Assembly: GCA_963665115.1 (NCBI GenBank)
Contig: OY762007.1
Coordinates: 5,696,001 to 5,760,000 of the forward strand
From: an uncultured Rivularia sp.
GTDB lineage: Bacteria; Cyanobacteriota; Cyanobacteriia; Cyanobacteriales; Nostocaceae
Direction: 5' to 3'
Length of the DNA stretch: 64,000 nt
Shown here: positions 1 to 64,000 of the stretch, one piece after another
Position numbering within the stretch: the first letter of the stretch is position 1
Layout of the letters: every line of letters begins with the position of its first letter
Notes under the pieces: model-generated
Databases searched by the model: none
Told to the model about the DNA's origin: nothing
The model's input: only the letters and a program-made list of their open reading frames with translations
Made by a program: the position numbers and the translations under genes

Positions 1-2
1 TT

Positions 3-1712
3 ATCGGCACTCCCGGTTATATGCCAGACGAACAAGCTAATGGTAAACCGAGATTGTGCAGCGATATTTATGCGGTGGGAATGCTTGGAATTCAAGCTTT
101 AACTGGGATGTCTCCTCGCGAGCTACCATTTAATCCCGATAACGGTGAATTAATTTGGCGCGATTCGGCGAAAATCAGCGATAGATTCGCTGAAATTTTG
201 ACGGGTATGGTACGCCATCATTTTAGTCAGCGCTATCAAACAGCAGCAGAAGCTCTAACAGCGCTCAAATCGCCGATAATTATAATACCAAACACTTCCT
301 CGGCTTACGAAGCACCACCAGTAACTCTACCCTCAACCGTTCGTCAACCACGCCCTTTAGCACTTCAAACTTTAGGATTAGTTGGTTTGATGGGGGTTGG
401 ATTTGGTTTGGGAGTTTTTGGATGGAATATGTTTCAATCTAGTTCTAATGGAAATGAACCCGTTAAAACTACAGAAATTCCAGCTACTATTCAAAAGATA
501 AATCCATCTGTAAAACCTGAAAATATTAAATTAAGTCCTCCTCCCACATTTTCACCTTCCGGCAATAAAAAAGATGGTAGTAATAATTATCCTGCTTTAA
601 GACCTTTTCCTTTTCCATCATTTTTTAGAGATATTAATAAAACATCGAATCAGAAGGAAAATTCTCGATCGCAGAATAAGAGAAATAAAGCTCAACCCGT
701 GTTGGAAAAACCATTACCCGTTCGGGAAAAAACTCAGCCAGTTCCGAAAAAGCCTGTAATTGAGAAAGAAAAGGTTAAAGAAGAAAAACCACCCACCTTT
801 GTAATTGAGCAACCTGAAAATAAGCCAAAATCCTTACCTTCGATTGTTACACCTCAACCCGAAGATAAAAAAGCTGATGATTTGGAAAAATCTATAATTC
901 CTGCACCACAAGAAGAAGCATCTCCATCAGATTCACCCGAGTCACAAAAAGATAAAAACAAAGATAATTTAAACCCTAAAACATCTTTACCTAGCGAATC
1001 GGAATCAGTTGGTGATGGAATTGATAAAGATGAAAATAATTTAGAACCTGAATCAAAACCTGAAAAATCGGATTCAGTCGATCGAACAACAGAAAATCCG
1101 ATCGCACCACAACCATCGGATAAAGAAAAAGAAAAAGATCAACCTTCTTCCGAACAACCGCAACAAACCCCTCCTTCACCTGACACACCTGCAATAGAAA
1201 GTGAGTCTCCATCACCCAAACCAACTCCATCACCCGTACAAACTTCGGATACTAACGTCGTAGTTCCCACCGCCAAACCTTTATTAGAAGACAAAAACTT
1301 CTTTTACACTGTACCTACCTTACCAACTCCAATCCCCGAAGCTGAAGCTCAACCAACTTTGTCACCACAGCCAACTCCAACACCAGAAACTCAATCAGTT
1401 GCGACACCACAACCAACTCCAACACCAGAAGCTGAAACTCAACCAATTTTGTCACCACAGCCAACTCCAACACCAGAAGCTGAAACTCAACCTACTCCTC
1501 AAGATTCTGTAACACCAAAAGCCGAATTTCCAACTATTCCTGAAGTTGATGATTCTCCTTCACCCGAAACCGAAATTCAAATAACTCCTCCCCAAATTTC
1601 TACTTCCCCGTCATCAGGAAGTAAAAACATTGCAATACCCCAAGTTTCAGCGACTCCTACTCCATCACATACACAAGAATCCGGCTTATCCTTGAAACGG
1701 TTTGCTATTTAA
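3..1712 (+). CDS. Ser/Thr protein kinase (5' partial) with TM helix and Pro/Thr/Glu-rich extracellular tail
   Basis: Frame open from window start: IGTPGYMPDEQ, SDIYAVG, RYQTA kinase subdomains VIII-XI; hydrophobic segment LGLVGLMGVGFGLGVFGW; repeated PQPTPTP near 1330-1500. Confidence 0.9.
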   Translation: MGTPGYMPDEQANGKPRLCSDIYAVGMLGIQALTGMSPRELPFNPDNGELIWRDSAKISDRFAEILTGMVRHHFSQRYQTAAEALTALKSPIIIIPNTSSAYEAPPVTLPSTVRQPRPLALQTLGLVGLMGVGFGLGVFGWNMFQSSSNGNEPVKTTEIPATIQKINPSVKPENIKLSPPPTFSPSGNKKDGSNNYPALRPFPFPSFFRDINKTSNQKENSRSQNKRNKAQPVLEKPLPVREKTQPVPKKPVIEKEKVKEEKPPTFVIEQPENKPKSLPSIVTPQPEDKKADDLEKSIIPAPQEEASPSDSPESQKDKNKDNLNPKTSLPSESESVGDGIDKDENNLEPESKPEKSDSVDRTTENPIAPQPSDKEKEKDQPSSEQPQQTPPSPDTPAIESESPSPKPTPSPVQTSDTNVVVPTAKPLLEDKNFFYTVPTLPTPIPEAEAQPTLSPQPTPTPETQSVATPQPTPTPEAETQPILSPQPTPTPEAETQPTPQDSVTPKAEFPTIPEVDDSPSPETEIQITPPQISTSPSSGSKNIAIPQVSATPTPSHTQESGLSLKRFAI

Positions 1713-1965
1713 TAAACCTTAGAAAGCAATAAGCAGTTTTATAAATCAGAGGTTTGGATGATTAAATTCTATTGAAGTCATTCAAATTAATGATTGAAAG
1801 GCATATAAATGGGCGCACCTTCTCCACCATATAAATACTATCATTAATATAAGTATTTTTTTGTGAAGAAATAAAAATGTTTAGGGAGCGGGGAATGGGG
1901 AATAGGGAACAGTGGGAAAAAGATTTTTAATTTTCTCAACTTCGATTGGTTTGCACTAAGAGTTT

Positions 1966-2190
1966 TATAGCAATCCTAAATGATTTGCGAGAAATTGATA
2001 AATTAGCTGGCGGTTGAAACCGCTACTACATAAACTAAGTCCACCTGCGTGGACTTAATCAAATAACCCGCGCAGGGCGGGTTTTGTCTGTGTAGCCGCG
2101 ACTTATAGTCGCCAGGCATGAATAAAATTTTACTTATTATTTCAATCCTACATCTACGTGTTTTCTCACGTTTAAATTCGGATTGCTATA
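1966..2190. mobile_element. MITE-like element enclosing a REP-like hairpin doublet
   Basis: Terminal IR TATAGCAATCC (1966-1976) / GGATTGCTATA (2180-2190); inner palindromic unit 2007-2115 related to 20644-20881, 22406-22530, 51826-51918. Confidence 0.7.
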
Positions 2191-2507
2191 ACTCTTATGC
2201 TGAGGTAACTAAAGTGCATTATAAGGATAATGGGTATTCTTCCACGAGAGAGCAAGACGTTCCCACTACTTCCTAATTTATACCGCAAAGTTAAAGTAGC
2301 TTAATAATAAGTAAATTTTTTGTCTACTTAAGTAGAATTTATCTATATCGTATTGCTTCTTCCTACTTTCAACTTTCAACTTTCTACTCCCTCGTAAATT
2401 AAAGCTCCGATAAATCAATGTTAAATTACCAATATTGCTTTGCGTGAAATTGCGATCCTTCTTAGACTAGGAAATATACACAAATTCCGTTCCATAAAAA
2501 ATTTGCT

Positions 2508-4155
2508 ATGAAACGTCAATGGAAGTCATTGATACTTGCCTTCAACTGGGTATTACTCTCGTTGGGCACTTCTGTTTTTATTATCCTGACTCAATCTCCT
2601 CAAATTACTCTGGCGAAAGACGTACCAGTAATTATCGAAACTGTAAAAGAAGAAACTACTACAGATACCGATAAGACAAAACCAGAAGTATCTACAGAAG
2701 AAACCACCGATAAGAAAAAACCCGAATCAGAAAAAGCGGAAGAAGAAAAGCCAACTCCCGAAGAAATAGCTCGTCAGAAAAAACTGATTGAAGCAGACAA
2801 GCTTTACCAAGCGGGAAAAATCGCAGAAGCACAAAAAATATACCGTGAAGCCAAAGATTCTTTTACAAATACGAACGATATCCAGCCAGCAAAAGAAGCA
2901 ATAGTTAACCCCGCCGAATTATCTCCAGCAGGTAAAGTTTATTGGAGAGAAGGGCAAGCAGGAATCGTCAGTAATTTACAAACTAAAACTTTAGTACCGT
3001 TAAAACTTTTAGTAGAAAAATATCCTGAGTTTATTCAGGGAAATATAAAATACGCCCAAGCTCTGAAAAAATACGGTCAAGAAGAGAAAGCTTTACAAGT
3101 ACTTGAAAGAGCAACATCGCTTTATCCCAACCAAGCAGGATTAGTTAAAGCAAGAGTAAATGCCCTTTCAGAAGAGAAAAAATGGATGCAGGCTTCCTTA
3201 GCAGCGCGTCAATTTGCCATGCTCAACCCCGAGAGTCCCCAAGCTCCCGAATTTACTCAACTTGCAGACGAGAAATTAAAAAAATACACCTCTTATATCC
3301 GTAGAGAAACTAGAGGAAACGCCATCGCTAACGTGATTACAGGCGTTGTCGGTTATGCAGCTACAGGAAGTCTTCTCGGCCCCTTTTCCGCTCTTGACTC
3401 TACCATGCTGCTATTAAAAGGTGAGAAAGGCGTAGGGTCGTTCGGTAGCCAAACAAGCTAAAAAGCGGATGGAGTTAATCGAAGACAAAGAAGTAAACGC
3501 CTATATTAACGAAATGGGGCAAAAACTTGCCAAAATCGCCGGAAGAAATGAATTTGAATACGAATTCTTTGTTATACCCGATGATAGCCTCAACGCCTTC
3601 GCTTTACCTGGTGGAAAAGTTTTTATTCATACAGGGGCGATCGCCAAAACAAATTCGGAAGCAGAAATTGCTGGATTAATCGGACACGAATTATCTCACG
3701 TAGTGTTATCTCACGGATTTCAACTAGTAACGCAAGGTAATTTAATAGCCAACGTCACGCAGTATATTCCCTATGGAGGAGGAACCGTCGGCAGAATACT
3801 CACCTTCGACTACAGCCGCGACATGGAGCGCCAAGCAGACAGATTGGGAACAAGGTTGTTGACAGCAGGTGGTTACGCCGCTGACGGCTTGCGTAACTTA
3901 ACTTTAACCATGAAAAACCAGCAGAAAAACGCTCCTCCCGCTTGGTTATCCACCCACCCCGGAGGTGCTGAAAGAGTAGCTTATTTAGAAGAATTAATTA
4001 CCACCAACGGTTACAATCGTTACGCCTACGAAGGAGTAGCCAAGCATCAACAAATTAAAGATAAAGTTAAGCAAATAATGAAAGAAAGAGAAGAGAAAGA
4101 AGACGAAGATAAAGAAGACGAAGGGGAGAAAAAGCCCCAGGAAGAAAAGAAATAG
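2508..4155 (+). CDS. M48 family metallopeptidase with TPR region, split by a +1 frameshift at GGG 3435-3437
   Basis: NAFALPGG, HELSH, ERQAD, STHP motifs; removing one G gives continuous GVGRSVAKQAKKRMEL. Confidence 0.85.
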
Positions 4156-4340
4156 GTTAGAGGTTAAAGGTCAAAGGTTAAAGGTCAAAGGTTAAAGGTC
4201 AAAGGTTAAAGGTTAGAGGTTAAAACTTACTTCCTCTTCTTCCCCCTCTACCTTGTTCCCTGTTCCCTACTCCCTACTCCCTACTCCCTACTCCCTACTC
4301 CCTACTTTCTACTCCTTACTCCCTACTCCCTACTCCCTAC
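4155..4340. repeat. STRR heptamer arrays (GGTTAAA/GGTCAAA and CCCTACT)
   Basis: Tandem 7-mers visible directly; similar arrays at about 6015-6105, 6460-6565, 29220-29345, 33025-33145, 41780-41850, 43740-43910. Confidence 0.9.
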
Positions 4341-4458
4341 TTAAGATAGTATGCCAGTTGCATAAGTGTGACACGATCGAAAAACTCGCGAATCATTTAT
4401 TAAAAAACTTCGTCACTACAACACATATACTCCCAATAATTTTATAGGAGGATGATTC

Positions 4459-5286
4459 ATGTCATCTAGACCTTTGAAGCTTTTATTTCTCGGCGGTTTA
4501 GCAGTATCCGTATTATTCGGTAACGCACCTGCAATGGCGCAATACGACTCCTCAGACGATGCCGTTGTAGTACCCACAACCGGAAGCAGTAGAACTACCA
4601 CAACCCCAACGGGCACTTCAACCACAACCAGAACCCGTACATCAACACCAACGGGAACATCAACCACAACCTCTACAAGCAGTTCTTCACAAAGAGTTGA
4701 CACAGCAACTCGGTTTAGCTGTCAAATGGATACCAACGGCTATACCGTTATGTACTCTCCTCAAAGTCAACCAAATCAATTATTTGCTTGGGCTACTCCT
4801 CAAGCATTAGGTGGTGGTTGGGATGCACAAAGACGTTGCGCTACCATTGCTCAACGTTTAGAAACCTATCGTCCAGACGGATTAGTAGAACTTCGCACCT
4901 CAGCTTTAAATGGATACGACGTTTTATGCGTAACCAGCGAAGCCAATCCCTCTTGTCGTTTAGTACTAACAGTTCCTCCCGGAAGAGACGCTTTTCAAGT
5001 ACGTAACGACGTTTTTCAAAACTTAGTTTCAGCAGACAGCGGACAGTCAACTATCGGCGTTAATACCTATAGAGGAGCCGGATTAGAAGACACGATTAAC
5101 TTAGGTAGAACCTTACTTGGTAATGGTAATCGTGCGGCAGTATCCAAAGATGCCATTCAGCTAAAACCTTTCCTAGATAAGAAAGATGGTGGAAACGGCA
5201 AACTATTGAGAAACGTTAAGAAAACTACTCCTCAATCTCGTCCATCTCAATCAGGTAATAGATTGAATCCTAATTTATTCAGATAA
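4459..5286 (+). CDS. COP23 domain secreted protein
   Basis: Signal peptide, Thr-rich linker, RFSC...GGGWDAQRRCATIAQRL...VLCVTSE; GGAGG RBS upstream. Confidence 0.8.
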   Translation: MSSRPLKLLFLGGLAVSVLFGNAPAMAQYDSSDDAVVVPTTGSSRTTTTPTGTSTTTRTRTSTPTGTSTTTSTSSSSQRVDTATRFSCQMDTNGYTVMYSPQSQPNQLFAWATPQALGGGWDAQRRCATIAQRLETYRPDGLVELRTSALNGYDVLCVTSEANPSCRLVLTVPPGRDAFQVRNDVFQNLVSADSGQSTIGVNTYRGAGLEDTINLGRTLLGNGNRAAVSKDAIQLKPFLDKKDGGNGKLLRNVKKTTPQSRPSQSGNRLNPNLFR

Positions 5287-5361
5287 GGGAACAGGAAACA
5301 GGGAATAGGCAACAGAAAATTTTATTAGCAATTGCGGTAATTAGAGTATAAAACCTCAGTT

Positions 5362-5399
5362 TAGATCCCCCCAACCCCCCTTCAAAAAGGGGGGCTTTT
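5362..5399. repeat. CCCCCCAACCCCCCTT-AAAAAGGGGGG palindromic repeat
   Basis: C-tract/G-tract hairpin of a type common in cyanobacterial intergenic DNA. Confidence 0.6.
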
Positions 5400-5512
5400 A
5401 TATATCAAACCAGTACTCATTTTTTACTACAATTATTTTTAGCATTGCAATAAGCATAGAGAATTGCAATTTCCAATTTCCAATGCCCAATTCCCAATTC
5501 CCAAGTATAAAA

Positions 5513-6013
5513 ATGTTCAGCAGACCAAAACCGATACAGCCAGAACCCGGACAAGAATCAGTATGGGATTTTCCCCGTCCCGCTGTATTACAAGATACCG
5601 ATAAACACATTCAAATTATCTTCAACGGCGAAACTATTGCAGACACCAAACGAGCCAAGCGCGTCATAGAAACCAGTCATCCTCCTAGTTACTATATTCC
5701 CCCCGAAGATATCAAAATGGAATATTTAATTAAAACACCGCATTCGAGTGTTTGCGAGTGGAAAGGGATTGCTAATTATTACACCATTAAAGTCGGCGAT
5801 AAAGAAGCACAGAATGTAGCTTGGTTTTATACCAATCCCACAGAAACATTTATACCTCTCAAAGATTATGTAACTTTTTACGCTCATCCAATGGACGCTT
5901 GTTACGTGGATGGTGAAAAAGTCGAACCGCAACCAGGAAATTTTTACGGTGGCTGGATAACTAAAGATGTTGTTGGCCCATTTAAAGGAATTCCCGGTAG
6001 TTGGGGATGGTGA
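5513..6013 (+). CDS. DUF427 domain protein
   Basis: QESVWDFPRP, ETSHPPSYYIP, CEWKG, FYGGWIT; ATG 5513 preferred because the upstream frame is STRR. Confidence 0.85.
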   Translation: MFSRPKPIQPEPGQESVWDFPRPAVLQDTDKHIQIIFNGETIADTKRAKRVIETSHPPSYYIPPEDIKMEYLIKTPHSSVCEWKGIANYYTIKVGDKEAQNVAWFYTNPTETFIPLKDYVTFYAHPMDACYVDGEKVEPQPGNFYGGWITKDVVGPFKGIPGSWGW

Positions 6014-6171
6014 GGAGAGTTGGGAGTTAAAGAGTTAGGAGTTAGGAGTTATGAGTTAGGAGTTATGAGTTAGGAGTTAGGAGTTATGAGTAAGGAATTA
6101 GGAGTAGCAAGTAAAGATTATTTTCTACCCCCTCTACCTTCTCTACCCCCTCTACCCCTTCTAAAATCCCA

Positions 6172-6458
6172 TCACTTTCTCTTCCCCCGTACCTGAACTT
6201 TTCGATCGGTTTTCTGCTTCTTCACCCATTTCAAGAACTTCTGCATTTGCGGTTCATCTTTTAGCAATTCGGCAGTATTTAACTCTTTCGCTAAGCGATT
6301 ATTATCGTACAGCGTATGAACTTGTTTATGGCAAGCAGCACAAATATTAATTCTGGGGCCGTGTTTACGATTTTTATGTTTGGGAATCAGATGATGAACC
6401 GTCAACTTCTCCAAATCGCGATATAGACAGCAAGCTGAACGCACAATTCACAAATCAT
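6172..6458 (-). pseudogene. Small HNH endonuclease interrupted by a 17-nt insert in a HIP1 site
   Basis: Removing 6423-6439 restores GCGATCGC and an 89-aa ORF MICELCDRDLEKLTVHHLIPK...CAACHKQVH. Confidence 0.75.
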
Positions 6459-6565
6459 AATCAGTTATCAATTAACAATTATCAATTAACAATTATCAAT
6501 CCAAGATCAAAGGTCTAAAATACCAACTAGCAACTAACAACTAACAACTATCTACTAACAACTAA

Positions 6566-7558
6566 CTATTCAAATAACAAATAAGTCCCTTCCAATCCTT
6601 CTAAAATTGTGCGGGTATTGGCTACCATCATCTTTTGATAAGTGTCTGCTTCGCTTCCGGGTACGCCTAAGTTTTCGCTAAAAAGCTGTCTTTCTGATAT
6701 ATTTATTTGTGATTCTTTAGCTACGGCGTCGATTAATTCAGGACTAATTGTAGGTTGAGCAAATATTGTGGGGACTTGAGTTTTCTGTAATGTTTTAGCT
6801 AATAGTTTAACTTTGGTATCTGATGTTTTTTCTGTAGGACTAATAAATCTCAAGGTTCCTGCTAATTTCAAACCATAAGCCCGAACGTAATAAGCCATTG
6901 AATTGTGAGTTGTGACTAAAATACGCTTCTTTGGAGGGATACTTTCAATTCTGGTTTTTATCCAACTATCTAACTGTAAAAGTTTATTTTTAGTTTTTTT
7001 CGTATTACTTTTATAAAGTTCCGCATTTTCCGGTATTGTTCTAGCTAAATTAATACTGATTACATCTACCATTTTCACAGCGTTTTTAGCATTATGCCAT
7101 ACGTAAGGGTCGGCAACTTTTTTACCGTTTCTAGTTATCATTAATGGTGAAGGTACGGCAATTTTCGCGACAGGTACTTTAGGAGCTTTGTTTTTGCTTG
7201 AAAGTATAAATTTTTCTAAGCCAGGTTCTAAATTGTAACCGTTAAAAATAATTAATTTAGCTTGATTTATCGCTTGCTGGTTGAGAGGTGTTGGTTGATA
7301 AACTTTTGGGTTAATTGATGCTGGAGTTAAGCAAGTAAGATTGATTGTTTCTCCGGCAATTTGTTTTGTTAAGTCACATAAAACACTGGTAGTTGCGACT
7401 ACTTGCGGTAAATCTTTTTGTACTGTAGTGGTGGTTACAGTTGTTGTGTAAGAAGAAGTTTTATTGGAATTATCAAAATTATTACAGCCATAAACTGATA
7501 CGCTAAAAACAATAAAGATAATACGCAAAACTTTGTTTAAAGGTAGTCTTTCTAACAT
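6566..7558 (-). CDS. TroA/MntC/ZnuA-family ABC substrate-binding lipoprotein with degenerate metal site
   Basis: Lipobox SVYGC, VVATTSVLCDL, NGYNLE, DPYVW, VTTHN. Confidence 0.85.
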   Translation of the reverse strand: MLERLPLNKVLRIIFIVFSVSVYGCNNFDNSNKTSSYTTTVTTTTVQKDLPQVVATTSVLCDLTKQIAGETINLTCLTPASINPKVYQPTPLNQQAINQAKLIIFNGYNLEPGLEKFILSSKNKAPKVPVAKIAVPSPLMITRNGKKVADPYVWHNAKNAVKMVDVISINLARTIPENAELYKSNTKKTKNKLLQLDSWIKTRIESIPPKKRILVTTHNSMAYYVRAYGLKLAGTLRFISPTEKTSDTKVKLLAKTLQKTQVPTIFAQPTISPELIDAVAKESQINISERQLFSENLGVPGSEADTYQKMMVANTRTILEGLEGTYLLFE

Positions 7559-7611
7559 AAACTTATGATTAGTATTTGTTTGATTCAGTCGAACACTACT
7601 TGTTTTTCTGA

Positions 7612-7633
7612 TTTAGAATGATTATCATTGTCA
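7612..7633. promoter_or_regulatory. Zur/Fur-family binding site (overlapping 7-1-7 boxes)
   Basis: TTAGAATGATTATCATTGTCA; two overlapping 12/14 matches to TGATAATNATTATCA. Confidence 0.6.
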
Positions 7634-7669
7634 CTGGAACAAATATTTCTTCAGCATCAAGATATCGCA

Positions 7670-8617
7670 ATGACTATAAATACGGTTAATGCATCTTCTA
7701 ATCAAGTTGTTATAGCTTTGATGGGTAAAGGTGGAACGGGTAAGACTTTTACTTCACTGGGTTTAATCCAAAGTTTGAGAAAGTTGGATAAAGCTATGAT
7801 TGTAGCGGATGCAGATACTAATAGGTCACTTTCGCGCTATCTTACTGCTCATTATTTGGGATATGGGGAAGAGGAGCTAAAGCAACTTGCGCTGATGACT
7901 CAAGCTGAACAGGATTTTTATGAGTTTCAACAATTAGATTCCGAGCAAACCTACCGCGATTTTTACGGTACTCCATTCGATCGAGTTAAGAATTTTTCAG
8001 TTGAACCACCGGACTCTTTTACTCACAAGTACATAAAACCCCTTGACGACAAACTCGCGTTGATGTCGGTGGGAACTAGTGCTATGCGGATGGAAGAACT
8101 TTATTCTACTCGTTGTTCTCACGCAACATTAAATCCGTTAAAAGCTTGGTTGGCTTTATCTACAAACGGGAATGTTGTTCTCGACTGCGGTGGTGGTGAG
8201 GATTCTGGTAGATTCGGTTTACCTATTGGTGCGAATGTGGTGGTTGTAGTAGTGGAAGCGACTCCCGATGCGATCGCGATTTCCGAAGATATCCGAGCTA
8301 TCGATGAAGAATTGGGAATTCCCGTAGTTTATGTTTTAAATAAGTGCCTCAATCAGTTTCCAGAAGTTGAAGCTTTTGAAGCCGAACATCAAGATAAAAT
8401 TTTAGGTAAAATTCCTTTTATACCTACAATCTATGGGAAAAATCCTCTAGAAGTATTTAGTGAAATTGAAGATATATTTACACCAATGGTTGAGAAGATT
8501 CTTGCTCAAAAACTAAGTTCTCCCCAGGAAAGATGGGAAAGAGTAATAAGATGGCAAGAACGTTTACAGCAGCAACGAGAAACGAATAAAAGTCAACCCT
8601 TTAGTTTTATTTCTTAA
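7670..8617 (+). CDS. CooC/ParA-MinD-like P-loop ATPase
   Basis: Deviant Walker A GKGGTGKT, DAD, VVLDCG, VLNK; CSH where CooC has CxC. Confidence 0.75.
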   Translation: MTINTVNASSNQVVIALMGKGGTGKTFTSLGLIQSLRKLDKAMIVADADTNRSLSRYLTAHYLGYGEEELKQLALMTQAEQDFYEFQQLDSEQTYRDFYGTPFDRVKNFSVEPPDSFTHKYIKPLDDKLALMSVGTSAMRMEELYSTRCSHATLNPLKAWLALSTNGNVVLDCGGGEDSGRFGLPIGANVVVVVVEATPDAIAISEDIRAIDEELGIPVVYVLNKCLNQFPEVEAFEAEHQDKILGKIPFIPTIYGKNPLEVFSEIEDIFTPMVEKILAQKLSSPQERWERVIRWQERLQQQRETNKSQPFSFIS

Positions 8618-8624
8618 TTGTTTC

Positions 8625-8731
8625 TTGTTCCCAGTCTCCGGCTGGGAATACATATCAAGAGGCTCTGCCTCGCGGTATATTAAGAGGCAGAGCCTCAAGT
8701 AATTAGATTCCCAGCCAGAGACTGGGAACCA
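8625..8731. repeat. Multi-hairpin REP-like palindrome between convergent genes
   Basis: TTCCCAGTCTCCGGCTGGGAA ... GAGGCTCTGCCTC/GAGGCAGAGCCTC ... TTCCCAGCCAGAGACTGGGAA. Confidence 0.75.
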
Positions 8732-8759
8732 GTGAATTACCCATTATCCATTACCTGCT

Positions 8760-10928
8760 TTACAAATTCCCAAACTTCGGACTCCACCAACCTTTTGCAG
8801 TATTAAAATAAACAGCTTCTTTGTGTTTCTTATCTTGCCGTGCTTTAGAATCCGAACACCGTAACATCGATTTCTTTTGTCCTTCTTTTGTATAAGCGTA
8901 TTCTTCCAAAGGTTTTTTACATACTGGGCAGGGATACTTAGTGATTTTTGCTGGAGGTTTTTGAGCGGTAGGGGTTTTATCTGCTTTATCTGTTTGAGAT
9001 TTGGGCGATCGCCACTCCTTACTATAATCGTTCCAAAATAAAACCACGTTTTCACAACCGCTGACGCATTTAAGAAAATATTTCTTTTTAACTTTGCTGC
9101 TCTTGATTTTTGCTAAATGATTGTTGCATTCGGGACAACGAGTTCTCGATTTATCGTATTTACGTTCAGCAGCAGCATAATTTTTCTTTCCATTTGATGC
9201 AGCGACGGGTACAGTTTTCGCTTTGACTAAAGCCGGTACAAAGTAATCTTGATTCCAATTTGTGAGATATTTCTGCCAAGGTTGTTTTCCTGAAGCAATG
9301 CGATCGAGCGCATCTTCCATTTGTGCGGTAAATTCTGTTTTTAATAAATCTGGTAAAGCTTTTTGCAAAAAGTCATCTACCTCTAATCCCAAAGTTGTAG
9401 GCTGTAAATTTGCTTTTGTTAACTGCACGTAACCGCGTTTTTTCAAAGTCGCAATTGTGGGAGAATATGTACTGGGACGACCAATTCCTTTGCGTTCCAT
9501 TAACTGAACTAACTTGGGTTCGCTGTATCTTGGTGGTGGTTGAGTTTGTTTCTTCTCATGTCCGGCATTTTCTAAAGTTAGTATTTGCCCTTGCTGCAAG
9601 TTGGGTAAAAGCGTATCTTTACTTAAATTTGCCCAGTATTTAGCATAGCCGAGAAACTCTACTACCTGTCCCCTCGCTTGCCAAAGTATTTCACCCGACT
9701 TAATTATTACCAAAGTTTTGCTAAGTTGAGCAGGACGACATTGAGAAGCAACTGCTCTTTTCCATATCAATACATATAAACTAAACTCGTCGGGTAAAAG
9801 TTCAACTCGCAACTCCACGGAAGGACGAAATACATTAGTAGGACGAATTGCTTCGTGGGCTTCCTGAGCAGTTTTTTTACTGCGATATGTTGCCGTTTTA
9901 TTTGGCAAATTCTGCGGATCGTTTTGCTCCAACCACTTACGCACATCAGCGCAGAACTCTGGACTCAACATTACCGAATCCGTTCGCATATAGGTAATTA
10001 AACCAGCCTCATACAGTTTTTGCGCTACCTGCATGGTTTTTTCGGGGGCAAATTTTAATCTAGAACCAGCAGCTTGTTGCAGCGTAGAAGTAATAAAAGG
10101 TGGAGGTGGTTGACGACTGGAAATTTTTCCTTCGTATTGGACAATTTGATGGGGATGATTTCGCGCTTCCGTAACCAAACGCTCGGCTTCAGCTTCCGAA
10201 AGTACGCGAGTCGATTCGGCTTTTTCCGACTTCTTAACTACCGTGTCATCATTTTCTCGATCGTCTTGCTGTGCTGTATCAGGAGCAGAATTGATCGTTC
10301 CCTTGTAAAAAGCGCGGAAACCTTCAGCATAATCAACCCAAACGCTCCAATAATCTTGAGGTACAAAAACAAGAATTTCTCTTTCACGCTGACAGATTAA
10401 ATGTAGAGTTGCACTTTGAACCCTTCCGACGCTCTTTGCACCATTATTCAAAGCCCAAACTAACGGACTTCCCTTATAACCAACCAACTTATCCAAACAA
10501 TCTCGGCACAATCCAGCACCAACTAGATTAACATCCAGCCTTCTAGGTCTAGCCACAGCAGCCCGCACCGCAGATTCCGTAATCTCCGTATAAACAACTC
10601 GTTTCGGCTCTCTTAATCCTAAAGCTTCCTTAAGATGCCAAGCAATCGTTTCCCCTTCTCTATCGGGATCTGTAGCTAAAACAACTTCTTGAACTTGTTT
10701 AGCCGCAGCTTTTAACTTACTAATAGTCTCCTTGGCTTGCTGACTGCGCGGAATGTAGCGACACCGCACATTGTTGCCATCCATAGTAAAGCCCAGAGAA
10801 TCCTCACCTTCATTGCTGAGTTCTCGAATATGACCGCAACTAGCGCGAACAATCCATTCACTTCCCAGAATTTTACTCAGCTTTTTAACTTTACCGGGAG
10901 ATTCGACTATTAACAGGCGTTTGGGCAT
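8760..10928 (-). CDS. topA: DNA topoisomerase I (type IA) with C-terminal zinc ribbons
   Basis: IVESPGK, ATDPDREGE, GRVQS, ITYMRTD, AHEAIRPT, GIGRPSTY; CxxC pairs. Confidence 0.95.
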   Translation of the reverse strand: MPKRLLIVESPGKVKKLSKILGSEWIVRASCGHIRELSNEGEDSLGFTMDGNNVRCRYIPRSQQAKETISKLKAAAKQVQEVVLATDPDREGETIAWHLKEALGLREPKRVVYTEITESAVRAAVARPRRLDVNLVGAGLCRDCLDKLVGYKGSPLVWALNNGAKSVGRVQSATLHLICQREREILVFVPQDYWSVWVDYAEGFRAFYKGTINSAPDTAQQDDRENDDTVVKKSEKAESTRVLSEAEAERLVTEARNHPHQIVQYEGKISSRQPPPPFITSTLQQAAGSRLKFAPEKTMQVAQKLYEAGLITYMRTDSVMLSPEFCADVRKWLEQNDPQNLPNKTATYRSKKTAQEAHEAIRPTNVFRPSVELRVELLPDEFSLYVLIWKRAVASQCRPAQLSKTLVIIKSGEILWQARGQVVEFLGYAKYWANLSKDTLLPNLQQGQILTLENAGHEKKQTQPPPRYSEPKLVQLMERKGIGRPSTYSPTIATLKKRGYVQLTKANLQPTTLGLEVDDFLQKALPDLLKTEFTAQMEDALDRIASGKQPWQKYLTNWNQDYFVPALVKAKTVPVAASNGKKNYAAAERKYDKSRTRCPECNNHLAKIKSSKVKKKYFLKCVSGCENVVLFWNDYSKEWRSPKSQTDKADKTPTAQKPPAKITKYPCPVCKKPLEEYAYTKEGQKKSMLRCSDSKARQDKKHKEAVYFNTAKGWWSPKFGNL

Positions 10929-11129
10929 GACATCAATATGTAGAGATGCAACTTGAAAAAGACTTATTAATTTTTATTTTATAGTACAGTTGTTTTCGAT
11001 ATTGTTATTTAAATTAAAAAAATTAACAAATAAGGAATTGGGAATTGGGCATTGGGGATTGAGCATTGGGTGATAGTTATCTTCTCATCTCATAATCCCT
11101 TCATCTCCTAACTCTTACTATCTTAACTC

Positions 11130-11407
11130 TTACTCCTATCCCGCTCTAAAAATACCTATCTCTCTTGTCTTGAAAAGTTGTTCTCGAAGAGATTGCCTCC
11201 GGCTCACATGGGGGAAACCATGCCACTTCTCTCAACGAGGGGAACCCGCGCACGAGAGTGGCTCCCCAAGACGAACACTTTATGTCCTAATAGCCCTTCG
11301 GCAACGGACACGCAATACCTACGGTACGCTTCGCTAGCCGCTAACGCTGCGCTCTGTGCATCTAGTAAGGTTTTTTAATCCATAATCTTCTGTGGGGAAG
11401 GGAGTAA
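11130..11407. mobile_element. MITE (TIR TTACTCCTATCCC/GGGAAGGGAGTAA) carrying nested small repeats
   Basis: Same ends and internal sequence as the shorter copy at 34560-34670 and a right-end copy at 34917-34986. Confidence 0.75.
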
Positions 11408-11806
11408 CTGTTAACTCTTTTAATCTAAAATCTAAAAACTTATAGCATTGTTATACTTCTCATTTATTAAAAAAAACTTAAAATTATTAGAATCAGTAAG
11501 CATTTTGATAAGAAATATTAAGCATATTAAATTCAAGCTTTCTGTCTAAAGTATTAATTATCTGGCTTGGATCTGGCTGTATGCCTTCCGATAGATGATA
11601 AAAACGAATGAACTAGATAATTAATAAATAGGAGCCGAAACATAATTACGAAATATTAACTGTAAAGTTTGTTAAATAAATGCTCATTTTCACAGTCAGT
11701 TTATATATACTTGGTTTCTATGAATGTTGAATATGTTGATCCCGGTGGGGTTTAATAATTAATCGCTCGTTTTCAAACTATATATTGTACTCTTGGAGGA
11801 AAAATA

Positions 11807-12184
11807 ATGGCTTTATCACAATCAACTGATATGGGAAAAACCTACTCGTTACTAATGATAAAAAGCTTTTTAATATGGACTTTTACACTGGCAGTCTGCT
11901 TGCTGGTTGTTGGCTTTCCTTTAGTGGTTTTAATGGCTACGGTTGGATGTTTGCTTTCTATTGTTCTGCAATCGGTAATGCCAGCTAGCGCAGTTTTGGT
12001 TGTTGCAGGTAGCTTGATTATGTTTAATGTGTTGGCAGTAGTAGTTGCTGCTGGCGTGTTAACACTTCGAGGCGTTCATCCTACAGAAATTAAATGGTTA
12101 AGCTGGCTGCATGGAGAAGAAGAAGAATTAAAGGCAAGTGTTTATGCTGCTTGTCCTTTAACTTGTGAGGTAGAGTCATTTTAG
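11807..12184 (+). CDS. Conserved hypothetical membrane protein
   Basis: GGAGG RBS, two to three TM segments, C-terminal YAACPLTC, terminator follows. Confidence 0.8.
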   Translation: MALSQSTDMGKTYSLLMIKSFLIWTFTLAVCLLVVGFPLVVLMATVGCLLSIVLQSVMPASAVLVVAGSLIMFNVLAVVVAAGVLTLRGVHPTEIKWLSWLHGEEEELKASVYAACPLTCEVESF

Positions 12185-12238
12185 TTTGTGATATGAAATC
12201 GTAGCCATCATTGCTAAATTCGACAAATAGTGCAACTG

Positions 12239-12259
12239 CCCGGTTTAACCGGGTTTTTT
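12239..12259 (+). terminator. Rho-independent terminator
   Basis: CCCGGTTTAACCGGG hairpin followed by T run. Confidence 0.7.
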
Positions 12260-12274
12260 CATTTTTACGGGGAG

Positions 12275-12427
12275 TGTAGAGACGTAAAATTTTACGTCTC
12301 CCGACGATTCCGGGAGAAACGAACCCTTCAGAATTTATGCAATCGAGTATTAATAATCTTTGTCATTAATTTTGACGGATTCTTTTTCTTCCAAACGTAG
12401 GGAGACGTTATGTATAACGTCTCTACA
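12275..12427. repeat. GTAG-type REP doublet
   Basis: GTAGAGACGTAAAATTTTACGTCTC ... GAGACGTTATGTATAACGTCTCTAC in inverted orientation. Confidence 0.7.
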
Positions 12428-12524
12428 TTTCACAAGAAATATCTACTTTTGTGACAATCTACTATTGACGAATCACCCCTATGGTAATGACTATTGACTA
12501 TTAACTAGTGATTTATGACTAATT

Positions 12525-13635
12525 ATGAAGCGAGTTTGTATTATCTTAGGTACTCGTCCCGAAGCGATTAAACTTGCTCCGGTGATTAAAACTTTCCAAG
12601 CTTATGAAGGTTTGGAAACTCAGGTGATTTTAACTGGACAGCATCGCGAGATGGTTGAGCAGGTGATGGGATTGTTCAATTTAAAAGCCGATCGCGATTT
12701 GGAGATTATGCAGCCGAAACAATCTCTGAGCGATATCACTTGTCGTAGCTTGCGCGGGTTGCAGGAGTTATTTGAGGAAAGCGAACCAAGTTTAGTTTTG
12801 GTTCAGGGAGATACAACTACAGCTTTTGCAGCAGCTTTGGCAGCTTTTTATAAAAAAATTCCTATTGGTCATGTCGAAGCTGGATTAAGAACTGATAACA
12901 TATTTAATCCTTATCCAGAAGAAGCCAACCGACGATTAATTTCTCAAATTGCACAACTACATTTTGCACCGACACCTTTGGCTGAGGAAAATTTACAGCG
13001 TTTCTGGGGTATTAGGAAAAGTTCACATGACGGGTAACACCGTGATTGATGCGCTGTTGAATGTTGCGAAAAGCGAACCTCCCTGTAACGTACCGGGTTT
13101 GGAATGGCAAAATTATCGAGTTATTTTAGCTACAGTTCACCGCCGAGAGAATTGGGGCGAACCACTCGAAAGTATTGCCCAAAGCTTCTTACAGGTATTA
13201 GCTAAATTCCCAGATACAGCGTTATTGCTACCATTACACCGCAATCCTACGGTAAGAGAACCATTGCAGGCAATGTTAGGCAATCATCCCCGAATCTTCT
13301 TAACAGAACCCTTAGATTACGGTCAACTAGTCGGGGCAATAATGCGATCGCACTTATTACTCACAGATTCAGGTGGGTTACAAGAAGAAGCCCCTAGTTT
13401 AGGAAAACCAGTATTAGTACTCAGAGAAACAACAGAAAGACCGGAAGCAGTAAGCGCAGGTACGGCAAAGCTTGTAGGAACAGATACTCAAACAATAATA
13501 GCTAGTGCAGCACAACTATTAAGCAATCGGGCAGCCTATGAAACAATGGCAAACGCAATTAATCCCTTCGGAGATGGCAAGGCTTCCGAGAGGATTTTGC
13601 AAATTGTGCGAGGTTTCTTAGAAGTTAAAAATTAG
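12525..13635 (+). CDS. wecB: UDP-N-acetylglucosamine 2-epimerase, split by a +1 frameshift at TTT 13001-13003
   Basis: GTRPEAIK, TGQH, QGDT, HVEAGLRT, HRREN, DSGGLQEE, TERPE. Confidence 0.93.
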
Positions 13636-13639
13636 CATT

Positions 13640-13694
13640 AGGTTCGTAGTAAGGACTTTAGTCCTCAGAGCGCTAAAGCGCTTACTACAAACCT
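13640..13694. repeat. GTAG-type REP palindrome between convergent genes
   Basis: AGGTTCGTAGTAAG ... CTTACTACAAACCT; related unit nested at 20737-20791. Confidence 0.7.
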
Positions 13695-13697
13695 TGT

Positions 13698-16600
13698 TCA
13701 TTCTTCATCATCATCTTCTAAAGGCAGCTCGATGACAAACTCCGCTCCGTTTCCAGGAGAGGAAAGGCAATATAAATTACCACAATGTGTTTCGGTAACT
13801 ATTTGATGGCTAATTGATAATCCTAAACCCGTTCCTTTTCCTTCCGGTTTAGTGGTGAAAAATGCATTGAATAGCTTACTTCTGACTTCTTCTGGCATTC
13901 CAGGGCCGTTATCTGCAATACGAATGGTAACTTTGTCTTCGTCAGATGAAGTACGGATAGTAATAACGTTAGGATTTTTCTCAATCTCTGCGTAATTTTT
14001 GCCTTGGTTGGATTCGTCTAAAGCATCAATTGCATTTGCTAATAAATTCATAAACGCCTGGTTTAATTGACCGGAATAACACTCAACCAGAGGCAAATCT
14101 TCATACTTTTTGACAACTTCAATTGTAGGACGTTCGGCATTCGCTTTAAAACGATGTTGCAAAATCATCAAGGTTGTTTCAATGCCTTCATGGACGTTAA
14201 CCGGCTTTTTATCAGCGCTATCAGTACGCGAGAAATTCCGCAAAGACTGCATGATATCGCGAATTCTGTCAGTTCCTAATTCCATAGAAGTTATCATTTT
14301 TGGTAAGTCTTCTAGGAGGTAATCTAGATCGATATCTTCTTGGAAAATTTCAATTTCGTCCGGTGGAGAAGGTACGTTAGCCTGATATAAACTTAACAGT
14401 TCTAGTAAATCTTCGATATATTGATTGGCTATGGACAAGTTACCCGCAATAAAACCAACGGGATTATTAACTTCGTGAGCAACACCTGCTACCAATTGCC
14501 CCAAAGAAGAAATTTTTTCGGTTTGTACTAACTGCGCTTGAGTTTGCTGGAGCGTTTGTAAAGATTCCCGTAGCTGCTGTGACTTTTCTTGTTCCCCAGA
14601 GTAAAGACGAGCATTTTCGATTGCGATCGCAGCTTGTGAAGTGAGCAGTTTAAGAATTTCCAAGCGCGAGTTTGTAAATGCACCAGTAACTTGGTTGTTT
14701 TCCAGGTAAATAATTCCCGTAAACTTACCTTGGTAGAAAATGGGAGCGCACAAAATTGATTTTGGTTGTTCCCGGAGTATGTAGGAATCTTCTTTATAAA
14801 TTGCTTCTTTGCTTGCGTCGTTAAGTACCAAAGGTTGTTGAGTTCTGGCAACGTAGTGGATAACGCTTAAAGGGATATCTTTGCTGTCTTCTATAGGGGT
14901 TGATTGCAATACAACTAAGTCGTTATATTGGTCATTATCGATAGCTTCGATAAACAACTGCTCGTTTTTGAGCAAGATGAGACAACCCTTTTGAGCCGCA
15001 GCATTTTCGAGAATGATAGATAATAGCTTATCGAGGAGATTATCTAAAACGATTTCGCTGGTAATAGCTTCTGAAGCTTTCATTACCGTAGTTAAATCTA
15101 GAATACTATTACTACTATTACTATTATTAGTTGATGAGTTTAAAGCTCTTGAAGAACTACCAACAATCGTTTCGGTAATGTCTTGTTGTAATAGTGCGGT
15201 GGTTTCGCTACGAATAATTAAATTAGGGTAACGTTCTTCTAAATCTTTAACTTTAGCTAAAGCACCCCAGCGAACATAGCCGTAGTAAGCATCAGTCATG
15301 TAGGTTTTAGCAATCTTATCCTTACCCAAAACCAGATAAAACTGTGCCGCAAGTTCGTTACCCAATGCTTCCTCTTGGGTGTAGCCGTTTTCCTTCGCTC
15401 CGGCGATCGCGCGATCGTACAGATTCATTGCTTTAACTTTTTTGCCAAAGATCCGAGCTTTTTCGGCTTCCACTAAATCGTACTTGTGTTGGAAATTGCA
15501 GGCTGCATGATGCGCCCATTTCTTCATTTTCTTTTGATTTGCAGCGACTTGTTTGAGGTATTGCTTTTGTTCTGTGGATGTAACGTTTTTGTAATTCGCG
15601 AAGAGTGCGAGGGAGTAGTAGTAATTGTTGACGCAATACATTAAAAAGCCTGGATTGCTTTCTTGGTATTTTTCAGTTAGTTTAGCAGTTTGAATAGCTT
15701 CTCCAAAATTATTAAAAGAATAATTTAGAATGGTTTTACAGACATATATTGTACTTAACCAAGTTGAATTATTCCCTAATTCAAATATAATCTCTGCTTC
15801 ACTTAAATTTTCATAATCTAACGAAAATTTATTGAATGAATTTCCTTTTAAATTTAAGATAGCCTGTCTAATTGCGCTTAAAGTCCAAACCAAGACCGTT
15901 ATTTTTAACTTTTGTGTAAGTATTATATAATTATATATTTTACGATCGAGCGATTCTATATTTTCTCCACTAAAAAATGAGTTAATAGCTATTAGCCAAT
16001 TAATGTAGCTAGCAGATTCTATATCTCCTGTTTCTAATCCACTTTGCATTCCTTCAAGTGCCGGTGCAATCATTTGTTTAACAGGCTCTTTAAAATGCCA
16101 AATCATGGAATTGAACAGGTTATAAAGTTTAGATTTAAGAGATTTAGAATTAAATTTTTCTAGTACTAAAAGACCTAATTTACCAAATCTGTATCCTTCT
16201 TCAATTTCACCAAATTTATCACATAGCATTGCACCATAAATACAGTAACCATAAGTGCTAAATTCGGAGTTTCCATATTTAACAGATAAACGAACCATTG
16301 ATAATATAGTTAGTGGAAAGAGTAAAGATCCTGCCTGACTAGCGGCCGGATTAATTAGTATTAGAATTTGCATAGCCGCCAGTTTATAAGCGTCGGTCAT
16401 TCTAGGCAAATAGGCTAAATCTTCAATTCTTTTTCCAGCTAAAGTTAATTTAGTCTGTAGAACCGATACCAAAATATAATGTATTTTTGGTTCAGCTGGT
16501 AATGGTACATTAAGTAATTTTAAAACATGAACTCCTAATTCCAAAGCTTCTGACATCAGATTTTGAGCAATACTACACTGGATTTGAATTTTATATATTC

Positions 16601-19189
16601 TTACTTGATCCAGAATAGTATTAGCTTTTCGTAATGTAAGCGTTCCTAGCTTTTTTGATTTTTCAAAGTTACCTTGTAGATATTCTGCTTCTACTACCTC
16701 TACGTATATATTTAGTAGGAGCTCATAGTTCTCTTGCGAATTGCAATGTGTTAAAAGTTTCAACCCTATATTTAAATATTTTATAGCAGTTTCATAAGCT
16801 GTAGCAGTCTTGGCTTTCTTCCCAGCTATTAAATTAAGTTTTGCTAACTGATCTTTTTCAGATTGTTCAGTTAATAAATCAACACCAAAGTTTAATTGAT
16901 TAACAACATCTAAGATATTTTCAGAAAATAATTCTGGTGGCGTTTGCTTTAGCAGTAACTGACCAATTTTAAGGTGAGTTGCTTGTTTATCACATTCGGG
17001 AATAAATGAATACGCTGCTTGCTGCACGCGGTCATGTAAAAATCTATAACCAACTTTAGCAATATTTGATTTTAAATTTATTATAGAAAATTGTTGATAA
17101 CTTGTATCTATATCACTGTCTTCTAAATTTTCATCAAATACTAAAGGAATCTTGTAAGCTTCACTCAAAGGTAGAATTAGCCCAGCTTGCAAGGCTGCAT
17201 CTAATTCTTTAGCAGTACTTACCGAAAATTTTTCATTTACAATTGACAGCACATCAAGTGTAAATTTATCTCCAATACAAGCGGCGAGTTGCAATACTCG
17301 TTGTGTAGATTCTGGTAGCTTCTTAATCCGATTGGCAACTAGCTCTACTACGCTTTGGTCGGTGATACCTATCGCTTGAATTTCTTCAATATCCCACTTC
17401 CACATTCCTTGATTTTTTTCTTTATTTATTATGGAAGAAAAGGGAGTAAAATCGAATTCTAAAAGGTTTTCTTGGTAAAGTGTTTGCAGTAATTGACTTA
17501 TAAAAAAGGGATTACTACCAGTTTTATTACAGATTAGTTCGGCTAGAGTGTTGACTCGTTCTGTACTATCATTTAAAGTTTCGGCAACCAACTGAGTCAC
17601 ATCTGCAATCTCAAGTGGTTGTAAAACTATATTATGAACAATGGCGTTATTTTTCTCTATTTCGTCTAAGGTTTGAATTAAAGCATGAGTTGAACTAACT
17701 TCATTATCGCGGTAAGCCCCAATCAACAGCAAATATTTTGTTTCGGGATCGGCAGCTAATATTTGCATTAAATTTAATGTCGCAGAATCCGCCCACTGTA
17801 AGTCATCAAGAAAGATAACTAAGGGATGTTCTTTTTGAGTAAAGATATTGATAAACTCAGTGAAAACGCGATTGAAACGATTTTGCGCCTCTGTTCCACC
17901 CAGTTCGGGTACTTCTGGTTGTTTCCCGATGATGAGTTCCACTTCTGGAATTACATCGATAATTACTTGTCCGTTTCCACCAACAGCAGTTAATATTTTG
18001 TTGTGCCATTGTTCTAGCTGAGCGCTACTTTCTGTAAGTAATTGCTGCATCAAGCTACTTAAAGCCTGAATTAATGAAGCGTAAGGAATATTGCGCTTGA
18101 ATTGGTCAAATTTACCGCTGATAAAGTAACCACGCTTTTGAGTGATGGGTTTATTAACTTCATAAACTACGGATGATTTACCAATTCCTGAATAGCCAGA
18201 AACTAGCATCAGTTCGCGGCTTCCTTTGCTGACTCTTTCAAAAGAATCTAGAATTTGATTGACCTGAGTTTCCCTACCGTAAAGCTTTTGGGGAATGAGT
18301 AACTGACTTAATATATCTAATCGTCCCCCGGTTGAAACTCGATAATTGTTCCGGTGATTTCTAACTGTTCGCGACATAGCTCTAAATCGGCTAAAAGTCC
18401 TTTAGCGGTTTGATAGCGATCTTCAGCGTTTTTCGCCATCAACTTCACTACTACATTGGCGATCGCGTTAGGAACTTCTGGATTTAATTCTTGAATTTCA
18501 ACGGGTTGCTTGGCAATATGACAGTGAATCAACTCTAAAGGATCGTTACTTTGAAAAGGTAATCTCCCGGTAAGCACTTCATAAAAAGTTATGCCCAGTG
18601 AATAAAAATCGCTGCGATAGTCAAGAGCGCGATTCATTCTCCCGGTTTGTTCTGGGGACATATATGTTAATGTCCCTTCAAGTTGATTGGGGTTAGTTAA
18701 TTGCAGATTTTCATTACTGAGTCTTGAAGCGATACTAAAGTCAGTAAGCTTAACTTCTCCTGTTTTAGGATTGACAATGATATTATCTGCTTTGATATCT
18801 TTATGAATAATTTTATGAGAATGCAGCGATACCAAAGCTTTTGCTAATTGCACTGCAATACTTAAAAATTCTATAAATTCTAATTTACGGTTAAAAAGTA
18901 CTTGCTTAAGAGATTGTCCGCCAAAGTCCTCTAATACCAGCACCAAGCGATTTTGGTCGGTTTCAAGCCTTAATATCTTGACAACACCTTCTAAATCAAG
19001 GTTTTCAGTAACTTTATATTCGTGTTTGAGTCGTGTAATCGCATCCAAAGCAGGATAATCATCTTTAAGAATTTTAAGAATGACTTTTTGCTGGTTTAGC
19101 TGCGATGTACCCCGATAAATAATAGTGTTGATTCCCTCGTATATGACTTCCGTAATGTCATAACCGGGAACCAAGGTAGATGTGAGCAT
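13698..19189 (-). CDS. Multi-kinase (Ser/Thr kinase-AAA ATPase-helical-GAF-His kinase, HstK type), frameshifted at C5 tract 18325-18329
   Basis: HKDIK, DFSIAS, YMSPEQTGR; GYSGIGKS, LDDLQW; GAF; AHEVNNP, NAIDA, DNGPG, GTGLGL. Confidence 0.9.
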
Positions 19190-19388
19190 TACACAATCCT
19201 TCCTAGAAGAGTATAAATGTGTTCGTATATTTAGGGTTCCCCAATATTCAGCTTTTTAAACATCGATAGAAGGAATTTTGTTGAAAGTTTAAAATATATT
19301 GTTAGCAACAGCAAAATATTGATATGTACACTTAACAAATAATGCCCTCAGACTATAAGTCTGGGGCTAGGAAATCAAAGTATACCGA

Positions 19389-20135
19389 TTAAGCAAGTAT
19401 CAAAGATTTTTTTTCGGGATTTGTTTCTATATAAACATTTTCTATCGAGTTAGTTTGTGCATAAACCATTAGTTCATTAAAACATTCAGAAAAAGCTGAA
19501 AATACTGTATTGACTATCTCAAAAGCTGTTTCTTTTTGTTTTGGTGTTAGTTCTAAATCATCAATGAATAAATGTGTACTGCCAGTAATGATTGCATGAC
19601 TCTTTTCGGCTTCTACATGATGATTGTTTAAATACAAATAATCTCTAGAAGTAATTTGTTCAAGCTCTTGAGCAACTATAGCTGTTAATGGTAAACCTAT
19701 ATTTGATGTTCCTTCTATAGCTTCAATAATTATTAGTCTCAAAATAGGATCTTGAAAGGAACTACATAAAGAAAATAGTTGATATGATAGTTGACGTGTT
19801 TTTTGTGTTGATTCACTCCAGAAAAAATTTATTGTATCAATAAAATTGAGTCTATGATTAAAATCAAGCTTTTCAATGTCTTCCAAAAACCATATCCAAT
19901 GATAATCTTCTTCGTAAGTATGCTTATTGATTATTTTTTGAATCGGATTATCGCTAGGCTCTTGACGGAGAACGTATTTATTCAATTCTGATAAACTCAT
20001 TGTGACATGAGTAAAACAAGGTACCCAAATTAGTCTTTGTCTTGGATCTATACTCTTATCTAGTAAATATTCAAAAAACGGTAAATTCGCAAATTCTTGC
20101 TTTTTCTGTTCAATCAGTTCTAAAACTTCTTTCAT
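19389..20135 (-). CDS. Heme-oxygenase-like diiron oxidase (HDO), AetD-like
   Basis: All-helical 248 aa with HTYEEDYHW, EAIE, HHVEAEKSH; colinear with AetD as I recall it. Confidence 0.75.
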   Translation of the reverse strand: MKEVLELIEQKKQEFANLPFFEYLLDKSIDPRQRLIWVPCFTHVTMSLSELNKYVLRQEPSDNPIQKIINKHTYEEDYHWIWFLEDIEKLDFNHRLNFIDTINFFWSESTQKTRQLSYQLFSLCSSFQDPILRLIIIEAIEGTSNIGLPLTAIVAQELEQITSRDYLYLNNHHVEAEKSHAIITGSTHLFIDDLELTPKQKETAFEIVNTVFSAFSECFNELMVYAQTNSIENVYIETNPEKKSLILA

Positions 20136-20643
20136 TTTAATTCTCTAAGGTCAAGGTACAATCTTCTTTGATTAAAGATGGTATTTGCACTAATCCCTGA
20201 CACTATCTTCTAATAACTGCAATATTCACCTAAAAAATGTGAATATTAAATTATTAAAGGATTCCACAATGAGAACTTTTAAAACAACAGTACCTAACAT
20301 CAACTAACTTTTACGAAACTACTGCACTAAACAGTATTCAGTTTTAGCAGTCTTGTTTTAGCTTTCTAACTAATTACTAAGTGTGGCAGAATATTTTTGA
20401 AATGGGTAGGGGTTTAGAGTAATCTTTATTAAAAGAAAAATAATTAGAATAAATACGGACAGCTCAATCAGCTATTAACTTAGATAATATGGTTTAATTC
20501 AGATCAATTTCAGAGAATATACTGAAGGTTTACTATTTCTCTACCAAAAATAATTAATTTTTTAATTAACCGTTATCAATTGTTAGATAGATCCCACATC
20601 TGATTTTAGATTCTGGATTTAGGTGTGTTGTCAAAGGATTAAA

Positions 20644-20881
20644 GCCCTCACCCTCGAAGGGTAGGGCTACAATTACAAAGCCCACCTGCGTGGGCTAATA
20701 TCACATCCGCCGCCATTGCTTGTAAATGAGAAGAGATTTGTAGTTGCGCTTTAGCGCTTCTTATAGGAGGCGAAGACGGCGCAACTACGAACCTTTTTAA
20801 ACTTGATATAAGAAGCCTAATTTTTCCTAACCCGCGCAGGCGGGCTTCGTTTCTGTAGCCCCACCCTTCGAGGGTGAGGGC
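20644..20881. repeat. Composite REP element with 28-bp terminal IR and nested second REP
   Basis: GCCCTCACCCTCGAAGGGTAGGGCTACA versus its inverse, 27/28 identical; inner unit 20737-20791. Confidence 0.8.
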
Positions 20882-20890
20882 GATTATCTA

Positions 20891-22315
20891 TCAAGACTTC
20901 ACAGCCACATCTTTATCTTTTTCTTTTTTCTCTTCTTCTTCCGGTAAACCTAACATCGAACGATACAAACTTACATACTTCTTAGCTGAAAGCTCCCAAC
21001 TGAAATTCTGATTCATACCTCGTTGCTGCAATTCTTGCCATTGCGGTTTGAAGCGGAAGCCCTCCCATGCTCGTACCATGCAGGTATATTGGTCTAACGC
21101 TTCGTAACGGTCGAAACAATAACCCGTACCTGCGTTATTCGTTGGATCGTGATGGGATACTGTATCTACCAATCCCCCTGTACGGCGTACAATCGGCACA
21201 CAACCGTAACGCATCGCTAGCATTTGACTGATACCGCAGGGTTCAAAACGACTGGGCATTAAGAATGCATCGCTACCAGCGTAAATGCGACGAGCTAAAG
21301 CATCGTTATATAGTATGTAGCTTGCCATTCTTCCGGGAAAACGAGATGCCATTTGCCACAGTTGGGTTTCGTAATTTCTGTCTCCAGTTCCTAATACTAT
21401 GAATTGAGCATCTGTATAGGATAAAAATTTATCAAGAACCTGCAACATTAAATCAATGCCTTTCTGTTCTACTAAACGGGATACCATCCCAATTAAAAAG
21501 GCTTTGCTATTAACTTCTAATCCCAATTCTTCCTGTAAAGCGATTTTATTCGGCTTGCGTTTCTCTAAACTTTTACTAGTGAATTTCTGTTCAATATACT
21601 TATCTGTTTCTGGGTTGTAAACTTCGGTATCTATACCATTAACAATACCCGATAATTTACCGCTAATAAATGACAGCAACCCCTCCAAGGTTTCGCCATA
21701 ATCAGCCGTCTTAATTTGGTCGGCATAAGTTGGAGAAACCGTAGTTACTTTATCGGCAAACTGTACCGCAGCCGCCATCGTGTTGTGTCCCTGCATATAC
21801 CACGGACACCAGGTAATTTTCTCTAAATACCAGCGCCAAGGACCTTGATAAGCTAAGTTGTGAATCGTAAATACGGTACTAATGTCGGGAGTTTGACTCA
21901 GCCACACCGGAAGCATCCCCGTGTGCCAATCGTGACAGTGAACTATCTCCGGTTTCCAGTAATTCCAGCAAAACTCGGCAGCACCGTTAGCAAAGAAAGT
22001 GAAGCGCCAATCTTCATCCTCGCCGCCATAAACTTTGCGCGGGTCAAAAGCCGGATGTCCAAATAAATACAGTGGAACATCAGTACTGGGAAGCACGGAT
22101 TCGTAAACCGCAAAATCATTGAACATGGCAGAACCCTTCCAAACAGGTTCTTCAGGAATTTCCATCTTATCCGGCAAAAAACCGTAATAAGGCATGAAAA
22201 TTCGGACATCATGCCCCATTTTCCGCAAAATCTTCGGCAATGCACCTACAACATCACCCATTCCGCCAACTTTCGCCACCGGAGCCGCTTCCGCCGCCAC
22301 AAATAGAATCCGCAT
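20891..22315 (-). CDS. glgA: Glycogen synthase
   Basis: [32 protein letters not shown]. Confidence 0.97.
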
Positions 22316-22580
22316 TTCAGTTCTCAGTTATCGGTTGTCAGTTATAAGTTATCAGTTGTTGGTTGTTGGTTGATAGTTATTGGTTGTTAATCGTCAATTT
22401 ACTTTACCTGGCGACTGTAAGTCACGGCTACACCGCTCATTGTCCGGCGACCCTGGACTATCTTGAGATGATTGATTTCTAAACCCGCGCAGGGGTTTTT
22501 GCCTGTGTAGTAGTGAATTAATTCGCCGGTTCTCTTTCAATTCCCAACTATTAACTCCTAACTGCCAACTCCTAACTAAA

Positions 22581-23549
22581 TTAACTGCGATCGAGGGTAG
22601 CAAAAATCTCTTCTAAGATTTCCTGCGCTCCTTGTTCGCGCAAACGCTCCGCTAGTTGACTTCCTATTTTCTCTGGTTCGGATAAGGAACCGGAAACGGT
22701 GTCTTGAACGCGCTTTGTACCGTCGATGCTGGCGACTATGCCCGTCATGGTCAATTCATCACCATTAATTTCGGTATTTACGCCGATGGGTACTTGACAA
22801 CCGCCTTCTAAATCGCGGAGGAAAGCTCTTTCTGCAAGACAGCGATCGCGCGTTTGGGGATGTTCGATTGATTTGAGCAAGGATATCAGTTTTTCGTTGT
22901 CGGCAAGGCATTCGATGCCTAATGCACCTTGTCCGACTGCGTGAAGGGAGATTTCTTTAGGAATGACTTGATGAATGCGCTCTGCCATTCCCAAGCGTCC
23001 TAACCCTGCTGCTGCCAAGATTAAAGCGTCGTATTCCCCTGCGTCAAGTTTACCAAGGCGGGTATTTAAGTTGCCGCGTACATCTTTAAACTCGAAGTGA
23101 GGAAAATGATGCCGCAATTGCGCTAAGCGTCGTAGAGAAGATGTACCGATAACCGCGCCTTCTGGTAAGGTTTCGATTTGCTTATCTTTGTGCTTTTCAT
23201 GCACAACCAAAGCATCTGCCGGGTTTTCTCGCTCGGTAATCGTCGCCAAACCCAATCCCTCTGGCAAACGAGTTGGTAAATCCTTTAGAGAATGAACTGC
23301 AAAATCAATCTCCCGATTGATCATTCCCAATTCCAGTTCTTTGGTGAATAATGCTTTGTCACCAATCTTCGCTAAAGGCACATCCAAGATTTTGTCACCC
23401 TTGGTAGACATGGTGTGAACTTCAAACTGGATTTCGGGAAACTTTAGGGAAAGTTGCTCTTTTACCCAATGTGTCTGGATAAGAGCGAGCTGGCTTTTAC
23501 GAGAACCGATGCGAATGGTAGTGATAGAACTAGAAACAACTGATGTCAT
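22581..23549 (-). CDS. hemC: Hydroxymethylbilane synthase
   Basis: [33 protein letters not shown]. Confidence 0.97.
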
Positions 23550-23850
23550 AAACCGCGCTTTGTGGTTAGCAGGAGATATATTCCTTATATAGACTACCGC
23601 AATCAGGAACTCGAAGAATTGATTTGCATAGTTTGGGTCAAGTCAATTTAGGCATTTTTTAACATTACTTTACGAACTTTTGTTAAATATTTCACAGTTA
23701 AATCTAGAGATGCTAAAAATCACATATCAGGCGGAAGTTTTTATCTTGATTCCTGGTAGAATAGGCAAAAAAATAAATTGCGAAATTATAAAGAATAATT
23801 AATTTTTTGCAGTTGATATTTTAAGTAGGGAATAGGGAACGAGGAACGGG

Positions 23851-23946
23851 AGCATCCCAGTTTTTATAATTTACCAAGATTTAAGCTGTCATTCCGTTAC
23901 GCTGCATTGGCAATGAGAAAATATATTTTTAAACATTTGGGGTGCT
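23851..23946. mobile_element. Degenerate MITE-like element
   Basis: Imperfect IR AGCATCCCA ... TGGGGTGCT. Confidence 0.4.
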
Positions 23947-24477
23947 TTTATAGGCAACAGAATAAATTATAATTAACGGCAAAAAGCTCTATAAAACCTG
24001 CCGTACAAAAATAAATATGCTTTTCAATTAACAGGAAATTAGTATCGTCTTTTTGCTCTATTCTCCGTTCAATATTTTTCGATTATTTAATGCCGCATAC
24101 AAGGTACGGAAGAACTACAATAACAAAGCTTTTTAAATAAGAATATTTTCAATAAAACTGGTTTTAATCAATGCAATTGCTGTAATAATAAAGCAATCAA
24201 TTTTGATGCTGCATTACTACCTCTTAACTAACACATTATAAACTCTTGCCTTACAAGGACTTGAGGAGGACTTTTGCCGTCAAGAGTGGGAAATTAGATT
24301 TACCTATGGGCTATGAGACTGTTAATTCGATTCTCCGTCAGACTTAAATTAAAAAAAAATAAACCCGACTCTAGAAAGAAGAAATCATTCTTTTAAAAAG
24401 ATATTAGTGATTAAGAACAAGAATCATTTTACAAAAAATGTCAGTTGATAATTTAGAGAATTTAGGAGTAAATCGCA

Positions 24478-26052
24478 TTGAAATTTGTATCAGAGCCTAC
24501 TATCGCTGAAAAAATTCGTAAAATGAAGCAGCGGGTGAAATGGGGAGACTCCGCAATAGTTGAACGAAATATTGACCAAACAAGTTTAGTTATAGATGAT
24601 GGTAAAACCGACGATGTAGAATTTTCTTTTTTAGTAGTAGGTGATAGCGGTACGGGTTCTCACCGGGGACATAGCCCGATGAGAAGAATCGCCGAACTGA
24701 TGATACCCCACTACGATGAATGTCGGTTTATGCTGCATACAGGCGATGTCGTTTATCAAGTGGGTTCAAGCGAATATTACCCCAAAAACTTTATTAAACC
24801 CTATCGCGAACTTATTGTTGGCGGCGAACATTATAAAAAAGTTGCTTATGACGAAATGGTTTTCAAGATGCCTATATTGCCCGTATTAGGAAACCACGAT
24901 TATTATGACTTACCAATTATATTCGGCTTGATATCGGCAACAACTTTACCGTTTCGTCGCTTTATTCCGTCAAAATTAGATATTGAAGTTGGTAGACACG
25001 GTTCTCACAAAGGTGATGCATTTGCACGAGCATTTTTCGATTATCTAAGCAAGTTTAATTTTCCGGGTGAATTCGCACGTCATTTGGATGAATACTACAC
25101 CGCTAAAACAGATTCAGGAAGATGTCTTCGTTACGTACCGGGGCAATTTACCCGTCTTCCTAATCGTTACTATACATTCCGTTACGGTGGGATTGATTTC
25201 TTTGCTTTAGATTCTAATACTATTAACGATCCGCTTCCTTTACCAGATACAAAGGAAGGACAAGCTTATCGCTCATTGTTGCAAAAAAGACGCGACGAGT
25301 TAGAACGAGAGCAAGAAGAAATTAGAGAAACTTCCGACAACTTAAATCCGAATAATCCCAACGACGCAGAACAAATCGATGATCTACAGTCGAAGCTGTC
25401 GCAAATCGAGGAAATGATTGTTGATATTGAGAAGCAATTAAATACTCCCAGGATTGTAGTTGTCGATACCGAACAACTTGAATGGCTAAAGCAGCGTTTA
25501 GTAGAATCTTGGAATTCATCGGAAGTGCGGGGACGAGTAGTTTATTTTCATCATCCTCCCTACGTTACTGAAGCAACTAAATGGGAACAAGCCCAGACTC
25601 TCACAGTTCGTAGCCGCATCCGAAAAGTTCTTAACGAAGTTGCTGGAGAGGTAAGTTCCTTAACTCAAGGTCGCCCTATAGTGGATTTAGTGTTAAACGG
25701 ACACGCCCACTGCATGGAACATATAGAAACATTAGATACAGGTAACGCCGACTCTAACATCAACTGGATAGTTTGCGGAGGTAGCGGACATAGCTTGCGG
25801 CGACAGCGGGAAGAAGGAGCAGACTTACAGGAATATTTATCAACGAGCGACAAAGAAAAATCTAAGGTAATTGCGCGATCGCATCTTTTTGTCGGGCGTA
25901 ACGGTTCCGGTTCCCATAAAAGAAGACCTTATTCAGGACTTCGGATTGATGTAAAAGAAGGTTCTCCACCCAAGTTCGTAGTCAAACCATTAGTTGCAGA
26001 ACGCTATCAAAGGGAATGGCATCAACCAGAAATGGAATCATTTATAATTTAA
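24478..26052 (+). CDS. Calcineurin-like metallophosphoesterase with coiled-coil insertion
   Basis: GDSG, GDVVY, GNHD, HHPPY, GHAH; TTG start after GGAG. Confidence 0.9.
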   Translation: MKFVSEPTIAEKIRKMKQRVKWGDSAIVERNIDQTSLVIDDGKTDDVEFSFLVVGDSGTGSHRGHSPMRRIAELMIPHYDECRFMLHTGDVVYQVGSSEYYPKNFIKPYRELIVGGEHYKKVAYDEMVFKMPILPVLGNHDYYDLPIIFGLISATTLPFRRFIPSKLDIEVGRHGSHKGDAFARAFFDYLSKFNFPGEFARHLDEYYTAKTDSGRCLRYVPGQFTRLPNRYYTFRYGGIDFFALDSNTINDPLPLPDTKEGQAYRSLLQKRRDELEREQEEIRETSDNLNPNNPNDAEQIDDLQSKLSQIEEMIVDIEKQLNTPRIVVVDTEQLEWLKQRLVESWNSSEVRGRVVYFHHPPYVTEATKWEQAQTLTVRSRIRKVLNEVAGEVSSLTQGRPIVDLVLNGHAHCMEHIETLDTGNADSNINWIVCGGSGHSLRRQREEGADLQEYLSTSDKEKSKVIARSHLFVGRNGSGSHKRRPYSGLRIDVKEGSPPKFVVKPLVAERYQREWHQPEMESFII

Positions 26053-26079
26053 ACCGAATTGAATTATTTGTAAGAATAT

Positions 26080-26111
26080 AGAAACCCGGTATCTTAAAGA
26101 TACTGGGTTTC
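26080..26111. terminator. Bidirectional hairpin
   Basis: AGAAACCCGGTATCT/AGATACTGGGTTTCT between convergent genes. Confidence 0.6.
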
Positions 26112-26287
26112 TTAAATGCAAGATTAATTATTGCTGAAAAATTTATTATTTGAAACCATTTTCATCCGGGAGTATCCCATATTTTTCATTTTGCGGATTT
26201 TTCAACAATTGGAATATTCATGAGGATAATCCAAAATCCAAAATCGAATTGATTTTTGACTTTTGGCTTCTGCCAAGATTCAAAAAA

Positions 26288-26656
26288 TTAAATCGCACCT
26301 GGTCCTTTACCACGAGTGTCAGCTTCCATTGTTAAATCGCCATCTTTTTCTTCATTAACTTCTTTAAGCTCCTCAGCACGTTGTGCAGCTTCTTCTTGTG
26401 CTTGTGCTTTAGCATCACCAGGTTCTTCGTAGTACATTTCCGGCTCAACTGCGTAATTATTTACCAAGCCTTCTTTATCTACGGTATAACCTTCAGAAGT
26501 ATCTAAACTTGAATCTTCTTCTTTGTCAGGAGTATCTTTATAATTACCTTTCTCTCTTTCTCTACGAGCCGCAGTCTCAGCAGGAACTATACCTCTATCG
26601 TATTTTTCCTCTTGAACGCGATCGGATGAATCTACAGCTTTATTCTTATCAGCCAT
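26288..26656 (-). CDS. Acidic conserved hypothetical protein
   Basis: AAGGAG RBS; YDRGIVPAETAAR, GYTVDKEGLVNNYAVEPEMY. Confidence 0.8.
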   Translation of the reverse strand: MADKNKAVDSSDRVQEEKYDRGIVPAETAARREREKGNYKDTPDKEEDSSLDTSEGYTVDKEGLVNNYAVEPEMYYEEPGDAKAQAQEEAAQRAEELKEVNEEKDGDLTMEADTRGKGPGAI

Positions 26657-27014
26657 TACTACTGCTCCTTATTAAATAGTTTCTTAATTAACTTCTAAAA
26701 CTAGATTAGGTTAATAGATGGTGAAGAACATACTATCGTTAGAAGTGTCTTAACCTAAATAGTCACTAATTTTTCTCTTTCGCAAGATATAAATATAAGC
26801 AAAAATTATTGTAACTATAGTATGAATTTACCGCTCTATTTGATTTTAGGGACTTCCAAAAAATAATTTATCCAAAATTGTAGTCGGAGCTTGCGGAGCA
26901 GACACTAAGGAAATTAATTGGAGCAACTATCAAAAATAAAAAACCCGACTTCTTAAAAAAATCGGGTTTACATTATTAGAAATTAGTTCAAAGTACTACA
27001 GAGGTGAAGGAAAA

Positions 27015-27467
27015 TTAGTTCAAAGATTCCGTCTTATTTTGACCTGTAATTTGTTTTTTGAAAGACTCAATTTCAGCGGCTAATTCTTTTCTAGTTGGTG
27101 CTTTAAGTAGGTAGCGGAATACAAACCAACCAGTATATCCAATTCCAATCAACTCAAAAACAGAAGATACCAAAGGAATATCGTTAACCGCAGCGAGCAT
27201 TGCTAACACAACTCTCAAAGCGACGAATGATGCTAAAAACACTGCAAGCCCAATAAGCGGTGTTTTATATGCGCTGTAAAACTTGTTTAAGTCTTCAGGA
27301 ATCTCTGCCAAGAATTGAGAAATTTTGGCCCCAACCATTTCTAATTGATTAGGTTCCTCAGCAGGTGGTAACTTCGCTATAGTTTGGGGATTAGTACCAT
27401 CTAACGCTGGCATCTCGCTTTGTAAAGCGGTATCAACCTTTTGTGGTTCCTTATATTCTGTCTCCAT
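27015..27467 (-). CDS. CAAD/CURT1-domain membrane protein
   Basis: Two TM helices, IPLVSSVFELIGIGYTGWFVFRYLL. Confidence 0.85.
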   Translation of the reverse strand: METEYKEPQKVDTALQSEMPALDGTNPQTIAKLPPAEEPNQLEMVGAKISQFLAEIPEDLNKFYSAYKTPLIGLAVFLASFVALRVVLAMLAAVNDIPLVSSVFELIGIGYTGWFVFRYLLKAPTRKELAAEIESFKKQITGQNKTESLN

Positions 27468-27893
27468 TTTTTTCTCCTTACTTTAATAAATTTAACGACG
27501 TTTCTGTATTTTCAAGCTTCAGCCTAAAATTTTTAGTGCTATGGTATCAGCCCACCCATTCACCATATTTACTTTACCCTCTGAAAAAAAACACTTGTTT
27601 GTTAATTTATTGTTACTTTCATGTGTAGCTAGATAAAAGCCTTTGTTATCGAGTATGGGTTATTGGGCATAGGGCATAGGGCATTGAATGCAGCAAAACA
27701 ACGTATTTACATTCTTTGACATAAATTTTTTATTATTGCTCCTTAATCTATTTCTACATTTACTAATAAATTCTTCATCAATCTCTTGGAACATTATTCA
27801 TCTCTATCAAGAGATACAGTTATCAGTCAGCAGTGAGCAGTTAGGAGTTGATAGATAAATGTCCCCTTGTCCCCTTGTCCCCCCATCTCTCCC

Positions 27894-27973
27894 TACCCTT
27901 CGGGAACACCTCCGGTGAACAGGTTGCGCCACTTCTCTCAACGGAGGGAGACGACCCCACCACGAGAGTGGCT
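27894..27973. repeat. SDR-type small repeats inserted within an STRR tract
   Basis: TACCCTTCGGGAACACC...; GCCACTTCTCTCAACG...CACGAGAGTGGCT also present at 11222-11263. Confidence 0.7.
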
Positions 27974-28129
27974 TACCATCTCCCCCTCTCCCCATCGTGA
28001 TAAACGTCACTTTGTTTCGAGACTGAAATCACTTTGCGGTGCTTGGGTTTTCACTTAGATTATGAAAAAGATGAGTTATAACTGAAGCAAAAATATGGAT
28101 ACGTTTATAGTTTGCTCAGAGGAATTACT

Positions 28130-28276
28130 ATGTATGAGAAGCTTCTACTAGCGATTGGTTTAACGTTGGCTCTCCATTTATGCACGCTAACAGGTTTATT
28201 TTCTCTTAGTCAAACTAGCCAAGAAGGTATACAAAACGAAACCTTTTTGTTTGTGGCGCAGAAGCATAAAAATTAA
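28130..28276 (+). CDS. 48-aa small protein with signal-peptide-like N-terminus (not in ORF track)
   Basis: GAGGA RBS; MYEKLLLAIGLTLALHLCTLTGLFSLSQTSQEGIQNETFLFVAQKHKN. Confidence 0.6.
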   Translation: MYEKLLLAIGLTLALHLCTLTGLFSLSQTSQEGIQNETFLFVAQKHKN

Positions 28277-28435
28277 ATATAGGCTTGGTGTGATTAATTG
28301 ATAACTAGAATATTTGAAGTTTGAGTTTAACCTAAAAAATACGAGTTTTCACTTAGCTACAATAGCAGATAGTATTAATTATTATAGGTTAAGCTGGGTA
28401 GTCAGTAAAACATACTGCTATCTATTGACTCAGAG

Positions 28436-29209
28436 ATGAAAAATCAATTCGTTATAGCTACAATCGTATTTCTTTCGAGTTTTAGTTTCGCAACCGCAGC
28501 CCAAGCAGCAAATCCCGCACACGTTAGACAGTTACTAGCAACTAAGCAATGTGCAAACTGCGATTTGAGCGGTGCGGGTTTGGTAATGTCTGATTTATCT
28601 GGAGCAGATTTACGTGGTGCAAATTTAACTGGTGCAAATCTTAGTCGTGCAAACTTGAATGGTGCCGATTTGCGCGATGCTAATTTAAGCGGTGCTGGAT
28701 TATTCGGCGCTAATTTGAATGGTGCGAAACTCAACCGTGTAAATTTATTGGGTGCCGATTTAAGAAATACTTATCTTGTAAACGCACAGCTAACAGATAT
28801 AGACGTAGATACAGCTAATTTACAAGGAGCAACTGGTATCTCATCTCAAGTTGCTAAGCCAGAGCAATTTTATGCTTGGGGTATAGCTTCGGCAGAAAAA
28901 GGTAATTTACAACAAGCAACACAATATTTTAATCAAGCCATTGATGCCAAACCCGATTACGCCGGAGCTTACTTAGCTCGCGGTATTGCTCGCTATCATA
29001 TGTTAGATAGCAAAGGTGCTGTTGAAGATGCTCAATTTGCGGAAAAACTATTCAAATCTCAGAAAGACATTACAGGAATACAAACAGCACAAGTATTTAT
29101 TTTAGAAGTAAAAACACCCCAAGAAGGAAAAGTACGTCCATCTAAACCAACTTTAATGGACTTTGTTGGCAGTTTAAGTTCTGTATTACTTCAGTTTTTA
29201 CCGTTTTAA
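28436..29209 (+). CDS. Secreted pentapeptide-repeat protein with TPR
   Basis: Signal peptide, CANCDL, A(D/N)LxG repeats, C-terminal TPR. Confidence 0.9.
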
Positions 29210-29350
29210 GAATCGGGGATTAGGGAATGAGAGGAGGGAGAGGGGGTAGAGGAGGGAGAGGGGGTAGAGTGGGGAGAGGGGGAGACGAGGAGACGAGGAG
29301 ACAAGGAGAAATTAATTGATAATTGATAATTGATAACTGATAACTGATTT

Positions 29351-29971
29351 ATGGTTTCTGATGATTTGTGGAAAGATAATAACGATTTAGCTTCATGTTG
29401 TTTGGAGCATCCTTTTGTAAGAGGAATTGCCGATGGTACTTTGGAACGGCAGAAATTCGCTTATTATGTGGGACAAGATGCTTTTTTCTTGGAATCTTTC
29501 GCTCGTGCTTACAGTATCGCTGCTGCGAAATCTCCAGATTTTTCTGTATTCACGACGTTTCACAATTTAGCTAGTGGTGTATTGGAAGAATTACAGCTTC
29601 ACCAAGGTTATGCTCGCGAGTGGAGTGTGGATTTACAGATACAGCAACCAGGTAATGCAACTCGTCGCTACATAGATTTTTTAATCGCAACTGCTTGGAG
29701 TGGTGATATCGGTTTAATTGCTGCTGCTATGTCTCCTTGTATGGGTTTATATGCTTTTTTAGGAACGGAATTAGCAAAAAACGGTATTCCAAATCATCAA
29801 TATGCAGACTGGATTCGTACTTACAGCAGTTCGGATTTTCAACCTTTAGCGGAAGAATTGGCAAATCTCCTCGATACTCATGGAAGTAATACCGCAGCAG
29901 TCGCTTCCGCTTATAGATATGCAATGTCATGCGAATTAGACTTTTTTCAAGCAGCGTGGGAAGTCAGTTAA
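29351..29971 (+). CDS. TenA family protein
   Basis: HPFV, YVGQDAFFL, PCMGLY, YADWIRTY, ELDFF. Confidence 0.9.
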   Translation: MVSDDLWKDNNDLASCCLEHPFVRGIADGTLERQKFAYYVGQDAFFLESFARAYSIAAAKSPDFSVFTTFHNLASGVLEELQLHQGYAREWSVDLQIQQPGNATRRYIDFLIATAWSGDIGLIAAAMSPCMGLYAFLGTELAKNGIPNHQYADWIRTYSSSDFQPLAEELANLLDTHGSNTAAVASAYRYAMSCELDFFQAAWEVS

Positions 29972-30031
29972 CAGTTAACAATTATCAATTACCAATTTTC
30001 TACCCCCTCTTCCCCCTCTCTCTTTCACACT

Positions 30032-31003
30032 TCAACCCTGCCAATCTCCTAACTGCGTAACTAAGAAATAGCGCACGTGTTGGACAAAATCTGGACCAAA
30101 TTTTCTTGTTCCGTGCCCCATTCCAGGAACGACGTAAACATCACCATCGGGAAATTTTTGAGCGCAAGCACGGGTATGTTTAACGCTTACAATCGGATCG
30201 TTAGCACCAATTAAAAAGCGAACTCGACGCGGTAATTTAACTGACTCAACGAAATTCATGGGATTGCATTCGAGGGCGTATTCATCTTCGTATTTTAATT
30301 TTTTGGCTAACTGCAAAATTTTCACCATTGGCTGCAAATCCGGTTGGAAACGTTTTAATATTGATTCGGCAATTCCACCCAAGGGTGAAGCTGCAATATC
30401 TGGTAAAAACGAATATCCCCAACTTTTGGCGAAGGATTTTAAGTCCCCATGCCCAATAGTTCCTAAAAGTCTTTCTCCCATTCCATTTGCAGTAAAGGCG
30501 TAGGTGGAAAACAACACTCCCATACTTACCCCAAATAATGCAACTCTGGAATCATCAAGTCCGTATTTATGACTGCAAAATTCTTTAACTCTAGCAATGT
30601 CGTTAGCGGTGCTACGAAATATTGACAGTAGCATGGCTGTATCGAAGGGAATTCCTCGATCGAGCAAAGGTTTAATTTCTTTGTCTACCATACTTGTAAA
30701 GCTACGTACCAAGCTACGCTCGCCAGCTAATGGTGTATCGAATAAAGCTACAGCTATGCCCATTTGAGTCAGCGTCGGCACAATAAAAGCATTCCAACCG
30801 TAAGGGGCGCACATTCCCTGTAAACCAATTACTAAGGGTGTATGCTCTCTTGAACGATAGCTAGGCAAAAATACAGCTACCGGAAATCCACTTAATCGCT
30901 CATCTATATCTGTTACCCCAGTATAAGGATAATGTTCGTGAAACCAATAGCGATCGCCAGTTACACCTGCAAAAGTAATCGAGTCAGGTTCGTATATTGG
31001 CAT
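30032..31003 (-). CDS. Alpha/beta hydrolase
   Basis: GVSMG nucleophile elbow, GANDPIV, GMGH. Confidence 0.8.
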   Translation of the reverse strand: MPIYEPDSITFAGVTGDRYWFHEHYPYTGVTDIDERLSGFPVAVFLPSYRSREHTPLVIGLQGMCAPYGWNAFIVPTLTQMGIAVALFDTPLAGERSLVRSFTSMVDKEIKPLLDRGIPFDTAMLLSIFRSTANDIARVKEFCSHKYGLDDSRVALFGVSMGVLFSTYAFTANGMGERLLGTIGHGDLKSFAKSWGYSFLPDIAASPLGGIAESILKRFQPDLQPMVKILQLAKKLKYEDEYALECNPMNFVESVKLPRRVRFLIGANDPIVSVKHTRACAQKFPDGDVYVVPGMGHGTRKFGPDFVQHVRYFLVTQLGDWQG

Positions 31004-31345
31004 ACAAATAATTAAGTAAAATTAGCTATATATTTACTATTTATTTATATAACTTTCCCCAATTTTCGATGTAAACCAAATGTGGAAAATGAAATTAATT
31101 TTGCATGGTTAGTTCTGATTTTTGTAGATGTATTTTTACAAAAAATTCCCATAAACTAGGTTTGTGTCAAAAAATGTAAATTTTGTAAAATGCCTTACAG
31201 TTACTTTTTTGCTTAGCTTGACTGGGGTTAGGAGAAACCAATACATTTATGCCTACCTATTGCCAATCAATAGTTTCTGATATTTTGAGATAATCTACGG
31301 AGCAAAAGCGCCTCGATGATAAATAATGGCGCGGAGGGGAACTTA

Positions 31346-33019
31346 ATGTCAGATAATTTCAGAAGCCGAGTTGTAACGCAAGGGGTGCAGCGATCGCCAA
31401 ATCGAGCGATGTTGCGTGCTGTTGGTTTTGAGGATAAGGATTTTAATAAGCCGATTGTGGGTATTGCTAATAGTTTTAGTACTATTACTCCCTGCAATAT
31501 GGGCATCAATACACTCGCGCAAAGGGCTGAAAAAGGCGTTCGCGATGCCGAAGCGATGCCGCAGATGTTCGGTACAATTACCATTAGCGATGGTATTTCG
31601 ATGGGAACTGAGGGAATGAAGTATTCCTTGGTGTCGCGTGAGGTAATTGCTGATTCCATTGAAACTGCTTGCACCGGGCAAAGTATGGATGGTGTGCTGG
31701 CTATTGGTGGTTGTGATAAAAATATGCCGGGAGCGATGATTGCTATTGCTCGGATGAATATACCGGCGATTTTTGTTTACGGTGGTACGATTAAACCCGG
31801 ACATCATGATGGTAAAGACTTAACTGTTGTCAGCTCTTTTGAAGCGGTAGGAGAATACAGCGCTGGTAACATCAAAGAAGATGAACTTTTAGCAGTTGAG
31901 AAGAATGCTTGTCCCGGTGCGGGTTCTTGCGGTGGAATGTATACTGCTAACACAATGTCTTCTGCTTTTGAAGCTTTAGGTATGAGCTTGCCTTATTCCT
32001 CTACAATGGCGGCGGAAGATGCAGAAAAAGCTGATAATACGGAACAGTCGGCGACTGTATTGGTGGAAGCAGTACGATACAAACTTTTACCGCGTCAAAT
32101 AATTACTCGTAAATCTATAGAAAACGCCATTTCTGTAGTTATGGCTGTTGGAGGTTCCACAAATGCAGTGCTACACTTTTTGGCGATCGCTAATGCTGCG
32201 GGTGTGGGATTAACTATTGATGACTTTGAAACTATCCGCGCTCGCGTTCCCGTACTGTGCGATTTAAAACCCAGCGGTAAGTATGTTGCTATCGATTTAC
32301 ACAAAGCTGGTGGCATTCCTCAAGTGATGAAAATGTTACTTGCTCACGATTTATTACACGGTGACTGTATAACTATTAGCGGTAAAACAATCGCTGAAGT
32401 CTTGGCAGATATACCCGAAGAACCACGCAGCGACCAAGATGTTATTCGTCCTTGGAATAACCCCATGTATAAACAAGGGCATTTGGCAATTCTCAAAGGT
32501 AACTTAGCAGCCGAGGGAGCAGTAGCGAAAATTAGCGGCGTGAAAATGCCTAAAATTACTGGCCCTGCACGGGTATTTGAATCAGAAGAAACCTGCTTGG
32601 ATGCCATACTTTCCGGTAAAATTCAGGCTGGTGATGTAATTGTAGTTCGCTACGAAGGGCCAAAAGGAGGCCCCGGAATGCGGGAAATGTTAGCACCTAC
32701 CGCTGCAATAATTGGAGCGCGTTTGGGAGATTCGGTAGGTTTAATTACTGATGGACGTTTTTCCGGCGGAAGTTACGGAACAGTAGTTGGACACGTAGCT
32801 CCAGAAGCCGCAGTTGGTGGAACTATAGCTTTGGTAGAAGAAGGAGACATGATAACAATTGATGCCAGTGCGCGGTTGTTGCGATTAGAAGTTTCTGACG
32901 AAGAAATAGCCAAACGTCGCGTAGATTGGAGAGCGCCAGCACCAAGATATACAAAAGGTGTTTTGGCGAAGTATGCCAAGTTGGTTTCTTCTAGTAGCTT
33001 GGGAGCGGTGACGGATTAA
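31346..33019 (+). CDS. ilvD: Dihydroxy-acid dehydratase
   Basis: [35 protein letters not shown]. Confidence 0.97.
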
Positions 33020-33191
33020 AAAGAGTTAGTGGTTAGTGGTTAGTGGTTAGTGGTTGGTGGTTAGTGATTAGTTGTTAGGAGTTAGGAATTTTCTAACCAC
33101 TCTCCTTGTCTCCTTGTCCCCTTGTCCCCTTGTCTCCTTTTCCCCCCATCACAGTTAAGATTGATTTACACCAACATTCACGGGCACTTCT

Positions 33192-33755
33192 ATGAACACC
33201 GTTGTGCTAAATTTAGAGCCAATTATTCGTTTGAGCGACGAGCAGTTTTATCAACTTTGCGTGGTAAACCGAGATTTAAGTTTGGAATTGAATGCTACAG
33301 GAGGATTAATTATTGTGCCACCAGTGGGAGGGGAAAGCGGAAACCAAGAAGCGGATTTGATTACCGATTTGAATATTTGGAATCGTCAAACTGGGTTAGG
33401 AAAAGTTTTTAGTTCTTCTACTATATTTAAGTTACCAAATGGTGCAAAACGTTCTCCCGATGCAGCTTGGGTAAAGTTGGAGCGTTGGGAAGCTTTAAGT
33501 TTAGAGGAGCGTAAAAAATTTCCATCATTGGCACCTGATTTTGTAATTGAACTTCGTTCCGAAAGCGACGGTTTAAAACCTCTTCAAAATAAAATGCAGG
33601 AGTATTTAGAAAATGGTGTGCGTTTGGGTTGGTTAATTAATCCTCAAGATAAGCAAGTGGAAATTTATCGTCAAAATCAATCGGTAGAGGTAGGAATAAT
33701 TCCGATAACGCTTTCTGGGGAAGATGTTTTAGCGGGGTTTGAATTGCGATTGTAA
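33192..33755 (+). CDS. Uma2 family endonuclease
   Basis: SPDAAW, APDFVIELRS, KMQEYLENG. Confidence 0.92.
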   Translation: MNTVVLNLEPIIRLSDEQFYQLCVVNRDLSLELNATGGLIIVPPVGGESGNQEADLITDLNIWNRQTGLGKVFSSSTIFKLPNGAKRSPDAAWVKLERWEALSLEERKKFPSLAPDFVIELRSESDGLKPLQNKMQEYLENGVRLGWLINPQDKQVEIYRQNQSVEVGIIPITLSGEDVLAGFELRL

Positions 33756-33777
33756 ATAATTAGGGCTTGCTGAATAA

Positions 33778-34017
33778 TTAAGCTGTTGCGTATTCAATTT
33801 GTACATGAGAAGCGGGCAAGATGCCCGCACTACAATCGTTCAAATTCTTTACCTTATACAATTTAGCTACACGTCAGCTTATCAGGCATTTATAAATCAA
33901 TGCTTTAAAGACTTATTTCCAGAAAAAAGTGCAAACACATTAGTCAACTGGTGAGAAGTCGGGTTTTTAGCGAGATTATCTTGTGTAATCAACACTGATC
34001 TAAAAAACCCGACTTCT
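33778..34017. repeat. MITE-like element enclosing a REP, followed by a second IR unit
   Basis: TAAGCTG...CAGCTTA (33778-33881) around GCGGGCAAGATGCCCGCACTAC; AGAAGTCGGGTTTTTAG/CTAAAAAACCCGACTTCT (33954-34017). Confidence 0.6.
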
Positions 34018-34070
34018 GGGTATTTTTAATCCTATCCCCTTGGCTCCTTGTCTCCCCATCCTCCATCTCC

Positions 34071-34367
34071 CTATCTCTTCTCAAGCACGGGAGTCAAATG
34101 TTCTGGAATTCCATCTAGTTGAATAACGTTGCAACCAAGTTTATAAGCAAATTCCACAGATTCTCCAGCGCCAACAGCATTGTAAAAGCCCGTTGCGAAT
34201 TTAATTGCGGCTTTATCACCAATCGCTTGATTCATTCCAATTACATAGGGAATATGTTTTGCGATCGCACTTGCTTGAACTTCTGAATAACAAGCGTTGA
34301 GAACAACACATTCAATTGTGGTAGAGAATAGCTCGAATAAATTAGCTATTGCTTGTGTATCTACCAC
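34071..34367 (-). pseudogene. C-terminal fragment of a CHAT domain
   Basis: CVVLNACYS, YVIGMNQAIGDKAAIKFATGFY; N-terminal half with catalytic His absent. Confidence 0.75.
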
Positions 34368-34559
34368 TGACGCAAAATAACGTCATTGCGTTGTTACGAG
34401 CGATAGTAACGTAATCCTTCAATTCCTGGGAAAGAACCCTACACGTAGGTAGCATAACTTCTGCCTCCTAAGTGTTTCCACTGCCACTAATGTACACTCT
34501 GATTATGACGTATCCGGAGTAAAAATTATTTAAAAATTGATTGAAGAACTTTTTGAGAG

Positions 34560-34986
34560 TTACTCCTATCACGCTCCTGGCGATTACCTATCCCTCTTTC
34601 CCTTTTTGCTCTGCGCTCTCTGCGTCTTGAAGGTTTTTTAATCGGTAATCTTCTCGCGGGAAGGGGGTAATAAAAATAAATTTAAATACAAAACCTGACT
34701 TTGGATACGGAATACACACAACTCGTTAAAACCCTTATTCCACCTGGGATTCAAATCCCAGGCTCATAGCCCAAGTCTACTTAAGTAGACTGAAATTCCT
34801 AACCAGTCGTCTTAAGACGACTTTTGCTATTAGACAGGGGTTTGCAACCCCTGGCGGTGTTGGGAATGGTGCAAGATATGAATCTTAATTGGCTGAATCT
34901 CTAAAATTGCCTATATTTACCTATATCTTTTGTCTGCGCTCTAGAAGGGTTTTTTTATCAGTAATCTTCTATCGGGATAGGAGTAA
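34560..34986. mobile_element. Cluster of MITE copies and a multi-hairpin REP
   Basis: Complete MITE 34560-34670, hairpin series 34740-34855, MITE right end 34917-34986. Confidence 0.65.
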
Positions 34987-35126
34987 TATTAATTCTCTTT
35001 GCAAAATCAGACTATACCAACAACTTTAATGCTAAGAGCTTTCTATAGGTAATTATATTTAACAGCTAACTCATCGAATTTCACCCAACCCAATCATCCG
35101 CTGAAAATCCCAGCACCGAGGGGAAT

Positions 35127-37698
35127 ATGAATACGAACGAAAAACTAATTTGGCTACAAGAGCGCACGGCTTTGGGAATGCTCGAAACCGCACCCTTAGA
35201 AACGATCGCTCAAATCATTGAAGAAAAAGTTATTCCAGAAAACGAATGCTTATTTGAAGAAGAAACAACACCCGAAGCGCTTTACATTCTTCTATCAGGC
35301 AAACTCGAAAGCAGTAGTAAAGATAAAAATAATCCTACTCTCAATTGTGGTTTACTTCCTGGTAGTGCAATCAATCTGCAAGAGTTAACTTTGGATGAGT
35401 TAACAAAATGTTCTATTACTACTTTGAGTGAATGTCGTTTTTGGATAGTTCCTGCGGCTAAATTCAAAGAGTTAGTTGCACAATATCCGCAAATTCAAAC
35501 GGCAATTTCTCGTGAATTAGCTCAAGAAGTTGCACAGCTAACATCTGCACTCAATAACGAACAAGAACGAACTATCGCTTTACGCCCTTATTTAGTTACT
35601 AAAGCACAGCGGGGAGTTGTGGGGACAAGTCGTTATGCTGTCAAGTTGCGAGAACAAATTCGCGAAGCTGCCGATACTCGCGAATCTATATTGATATTTG
35701 GCGAACCTGGTTTAGAAAAAGATAATATCGCTGCTTTAATTCATTTTGGTTCTGATTTTCGCCGACAGCCGATTATTAAGGTAGATTGTGGAATTTTACA
35801 GACTAGCGGTGCGGATTTATTTGGGACGTGTGGGTGGTAAAGCGGGGTTAATCGCATGGTTGGGGGAAGGTACTTTAATTCTTAATAATATCCAGGAAAC
35901 ACCTGCGGAATTATTGCCAAAGTTAGCAGAGTTTATCGAAACTGGTAGTTATAAGCCTACTACTCGCGAGGGACAACCCGAACCTGAAGCTTATAATAAT
36001 CAAGCTCGCATTTTAATTATTTCAGAACAAACTCAGCCTTTAATTCAAAAAGCTGTCGATCAAACTATTAAAGCTCCACCCGTGCGAGTGCGGAAGGGTG
36101 ATATCAAAGCTCAAGTTGAATATTATATTAGTCTTTACTGTCGTCAAGAAGGGATTCGCAAACCTAAAGTAGCGCCGGAAGCTTTACGCAGATTGCAATC
36201 TTACGATTTTCCGGGTAATTTGAAAGAGTTGAAAAGCTTGGTAGAAAGGGCTATTGTCCAAGCTGATGAAGCTAAAGAGTTAACGGAAGAAATATTTTGG
36301 TCAGCCGATACCAAGAAAAAACGGTTTCGCTTCAATTTATTAAATGGTTATCCAAGATTAAGAAAATTTCTTCGTAGTTCGTGGTATCCAGACAAGATCA
36401 ATTATGGTTTTACTTTACCAGCCTTTGCGGTTCTCATTGCTATTTTATTTCTAGGCCCGCAAACGCGAGATCAAAATTTTGGATTAAATCTATTTTGGGC
36501 TTGGTGGTGGCCATTTTTCTTACTTCTCTTCCCGTTTTTAGGTCGGATTTGGTGCGCTTTTTGTCCGTTCATGATTTACGGTGAAGTTACGCAGAAATTA
36601 TCGTTGTGGCTGTTTCCTAGAAAACTTCAAAGTTGGCCGAGACATCGAGCAGAAAAATGGGGTGGATGGTTTTTATTCGCCATGTTTGCTCTTATTTTTC
36701 TCTGGGAAGAACTCTGGGATTTAGAAAATACTGCTTATTTAAGCGCTTGTTTGCTGTTATTAATTACCGCCGGAGCTATGATTTGCTCTGCAATTTTTGA
36801 AAGACGATTTTGGTGTCGTTATTTATGTCCTATCGGCGGGATGAATGGCTTATTTGCTAAGTTGTCGATGACAGAATTAAGGGCGCAGCAAGGTATTTGT
36901 TCTGCTAGCTGCAACACCTATCAATGTTATAAAGGTGGTCCGCAAAAAGGCGAAGGAATGGAAACAAGTGGATGTCCTTTATATTCTCATCCGGCACAGT
37001 TGGAAGATAACAAAGATTGCGTACTCTGCATGACTTGTCTCAAAGCCTGTCCCCATCGCTCTGTTGAATTTAATTTACGTCCTCCCGGCATCGAATTATG
37101 GACAACTCACGTACCGCATGGTTATGAAGTTGCCTTGTTGTTTTTACTTTTAGGAGGAGTCTATCTTCATCGCTTACCTGAAATCCAACAAATTCTGAAT
37201 TTACAGTTAGATTTAAATGATTTTTGGCAGCATTCAGGATTATCTTTTGCTATTTTAATTATTCCCGTGACAATTCCTTTAGCTGCTTATGGTTTGATGC
37301 AATTTTTTTATCGCTTTAACTGTTATCTCAAAAAGACAAAATATCAAATCCAAAATTTAATTAAACCCAAGTCTTTTGTAGAACTTGCTTACGGTTATCT
37401 ACCTTTAGTTTTGGGTGGCAGTTTAGCTCATTATTTACGTTTAGGTTTGAACGAAGCAGGACGTATCTTACCTGTAACTTTTGCTACTTTTGGTTTACAT
37501 GGTGCATCCTTACCAATATTAGTAGCCCACCCTGCGGTTATCGCTTTTTTGCAAGGTACAACTTTGATTTTTTCAACTTTATTAACAGTATTATTAACGC
37601 AGAAAATTGCTCGTCAGCCCTTACGTTGTATGCTGTGGCAGCATTTAGCGTCTATCGGTTTAGCAGCAACTATGTGGGCAATAATTGTATTTCCTTAA
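35127..37698 (+). CDS. cNMP-binding / sigma54-type AAA / 4Fe-4S membrane protein, frameshifted at GGG 35823-35825
   Basis: cNMP domain; GEPGLEK, FPGNLKEL; WCAFCP, WCRYLCP, CVLCMTCLKACP. Confidence 0.88.
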
Positions 37699-38515
37699 GT
37701 TCAATTGTATTTCTGACTGATTTGGTACCACTCTTCTGGTAATATTGTCATGAGGGGTCTTACCCAGCATTAGGATCTTTTTTAGAAGGCTTTTGAGCGT
37801 TGAAGTTGAGACAGTAATGACGTTCAGCTTCACAATTCTTTGATAAAATAATATTATATCTTTAACGAAATTTAATATTAGTTACGTAAATCTTATGTGA
37901 TTCCATTTATACTAAGGAAACAAAATATCAAATTACACCTAGTAATGAGTATTCTAAGACTTATAAAAACACTAACTTTATTACTTAATCTCTAAATGTA
38001 AAGGTAGCTAATTTTTATTATTAAATCAGTTATTTATCTTATGTAGATAAAAGGGAACCATTGTTAGCAAAGCAAAGTCCTAGAAATTGTATTAAATATA
38101 TAGCTTTGATTACTTTTAAAGTGTTCTATTAAATCAAACTATTAAAATCGGCTAGTAATTGTTTAATCTGATGACTTATTTGTCATTAGATTTGTCATCG
38201 GTATTAAATTGAAAGTCATAAAAACTTCCAATTTTAGACTGCCGTTGATTTTTTGCTCTCTTATCAATTGTTTTGGAATAATTTGACGTTTTATTGTTCA
38301 GTATATTTGGCATATATATGAGCAAATTAGGTGTAATAAAAAATTTAGCTGATTAAATATTTTCTAGCCTAATTTGTCTTTAAATGCCTACTTTTTAATT
38401 GCCAATTTATGCAGATGTTCTCAAACGCGCTTATAGAAGGCTGAATCAGCTTTTATATTACTAAAAACGCAGGGAAATTCTAAATATTGGCTAATATTTA
38501 AAGGCAATAAGTAAT

Positions 38516-39727
38516 ATGAAAAAAGATTTAAGCGAACTTGCTATTTTTGGGGGTATACCTGCTTTTGAAGAAAAATTACACGTAGGTCGTCCTAACATAG
38601 GTTCCAGGCAAATTTTACTGCAACGTATCAACGATATTTTAGATCGCAAATGGCTATCGAATAATGGACGATTCGTACAAGAATTCGAGCAGCATATAGC
38701 TTCAGTAGTAGGAGTAAAACACTGCATTGCAACTTGTAATGCGACTACAGGTTTAGAAATTGCCATCAAAGCTTGCGGACTTAAAGGTGAAGTCATCATT
38801 CCTTCATTTACTTTTATTGCTACCGCTCATGCTTTGCAGTGGCAGGGAATTGAGCCGATTTTCTGCGATATCGATCGCAATACTCATAATATAGATCCGC
38901 AGAAAATAGAGTCATTAATTACCGATAAAACTACAGCAATAATGGGGGTACATTTATGGGGACGAGGATGTGATATCGAAGCACTTGAAGAAATTGCTCG
39001 TCGCCATAATTTAAAACTTTTATTCGATGCTGCTCATGCTTTCGGATGTTCTTACAAAGGGCAAGCGATAGGTAATTTTGGCGATGCCGAAGTATTTAGT
39101 TTTAGTGCAACTAAATTTTGTAATAGCTTTGAGGGAGGTGCAATTGTTACTAATAATTCGGAATTAGCTAATAAAATTCGCTTAATGAAGAACTTCGGTT
39201 TTAGCAATTACGATTGTGTTGACTTTATAGGTACTAACGGCAAAATGAGCGAAGTCTCTGCCGCTATGGGGTTGACATCACTCGAAAGTATGGAACATTT
39301 TATTAATATAAATTATGAAAATTATGAAAAATACCAACAAGAATTATCAAATATCCCTGGGATAAATTTAATCAATTATGACGAAGCCGAACGATGTAAT
39401 TATCAATACGTAATCGTAGAAATTGATGAGTCAAAAGCTGGAATTAGCCGCGATAAAATATACCAAATTTTGTGGGCGGAAAACATTCTAGCAAGGCGTT
39501 ACTTTTATCCCGGTTGTCATCAAATGGAACCCTACCGCTCTCGTATTGCTGACATGGGTTTGATGTTAACTAATACCAGACATTTAGGAGCCAGGGTACT
39601 AGCATTACCTACGGGTACGGCAATAGGAAATAGAGAAATTAGTAATATTTGTCAGATTTTAAGGCTTGCAACTTCAGGGGGAAATCTAATTAATGAAACG
39701 CTCTACCAAAACGTTCGTGCCAGTTGA
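38516..39727 (+). CDS. DegT/DnrJ/EryC1 (VioA-like) sugar aminotransferase
   Basis: PSFTFIAT, DAAHAFG, FSFSATK, GTNGKMSE. Confidence 0.92.
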   Translation: MKKDLSELAIFGGIPAFEEKLHVGRPNIGSRQILLQRINDILDRKWLSNNGRFVQEFEQHIASVVGVKHCIATCNATTGLEIAIKACGLKGEVIIPSFTFIATAHALQWQGIEPIFCDIDRNTHNIDPQKIESLITDKTTAIMGVHLWGRGCDIEALEEIARRHNLKLLFDAAHAFGCSYKGQAIGNFGDAEVFSFSATKFCNSFEGGAIVTNNSELANKIRLMKNFGFSNYDCVDFIGTNGKMSEVSAAMGLTSLESMEHFININYENYEKYQQELSNIPGINLINYDEAERCNYQYVIVEIDESKAGISRDKIYQILWAENILARRYFYPGCHQMEPYRSRIADMGLMLTNTRHLGARVLALPTGTAIGNREISNICQILRLATSGGNLINETLYQNVRAS

Positions 39728-40730
39728 TTCGCAATTAACAGAAAATTATCCTAAAGTGAGCGTATCTCTTGTCACTTTTAACCATGAAAAATTTATTGCA
39801 CAAGCTATAGAAAGTATACTGTTGCAAGAAGTTGATTTTAGTTATGAAATCATCATAGGTGAAGATTTTTCTAGCGATAAAACGCGCTCTATTGTTATTG
39901 ACTATCAAAAACAGTATCCAGATAAAATTCGCTTGATATTACCGGAAGAAAACTTGGGCTGTTACGGGCAAAAGATTTTTGTACAAACACTTCAAGCTTG
40001 CAGGGGTGAGTATATTGCGATTCTAGATGGAGATGATTATTGGACTTCTCCCCACAAGCTACAGCAGCAGGTAGATTATTTAGATAACCATCCAGAATGT
40101 GCAATTTGTTTTCATGACGTTACAACAATTTTTGAGGATAAAGCTGGGCTATCTCAGAGATATAACGATTTTGAACCACAAATATTTTCTGGGCTAGAAA
40201 ATATTCTAAAAAGTAACTTTATACCTACCTGTTCAACTTTATATAGAAGAGGTTTGTTTAATGAATTTCCCGAGTGGTACTGCGACACAGTTTGTGGAGA
40301 TTGGGTACTGCACGTATTGAATGCAAGACATGGAAAAATCGGCTATATCAACAAATCTTTAGGAGTTTATCGGGTACATAGCAACGGCTTGTTTAGCAGT
40401 ATGAGAAAGATTCAGCAGTTAAAAGAAGCCATTAAGTGTTACAAGCTGCTGAATGAATACTTGAATTTTGAATACAATTCTATAATTCAATCGGAAATAA
40501 TTTACCGTTATTTAACTTGCTTTTCGATTTATCGGCAAGAAAGAAATTTAGTTAAACAGAAACAATACGCAAACAAGTTAATCCGAGCTTTAGTTAGTCA
40601 TCCTTTTATTAGCTGTACGGCAATTTTTAAGTTTATTAAGAGAAGCATCATTAATCAACTTAGCTTACACAAGTGGTGGATAAAAAAGCAGAAGCTGAAA
40701 CTGCTTACCCATGAATATTCAAGTAATTGA
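39693..40730 (+). CDS. Glycosyltransferase family 2
   Basis: EDFSSDKT, LDGDDYW, GDW. Confidence 0.9.
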   Translation: MKRSTKTFVPVDSQLTENYPKVSVSLVTFNHEKFIAQAIESILLQEVDFSYEIIIGEDFSSDKTRSIVIDYQKQYPDKIRLILPEENLGCYGQKIFVQTLQACRGEYIAILDGDDYWTSPHKLQQQVDYLDNHPECAICFHDVTTIFEDKAGLSQRYNDFEPQIFSGLENILKSNFIPTCSTLYRRGLFNEFPEWYCDTVCGDWVLHVLNARHGKIGYINKSLGVYRVHSNGLFSSMRKIQQLKEAIKCYKLLNEYLNFEYNSIIQSEIIYRYLTCFSIYRQERNLVKQKQYANKLIRALVSHPFISCTAIFKFIKRSIINQLSLHKWWIKKQKLKLLTHEYSSN

Positions 40731-41775
40731 TTGTCAGAACCCCTTATGGCTGCAAACACTGCATAAACTAAGGTATGATGTTTACCATTTACCAGAATAT
40801 GCACGTTTAGAAGCCAAGAGAACATCATCTGATTCGGAAGCTTTTATAGTTATAGATGGTGACAAAATATTTTTCTTACCTTTCTTAGTTCGTTCTTGCA
40901 ATGACATATTAGGTTCAAGAGCGCAAAATTATTCCGATGCAGTTTCACCTTATGGTTATCCCGGTATTTTACTAAGTAAAACTGCTGCTAATGATTCTAA
41001 TTTTACAGATTTTGCTCTCAAGGAATTAATTTATTATTTTAAAACTAAGGGTATATGTTCGGCATTTTTCCAACTGCATCCAATCTTAAGTAACAAATTC
41101 AGTCCAAACTTTTCGCAGCAGACTGTTAATAAGATTGGCGAAACAATTTCCGTTAATTTAAAACTTACAGAGTCACAAATTTGGGCAAATACCAGAAAAG
41201 GTCATCAAAGCACGATCAATAAATGCAAGCGACTGGGATTTACTGCCAGAATGGTAAATTTAGTCGAATACGCCGATAAATTTAGAGCGATTTATGAGGA
41301 AACCATGAATCGCGTTGCGGCGAAACAATCCTATTACTTCGATCGGGAGTATTTTTCTGACTTACAAAAGTTAGATGAAAATATACATTTATGCTTAGTA
41401 GAATTAGAATCAGAAATTGCTTCAGCCTGTATATTGTTTGAATGCGGCGGAATAGTTCAAGCCCATTTAGGGGGAACTAAAAACAAATTTTTACCATCAA
41501 GTCCATTCAATTACTTATTAGACTACGTTAGATATTGGGCAAAACAACGTGGTAACGAATTAATGCATATAGGAAGTGGTGTCGGCGGAACAAAAGATAG
41601 CTTATATCACTTCAAAGCAGGTTTCTCTAAACAAAGACACGATTGGTTTGCACTGCGATTAATTCCAGATCCAGAAAAATATAATTACCTAACTCATCTG
41701 CGAGCAGAATCTCTGAATACTAAAGTTGAGGATTTGTTTCAGTCGAGTTTCTTTCCCGCTTATCGTTCTAATTAA
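40711..41775 (+). CDS. GNAT/FemAB-like acyltransferase
   Basis: SPYGYPG, YYFDREY, HLGG, LYHFKAGFS, FFPAYR. Confidence 0.85.
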   Translation: MNIQVIDCQNPLWLQTLHKLRYDVYHLPEYARLEAKRTSSDSEAFIVIDGDKIFFLPFLVRSCNDILGSRAQNYSDAVSPYGYPGILLSKTAANDSNFTDFALKELIYYFKTKGICSAFFQLHPILSNKFSPNFSQQTVNKIGETISVNLKLTESQIWANTRKGHQSTINKCKRLGFTARMVNLVEYADKFRAIYEETMNRVAAKQSYYFDREYFSDLQKLDENIHLCLVELESEIASACILFECGGIVQAHLGGTKNKFLPSSPFNYLLDYVRYWAKQRGNELMHIGSGVGGTKDSLYHFKAGFSKQRHDWFALRLIPDPEKYNYLTHLRAESLNTKVEDLFQSSFFPAYRSN

Positions 41776-42041
41776 ATAATAGGTAATAGGTAATGGGTAA
41801 TGGGTAATTGGGGATTGGGGATTGGGCATGGGTAATTGGGTAATTGGTAATAGCTAAAATTCATCAGGTTTGTACAATCTCTACTAAGTTCTAACCTTTA
41901 ACCTTTGACCTTTGACCTTTAACCTCTTGCCTTTTTTTAATATCGTTCGTTCGGCTACAGTTCTTATGGGTGTGGATGAGCAAGAATGTGGGTAAACGCT
42001 TTGAATTTTGCAGCTTTTCGTATCAATCTTGCTGCTTTTAT

Positions 42042-43736
42042 ATGAAACCCAGAATCATTGTTTGTAGTTTAGGACGTACCGGATATAAAATATTTCGTTT
42101 GCTCAGACAACAGGGAGCGTTAGTTGTTGGTATTCACCATCAAGCTATTTCTGGCGAAAGGGCTGGAGATGTGATTGTTGGCGATTTACACGCGGCTAGT
42201 ACTCTTAAAGCGGCAGGAATTCAGCAAGCTAATACTTTAGTTATTGCTGGAGGAGATGACGCATTAAATTTGTGGATTGTTATGCAAGCACGGGTGCTTA
42301 ATCCCCGCATTCGGATAATTAACCGCTTTTTTAATACTAGTTTAGGCGAACGTTTGGATTATACTTTGCCAGACCATTTAAGTATGAGTGTTGCAGGTTT
42401 GGCTTCACCTGTATTTAGTTTTGCCGCTTTAGGAAATAAAGCGATTGGACAAATTAAATTATTTAAACAAACCTGGCCAATACACGAAGAATATATTCAT
42501 CAATATCATCCTTGGAACGGTCGCAAACTCAATGAATTATGGGAAGATCGTTCCCGAATGCTGATCTATTATTTACCCGTGGAAGGTGATTTAGATTTAG
42601 TATCCGCAGTCATGTCAGGGCACGAACTTCAAAAAGGCGATCGCCTAATTGTCGGTACTCAACCCCAAGTCCGTACAACCCGCAAATCATTAATTACAAA
42701 ACTGGTCAAAGTCTTTACAAATTTACGGCAATTTAGACATCATGCTCAGTCAGTTTTGATTGGAGCGATGTTGTTAATGATGATTATTTCATTAGCGACA
42801 CTGACTTATGTATCTGCCGAGCTGAATATGTCTGTTGTCGATGCCCTGTATTTTTCTGTCGGTATGATTACAGGGGCAGGTGGTAACGAAACAATAGTAG
42901 AAAATGCTCCTAACAGCGTTAAGATATTTACCGTTGTAATGATGTTAGTTGGAGCAGCAATATTTGGTATTTGGTATGCTTTGCTCAATGATTTTGTTTT
43001 AGGAACTCGTTTTAAACAGTTTTGGGATGCAGCACGAATACCCCGACGCAATCACTATATTGTCTGTGGCTTGGGTGGTATTGGCATCAAAATCGTCCAG
43101 CAACTTTACAACAACGGACAGGAGGTTGTTGTAGTTGAACCAAACACCAACGGTAAATTTGTCAATACTGCTCGCAGTTTAGGTATTCCCACAATTCATG
43201 CTGATGCTAGCTTCCCCGAGACTCTAAAATCTTGCAACGTTACAAATGCTGCTGCTTTGATTGCCGTTACTGGTAACGATGCAACTAACATCGAAATTGC
43301 TCTCAAAGCTAAAGGGTTATCATCTAAAATTACCGTGGTAGTAAATTATGCCGACCCCGACTTTGCCCGGATGGCACAGGAAGTATTCGATTTTGAAGCA
43401 GTACTAAGTCCCGCAGAACTTGCCGCGCCTGCATTTGCCGCCGCAGCTTTAGGCGGTAGAATCCTCGGTAACGGTATCACCGCAGATAGTTTGTGGGTAG
43501 CCTTTGCCACAATAATTACACCATCCCATCCATTTTGCGGTCAAAGAGTTCAAGAAGCAGCCATGTCTGCCGATTTTGTACCTTTATACGTAGAAACCAA
43601 CTCTCAAACCATCCACGGTTGGGAATTACTCGAAACCTCTTTGAGCGGTGGAGATATGCTGTATTTAACAATGCCCGCAACTCGTCTGTATCAATTGTGG
43701 CGCTATACTCCCAAGATTGATGCTGTTAATTATTAG
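42042..43736 (+). CDS. Potassium channel-like protein with TrkA/RCK domains
   Basis: IVCSLGRTG, DALYFSVGMITGAGG pore region, IVCGLGGIG. Confidence 0.88.
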   Translation: MKPRIIVCSLGRTGYKIFRLLRQQGALVVGIHHQAISGERAGDVIVGDLHAASTLKAAGIQQANTLVIAGGDDALNLWIVMQARVLNPRIRIINRFFNTSLGERLDYTLPDHLSMSVAGLASPVFSFAALGNKAIGQIKLFKQTWPIHEEYIHQYHPWNGRKLNELWEDRSRMLIYYLPVEGDLDLVSAVMSGHELQKGDRLIVGTQPQVRTTRKSLITKLVKVFTNLRQFRHHAQSVLIGAMLLMMIISLATLTYVSAELNMSVVDALYFSVGMITGAGGNETIVENAPNSVKIFTVVMMLVGAAIFGIWYALLNDFVLGTRFKQFWDAARIPRRNHYIVCGLGGIGIKIVQQLYNNGQEVVVVEPNTNGKFVNTARSLGIPTIHADASFPETLKSCNVTNAAALIAVTGNDATNIEIALKAKGLSSKITVVVNYADPDFARMAQEVFDFEAVLSPAELAAPAFAAAALGGRILGNGITADSLWVAFATIITPSHPFCGQRVQEAAMSADFVPLYVETNSQTIHGWELLETSLSGGDMLYLTMPATRLYQLWRYTPKIDAVNY

Positions 43737-43926
43737 TTGGGGATTGGGCATGGGGCATTGGGAATGGGTAATTGGTAATTGGTAATGGGAGACAGGGAGA
43801 ATATTTATTCTTCAACTCTTAACTCTTTTAATCTAAAATCTAATATAAAAGACTCCTAACTCTCTACTCCTAACTCCCTACTCTCTACTCCCTACTCCCT
43901 ACTCCTAACTATTAACTGTTAACCGT

Positions 43927-45270
43927 TCACTCTTCAGCAATGCAAAGAAAATATTGTGGAGTAGCAAAGTAATCACTCACCACGGAGATGCTGACTTTCA
44001 GTTTTATTAACTCTCCGTTTTTGTGAATAAGCTGTTTTTGTATTGAATTAGCGTCAGTTTTATTATTAAGAATATTAGACATAAACTCAATGCAAGAGTC
44101 TAAATCATCCAAGTCTGTAATATCTTGCCAACTTAAATCTAATAATTCTGACTCGCTATAGCCAGTTATTTCACAAAAACGCGGGTTAACCTCGATAAAT
44201 TCTCCAGATAATTGAATTTGATAAATTCCTACGGAAGCTTGCTCGAAAATACTACAAAAACGTTCTTCACTTTCCCGTAAAGCATCTTCCGCCCATTTGC
44301 GTTGGGAAATATCTTCCACTACCCCAAGAAAATAATCGGGCATTCCTTGTTGGTTGCATACCAATGAGACACTAACGTTAACCCATTGTTCTCGATCGTG
44401 TTTATCCCATTTACTAATAAACCGTTTTTGTAAAGAGTAGTTAGAAATTTCTTCGGTAAATAGCTGTCGCACGTGCATTAATTCGGCTTCAATATCATTT
44501 TGATGAGTGATATCTTGCCAACTTAACTGTTTTAAAAATGATTCTTCATAGCCTATGATTTCGCAAAAGCGCGGGTTTACCTGCATAAACTGCCCGTACA
44601 GAGAAACCATGAAAATTCCTACGGCAGCTTGTTCGTAAATAGCGCGAAAACGTTCTTCACTTTCTTTTAAAGCTTCTTCTGCTGTTTTACGTTGAGTAAT
44701 ATCTCGCGCTAGCCATAATATACTTTTGTCTGAGATTGGAGAAATGCTAGCGCTAAACCACACCTGATGCTCTTCTTCTTTTAAGAGGTAATCAAAATGC
44801 AATATTTTTTGTGTATCTAAAGCTTTGCGAACTTGTTCTAAGTAAGTTTGTGCAGTTTGCTCCTCGAAGAAAAGTTCCGCAGTCTGATTAATTAACCCGT
44901 TGGCGATCGCATCTCCATCACTCGCACAAGTCGGTAAAATTTCTACATTAGACAAATTTTTATCTTCAATGCTTACCACCAAGATAATGTCTTTAATAGA
45001 CTCAATAACACCGCGCAATTTAGCTTCAGAACTATTTAACTTATCCTCAAGTAGTTTTCGGTTGCTAACTTCTTTGTGCAGCTTTTGATTTAAATTTTCA
45101 TTCTCATCCTTTGTTTGTACAAGCAATTCCTGCAATTTCTGCAAAGTTTGCTTAACTTCCCCATTACTGTCTCTATTACTAATCAGTGCTAAAGCATCTT
45201 TTAGAGTGTTATTAGGCGTGTTAGCTGCACAATTCTCGTTAACAGCCCAAGAGTTTTCAGAATCTTGCAT
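43927..45270 (-). CDS. Coiled-coil plus three PAS domains, no output domain
   Basis: RDIT/EDIS motifs; repeated ESEERF...EQAxVGI...VNPRFCEIxGY. Confidence 0.85.
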   Translation of the reverse strand: MQDSENSWAVNENCAANTPNNTLKDALALISNRDSNGEVKQTLQKLQELLVQTKDENENLNQKLHKEVSNRKLLEDKLNSSEAKLRGVIESIKDIILVVSIEDKNLSNVEILPTCASDGDAIANGLINQTAELFFEEQTAQTYLEQVRKALDTQKILHFDYLLKEEEHQVWFSASISPISDKSILWLARDITQRKTAEEALKESEERFRAIYEQAAVGIFMVSLYGQFMQVNPRFCEIIGYEESFLKQLSWQDITHQNDIEAELMHVRQLFTEEISNYSLQKRFISKWDKHDREQWVNVSVSLVCNQQGMPDYFLGVVEDISQRKWAEDALRESEERFCSIFEQASVGIYQIQLSGEFIEVNPRFCEITGYSESELLDLSWQDITDLDDLDSCIEFMSNILNNKTDANSIQKQLIHKNGELIKLKVSISVVSDYFATPQYFLCIAEE

Positions 45271-45416
45271 AAAGAAACGGTTTTTATCAAATTATTGATT
45301 GCAACAAAATTTATTTATTGACAGAGGGAACGGGCAACTCTCAATTTATAATTTCAGACATTACCTTGCTACTGAACAATAATTACACCGTTTCTTACGT
45401 AATTACAAGTGTTATT

Positions 45417-46235
45417 TCAAACATTAAGGTTGTTTGCATTTCCCATTCCCAATTCCCTATTTCCTAAAGCTTTCAAAAGACAATCGGATAATTCGCAAAA
45501 ACCTTCTCCTTCTGAATTCTCGGTGATATAAGCGGGTTTATGCTCTAATTTATCCACATATTCCCGCACGTTAGCTACACCCACGGATACATCAAAATAA
45601 TTTTTATCAAACAAGCTTTCATCATTGGGGCTATCCCCAACTGTAACAACTTCATCCGAAGCGTATCCAGGAAAATATTCTTGCAGTACTTGCCATAACC
45701 CTACAGCTTTATCCTGCCCCAAAGGTTTGATATGGCACTGAACGTTACTGTAAGTGAATCCCCAACCATTATCCTGGCATTGATGTGAAAGAGTTTGTAA
45801 TGAAGCGCTATTCAAACCCGCTACATCAAAAGTCCAATCTGTAATGCGAAAACGATTGTCGGAAGATTCTTTAATTTGAGGGAAATCAAGCTGTAATTTT
45901 TGAAAAACAGTTTCTAAATCTCTTCTATGCTGCTTTAAATCTTCTATAGGTGTAATAGCAACCGCTTGCTCGCTTTGAGAGGGATAAAACAAACCACCAT
46001 TTTCGGCGATCGCACCAACTACTGGCAAATAATAAGCCAAACCGCTAACCCAACCAGCGGAACGTCCGGTAACAATAATTACTTTGATATTTGAGAAAGC
46101 TAAATCTTGCAAAGCTTGCAGTAGTGCATTACTAAATTTACCTTTCGTAGTTAAAGTACCATCCATATCCGTAGCTACCAGACGGATTTTAGAAAAACAG
46201 TTACTTAGGGAAGGTTGAGGAAGCGATAAGGACAT
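45417..46235 (-). CDS. HAD-IIB hydrolase
   Basis: DMDGTL, TGRS, GDSPND. Confidence 0.9.
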   Translation of the reverse strand: MSLSLPQPSLSNCFSKIRLVATDMDGTLTTKGKFSNALLQALQDLAFSNIKVIIVTGRSAGWVSGLAYYLPVVGAIAENGGLFYPSQSEQAVAITPIEDLKQHRRDLETVFQKLQLDFPQIKESSDNRFRITDWTFDVAGLNSASLQTLSHQCQDNGWGFTYSNVQCHIKPLGQDKAVGLWQVLQEYFPGYASDEVVTVGDSPNDESLFDKNYFDVSVGVANVREYVDKLEHKPAYITENSEGEGFCELSDCLLKALGNRELGMGNANNLNV

Positions 46236-46484
46236 TTACGAAGAAGGGGAATAGGGAACGGCAACAGGGAAGAATATCAATATCAATTTTCTTGTAAAGC
46301 TTAGAGGGTGTTTTAAAATTATCCGCCAGGAGAAGTATGAAATTAGACTTTCGAGCGCATTATAGCCACTCCCTGATAAAACAATTCATAAGTACTATAT
46401 AATCGCTGAAATTTAGACCGATCAAAATTAATTTTTTAATTTTTCAAAGAAAATACAATCATATCGCAAAACGGAGTTGCAAAT

Positions 46485-47357
46485 TTGGGCATCCTAACTA
46501 TGAGGAGTCCAATTTTAATTGTGTCCATTATGTCAACTTCGATACTTGTTGCTCAATCTCCCGCAGCAAAAACCAATAAGGCATCCGAGCAGGTACCCGC
46601 AGCTACCGAAACTCAACTACCTCCATTACCAATAATGGTATCTGGAGGACTTACTGTAATGGTGATTGGCTTAATTATCTACGGTAAAATCCAGACGAAG
46701 AAGCTGGAGAAGAAACTTAGGTTTGAAAAATTCCGCACCCGAGAGTTAGAGAAGAAGCTGAAGCTATCTCTCCAAACGATTCGTAAAATGGAAACAAACC
46801 CCGATTTGATTAACTCGCGGGAATTCAATCTGGATTATTTGCGAATGCGGATGGAGGAAGAAGTCTTCCACTTTGCCATTGTTAATCAAATAAAAATTAC
46901 CATCAAAGAGAAAATTTCTCAAGCACTGCGTCCAAACCATGCAAAACAAGGAGTTGTGGGAATTGCAAGTAGCGCTGCAAGACAGATAGATGAAATCTTT
47001 GATGTAGAGTATGAAACTGGGGTTGCGACAAATAACGGTAAACGAGTACTGTTTCGCATTCAAATTAGGTTAATGAAATTGCCTACACAAGCAAGTTCAG
47101 CCACCATTAGCCAATTAATTGACTGCGTTGAAACGTATCTAAGTCCCGCAGAAGATCATGATAGTTGGCAACCTACCATTCAAGGTCGAATAGCTTTTAT
47201 GCATTGGGACCAAAAAGCCAAACCCACACCTTTATTAGTGTTAGAACAATCTAACGAAGGTGTTAATGTCACTTTCCGTACCAGTCGTTCCGGCAACGGC
47301 AATAACGATATAATGAATCACTCGCCAAAAAACAACAAAACTGGTTATCGAAAATGA
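46485..47357 (+). CDS. Conserved hypothetical protein (one TM, coiled coil); true start may be ATG 46530
   Basis: Long ORF with TM segment and coiled coil. Confidence 0.75.
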   Translation: MGILTMRSPILIVSIMSTSILVAQSPAAKTNKASEQVPAATETQLPPLPIMVSGGLTVMVIGLIIYGKIQTKKLEKKLRFEKFRTRELEKKLKLSLQTIRKMETNPDLINSREFNLDYLRMRMEEEVFHFAIVNQIKITIKEKISQALRPNHAKQGVVGIASSAARQIDEIFDVEYETGVATNNGKRVLFRIQIRLMKLPTQASSATISQLIDCVETYLSPAEDHDSWQPTIQGRIAFMHWDQKAKPTPLLVLEQSNEGVNVTFRTSRSGNGNNDIMNHSPKNNKTGYRK

Positions 47358-47502
47358 ACGGCAAACAGTTAAGAGTTAACAGTTAGCAGTTATTTAACAA
47401 AAAATACCGTCGATTTGCGATTTGAGATTAAGTATTAGCTTTATTCTAAGGAGGCAGATTTAGAATATTGAAATTTGCATCAATCCAAAATCCAAAATTA
47501 AC

Positions 47503-48207
47503 TTAGTTACTAAGTGTTAACTGTTCGCTAGTTAAAAGCCCATCTTCCATGTTTACAATACGGTCGGCAATATCCAAAATACGACTATCATGAGTTACTA
47601 ACAAAATAGACGTTCCTTGCTCTTTAGCAAGGTGCTGCATTATTTCTACAACATCTCTTCCAGACTGTTTATCCAAAGCTGCTGTAGGTTCATCTGCTAA
47701 TACTAGTGGGGGATTATTTACCAAAGCACGAGCAATAGCAACTCTCTGCTTTTGACCTCCAGAAAGATTGTCGGGAAAGTAATCAATTCGATTTGCCAAA
47801 CCTACTGCTTGTAAAATATCTTTCGATTGAGTAATAGCTTCTTTTTGAGAAATACATTTATTTAGTTCTGCTGCGATTTGCACGTTTTGTCTGGCAGTCA
47901 AAAACTCTAGCAAATTATGTGCTTGAAAAATATAGCCAATATTACGTCGGGTGCTGACCAATTTTCTAGGATTAGCTCGATAAAGTTCTTCTCCTAAAAA
48001 TTTAAGACTTCCTTCTTGTACCGAACGTAAACCACCAATTAGACTAAGTAAAGTGGTCTTACCCGAACCAGAAGGACCAGTCATAATAACAATTTCACCA
48101 GGATAAATATCCAGATTAATATCATACAAAATCTGCTTCTTCAGCGAACCCTTTCCGTAATAGTGATTCAGGTATTGAATTGAAATGACAGGTTCTTTTC
48201 TCATCAT
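47503..48207 (-). CDS. devA: DevA-type ABC exporter ATPase
   Basis: GPSGSGKT, GYIFQAHNL, LSGGQKQR; follows devC. Confidence 0.92.
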   Translation of the reverse strand: MMRKEPVISIQYLNHYYGKGSLKKQILYDINLDIYPGEIVIMTGPSGSGKTTLLSLIGGLRSVQEGSLKFLGEELYRANPRKLVSTRRNIGYIFQAHNLLEFLTARQNVQIAAELNKCISQKEAITQSKDILQAVGLANRIDYFPDNLSGGQKQRVAIARALVNNPPLVLADEPTAALDKQSGRDVVEIMQHLAKEQGTSILLVTHDSRILDIADRIVNMEDGLLTSEQLTLSN

Positions 48208-48300
48208 GTTACTAGTTAGTTGTTAGAAGTTATAAATTAAGAATTAGGACTTAGGAATTAGAAGTTTTATGGTCACTGTGACCTGGTAACTGATAACTGA

Positions 48301-49452
48301 TTAAAAAATGTCTGCTGGATCGGCTGACTTTAATTTCTTTACGGCAATTATTCCTGAAATAGAGCACATCAAAATAGTTAATAACAGCACCATAACTGCT
48401 CTACTACTAGTCATAAAAACTGGTAGAAGAGTAGCTGCTCTTGCTTGTTGGTATAGAAATAAAGCAAGAGCAAATCCAGGTAAATATCCTAAAACTGCTA
48501 ATATAAGAGCTTCTTGAAGAATTACAATTAAAAAGTAATTATGCGAATAGCCAATTGCTTTAAGAGTGGCATATTCAACTAAATGATCTGAAACTTCGCT
48601 ATAAAGTATTTGATAGACAATCACGGTTCCGACAATAAAACCCATGATTGTTCCTAAAGTGAAAATAAAACCAATAGCGGTACTACTTGCCCAATAATTT
48701 TTTTCAAAATCAACGAATTCTTGTTTAGTAAAAACTTTAACGTCTCGATCTAAATAATTTCTTAATTGTTGAGCAACAAGATCTGGATCTGCACCAGGTT
48801 TCAATTTAATTAAGCCAATATCAATTAACCCAGGCTGACGACTTCCAAAGATTCTGAGAAAATTAAGGTCACTGGTAATTAAATTACCGTCTGCCCCAAA
48901 TGAAGCACCTAAAGTAAATAACCCTCCAACCTTAACTAACTTACTTCTGACTTCTGCTTTAACATCATCACCTTGTTCAAATTGCGCGACAATTGGGCCA
49001 TATTCTTGTCGAGAAGAACGGTCATATAAAACGACGTTTGGTAGTTGAATTTTATCTAAATTTTGTTGTAGCCCTGGAAGTTGTAATACATCATTTTGTG
49101 GATTTATTCCTATGACCAAAAGATTTCGAGGAATACCTGTTTGTGGATTTTTCCAACTCGTATAGTCTACATATATTGGATCTACTGACTCTACTGACTC
49201 TAAATCTAAAGCTTGGTACAGTCGTTTTTGAGAAAATCTTTTCATCGACAATATAGCACTTGTCTGACGATTAACTAATACAATTTCCCCTTGCAAACTA
49301 TTATGAAAACGAACGTTACTGTAATACAGAGAATCGCGAAAACCAAGCTGCATAAACATTAAAATATCGGCAAAAGCGATTCCCGCTAATGCCACCGCTA
49401 AACGAGACGCTTCACGTTTGAGTTGTAACCATGCTAAAGGTAGTTTTGCCAT
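48301..49452 (-). CDS. devC: DevC-type ABC exporter permease
   Basis: LAWLQL, AFADILMFMQLGF, EYATLKAIG, ADPADIF. Confidence 0.92.
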   Translation of the reverse strand: MAKLPLAWLQLKREASRLAVALAGIAFADILMFMQLGFRDSLYYSNVRFHNSLQGEIVLVNRQTSAILSMKRFSQKRLYQALDLESVESVDPIYVDYTSWKNPQTGIPRNLLVIGINPQNDVLQLPGLQQNLDKIQLPNVVLYDRSSRQEYGPIVAQFEQGDDVKAEVRSKLVKVGGLFTLGASFGADGNLITSDLNFLRIFGSRQPGLIDIGLIKLKPGADPDLVAQQLRNYLDRDVKVFTKQEFVDFEKNYWASSTAIGFIFTLGTIMGFIVGTVIVYQILYSEVSDHLVEYATLKAIGYSHNYFLIVILQEALILAVLGYLPGFALALFLYQQARAATLLPVFMTSSRAVMVLLLTILMCSISGIIAVKKLKSADPADIF

Positions 49453-49535
49453 AAGTTTTCAGTGAGCAGTGAGCAGTTAACAGCGAGCAGTTGGGAGTTA
49501 GGAATTAGGAGTTAAATATTAACCTTTGACCTTTT

Positions 49536-50951
49536 TTAAATCTGAATTGTAGCTATCACTTTGGCATTAGTTAAACCTGATACTCTTTCTTTATCTTGTT
49601 CGGATAGAGCAATCTTGACTTCTACAACTCTGGCATCTACATCTGCTGCTGGGTCGGTATTTAGGACGTTTCTGCTGCCTATTTTTCTGCCAATTTCAGA
49701 GACGGTTCCTTGTAGTTTGCCGGTAAATGCTCCATTGTCGCTGACTATGGAAGCCAACTGTCCCAAACGCACTCTACCAATACTTGCTTCGGGAACTTCT
49801 GCTACAACAATCATTTCGTCGGTACGTCCAATTTCGGCAATACCTTCAGCACTCATGGTTTCTCCCGCCTTGGTATATATTTCTAAAACTTCCCCCGCGA
49901 TTGGTGCGATTACATAACTCAATTTCATATCCGCTTCAGCTTTTCTCATTTGCGCGATCGCATTATTCACTTGAGCTTGTGCAATCCGAGTATTGCTAGG
50001 GCGAATTTCTTGGAGTCTATTCAAATTTGCTTTTTGTTCTTCTATCTGCCTCTGTAAGGTTGCTATAGTTCTGTTTTGGTTTGCTTGCGCTTCTACTAAC
50101 TGTTGTCGCAGGATGGCGATAGTTTTTTCTCTATCTACTCTTGCTTGGGTTCGTTGTTCTCGCAAGCTGGCGATCGCCCGTCTGCGATTAGCTTGACTTT
50201 CTATTAATTGCTGAGTAGCACTTTGTGCCGATAGTCGTCTTCTATCCCTTTCTTGTTGGGAAATAGCACCTTGTCTATACAACTGTTCGTAACGTCGAGC
50301 ATCAACTTGGGCATTTTTAGCTTCCGCTTGTACCCTCGCTACTGTTGCTCTGAGAGAATCTTGCTGCCCTTCTAATTCGACAGCTAAACGATTTATTGTT
50401 GCTTGTTGAGAAATAGATTCTCCACGTAACTGTGCTTGCAAACGAGCGATTGTTGCGTTACCAGCCTGTTGTTCGCCGGTTAACTGTGCCTCAAGCCGAG
50501 CAATTACTGCTTGTTGAGCTTGAATTTCTCGCGGCGAACCTACTTTGACACCAGCTAGATTCGCACGGCTTTCTTGAATTCTGGCTTTTGCTTGTTCTAC
50601 CGTGGCTTGACTGCTCTTAAATCCATCCAAAACTGCAATTACTTGACCTTTTTTTACTTTTTGCCCTTCTTTGACCAACATTTCTTCTACTCGCGATGTG
50701 CCCTGTATCCCTGTTGGTGCAGAAAGTTTAATTACTTCTCCTTTAGGTTGCAAACGGCCAGATGCATTTACGCTACTAATTGCCGGTCTAACTGGTACTG
50801 GCGTATTGGATTTATCTAATCTTTCTATTCTCGCTTTAGTTAGTACCCCAGCAGTAATAGCTAACGGTACTGCTACTGCAATACCCCACCAAAGTCTCGA
50901 CTTACCCGGTGGCTGTTCTCTTATAACTGGTTTCTCATTTACCCTTGACAT
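49536..50951 (-). CDS. devB: DevB-type membrane fusion protein
   Basis: GRLQPKGEVI, long coiled coil, DVDARVVEVKI. Confidence 0.9.
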   Translation of the reverse strand: MSRVNEKPVIREQPPGKSRLWWGIAVAVPLAITAGVLTKARIERLDKSNTPVPVRPAISSVNASGRLQPKGEVIKLSAPTGIQGTSRVEEMLVKEGQKVKKGQVIAVLDGFKSSQATVEQAKARIQESRANLAGVKVGSPREIQAQQAVIARLEAQLTGEQQAGNATIARLQAQLRGESISQQATINRLAVELEGQQDSLRATVARVQAEAKNAQVDARRYEQLYRQGAISQQERDRRRLSAQSATQQLIESQANRRRAIASLREQRTQARVDREKTIAILRQQLVEAQANQNRTIATLQRQIEEQKANLNRLQEIRPSNTRIAQAQVNNAIAQMRKAEADMKLSYVIAPIAGEVLEIYTKAGETMSAEGIAEIGRTDEMIVVAEVPEASIGRVRLGQLASIVSDNGAFTGKLQGTVSEIGRKIGSRNVLNTDPAADVDARVVEVKIALSEQDKERVSGLTNAKVIATIQI

Positions 50952-51560
50952 GATATTTTCTCCATTCTTTTAATCATGCTGAGTAGAAATAATAAGTAAT
51001 TCCATCTCAAACCCACATTGGGGGCTAATTTTGTTTCAAAAGGTTTTACAAACATTTTTTTTGATAATCAACCTACATTTGCTGTATAGTTGCTGTTTAT
51101 TTAGAACTTAAAATTCGTAATAATTGATAATTTTTATTTTGCTTAAAATTATCTTAGTTAGCTGATAGTTAAAATTGCCGAGTACTTCAACATTATCTTG
51201 AGATTTTTTACAGAGATTTTCTGCTTATGATGACAATCTTTTTAAATAAATAGATCGGTAATCATCTTGATAAATTTTCTAATTATTTTACATATTTATT
51301 CCGACCTCATTTCTCTCAATTTATTACATATAAATACCTGTAGCACTTAAAATAAATCAAGCAAACTCATATTTAGTAAGCAGTTCACATAACTAAACAA
51401 TAATCTTTAATATTAAATAGAATTAAATATGATCGATAAATCAGCTATAAATGGTAAAAACAGAAATAAGAAACAAAGTATATCTTCCGGCTTATTAATC
51501 TATACTTTGCGCTCTATATTTATTAAAATTATATAGTTACATTTCACTCACAATAAATAA

Positions 51561-51602
51561 ATTCTACATTGAAGTGTTGTTCTAAAACGTAACATAATCT
51601 AC
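51561..51602 (-). promoter_or_regulatory. Class II NtcA-activated promoter for devBCA
   Basis: Minus strand GTAGATTATGTTAC-N22-TAGAAT. Confidence 0.8.
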
Positions 51603-51825
51603 AGATGCCCAATAGTATTTGTAGGGTTATTTTACTAGATTTAATATTGATAGTTAACTATGCATGAGAATAACATTTATGCAGATTTCGGAATACATAT
51701 TGTATCTGCATAAATGTGAATTAACAACATAGCAAGCCCTATGTAATTGTAAAAAATGCATCAAAAAAAACCAGGTTTAAAAAACCGGGTTTGCATAAAA
51801 ATCTAAAATCATCTCAGAAAGCATC

Positions 51826-51918
51826 TGGCGATTGAATATGCCCTCCGGGCACGCTGCGCTAACACTGCTACACAGGCAAAGTCCACCTGCGTGGACTAGT
51901 ATTCTATAACCCGCGCAG
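51826..51918. repeat. REP-like unit interrupted by an SDR-type insert
   Basis: CTGGCGATTGAA[...TGCCCTCCGGGCACGCTGCGCTAA]...CTACACAGGCAAAGTCCACCTGCGTGGACT; compare 2007-2056. Confidence 0.65.
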
Positions 51919-51972
51919 ATAATTAAATACTTTATTCCCACTCGCTACTCGCTACTCATAACTCCCTACTCC

Positions 51973-52725
51973 CTACTGCCCTAGAGGAGTATCAAACAAA
52001 ACAGTTGTCATATAATTTTCAGCCCACTCCGAACCAAAAGCTTTTTCTAAAACGCGGCGAGTTTTATCATTTTGCTGCTGTTTACTACAGTAATTTAATT
52101 GCCCTTCCAACAACTTACTTGCTGCTTCAGATGAAACAGGTTTTGCAGCAACAGCATTTTGACAATGAACTTCTAAAAAATTCTCAACCCGTGAAAGAAA
52201 CATTTGTTCTTCTTCAGGAGAGCCAGGGCGTACAAAAATGCAAAACTCAGAAAAAATGTTTCCCCATTCAGGTAATTCACGAGGTTGGGAGAAATTGAGC
52301 GTAGGTAAAGCACCAAGTTGGTTATTGTAGCTAGATGGTAAAATGCCCTTCGTGCCATTCATATTAAGCGGAGACAAATCGGCGATCGCCGCACTAATTT
52401 GACCTCTACCGCCCACTAAATCGCAACCAAACATCGGTAAATCGTATTCCGGATAAGGAAACATGACGCAATGCAAAATATCGAGCATTGAACCAACCTT
52501 CGCAAGTTCCATATGCAGCTTGCGGAACTGAGGAGTTTGGTAACAGCGATTTTCAATAGTAAGTTTTTCACCTTCTAACTTACCTTCCACATATCCCAAC
52601 TCAGCAGGCAAATGATAAGGAGATAAATCCAAATGCTGATGCCACGCTTTTTCAATAGAATCAGCCAACTGACGAATCAGGGGATGTTGTTGCTCGCGGA
52701 GTGAGGATTTAGTTGCGGAGGACAT
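51973..52725 (-). CDS. pcyA: Phycocyanobilin:ferredoxin oxidoreductase
   Basis: FRKLHMELA, DILHCVMFP, FGCDLV, QQQNDKTRRVLEKAFG. Confidence 0.96.
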   Translation of the reverse strand: MSSATKSSLREQQHPLIRQLADSIEKAWHQHLDLSPYHLPAELGYVEGKLEGEKLTIENRCYQTPQFRKLHMELAKVGSMLDILHCVMFPYPEYDLPMFGCDLVGGRGQISAAIADLSPLNMNGTKGILPSSYNNQLGALPTLNFSQPRELPEWGNIFSEFCIFVRPGSPEEEQMFLSRVENFLEVHCQNAVAAKPVSSEAASKLLEGQLNYCSKQQQNDKTRRVLEKAFGSEWAENYMTTVLFDTPLGQ

Positions 52726-52833
52726 ATTTAAATAAAAATATATTATCTAATAGTCAGTCTACCGCTATGAGTTATCAATGAACAATTAACATTGAAGATA
52801 AGTTGCTTATTAAATAGTGAAATATTGTTAATT

Positions 52834-53460
52834 TTACCCACCAGCCCTCAACACTTGTTCAGCAGTCAATTTCAAGCCTGGAAAGGTTGGAGAGAAAACG
52901 ATCTGATTGCCTCGAAGTTGTTGAATTTCGTATTCTCCATTCACTAACGTACAAATAGAGAGAGTGGGTTGCTTAGGCTTGCCAATGTATCGAGTACCAC
53001 CATTACCTGCGTAGTCTGCAATCCAATATTCGGGGATACCTAAAGCTGCATAATCTTCAACCTTGCGGGCATAATCGTTTTGCCAGTTGCTACTAACAAC
53101 TTCCGCGACAAATTTAATCGAACTGCCTAGCGTCAAAATCGACTGGCTAGACCAAAGAACTTCTTTGGTCAGTTCGTCTCGATTAACAACTGCAATATCG
53201 GGTCGAAATGCACTCATCCCAAGATTTGAAGGACGTAATAGCCCCCGTTGAAGCACAAACCAAGGTAAACCTGCCCCGTCGATCTGGACGCAGACCTCTG
53301 TGGTGATGAAGGCTGCAACTTCTTCGTGGGGACCTGTGGGTTCCAAGTCGAACACCTCTCCATCAATCAGTTCATAGCGGTTATCGCCACCGTAACGAAC
53401 AAGAAATTCATCAAAGTTGAGTGACTTCTGTTGTATTGGTTGGTCGGTTGTAATGTTCAT
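52834..53460 (-). CDS. Uma2 family endonuclease
   Basis: YELIDG, RPDIAV, EVVSSNW, GIPEYWIAD. Confidence 0.9.
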   Translation of the reverse strand: MNITTDQPIQQKSLNFDEFLVRYGGDNRYELIDGEVFDLEPTGPHEEVAAFITTEVCVQIDGAGLPWFVLQRGLLRPSNLGMSAFRPDIAVVNRDELTKEVLWSSQSILTLGSSIKFVAEVVSSNWQNDYARKVEDYAALGIPEYWIADYAGNGGTRYIGKPKQPTLSICTLVNGEYEIQQLRGNQIVFSPTFPGLKLTAEQVLRAGG

Positions 53461-53625
53461 AAATCAACTTAACCAAATCAATGCTTTTAGTCTAATAGAA
53501 CAAATATCTAAGAAGATAATAACTGCTAACCGTAATCGTTCTGTTAGTGGAAGAGTAACAACGACTTTAATATATACTGATAACCTATGGTACTCAATCA
53601 ACCATAATAAAGTAGATAAAATGTT

Positions 53626-53964
53626 TCAAGGAGCATCAAAGTCAGCGAGCGATTTCTTAAGACATTTGCGAACTTCTTGCCAATCATGCTCTGATAAATG
53701 ACCAATCAAAACTGGATTCGCCGATTGGGGAAGAGTAACAATAAAACAGCGAAATGCAGAGCTAACTCTTAAACCAGCTGTTTTCCAATCCTGAAGTACG
53801 TAGTCAGTTACTCCAAGTCCAGTTGTTTGGCTAGTTATAAGTCCAACAATTATATCTGGACGGTTTGCGTGATACGTTGCTGAAGATAAAACAAGAGCCG
53901 GACGGCGTTTAATACCAGTTACACCCGGAAAATCAACTGTTATTACGTCACCAGCATCAAACAT
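53626..53964 (-). CDS. PemK/MazF-family toxin
   Basis: GDVITVDFP, KRRPALVLS, DWKTAGL. Confidence 0.88.
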   Translation of the reverse strand: MFDAGDVITVDFPGVTGIKRRPALVLSSATYHANRPDIIVGLITSQTTGLGVTDYVLQDWKTAGLRVSSAFRCFIVTLPQSANPVLIGHLSEHDWQEVRKCLKKSLADFDAP

Positions 53965-54188
53965 TACTCAACGTTTTCCTCATCTTCGGGAAATAATATA
54001 GCTGCGTACTGCAACGAAAAATTATTAACATCAACTATATCTCGATCTGTCCAGCAATCGCTTCGATCGACGACAGATGAATCTTGCTCAACTAATTCAT
54101 TAAGAATAAGATTTGCTAGTCGTAACCGCTCTTGTGGTGGAAGGTTACGAACGACTTGAATATACACTTCTTGTGCAGAAGTTGACAT
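53964..54188 (-). CDS. Putative antitoxin
   Basis: 74-aa acidic ORF overlapping the toxin start by 1 nt. Confidence 0.75.
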   Translation of the reverse strand: MSTSAQEVYIQVVRNLPPQERLRLANLILNELVEQDSSVVDRSDCWTDRDIVDVNNFSLQYAAILFPEDEENVE

Positions 54189-54202
54189 AATGAAAAATTA
54201 TC

Positions 54203-54568
54203 TTAGTCTTCATCTACCAAGTGTAACACTTCCGTTACAACACCTTCAGCAACTTTATACGAACCAGCAACCACATAAAATTTTGTTCCAGACTGAATGC
54301 GCTGTTTATGAACTGTTAGACGTAATTCTAAATTGAGAACCCGAAAGTAGGCTTTGACTTCGCCTTCACATAAACTTCCTTCGGGCAACAAGTTTCTTTC
54401 TGCATCTAATAAGGCATAATGTATCATCCAAGCACGATTTTTATCTCCTTCGTACATGAAGTCATGTTTCATTCCTTGCCGAAGTAAACTAATGCCAGTT
54501 TTAGGCTGAGGAATCGCTTTTAGTTGGGCAGCAAAATCTGGTTGTTGATAAACCCATTCTTCAACCAT
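54203..54568 (-). CDS. Hypothetical protein, stand-alone EF-Tu domain III-like barrel
   Basis: C-terminal GTKFYVVAGSYKVAEGVVTEV resembles the EF-Tu C-terminus. Confidence 0.5.
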   Translation of the reverse strand: MVEEWVYQQPDFAAQLKAIPQPKTGISLLRQGMKHDFMYEGDKNRAWMIHYALLDAERNLLPEGSLCEGEVKAYFRVLNLELRLTVHKQRIQSGTKFYVVAGSYKVAEGVVTEVLHLVDED

Positions 54569-54594
54569 AGCCAAATTTATTGATGCAGATAAAA

Positions 54595-54801
54595 TTACTG
54601 TCCTCTTCCTGGTTTACAGTCCGCAAAACCCAATGCTTCTGTATCAAGAAAACTAGCGATCGCCATTTCAATTACTGCTTCGATTGGATACTCAATTTCG
54701 TTAGCACGAGCAATTAGAGCTTCTCGAATTCGCTTGGGTAAAAGTTCTAAGATCGCTTCGGCATCCGCACTCGTAAGTTGCTCTTGAAGTTTAGCTTGCA
54801 T
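54595..54801 (-). CDS. Small hypothetical protein (possible RHH-like antitoxin)
   Basis: 68 aa, 5 nt downstream of the GIY-YIG gene. Confidence 0.7.
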   Translation of the reverse strand: MQAKLQEQLTSADAEAILELLPKRIREALIARANEIEYPIEAVIEMAIASFLDTEALGFADCKPGRGQ

Positions 54802-54806
54802 AGATT

Positions 54807-55184
54807 CTACCTTTCGGGTGGAATTTGGACATTGTAAGGAGGTTCAGTTGCTCTAATAATAATCGCTTCTAACTCCAATAATAGCTTAGGGTTTTCCCAG
54901 TAAGAAATTGGCTGTATCGCAATACGAATATCTTCATCACTGTATTTATCAAGCCATGCCCACAAAAAAGCTTTGTGTCCACCACTAAAACGACCTCGTA
55001 AGCTCTTAGTTTTACCGATATAAAGCAAACTATCAGTTTTATGTCTGACCGCATAAATACCAGGACGCGCAGGAATGCTAGAAAACTCTCGGCTCAGAAG
55101 GTAGCATTGCTCGAAGGGCGTAAAAGCAATTGCATCCAGAATTCTTTGAGCTTGGATTTGCAATTGTGAATCGTTTATCGGCAT
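54807..55184 (-). CDS. GIY-YIG nuclease
   Basis: PGIYAV...LLYIGKT...LRGRF...LE...PPYN. Confidence 0.88.
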   Translation of the reverse strand: MPINDSQLQIQAQRILDAIAFTPFEQCYLLSREFSSIPARPGIYAVRHKTDSLLYIGKTKSLRGRFSGGHKAFLWAWLDKYSDEDIRIAIQPISYWENPKLLLELEAIIIRATEPPYNVQIPPER

Positions 55185-55376
55185 GAAAGTAAGAAAGCGG
55201 ATTGCACAAAAATCATCCTCTCACAAATTTTGCCGTAGTTTGCAGAACTTACGCAGGGACAAAAATGCCGTGATATGTATTAGAGATGAATATAGGGACT
55301 TTCTGCCATATCGACTTAGGGTGTGAAGTTAATAACGACTCGGAGTATCGCAATTTTTAATGTCCCCCTGAATATC

Positions 55377-55832
55377 CTACGAGCCAACGAATCTTCTAAC
55401 AGGCAAACGTGAATCTAAGTCAATACCGTGATTGATGCAGACCGATCTAAGATCATTTGCGGCATAAATTGCCCAGCAAACTCGCTCTCTAGCATACTCT
55501 GTTCCACAGGAAGTAGCACCGTGAACCAGTCTGTTACGTAATCGAAAAGCTCTAACAACACCATCCCAGTTATTTACTGCTTGAGGAAATCGCAATTGGA
55601 CTCTTGGAAAAACCTCACCTTTCCAAACATCCTTATAATTACCGAGTCCGTGACATTTTTCCAGTTTCTTTCGTACCTCCACATTTGCAGAAGTACCGAG
55701 TGCAATAATTGCACGCCGAGCCGTTCACTCAAAGTGAATAACTGAAAGAAGGGCTGACAATGAAGGATCTTCATTCAAAAATTGCTTGATTCGATTTTCA
55801 CGAGACAGACTTGAATCTTTAACTAAAAACAT
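55377..55832 (-). pseudogene. HEPN-like protein with in-frame TGA at codon 36 (55725-55727)
   Basis: MFLVKDSS...VIHFE*TARRAIIALG...RNRLVHG (R-x4-H). Confidence 0.7.
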
Positions 55833-55903
55833 TTCCAAAAAACTCAGTAATATATGTGTTGTTTATTATACTGACAAATAGACTTGTCCACCATCGGCTC
55901 TTT

Positions 55904-56578
55904 TTAAACCGCTGCTTCCGATTCTTCAACCTTAGCCTTCAACTTTTCTGGATCTACAGATTCCAATTCTCCATGATTGAGAGTCCAGCAATTATCAGCA
56001 ATCGGTAACAAATCTCCCGCATCGTGAGTAACTACCAACAAAGTCCAATGTTCTTTTAATTTTGCTAATAAATTTACCAACTGACGACGCATTGACCAAT
56101 CTAAACCTGCTGTCGGCTCGTCTAATAATAATAGATTTGGCTGACGAATTAGCTGCACTGCTAAAGCCAAACGTCTTTGCTGTCCGCCACTTAAAGCGTG
56201 AGGTGGGGTTGAAAAAGATAAATGTTCTAAACCGACTTCGCTTAATGCGTTTCTAGCTCGCTCTATCCCTAACTCTGGGTGTCCCAAACGCAATTCTTCT
56301 AAAATGGTACCCCCGCAAAAATGACGCTCTGGGAATTGAAACACCAAACCAGCTAATTGCTGAATTTCTTCGGCTAATAATTCTTGTTCTCGCCAAAATA
56401 GCGAGCCAGATGTCGGTGCTGCCAGTCCAGACAATATTTCCAGCAGTGTACTTTTTCCAGAACCGCTTGGCCCGATAATTAGACCTAATTTTTGGGGAGC
56501 TAAATCTAAATTAATTGATTTGAGAATTGCATTCTGGGTAGCAGTAGGATGATAATTTAAATTTCTGAGATAAAGCAT
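55904..56578 (-). CDS. ABC ATP-binding protein (EcfA/CbiO-like)
   Basis: GPSGSGKS, VFQFPE, LSGGQQRR, DEPTAGLD. Confidence 0.92.
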   Translation of the reverse strand: MLYLRNLNYHPTATQNAILKSINLDLAPQKLGLIIGPSGSGKSTLLEILSGLAAPTSGSLFWREQELLAEEIQQLAGLVFQFPERHFCGGTILEELRLGHPELGIERARNALSEVGLEHLSFSTPPHALSGGQQRRLALAVQLIRQPNLLLLDEPTAGLDWSMRRQLVNLLAKLKEHWTLLVVTHDAGDLLPIADNCWTLNHGELESVDPEKLKAKVEESEAAV

Positions 56579-56866
56579 TGGTTAAGATTAAAAATTAGCC
56601 ATTCATTAATTAACTACACACTTAGCTACAGAGCTTCGTTCCGAAAAAACCTCAAATCACAATATAAAATTTCCGTCTTAACTTATTGTGGCAGACTGAC
56701 CCCTCTTAAGATTAATCATAAAAAAACCTGGGAACCGTCTCAAATCTACCCAGTCAAACTATTTATAAAATTTTTGCGTAAATCTACACGAGTTATAAGT
56801 AAACTATTTACGTAATTATAAGTAAGATATTAAACCCATTCAACAGTAATAATTCTGAGTTTTCAA

Positions 56867-57796
56867 ATGACTAAAAATTTTTCTGTACAAACTGCAACTA
56901 CCTCCAAAAAAATTGTACATTTTGCTAAAGCTGTTTTTACAACTTTAATAGTACTCAATCTAGGAATAAATTCTTCAATCGCCGCCGACCCTTTTCCCCG
57001 CAGTCAACCGCGTGATATCGGCGATAATACCGAAGCCGCATTTAAAGCAGTATTCGAGCAAGGTAACTATCAAGCCGGACAAAAGCATCTGCAACAGGCA
57101 ATATCAACTGAGCCGAATGAACCCTTAGCTTATGCCATGCAGGCATCATTAGCTTATACAAATCAAGATACAGCTACATTAGAATCTTACAGCGCAAAAA
57201 CTTTAGATATAGCTAAAAAATTAATTCCCTCCGATCCATTGCGTGGTAATTTATACGCTGCGGTAGGTCATTTTTTAGAAGGAGCAGTAATCCTGACTCG
57301 CGAAGGTACGGTTGGCGGTGTCCCAAAAGCACTAAGTCGTCTGCGAGAAGTTTACAAGCATTTAGACAAAGCCGAAGCCATTTCTCCTAAAGATCCAGAA
57401 CTCAATTTAATCAAGGGTTACATGGATTTAATGCTTGCTGTAAATTTACCCTTCGCCAATCCCCAACAAGCAATTCAAAGATTGGAAGAAAATGCAGGAC
57501 CTCAGTATTTAGTGGATAGAGGTATAGCCATAGCCTACCGAGACTTAAAAAACTATCCCAAAGCCCTAGAATACGCAAACCGCGCCTTAAAAATAACACC
57601 CGAGAATCCAGAACTGTACTATCTCAAAGCACAAATCCTCCGAGAACAAGCCAGAAAACAAAAAAACCCTCAAATGATCCAACAAGCGCTTACTAATTTT
57701 GACCAAGCACTAGCGAAAAAATCTCAATTACCTGCCGGTATAGTAAAACAAATAGAACGCGAACGTCGAAATGCAGCGCAAAGCTTAAAAAATTAG
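56867..57796 (+). CDS. Secreted TPR protein (Sll0314/Alr1548-like)
   Basis: Signal peptide, DPF, DPLRGNLY, DPELNLIKGYMDL. Confidence 0.8.
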   Translation: MTKNFSVQTATTSKKIVHFAKAVFTTLIVLNLGINSSIAADPFPRSQPRDIGDNTEAAFKAVFEQGNYQAGQKHLQQAISTEPNEPLAYAMQASLAYTNQDTATLESYSAKTLDIAKKLIPSDPLRGNLYAAVGHFLEGAVILTREGTVGGVPKALSRLREVYKHLDKAEAISPKDPELNLIKGYMDLMLAVNLPFANPQQAIQRLEENAGPQYLVDRGIAIAYRDLKNYPKALEYANRALKITPENPELYYLKAQILREQARKQKNPQMIQQALTNFDQALAKKSQLPAGIVKQIERERRNAAQSLKN

Positions 57797-57931
57797 GAGT
57801 AGGGAGTAGGAAGTTAGGAGTTAAGTAGTTTTTATTTCTCCTTGTCGCCTTGTCCCCCCTCTCCCCCTCCCTCCACCTCGCGAGTTCTTCTACAATAACT
57901 TTGGGTAAAAGTAATCTGGATATTCCAATAG

Positions 57932-58385
57932 ATGAAAATAGAATTCCGCGAGATTAATCCTTTTGATGTCTGGATTTGGCTGAGGTTTAGTACTGTTCCT
58001 TCCGAACGTGAAAAGCAGTTTGTAGAAGAACTTTTTGATTCCTGGTTTTATTTAGGTAAATTAGGCGCTTTTAATGCCGAAAATCTTCAAGTGCAGGAAA
58101 CTGGACTTGATATTAGCTATTTACATTACGACCAAGATGGTTATCAAAATAGCTTGTTAGCCTTAATGCATAATATGGGCGAATTTGAGTACAACGGAGA
58201 TTGGGGAAGATGCTGGTTTGACTTAGGAACTTCCGATGCGATCGCACTCGATCTACTCATCAACGCTCTGACTCAATTAGGTCAAGAATACGTCACCATC
58301 GATGAAGTATGTATTGGTGGCGAAAATACGGATTGGGCCCATTGAAGATAGCGATAGTCGTCCTTCGTATATTTACGATAATTAG
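57932..58385 (+). CDS. DUF3531 family protein, +1 frameshift at GGG 58335-58337 near the C-terminus
   Basis: SWFYLGKLGAFNAEN, WFDLGTSD; corrected end DWPIEDSDSRPSYIYDN. Confidence 0.82.
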
Positions 58386-58394
58386 GAAAAATAA

Positions 58395-58829
58395 ATGTAT
58401 AAAGAAGGTAAAATCCGCGTTCTTGCCTTGGGAATAATTCGAGATCAAAACAATCGCATTTTTCTTTCCGAAGGTTACGATCCAGTCAAGAAAGACAAAT
58501 TCTATCGTGCAATGGGCGGCGGCGTTGAATTCGGCGAAACCAGTAAAGAAGCCCTCCAACGCGAATTTCAAGAAGAAATTCAAGCAGAAATCACCAACAT
58601 TCGTTATTTAGCTTGTTTAGAAAACATCTTTACCTTCCAAGGAAAACCAGGCCACGAAATTATTCAACTTTACGAATGCGACTTCGTACATCCCAAATTT
58701 TACGAGCAGGAAACAATTGCATTCAACGAAGGCGAACGACAGAAAACTGCACTTTGGATAGACATTGAAACTTTAAAATCTGGCAGCGTTAGGTTAGTTC
58801 CCGAAGGGTTTGCGGAGTATCTGGGATAG
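58395..58829 (+). CDS. NUDIX hydrolase
   Basis: GGGVEFGETSKEALQREFQEE. Confidence 0.92.
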   Translation: MYKEGKIRVLALGIIRDQNNRIFLSEGYDPVKKDKFYRAMGGGVEFGETSKEALQREFQEEIQAEITNIRYLACLENIFTFQGKPGHEIIQLYECDFVHPKFYEQETIAFNEGERQKTALWIDIETLKSGSVRLVPEGFAEYLG

Positions 58830-59103
58830 AGAGGTGTAGAGGGGTAGAGGAGGAGACAAGGGGACAAGGGGGAAGTTAGGAGTTAGGAATTAGGAATTAG
58901 GAGTTAAGAGTTATAAAAGCATTTATTTGTAGTGGGAGCATCTTGCTCCCTCGTTGTTTACCAATGCCCAATTACCAATTACCAATGCCCAATTACCAAT
59001 TACCAATGCCCAATTACCAATTACCAATACCCAATTACCAATTACCAATTACCAATTACCAATTACCCAACAACTATCAACTAACAACTAACAACTAACA
59101 ACT
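58830..59103. repeat. Long STRR tract with an embedded REP
   Basis: (CCAATTA/CCAATGC)n, (AGGAATT)n, (CAACTAA)n; GTAGTGGGAGCATCTTGCTCCC. Confidence 0.9.
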
Positions 59104-59647
59104 AACCACTAACTTCTAATGCAGTTAAAATTGTCCAACCATCAACTAAAAACATTAAGAATGTAAAAGTTAGCAAAATTAAATACATCCACGGTTGAGA
59201 TAATGGGTAAACATCCGTAGTATCTATACCAGTTTTTTCCTGTACAATTTTCACCAAACGATTAAATCCCGCTACTCGCATCGGCAGCAAATAGCCTTTC
59301 TTATCCTTGCTGACAAAATAATAGACAATGCCACCTTGCCCGGTAGTTCGCGGTTTTAAATCTTCTACATCCTCCCAAGCCAAAAACCAACCTTTACGAA
59401 AAAACTTTGGTACTAAGGGAGGATAAACAACTTGAATACCTCGATCGTTTAAAATTACTCGTTCCGTTAAAACGGCGTATAAAATCACAAAACCAATACT
59501 GATACCTACCCAAAGTAATGCAGGTGGTACGGTTGCATCTGTGAAATCAGCGAGAAAAGGTAACGGTAAAGTTAGCGCTAAGTACAAACTTAAAAGCGTA
59601 ATCCTAATTAAAGGAGATAGCCGAAAAATAGTAGAATCCATAATCAA
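59102..59647 (-). CDS. Conserved hypothetical membrane protein
   Basis: FRLSPLIR, TTGQGGIVYY, three TM segments. Confidence 0.8.
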   Translation of the reverse strand: MIMDSTIFRLSPLIRITLLSLYLALTLPLPFLADFTDATVPPALLWVGISIGFVILYAVLTERVILNDRGIQVVYPPLVPKFFRKGWFLAWEDVEDLKPRTTGQGGIVYYFVSKDKKGYLLPMRVAGFNRLVKIVQEKTGIDTTDVYPLSQPWMYLILLTFTFLMFLVDGWTILTALEVSG

Positions 59648-59907
59648 TTAACAATTATCAACGAACAGTTTTCACCTGGAGGGTGTGGATCATCAATTAT
59701 CAATTATCAATTATCAGTTAAAAATTTGGCGTATCCTAACCACTGTAAAAAAACGGATTTCTTCTTGTAAAAGCATAATTGTTTCGTTTCGACTGGCAAG
59801 AAATCCGGTTCCTCGTCAAGGTGCAAAATATGAATATATTCCTTGGATGGCTCAAAAAAATCTTAGTTAACAGTTTTAAATACTGATAACTGATAACTGA
59901 TTATTGA

Positions 59908-60369
59908 TTAAGGTAAATACTTTTGCACCACAGTCCAACCACTCAGCGAAACCCAGGCAAATACAAGAAATAAAACAATATTCGTACTAACGTGAATGCG
60001 TCTAGCCCAAACCCAGCCAGGACGAATCGCGATCGCACTTCCAGCAGATATTAAAACTAATACCACCGTAATTAATCCAGCACCCAAGTGTTGTGAATGT
60101 CCTAAAGAACCATATTCACCTAAAGTACCGACAATACCAATAGCGAGTAGCAGTATCACTAAAGCAACCATAGTGATACCCATTACATAGTGGAGTATGC
60201 GTAGTCCGCCGTAACCTCCCGGCAACATCGCCGCGAAGCTAGGATTTCCGGATGCTCTAGTACGAAACATCCAAACACCCGTTACCGCTAATAGAAAATA
60301 AGCAAGTAACGACAATCCCATCGACCAAGCAGCGATTTTCCACAACCAAATAAATGAAGGTAAATCCAT
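59908..60369 (-). CDS. DUF4079 (cytochrome b561-like) membrane protein
   Basis: LPSFIWLWKIAAWSMG, spaced His in four TM helices. Confidence 0.8.
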   Translation of the reverse strand: MDLPSFIWLWKIAAWSMGLSLLAYFLLAVTGVWMFRTRASGNPSFAAMLPGGYGGLRILHYVMGITMVALVILLLAIGIVGTLGEYGSLGHSQHLGAGLITVVLVLISAGSAIAIRPGWVWARRIHVSTNIVLFLVFAWVSLSGWTVVQKYLP

Positions 60370-60761
60370 AAGAACTTTTCGGTAGTTTGGGAACTCAGTC
60401 TTTTTAAAGCTGAGGGGAAAAACGCCACGTGCGGTTTTAACCGCCGTGGGCTTTGTATTTTTGAGAAGTGATAATCAAGCCAGTTGAGCGTCGAACTAAC
60501 TCCATCTTCTTTGTTGAAAAACGCCCTAAACGTTTCCAATCACAATTAGAAACAGATACTTGAGTTTTAGTATCGCCGCTTACCCATCCGTAGTAAGTTG
60601 AATCAATGCGAGTAACTTTCACATAATCTCCTTTACGATATCTGTGCTGCGTAACAGTGCCACCATATGTTCAAACGGGCTTTACCCCTCCTGTGAGCTA
60701 GTCACTACTACGTAAGCTTTGCCTCTTACAAGCTCAATCCCTTTAGGGTTGAGTCAGTGAC
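60370..60761 (-). mobile_element. Internally deleted IS200/IS605 OMEGA (RRXRR, IsrB/IscB-type) element
   Basis: Left end GTCA-hairpin CTCAACCCTAAAGGGATTGAG-CTTG...GACTAGC; remnant YGGTVTQHRYRKGDYV...YGWVSGDT...WKRLG...RRSTGLI. Confidence 0.75.
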
Positions 60762-60925
60762 ATTTAGGATTGTAGATGGAAGTGGGACATATGGGGAGAT
60801 TGGGGGATGGGGAAACAAGGAGACAATTATTAACTCCTCACTCCTAACTATTTGCATATTGCCAATTACCAATTCCCAATTACCTATTACTCAATGCCCA
60901 ATCCCCAATCCCCAACTCCTCATTA

Positions 60926-60952
60926 AAAAGGGGTTGCTAGCGGTAGCAACCC
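60926..60952 (-). terminator. Rho-independent terminator of the DUF1830 gene
   Basis: GGGTTGCTACCGCTAGCAACCC followed by CTTTT on the minus strand. Confidence 0.7.
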
Positions 60953-61006
60953 AAAAATAGAGAAAAAAATTTTGAATCAATAGAGGCTTTAAAGACTTTG
61001 AAGGCT

Positions 61007-61390
61007 TTAGCCAACGATTATTAATGGTTTTGTGTTATCTCCGTTTTTTGAATTAATTGAGGACGCAAGAGGATTTTCATCTCCTGAACCACCATTCCGA
61101 TTATCTGAATCTGTTTTTAAATCTGAAATATTTGCTTCGTTAATTGCAAGGCGATCGCACGGAATTGTATCCGATAGAATTGCGCTTGCCATCATCCCCG
61201 TATGAATCTCTAATTGAGCTTCATCGGGTGCTTCAAAAACTAGTCTTTGTCCGGGAAAAACAACCCTTTCAAAGTACCAATTAGCGATGTTGGAGATGCG
61301 AGCCACCTGTATCTTACTCGTGGCATTAACGTAGCAGCACAGAGATTTCCCTGATTGCTCAGGAGGTAAGGGATCTAGTATTTGAGCCAT
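61007..61390 (-). CDS. DUF1830 domain protein
   Basis: CCYVNATSKIQVARI, YFERVVFPGQRLVFEAP. Confidence 0.85.
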   Translation of the reverse strand: MAQILDPLPPEQSGKSLCCYVNATSKIQVARISNIANWYFERVVFPGQRLVFEAPDEAQLEIHTGMMASAILSDTIPCDRLAINEANISDLKTDSDNRNGGSGDENPLASSINSKNGDNTKPLIIVG

Positions 61391-61435
61391 AACTGAGCAT
61401 GGAGCTTGTCGCCACAATTGTATCTTACATTTACA

Positions 61436-61478
61436 AAATTAGCACTGTGCGATCCCCGCCTGCTGTAACTCTCAATAC
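61436..61478 (-). promoter_or_regulatory. Putative NtcA-activated promoter
   Basis: Minus strand GTATTGAGAGTTAC-N23-TAATTT. Confidence 0.6.
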
Positions 61479-61975
61479 CAACTGGGTATTTGTATGCTAT
61501 TTCTACCTTAAGATATATCCCAGATATGAAATTTTTGTAAAAATCTATGCTTTTTTTGCCATCATATATTAAGCAATAATCATTACTATTATTTTTATAA
61601 AATTCATAGAATTAAGTAATGCATTTTGATAATTACTTAGCGACATTGGAAGGAAAGAAATTACCTGCTTTAAAATTTTTAGAAAGTCAGATAAGTATCT
61701 GGAAAAAATTCAAGTAAGAAAAGATGCAAAGAAAAAAGGTAGTAACCAACGCCGCAAGCTTGCGAAAAGATTAAGTCGCGAGCATCTTTCATATTGCCAG
61801 AGCCAGGAAAGACCTTCGGGGAGGTGTCTGGTAGTTCACGTTTTCAATCTCCAAACTATAAATTTTAATTTACTAGGACGTAGCTCTCCCCCCCCCCCTC
61901 TCCTCCCCACCTTGCTTGCAAAAGTGTGGGAGTATGTCAAAGTATGAGTGCAATAGTATAGTTACGGTACTCCGC

Positions 61976-62890
61976 ATGGCACTGGATATTTCCTATTTGC
62001 CCTTGGCGTTTATGTTTACTTCTCCGGGTCCGATTCTAGTAAAATTAGGACCATTAACTATCCGCTGGTATGGCTTATTGATTGCCTCAGCAGTATTAAT
62101 TGGTGTTACGCTTTCCCAGTATTTGGCGAAGCGTCGTAATGTCAATCCCGATTTAATTAGCGATCTATCGATTTGGCTGGTAATTGGCGCAATTCCAGCA
62201 GCCAGAATATATTACGTTTTATTTCAATGGCAGGAATATTCTCGACGGCCTGGGGATATTATCGCTATTTGGAAGGGTGGTATTGCTATTCATGGAGCGA
62301 TTATCGGCGGTTTAATAGTCGCTATAATCTTTGCCAAATTAAAAAAAGTTTCATTTTGGCAGTTAGCAGACTTAGTGGCTCCTTCACTGATTTTAGGGCA
62401 AGCCATTGGACGCTGGGGAAATTTCTTTAACTCGGAAGCCTTTGGAAAGCCGACTAATTTACCTTGGAAGCTTTATATTCCTCGTGAAATTACGCTTATT
62501 GATGGCTCAAAAATTTACCCCCGCCCGCCGCAATTCATAGATGAAAGTTTCTTTCATCCGACATTCCTTTACGAATCATTGTGGAATGTCATGATATTCA
62601 GCTTGCTGATGATATTATTCTTTCGAGCCTTACAGGGAAAGCTTTCCTTGAAAACAGGTACGATATTCCTGGTTTATCTTGTAGGTTACAGCTTAGGACG
62701 CTTTTGGATTGAAGGATTGCGTTTAGATAGCTTAATGCTCGGTTCAAATTTGAGAATCGCTCAAGTAATAAGCTTACTAGAAATAGCCATCGGATTAGCT
62801 GGCTTATGGTGGCTATATATCAGAAAACGCCCCCTACCAGATGTCGTTTCTACCCAGAGTGAAGAGAAAGTAAGGGAGATGAGGAGGTAG
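61976..62890 (+). CDS. lgt: Prolipoprotein diacylglyceryl transferase
   Basis: [30 protein letters not shown]. Confidence 0.97.
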
Positions 62891-63041
62891 GGGATGGGGA
62901 GATTATTGGGAGATGGGGAGATTTGGAGATGGGGAGACAAGGGGACAAGGGGAAGAATAATTAACTATTAACTATTTACAATGCCCCATGCCCAATGCCC
63001 CATGCCCAATTACCAATTACCAATTACCAATTACCAAAAAT

Positions 63042-63091
63042 AAAAAATGCCCCAGAGTTTTCTCTAGGGCTTAACCAGGGTGCATCTACCA
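63042..63091 (-). ncRNA. nsiR1: NsiR1-like heterocyst sRNA (single copy)
   Basis: TGGTAGATGCACCCTG 5' motif, GCCCTAGAG-AAAA-CTCTGGGGC hairpin plus T run. Confidence 0.8.
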
Positions 63092-63119
63092 ATTAATATT
63101 TCTATATATAGGGGTTGAA

Positions 63120-63125
63120 TCCGGA
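63120..63125 (-). promoter_or_regulatory. DIF1 motif TCCGGA near -35 of the NsiR1-like RNA
   Basis: TCCGGA lies 30-35 nt upstream of the conserved 5' motif. Confidence 0.75.
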
Positions 63126-63182
63126 AAGATACCGTGATATTTCCCAAAAAGTTTTTCAAGAGGAAGCACCGTCTGTTTGTTT

Positions 63183-63989
63183 ATGCGTGAAAATACTAGT
63201 ATCTTGTGTGAAGAAAAATCGAATCTTAAGCTAAAGCCAGCAGTTTATATTGTAGGTGCTGGTCCCGGCGACCCAGATTTATTAACGATTAGAGCGCAAA
63301 AGCTACTAGAGAGAGCCGATGTAGTTTTATTTGCAGACTCTTTAGTCCCTCAAGAAATCTTAGAATTTTGTCGGGAAGATGCCCAAATCATTCGCACGGC
63401 TTCTAAAACCCTCGAAGAAATTGTGCCGATGATGGTAGATATTGTCAGGAATGATAAATCGGTTGTGCGTTTGCATTCGGGAGATCCAAGTCTTTACAGC
63501 GCCATCCACGAACAAATGCAGCAACTGGCACAAGCCGAGATTCCTTTTGAAGTAATTCCGGGTATCAGCGCCTTTCAAGCCGCCGCAGCAAAATTAAATG
63601 TAGAGCTTACAGTGCCGGGTTTAGTGCAAACCATCATCCTTACCCGCATCAGTGGACGCACTCAAGTACCGCCAAAAGAAGAATTAGCCTCATTAGCAGC
63701 ACATCAAGCTAGTCTTTGCCTGTATTTGAGCGCTCGCCACGTCGAAGATTCCCAAGCAAAACTTTTAGAACATTATCCACCCGAAACCCCAGTAGCAATA
63801 TGCTTTCGAGTTGGCTGGCACGACGAAAAAATTCTCGTAGTTCCTCTTAACGAGATAGCAGAATGCACCCACAAAGAAAAACTGATTCGCACCACACTTT
63901 ATATGATTAGTCCCGCACTTGGTGGATCTTCAGCGCGATCGCGATTGTATCATCCAGAGCATTCGCATTTGTTCCGTCCGAAGGGATGA
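63183..63989 (+). CDS. cobM: Precorrin-4 C11-methyltransferase
   Basis: VGAGPGDPDLLT, RLHSGDPSLY, ELTVPGLVQTIILTR, SRLYHP. Confidence 0.95.
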   Translation: MRENTSILCEEKSNLKLKPAVYIVGAGPGDPDLLTIRAQKLLERADVVLFADSLVPQEILEFCREDAQIIRTASKTLEEIVPMMVDIVRNDKSVVRLHSGDPSLYSAIHEQMQQLAQAEIPFEVIPGISAFQAAAAKLNVELTVPGLVQTIILTRISGRTQVPPKEELASLAAHQASLCLYLSARHVEDSQAKLLEHYPPETPVAICFRVGWHDEKILVVPLNEIAECTHKEKLIRTTLYMISPALGGSSARSRLYHPEHSHLFRPKG

Positions 63990-64000
63990 GGAGATGGGGA

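Follow-up and report, generated by a model that had tools for sequence, protein, structure and literature searches.

Matched variation of an AetD/SktA-family diiron oxidase and one segment of a neighbouring dual kinase in cyanobacteria

Does an oxidase encoded beside a multi-domain kinase make the molecule that the kinase reads? The question is raised by two genes in a 64,000-nucleotide stretch of DNA from an uncultured Rivularia sp. (contig OY762007.1, positions 5,696,001 to 5,760,000; hereafter the window; Table 1). A sequence-only reading had proposed that an orphan diiron oxidase, likened to AetD and BesC, supplies an amino-acid-derived signal to the adjacent kinase by a LuxI/LuxR-like logic. 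We investigated the identity of both genes, their linkage among relatives, and how their alleles vary with each other and with the host.

Table 1 Features of the oxidase-kinase locus (positions in the window)
Feature	Coordinates	Strand	Basis or remark
Downstream flank, UDP-GlcNAc 2-epimerase	12525..13635	+	also broken by a 1-base insertion
HisKA + HATPase, H-box and G2 box intact	13716..14504	-	follow host lineage
GAF domain	14619..15047	-	tracks host lineage, not oxidase allele
Hypervariable TPR-like helical segment, predicted sensor	15588..16847	-	long-ORF aa 511-930; peak 15648-15887
AAA_16 (STAND-type) ATPase, Walker A and B intact	17721..18287	-	follows host lineage
Ser/Thr kinase (STK) domain of cbSTKIII dual kinase	18317..19189	-	N-terminal ORF, 290 aa; HKDI, DFS
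5-G run breaking the kinase frame	18325..18329	-	comparison with intact orthologues
AetD/SktA-family heme-oxygenase-like diiron oxidase, 248 aa	19389..20135	-	phmmer, Foldseek, alignment
Upstream flank, host marker	20891..22315	-	terminator-like hairpin 20679-20696 behind gene

Results

The oxidase reading frame carries the motifs originally read in it (H72xxE75xxxH79, E141, and H173xxxE177xxH180), and the proposed match to AetD holds (phmmer: E = 8e-46; Foldseek: TM = 0.87, rmsd = 1.4-1.9 A). The structure model (pLDDT 92) has the seven-helix heme-oxygenase-like fold, and the best Foldseek match outside AetD has E = 2e-3. Pfam and NCBIfam assigned no family to the protein; AetD/SktA-family matches turn up in 237 of the 360 host-family genomes. 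The closest characterised enzyme is SktA (44% identity), rather than AetD or BesC. All six family ligands (D76, H79, E140, H172, E176, and H179; three histidines and three carboxylates) have counterparts in the oxidase (E76, H79, E141, H173, E177, and H180, positions by AetD numbering), with E replacing D at position 76 as in 10 of the 88 aligned sequences. Since AetD numbering places the ligands at these six residues, H72 and E75 of the first motif, though conserved, do not bind the iron. The equivalent of Y167 (Y168) is also present, and substrate-triggered O2 activation on an amino acid is the predicted chemistry.

Cleavage of tryptophan to small indoles is established for this family, and SktA from Nostoc punctiforme NIES-2108 releases skatole and cyanide (PMC11869266). 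The oxidase shares with it the six ligand positions and the equivalents of Y167, T142, and F214, although the last two (T143 and F215 in the oxidase) match the consensus of the family too, being present in 82 and 83 of the 88 aligned sequences, respectively. The indole pocket of SktA (F44, T139, and M146) is replaced by V44, I140, and G147, the indole-clamp positions (V44 and G147) being among those changed; F41 is gained in place of A41, and D76 is E. The AetD nitrile synthase (PMC11611611, PMC10654658) shares fold, ligand set, and Y167 at 34-36% identity, whereas its specific M139, A142, S214, and F44/I146 clamp correspond to I140, T143, F215, V44, and G147. By these five residues, and with no aet-type cluster around it, the oxidase does not qualify as an AetD nitrile synthase proper. 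Of the two characterised enzymes, the skatole synthase SktA is the nearer to it, and its aromatic pocket is remodelled; this pocket is unlike those of both enzymes, and a tryptophan substrate is therefore not assured.

The kinase starts at 19189, 199 nt downstream of the oxidase (200 nt had been proposed), with both genes co-oriented and the domain order as first read: STK, AAA_16, helical segment, GAF, and HisKA/HATPase. The dual kinase is real, but in the window it occupies two reading frames (18317-19189 and 13698-18377) and not the single gene assumed earlier. The 5-G run holds two bases more than in intact orthologues; the kinase is continuous in most orthologues and in the run contigs of relatives, and split in the window assembly. 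Three single-contig assemblies have the run lengthened by two, two, and one bases, and L267 has the normal length in an identical context; frame changes occur in 5 of the 45 genes tested from the window's own genome. The 2-base insertion is most likely an assembly error, and the living strain probably has an intact kinase.

Across the two frames, the N-terminal STK with KD and DFS, the GAF domain, and the C-terminal His kinase are those of cbSTKIII kinases (HstK/Alr2258 and Pkn40/41), for which the available text of PMC2176072 describes nitrogen- and iron-dependent expression and names GAF or PAS domains as possible sensors. The kinase also has the layout of a STAND protein with a repeat sensor, AAA_16 (E = 6e-46) being followed by a TPR-like superhelix. 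The model of the helical segment (pLDDT 90) matches TPR folds with Z up to 19.9; the top matches are generic TPR, protein- or peptide-binding solenoids, and the STAND TPR sensor 6mfv has Z = 12.4, in a range common among helical repeats. A TPR_CHK1 match (E = 3e-4) fell under the cut-off, and a sequence search of the PDB gave no match to the helical domain.

We counted a kinase as linked when it satisfied an AAA/helical criterion within 8 kb, which replaced a looser flag counting any His kinase. Such a kinase lies beside the oxidase in 68 of 113 homologous loci and in 61 of the 91 with full flanks (own-genome baseline: 1.8%), being the first or second ORF in 47 of the 68; the linkage is family-wide, with 30 of the 91 fully flanked homologues having no such kinase nearby. 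An oxidase occurs in just 1 of 40 kinase-centred control regions, and dual kinases without oxidase also adjoin the epimerase gene in other genera. In one genome without an oxidase match, kinase residues 755-1357 are lost too. At the SktA locus (L119, identical to the supplement sequence of PMC11869266), a 1863-aa dual kinase is the neighbouring gene, and the word "kinase" is absent from both the main text and the supplement of that paper. The skt kinase is convergent and of another clade, whereas the window kinase is co-oriented; the skt cluster includes a halogenase and a flavin monooxygenase (sktB/sktC neighbours), neither of which lies alongside the window oxidase.

The absence of a halogenase or other tailoring gene adjoining the window pair was correctly noted at the outset. 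The term orphan nevertheless suits the window allele and not the locus or family as a whole, because in relatives this position also holds halogenases, flavoenzymes, or methyltransferases. Tailoring partners (halogenase, monooxygenase, methyltransferase, and prenyltransferase) appear and disappear together with the oxidase among relatives, many alleles, like that of the window, being a bare oxidase; a genome has several parallel cassettes, every one served by a sensor of its own and existing in many alleles at a fixed site. The synthase itself is exchangeable: among kinases of one clade, a prenyltransferase with a tryptophanase-family lyase replaces a prenyltransferase with the oxidase, and a terpene synthase with a P450 adjoins two kinases nested among oxidase-linked kinases. 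In the window locus, no response regulator adjoins the pair and no transporter or resistance gene adjoins the oxidase. The scan for promoters stayed within the range of chance (9 vs. 7.1 ± 2.4), and the scan for terminator-like sites, which is weak evidence, found none between oxidase and kinase. Multi-copy repeats lie on both sides of the genes.

Near-identical hosts (flanking gene 97–99%) carry oxidases that are just 43–45% identical at the window locus. We related kinase domains to the oxidase and to the host marker, the upstream flanking gene product, which we take to be glycogen synthase (GlgA), by partial rank correlation over 16 alleles. The helical segment, whose boundaries were set once a sliding-window scan of six of these alleles had been inspected, was correlated with the oxidase (r = 0.42, P = 0.001; vs. 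GlgA: r = 0.19, P = 0.086), the permutation P values taking no account of relatedness among only about four multi-member allele groups. The AAA, GAF, and HK domains were correlated with GlgA (0.61, 0.82, and 0.85) and not with the oxidase (0.02, -0.16, and -0.12, respectively). Segment identity was 77-96% in all 15 same-allele pairs and at least 75% in 4 of 105 other pairs. Furthermore, 12 of 12 allele-diagnostic kinase columns fall inside the helical segment and 0 of 1396 columns outside it are diagnostic. Synonymous sites of STK, which lies between the oxidase and the segment, follow the host, and between L031 and L267 the synonymous distance is 0.07 in glgA, 0.06 in STK, 0.39 in the segment, and 0.10 after it. 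The oxidase alleles differ along their whole length (43-50% identity), with 24 allele-diagnostic columns, many of which are not known pocket positions; three known pocket positions (41, 44, and 147) are diagnostic. Without the largest allele group the segment-oxidase correlation falls to r = 0.28 (P = 0.073). Exceptions to the matching are L186, which pairs a group-2 segment with an unrelated oxidase, and L293 and L286, whose oxidases are 83% identical and whose segments are only 51% identical in the second half.

A second locus, convergent and with 10 alleles, replicated this result with the same boundaries (segment: r = 0.46, P = 0.013; second half of the segment: r = 0.50, P = 0.012), and its STK, AAA, GAF, and HK domains follow the host. 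The GAF domain, which follows the host at both loci, was rejected as an allele-specific sensor. At a third locus, the tracking part is the fourth PAS domain of a PAS-GAF-His kinase: the two single-oxidase alleles are 90-98% identical in it, and closer hosts that carry a different cassette match it at 24-65%. In 38 convergent-clade loci compared across genera, the segment-oxidase partial correlation showed no signal (-0.06, P = 0.79), and the other kinase domains were weakly positive (0.17-0.19).

Discussion

Across related cyanobacteria, enzyme and one kinase segment vary as matched versions, and the likely function of the pair is to produce and sense a chemical signal specific to the strain. 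Linkage, matched alleles at three loci, and exchange of synthase class, which are directly supported along with the enzyme's family, fold, and ligands, the kinase architecture, and the one-segment covariation, give strong comparative support to the proposed synthase/receptor module but not to its LuxI/LuxR logic: the enzyme is a heme-oxygenase-like diiron oxidase, its partner a kinase, and Pfam gave no hits to an acyl-homoserine-lactone synthase or LuxR. We consider it on balance probable that oxidase and kinase are a matched, ComQXP-like synthase and receptor for a small molecule derived from an aromatic amino acid. By analogy with SktA, the oxidase would cleave the side chain of that amino acid with O2 and Fe(II), releasing a small hydrophobic molecule. 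The TPR-like segment is predicted, from covariation, to bind this molecule, which would switch the ATPase and kinase outputs. Substrate and cell-to-cell role are likewise predictions. The alleles would serve as chemical dialects and persist as old polymorphisms, and recombination would homogenise the conserved kinase domains around the variable segment.

This logic resembles ComQXP pherotypes more than LuxI/LuxR. In ComP, the sensor part alone is known to vary. The ComQXPA pherotypes of Bacillus combine, at one fixed locus, polymorphic signal genes and their cognate His kinase, with a variation decoupled from that of housekeeping genes (PMC4408185); here too, within loci and not across genera, a producer and a sensor part are co-polymorphic and the transmitter is conserved. 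ComQXP- and agr-type systems differ in having a peptide signal, a membrane His kinase, and an adjacent response regulator, none of which is found beside the window pair, and in the latter the two variable blocks lie apart with conserved domains between them. The dual kinase also departs from the suspicion of a GAF or PAS sensor in the available text on cbSTKIII kinases (PMC2176072), since its helical segment tracks the enzyme and its GAF domain the host.

The main rival is direct contact between enzyme and kinase, in which the TPR-like segment would bind the oxidase itself, a trigger enzyme sensing O2, iron, or amino acid, and the alleles would form a coevolving protein interface; the STAND activator MalT, which is modulated by enzymes, is a model for it. 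The segment does take the TPR superhelix fold, its best matches being peptide- or protein-binding, and oxidase alleles differ throughout, with many diagnostic columns outside the known pocket positions. This reading is nonetheless rather unlikely: unrelated folds (the tryptophanase-family lyase, and the terpene synthase with its P450) fill the slot beside related kinases, the tracking part at the third locus is a PAS domain, small-molecule tailoring enzymes come and go with the oxidase, and three known pocket positions are themselves allele-diagnostic.

The same ligand-matched covariation would be predicted if the cassette served defence or allelopathy by making cyanide together with an indole or phenol derivative, and if the kinase sensed this metabolite or its precursor intracellularly, for feedback or self-protection rather than communication. 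The products of SktA and the tailoring partners, typical of natural-product clusters, agree with this, yet many alleles, the window's included, are a bare oxidase without an adjoining transporter or resistance gene, and parallel cassettes with their own sensors and many fixed-site alleles fit dialects better; we regard defence as unlikely. Quite improbable, and already weakened, is hitchhiking, in which oxidase and kinase recombine at a hot spot as a single block, with a segment that is merely fast-evolving and a kinase that is a pseudogene here. Non-independent kin, covariation absent across genera, oxidase-free dual kinases beside the epimerase gene, flanking repeats, and a kinase split in three assemblies are consistent with it, but the block is discontinuous between L031 and L267, and the pattern recurs in the convergent layout with other domains between. 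The G run, varying among assemblies and normal in L267, and the frame changes elsewhere in the genome argue against a pseudogene.

The matched synthase/receptor reading may extend further. We hold tentatively, with somewhat less than even confidence, that chemical dialects are widespread and as yet undescribed in filamentous cyanobacteria as interchangeable cassettes, each read by a matched TPR segment or PAS domain. Such cassettes would comprise a diiron oxidase, tryptophanase, or terpene synthase with halogenase, prenyl-, methyl-, or oxygenase tailoring, and would yield small volatile products (indoles, phenols, or terpenes). Two members would then already be in print, the skatole and sesquiterpene clusters, and cbSTKIII kinases would have their ligand pocket in the helical segment. 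As described in the available text of PMC4558948, the sesquiterpene synthase-P450-hybrid two-component cluster of Nostoc and Fischerella shares a synthase cassette, an exchangeable tailoring gene, and a hybrid kinase, and differs from the window cassette in its terpene chemistry. Agger (2008), cited in PMC4558948, may already propose signalling for that cluster. A literature search, mostly outside subscription journals, found no paper tying AetD/SktA homologues to kinases, and "kinase" is absent from the three SktA papers. If correct, our reading would assign a biological function to a large enzyme family described in two chemistry papers, propose ligands and a sensor domain for the cyanobacterial dual kinases, and provide filament-forming cyanobacteria with a strain-specific signalling system. 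It is directly testable, the SktA product being known and the skt-neighbouring kinase being identified here, and natural allele pairs provide built-in cognate and non-cognate controls.

Allele matching between oxidase and kinase

We compared 16 loci (15 genus genomes and one metagenome contig) with glgA, the oxidase gene, and the dual-kinase gene on one contig; L048, L277, L129, L143, L188, L271, L274, and L279, each missing one gene, were excluded, as were the short L268 and L275, duplicates, and other genera. Oxidase distance was unrelated to GlgA distance (r = 0.05). Kinase segment 781–1200 (boundaries fixed after a prior look at the data) tracked the oxidase, with a partial r of 0.42 (P = 0.001) and rho up to 0.79 in the peak window; removal of the largest allele group lowered r to 0.28 (P = 0.073), and the permutation P values take no account of relatedness. 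The AAA, GAF, and His-kinase (HK) domains tracked GlgA. Segment identity was 77–96% in all 15 same-allele pairs and averaged 61% in the other 105, four of which, all involving L186, reached 75%; in AAA, GAF-HK, and GlgA the two kinds of pair did not differ. The four multi-member oxidase groups are supported clades in the segment tree too, L186 being sister to one. Close-host pairs carried different oxidase alleles in 9 of 14 cases, and all 12 allele-diagnostic kinase columns lie inside the segment. Between its oxidase and kinase, L186 has a C-methyltransferase-like gene and an aminotransferase that could alter its product; the two resemble beta-methyl amino acid pathways. In L279, from a genome without an oxidase match, kinase residues 1–169 and 755–1357 are missing.

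At the second genus locus, which we take to stand behind ndhB, the kinase is convergent and of another clade than the window's. With the first-locus boundaries applied to 10 full loci, the segment again followed the oxidase, at 0.46 over its whole length (P = 0.013) and 0.50 over the second half (P = 0.012); STK, AAA, GAF, and HK followed the host, and the flanking stretches 641–780 and 1201–1330 also reached 0.37. Across 15 loci, mean identity was 73% for 18 same-allele pairs vs. 44% for the rest; the L293/L286 pair, at 51%, clearly departs from this. The kinase of the third locus has the order PAS-PAS-PAS-PAS-GAF-His kinase; behind it stands either a single oxidase or a methyltransferase with two oxidases. 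Closer hosts matched the own copy over most of kinase residues 1–360, and at residues 421–600 (fourth PAS domain) it was 90–98% identical to the other single-oxidase allele vs. 24–65% to those hosts, a single contrast in which the match may be a contiguous block. In nine relatives the third locus holds two tandem oxidases that share ~50% identity, in most cases accompanied by a gene of O-methyltransferase size. In 38 loci from many genera, segment and oxidase were uncorrelated (partial correlation −0.06); the segment is ~50% identical there, and saturation is a possible cause.

Distribution and gene layout

The oxidase had matches in 237 of 360 host-family and 58 of 401 class genomes, with three full copies in its own genome. 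We sampled 40 of 150 places listed among 398 family matches (best scorers first), 40 of 78 listed class places, 35 pattern-scan loci, and the three own copies, giving 113 loci after removal of five duplicates. A dual-kinase AAA or helical match lay within ~8 kb in 68 of 113 loci, a sample weighted to close relatives, with related genomes not independent. With full flanks the linkage sought among cyanobacterial homologues was evident (61/91, against an own-genome baseline of 1.8%; by sample set 29/34, 16/35, and 18/23). Four orientations of the two genes and several kinase clades are represented among the pairs. In the kinase-side control only 1 of 40 regions held an oxidase, so most dual kinases are not oxidase partners. 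In L119, SktA (as printed in the PMC11869266 supplement), a halogenase, and a monooxygenase precede a convergent 1863-aa dual kinase.

A run of five G divides one kinase gene of the window into two ORFs. The run is +2 in the window and in L031 and +1 in L131, these three split cases all coming from single-contig assemblies; L267 has the normal length in the same context. The two extra bases are absent from contigs of three of four sequencing runs from relatives, and frames changed in 5 of 45 own-genome genes tested. The split is likely to be an assembly error. The adjacent epimerase is intact in relatives, a further sign of indel errors. Another minus-strand gene of the group is presumably glgA.

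Coordinates of features in the window and in related loci
Feature	Position	Strand	Remark
Oxidase ORF, 248 aa	19389-20135	minus	
Ser/Thr kinase ORF, 290 aa	18317-19189	minus	
ORF of 1559 aa	13698-18377	minus	AAA_16, helical region, GAF, His-kinase domains
Kinase segment 781–1200	15588-16847		
UDP-GlcNAc 2-epimerase	12525-13635		faces minus-strand group; split by 1-base insertion
Multi-copy intergenic repeats	20637-20888, 19337-19380, 13640-13695		both sides of the pair; 61-nt inverted repeat (~100 genome copies), elements of ~10 and ~130 copies
CbiA/MinD-family P-loop protein, 329 aa	7628-8617		convergent on topA
Third own-genome oxidase (L313)	G000:C1:607571-612216		behind four-PAS kinase
Remnant (36 codons) of fourth oxidase copy	G000:C1:580392-580499		adjoins AraC-sized gene
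Dual kinase	L119:13100-18693 (approx.)		convergent on published skt cluster; upstream alpha-2-macroglobulin gene, 1952 aa
Six dual kinases in tandem (L147-L148)	G489:C1:6933129-6973128		
Oxidase-Pyr_redox_3 fusion	L074:8001-10679		
C-methyltransferase-like gene, aminotransferase	L186:4692-6824		
Three genes facing dual kinase	L281:12611-16839		prenyltransferase, tryptophanase-family lyase, cytokinin-dehydrogenase-like oxidase
Adenylation-reductase protein	L146:3689-6856		directly upstream of dual kinase akin to the window's

The oxidase

The AetD-like diiron identity proposed in the sequence-only reading was borne out by sequence (E = 8e-46) and fold (TM 0.87). The six residues that bind iron in AetD (PMC11611611) are all conserved, D76 as E; 81 of 88 aligned homologues retain the full set. 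SktA, the second characterised member, converts tryptophan to skatole, cyanide, and bicarbonate (PMC11869266) and is 44% identical to the window oxidase, which shares with it the equivalents of T142 and F214 that set SktA apart from AetD (PMC13108848); both are the family consensus. It lacks the F44/I146 indole clamp of AetD (PMC10654658) and has acquired F41. Our best inference is that it cleaves an aromatic amino acid side chain, not necessarily that of tryptophan. An oxidase clade without kinase (L103, L134-L142) occurs in Microcoleus-like genomes; the L103 enzyme, with changed iron-ligand residues, may be inactive. Instead of the 36-codon remnant of the own genome, L283 and L288, two relatives, carry a complete oxidase, with a receiver-AraC regulator as its neighbour in L283.

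Enzyme exchange and interpretation

The helical region was modelled as a TPR-like superhelix of ~30 helices (pLDDT 90), and searches for specific fold or sequence relatives gave only generic matches. As in the layout of STAND proteins, the ATPase is followed by a repeat domain, here the predicted sensor; in MalT such repeats bind the inducer. The passages covered of a cbSTKIII kinase survey (PMC2176072) name no ligand.

In relatives, Trp halogenases, FMO-like and Pyr_redox_3 flavoenzymes, O-methyltransferases, P450s, hydrolases, and cytokinin-dehydrogenase-like oxidases are inserted between oxidase and kinase. The Pyr_redox_3 flavoprotein, the commonest separate partner, has no close solved relative; Pfam showed it fused to the oxidase in three cases, and fusion proteins of 830–925 aa occur in L074, L079, L096, and L098. 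One kinase clade (support 1.00) joins L282, L280, and L185, with prenyltransferase and oxidase, to L281, where prenyltransferase is paired with a lyase of the tryptophanase family (666 bits against a cut-off of 285). This lyase is possibly a tyrosine phenol-lyase; the cassette likely makes a prenyl-indole. A second clade (support 1.00) comprises 51 sampled kinases. Of these, 49 have a linked oxidase, mostly through ascertainment, and both kinases added by kinase-first sampling face a terpene synthase and P450, matching the published synthase-P450-hybrid kinase cluster (PMC4558948, PMC4390852). The L146 pair is possibly another synthase-sensor pair.

That unrelated enzymes releasing small hydrophobic molecules share the slot beside related kinases favours a small-molecule ligand, and direct contact between segment and oxidase protein is accordingly unlikely; that the kinase senses a defensive product within the cell is rated slightly lower. 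Hitchhiking of oxidase and kinase is the least probable account, since synonymous sites of STK and AAA, which separate the two variable blocks, follow glgA, so that the pair is not one contiguous transferred block. We think it somewhat probable that the oxidase product is a signal read by the kinase, as the sequence-only reading suggested. Such an arrangement would work like the ComQXP pherotype system (PMC4408185), yet is not a member of it. The literature searched gave no account of the oxidase-kinase pairing and allele matching; the oxidase, kinase, and other parts belong to known families.
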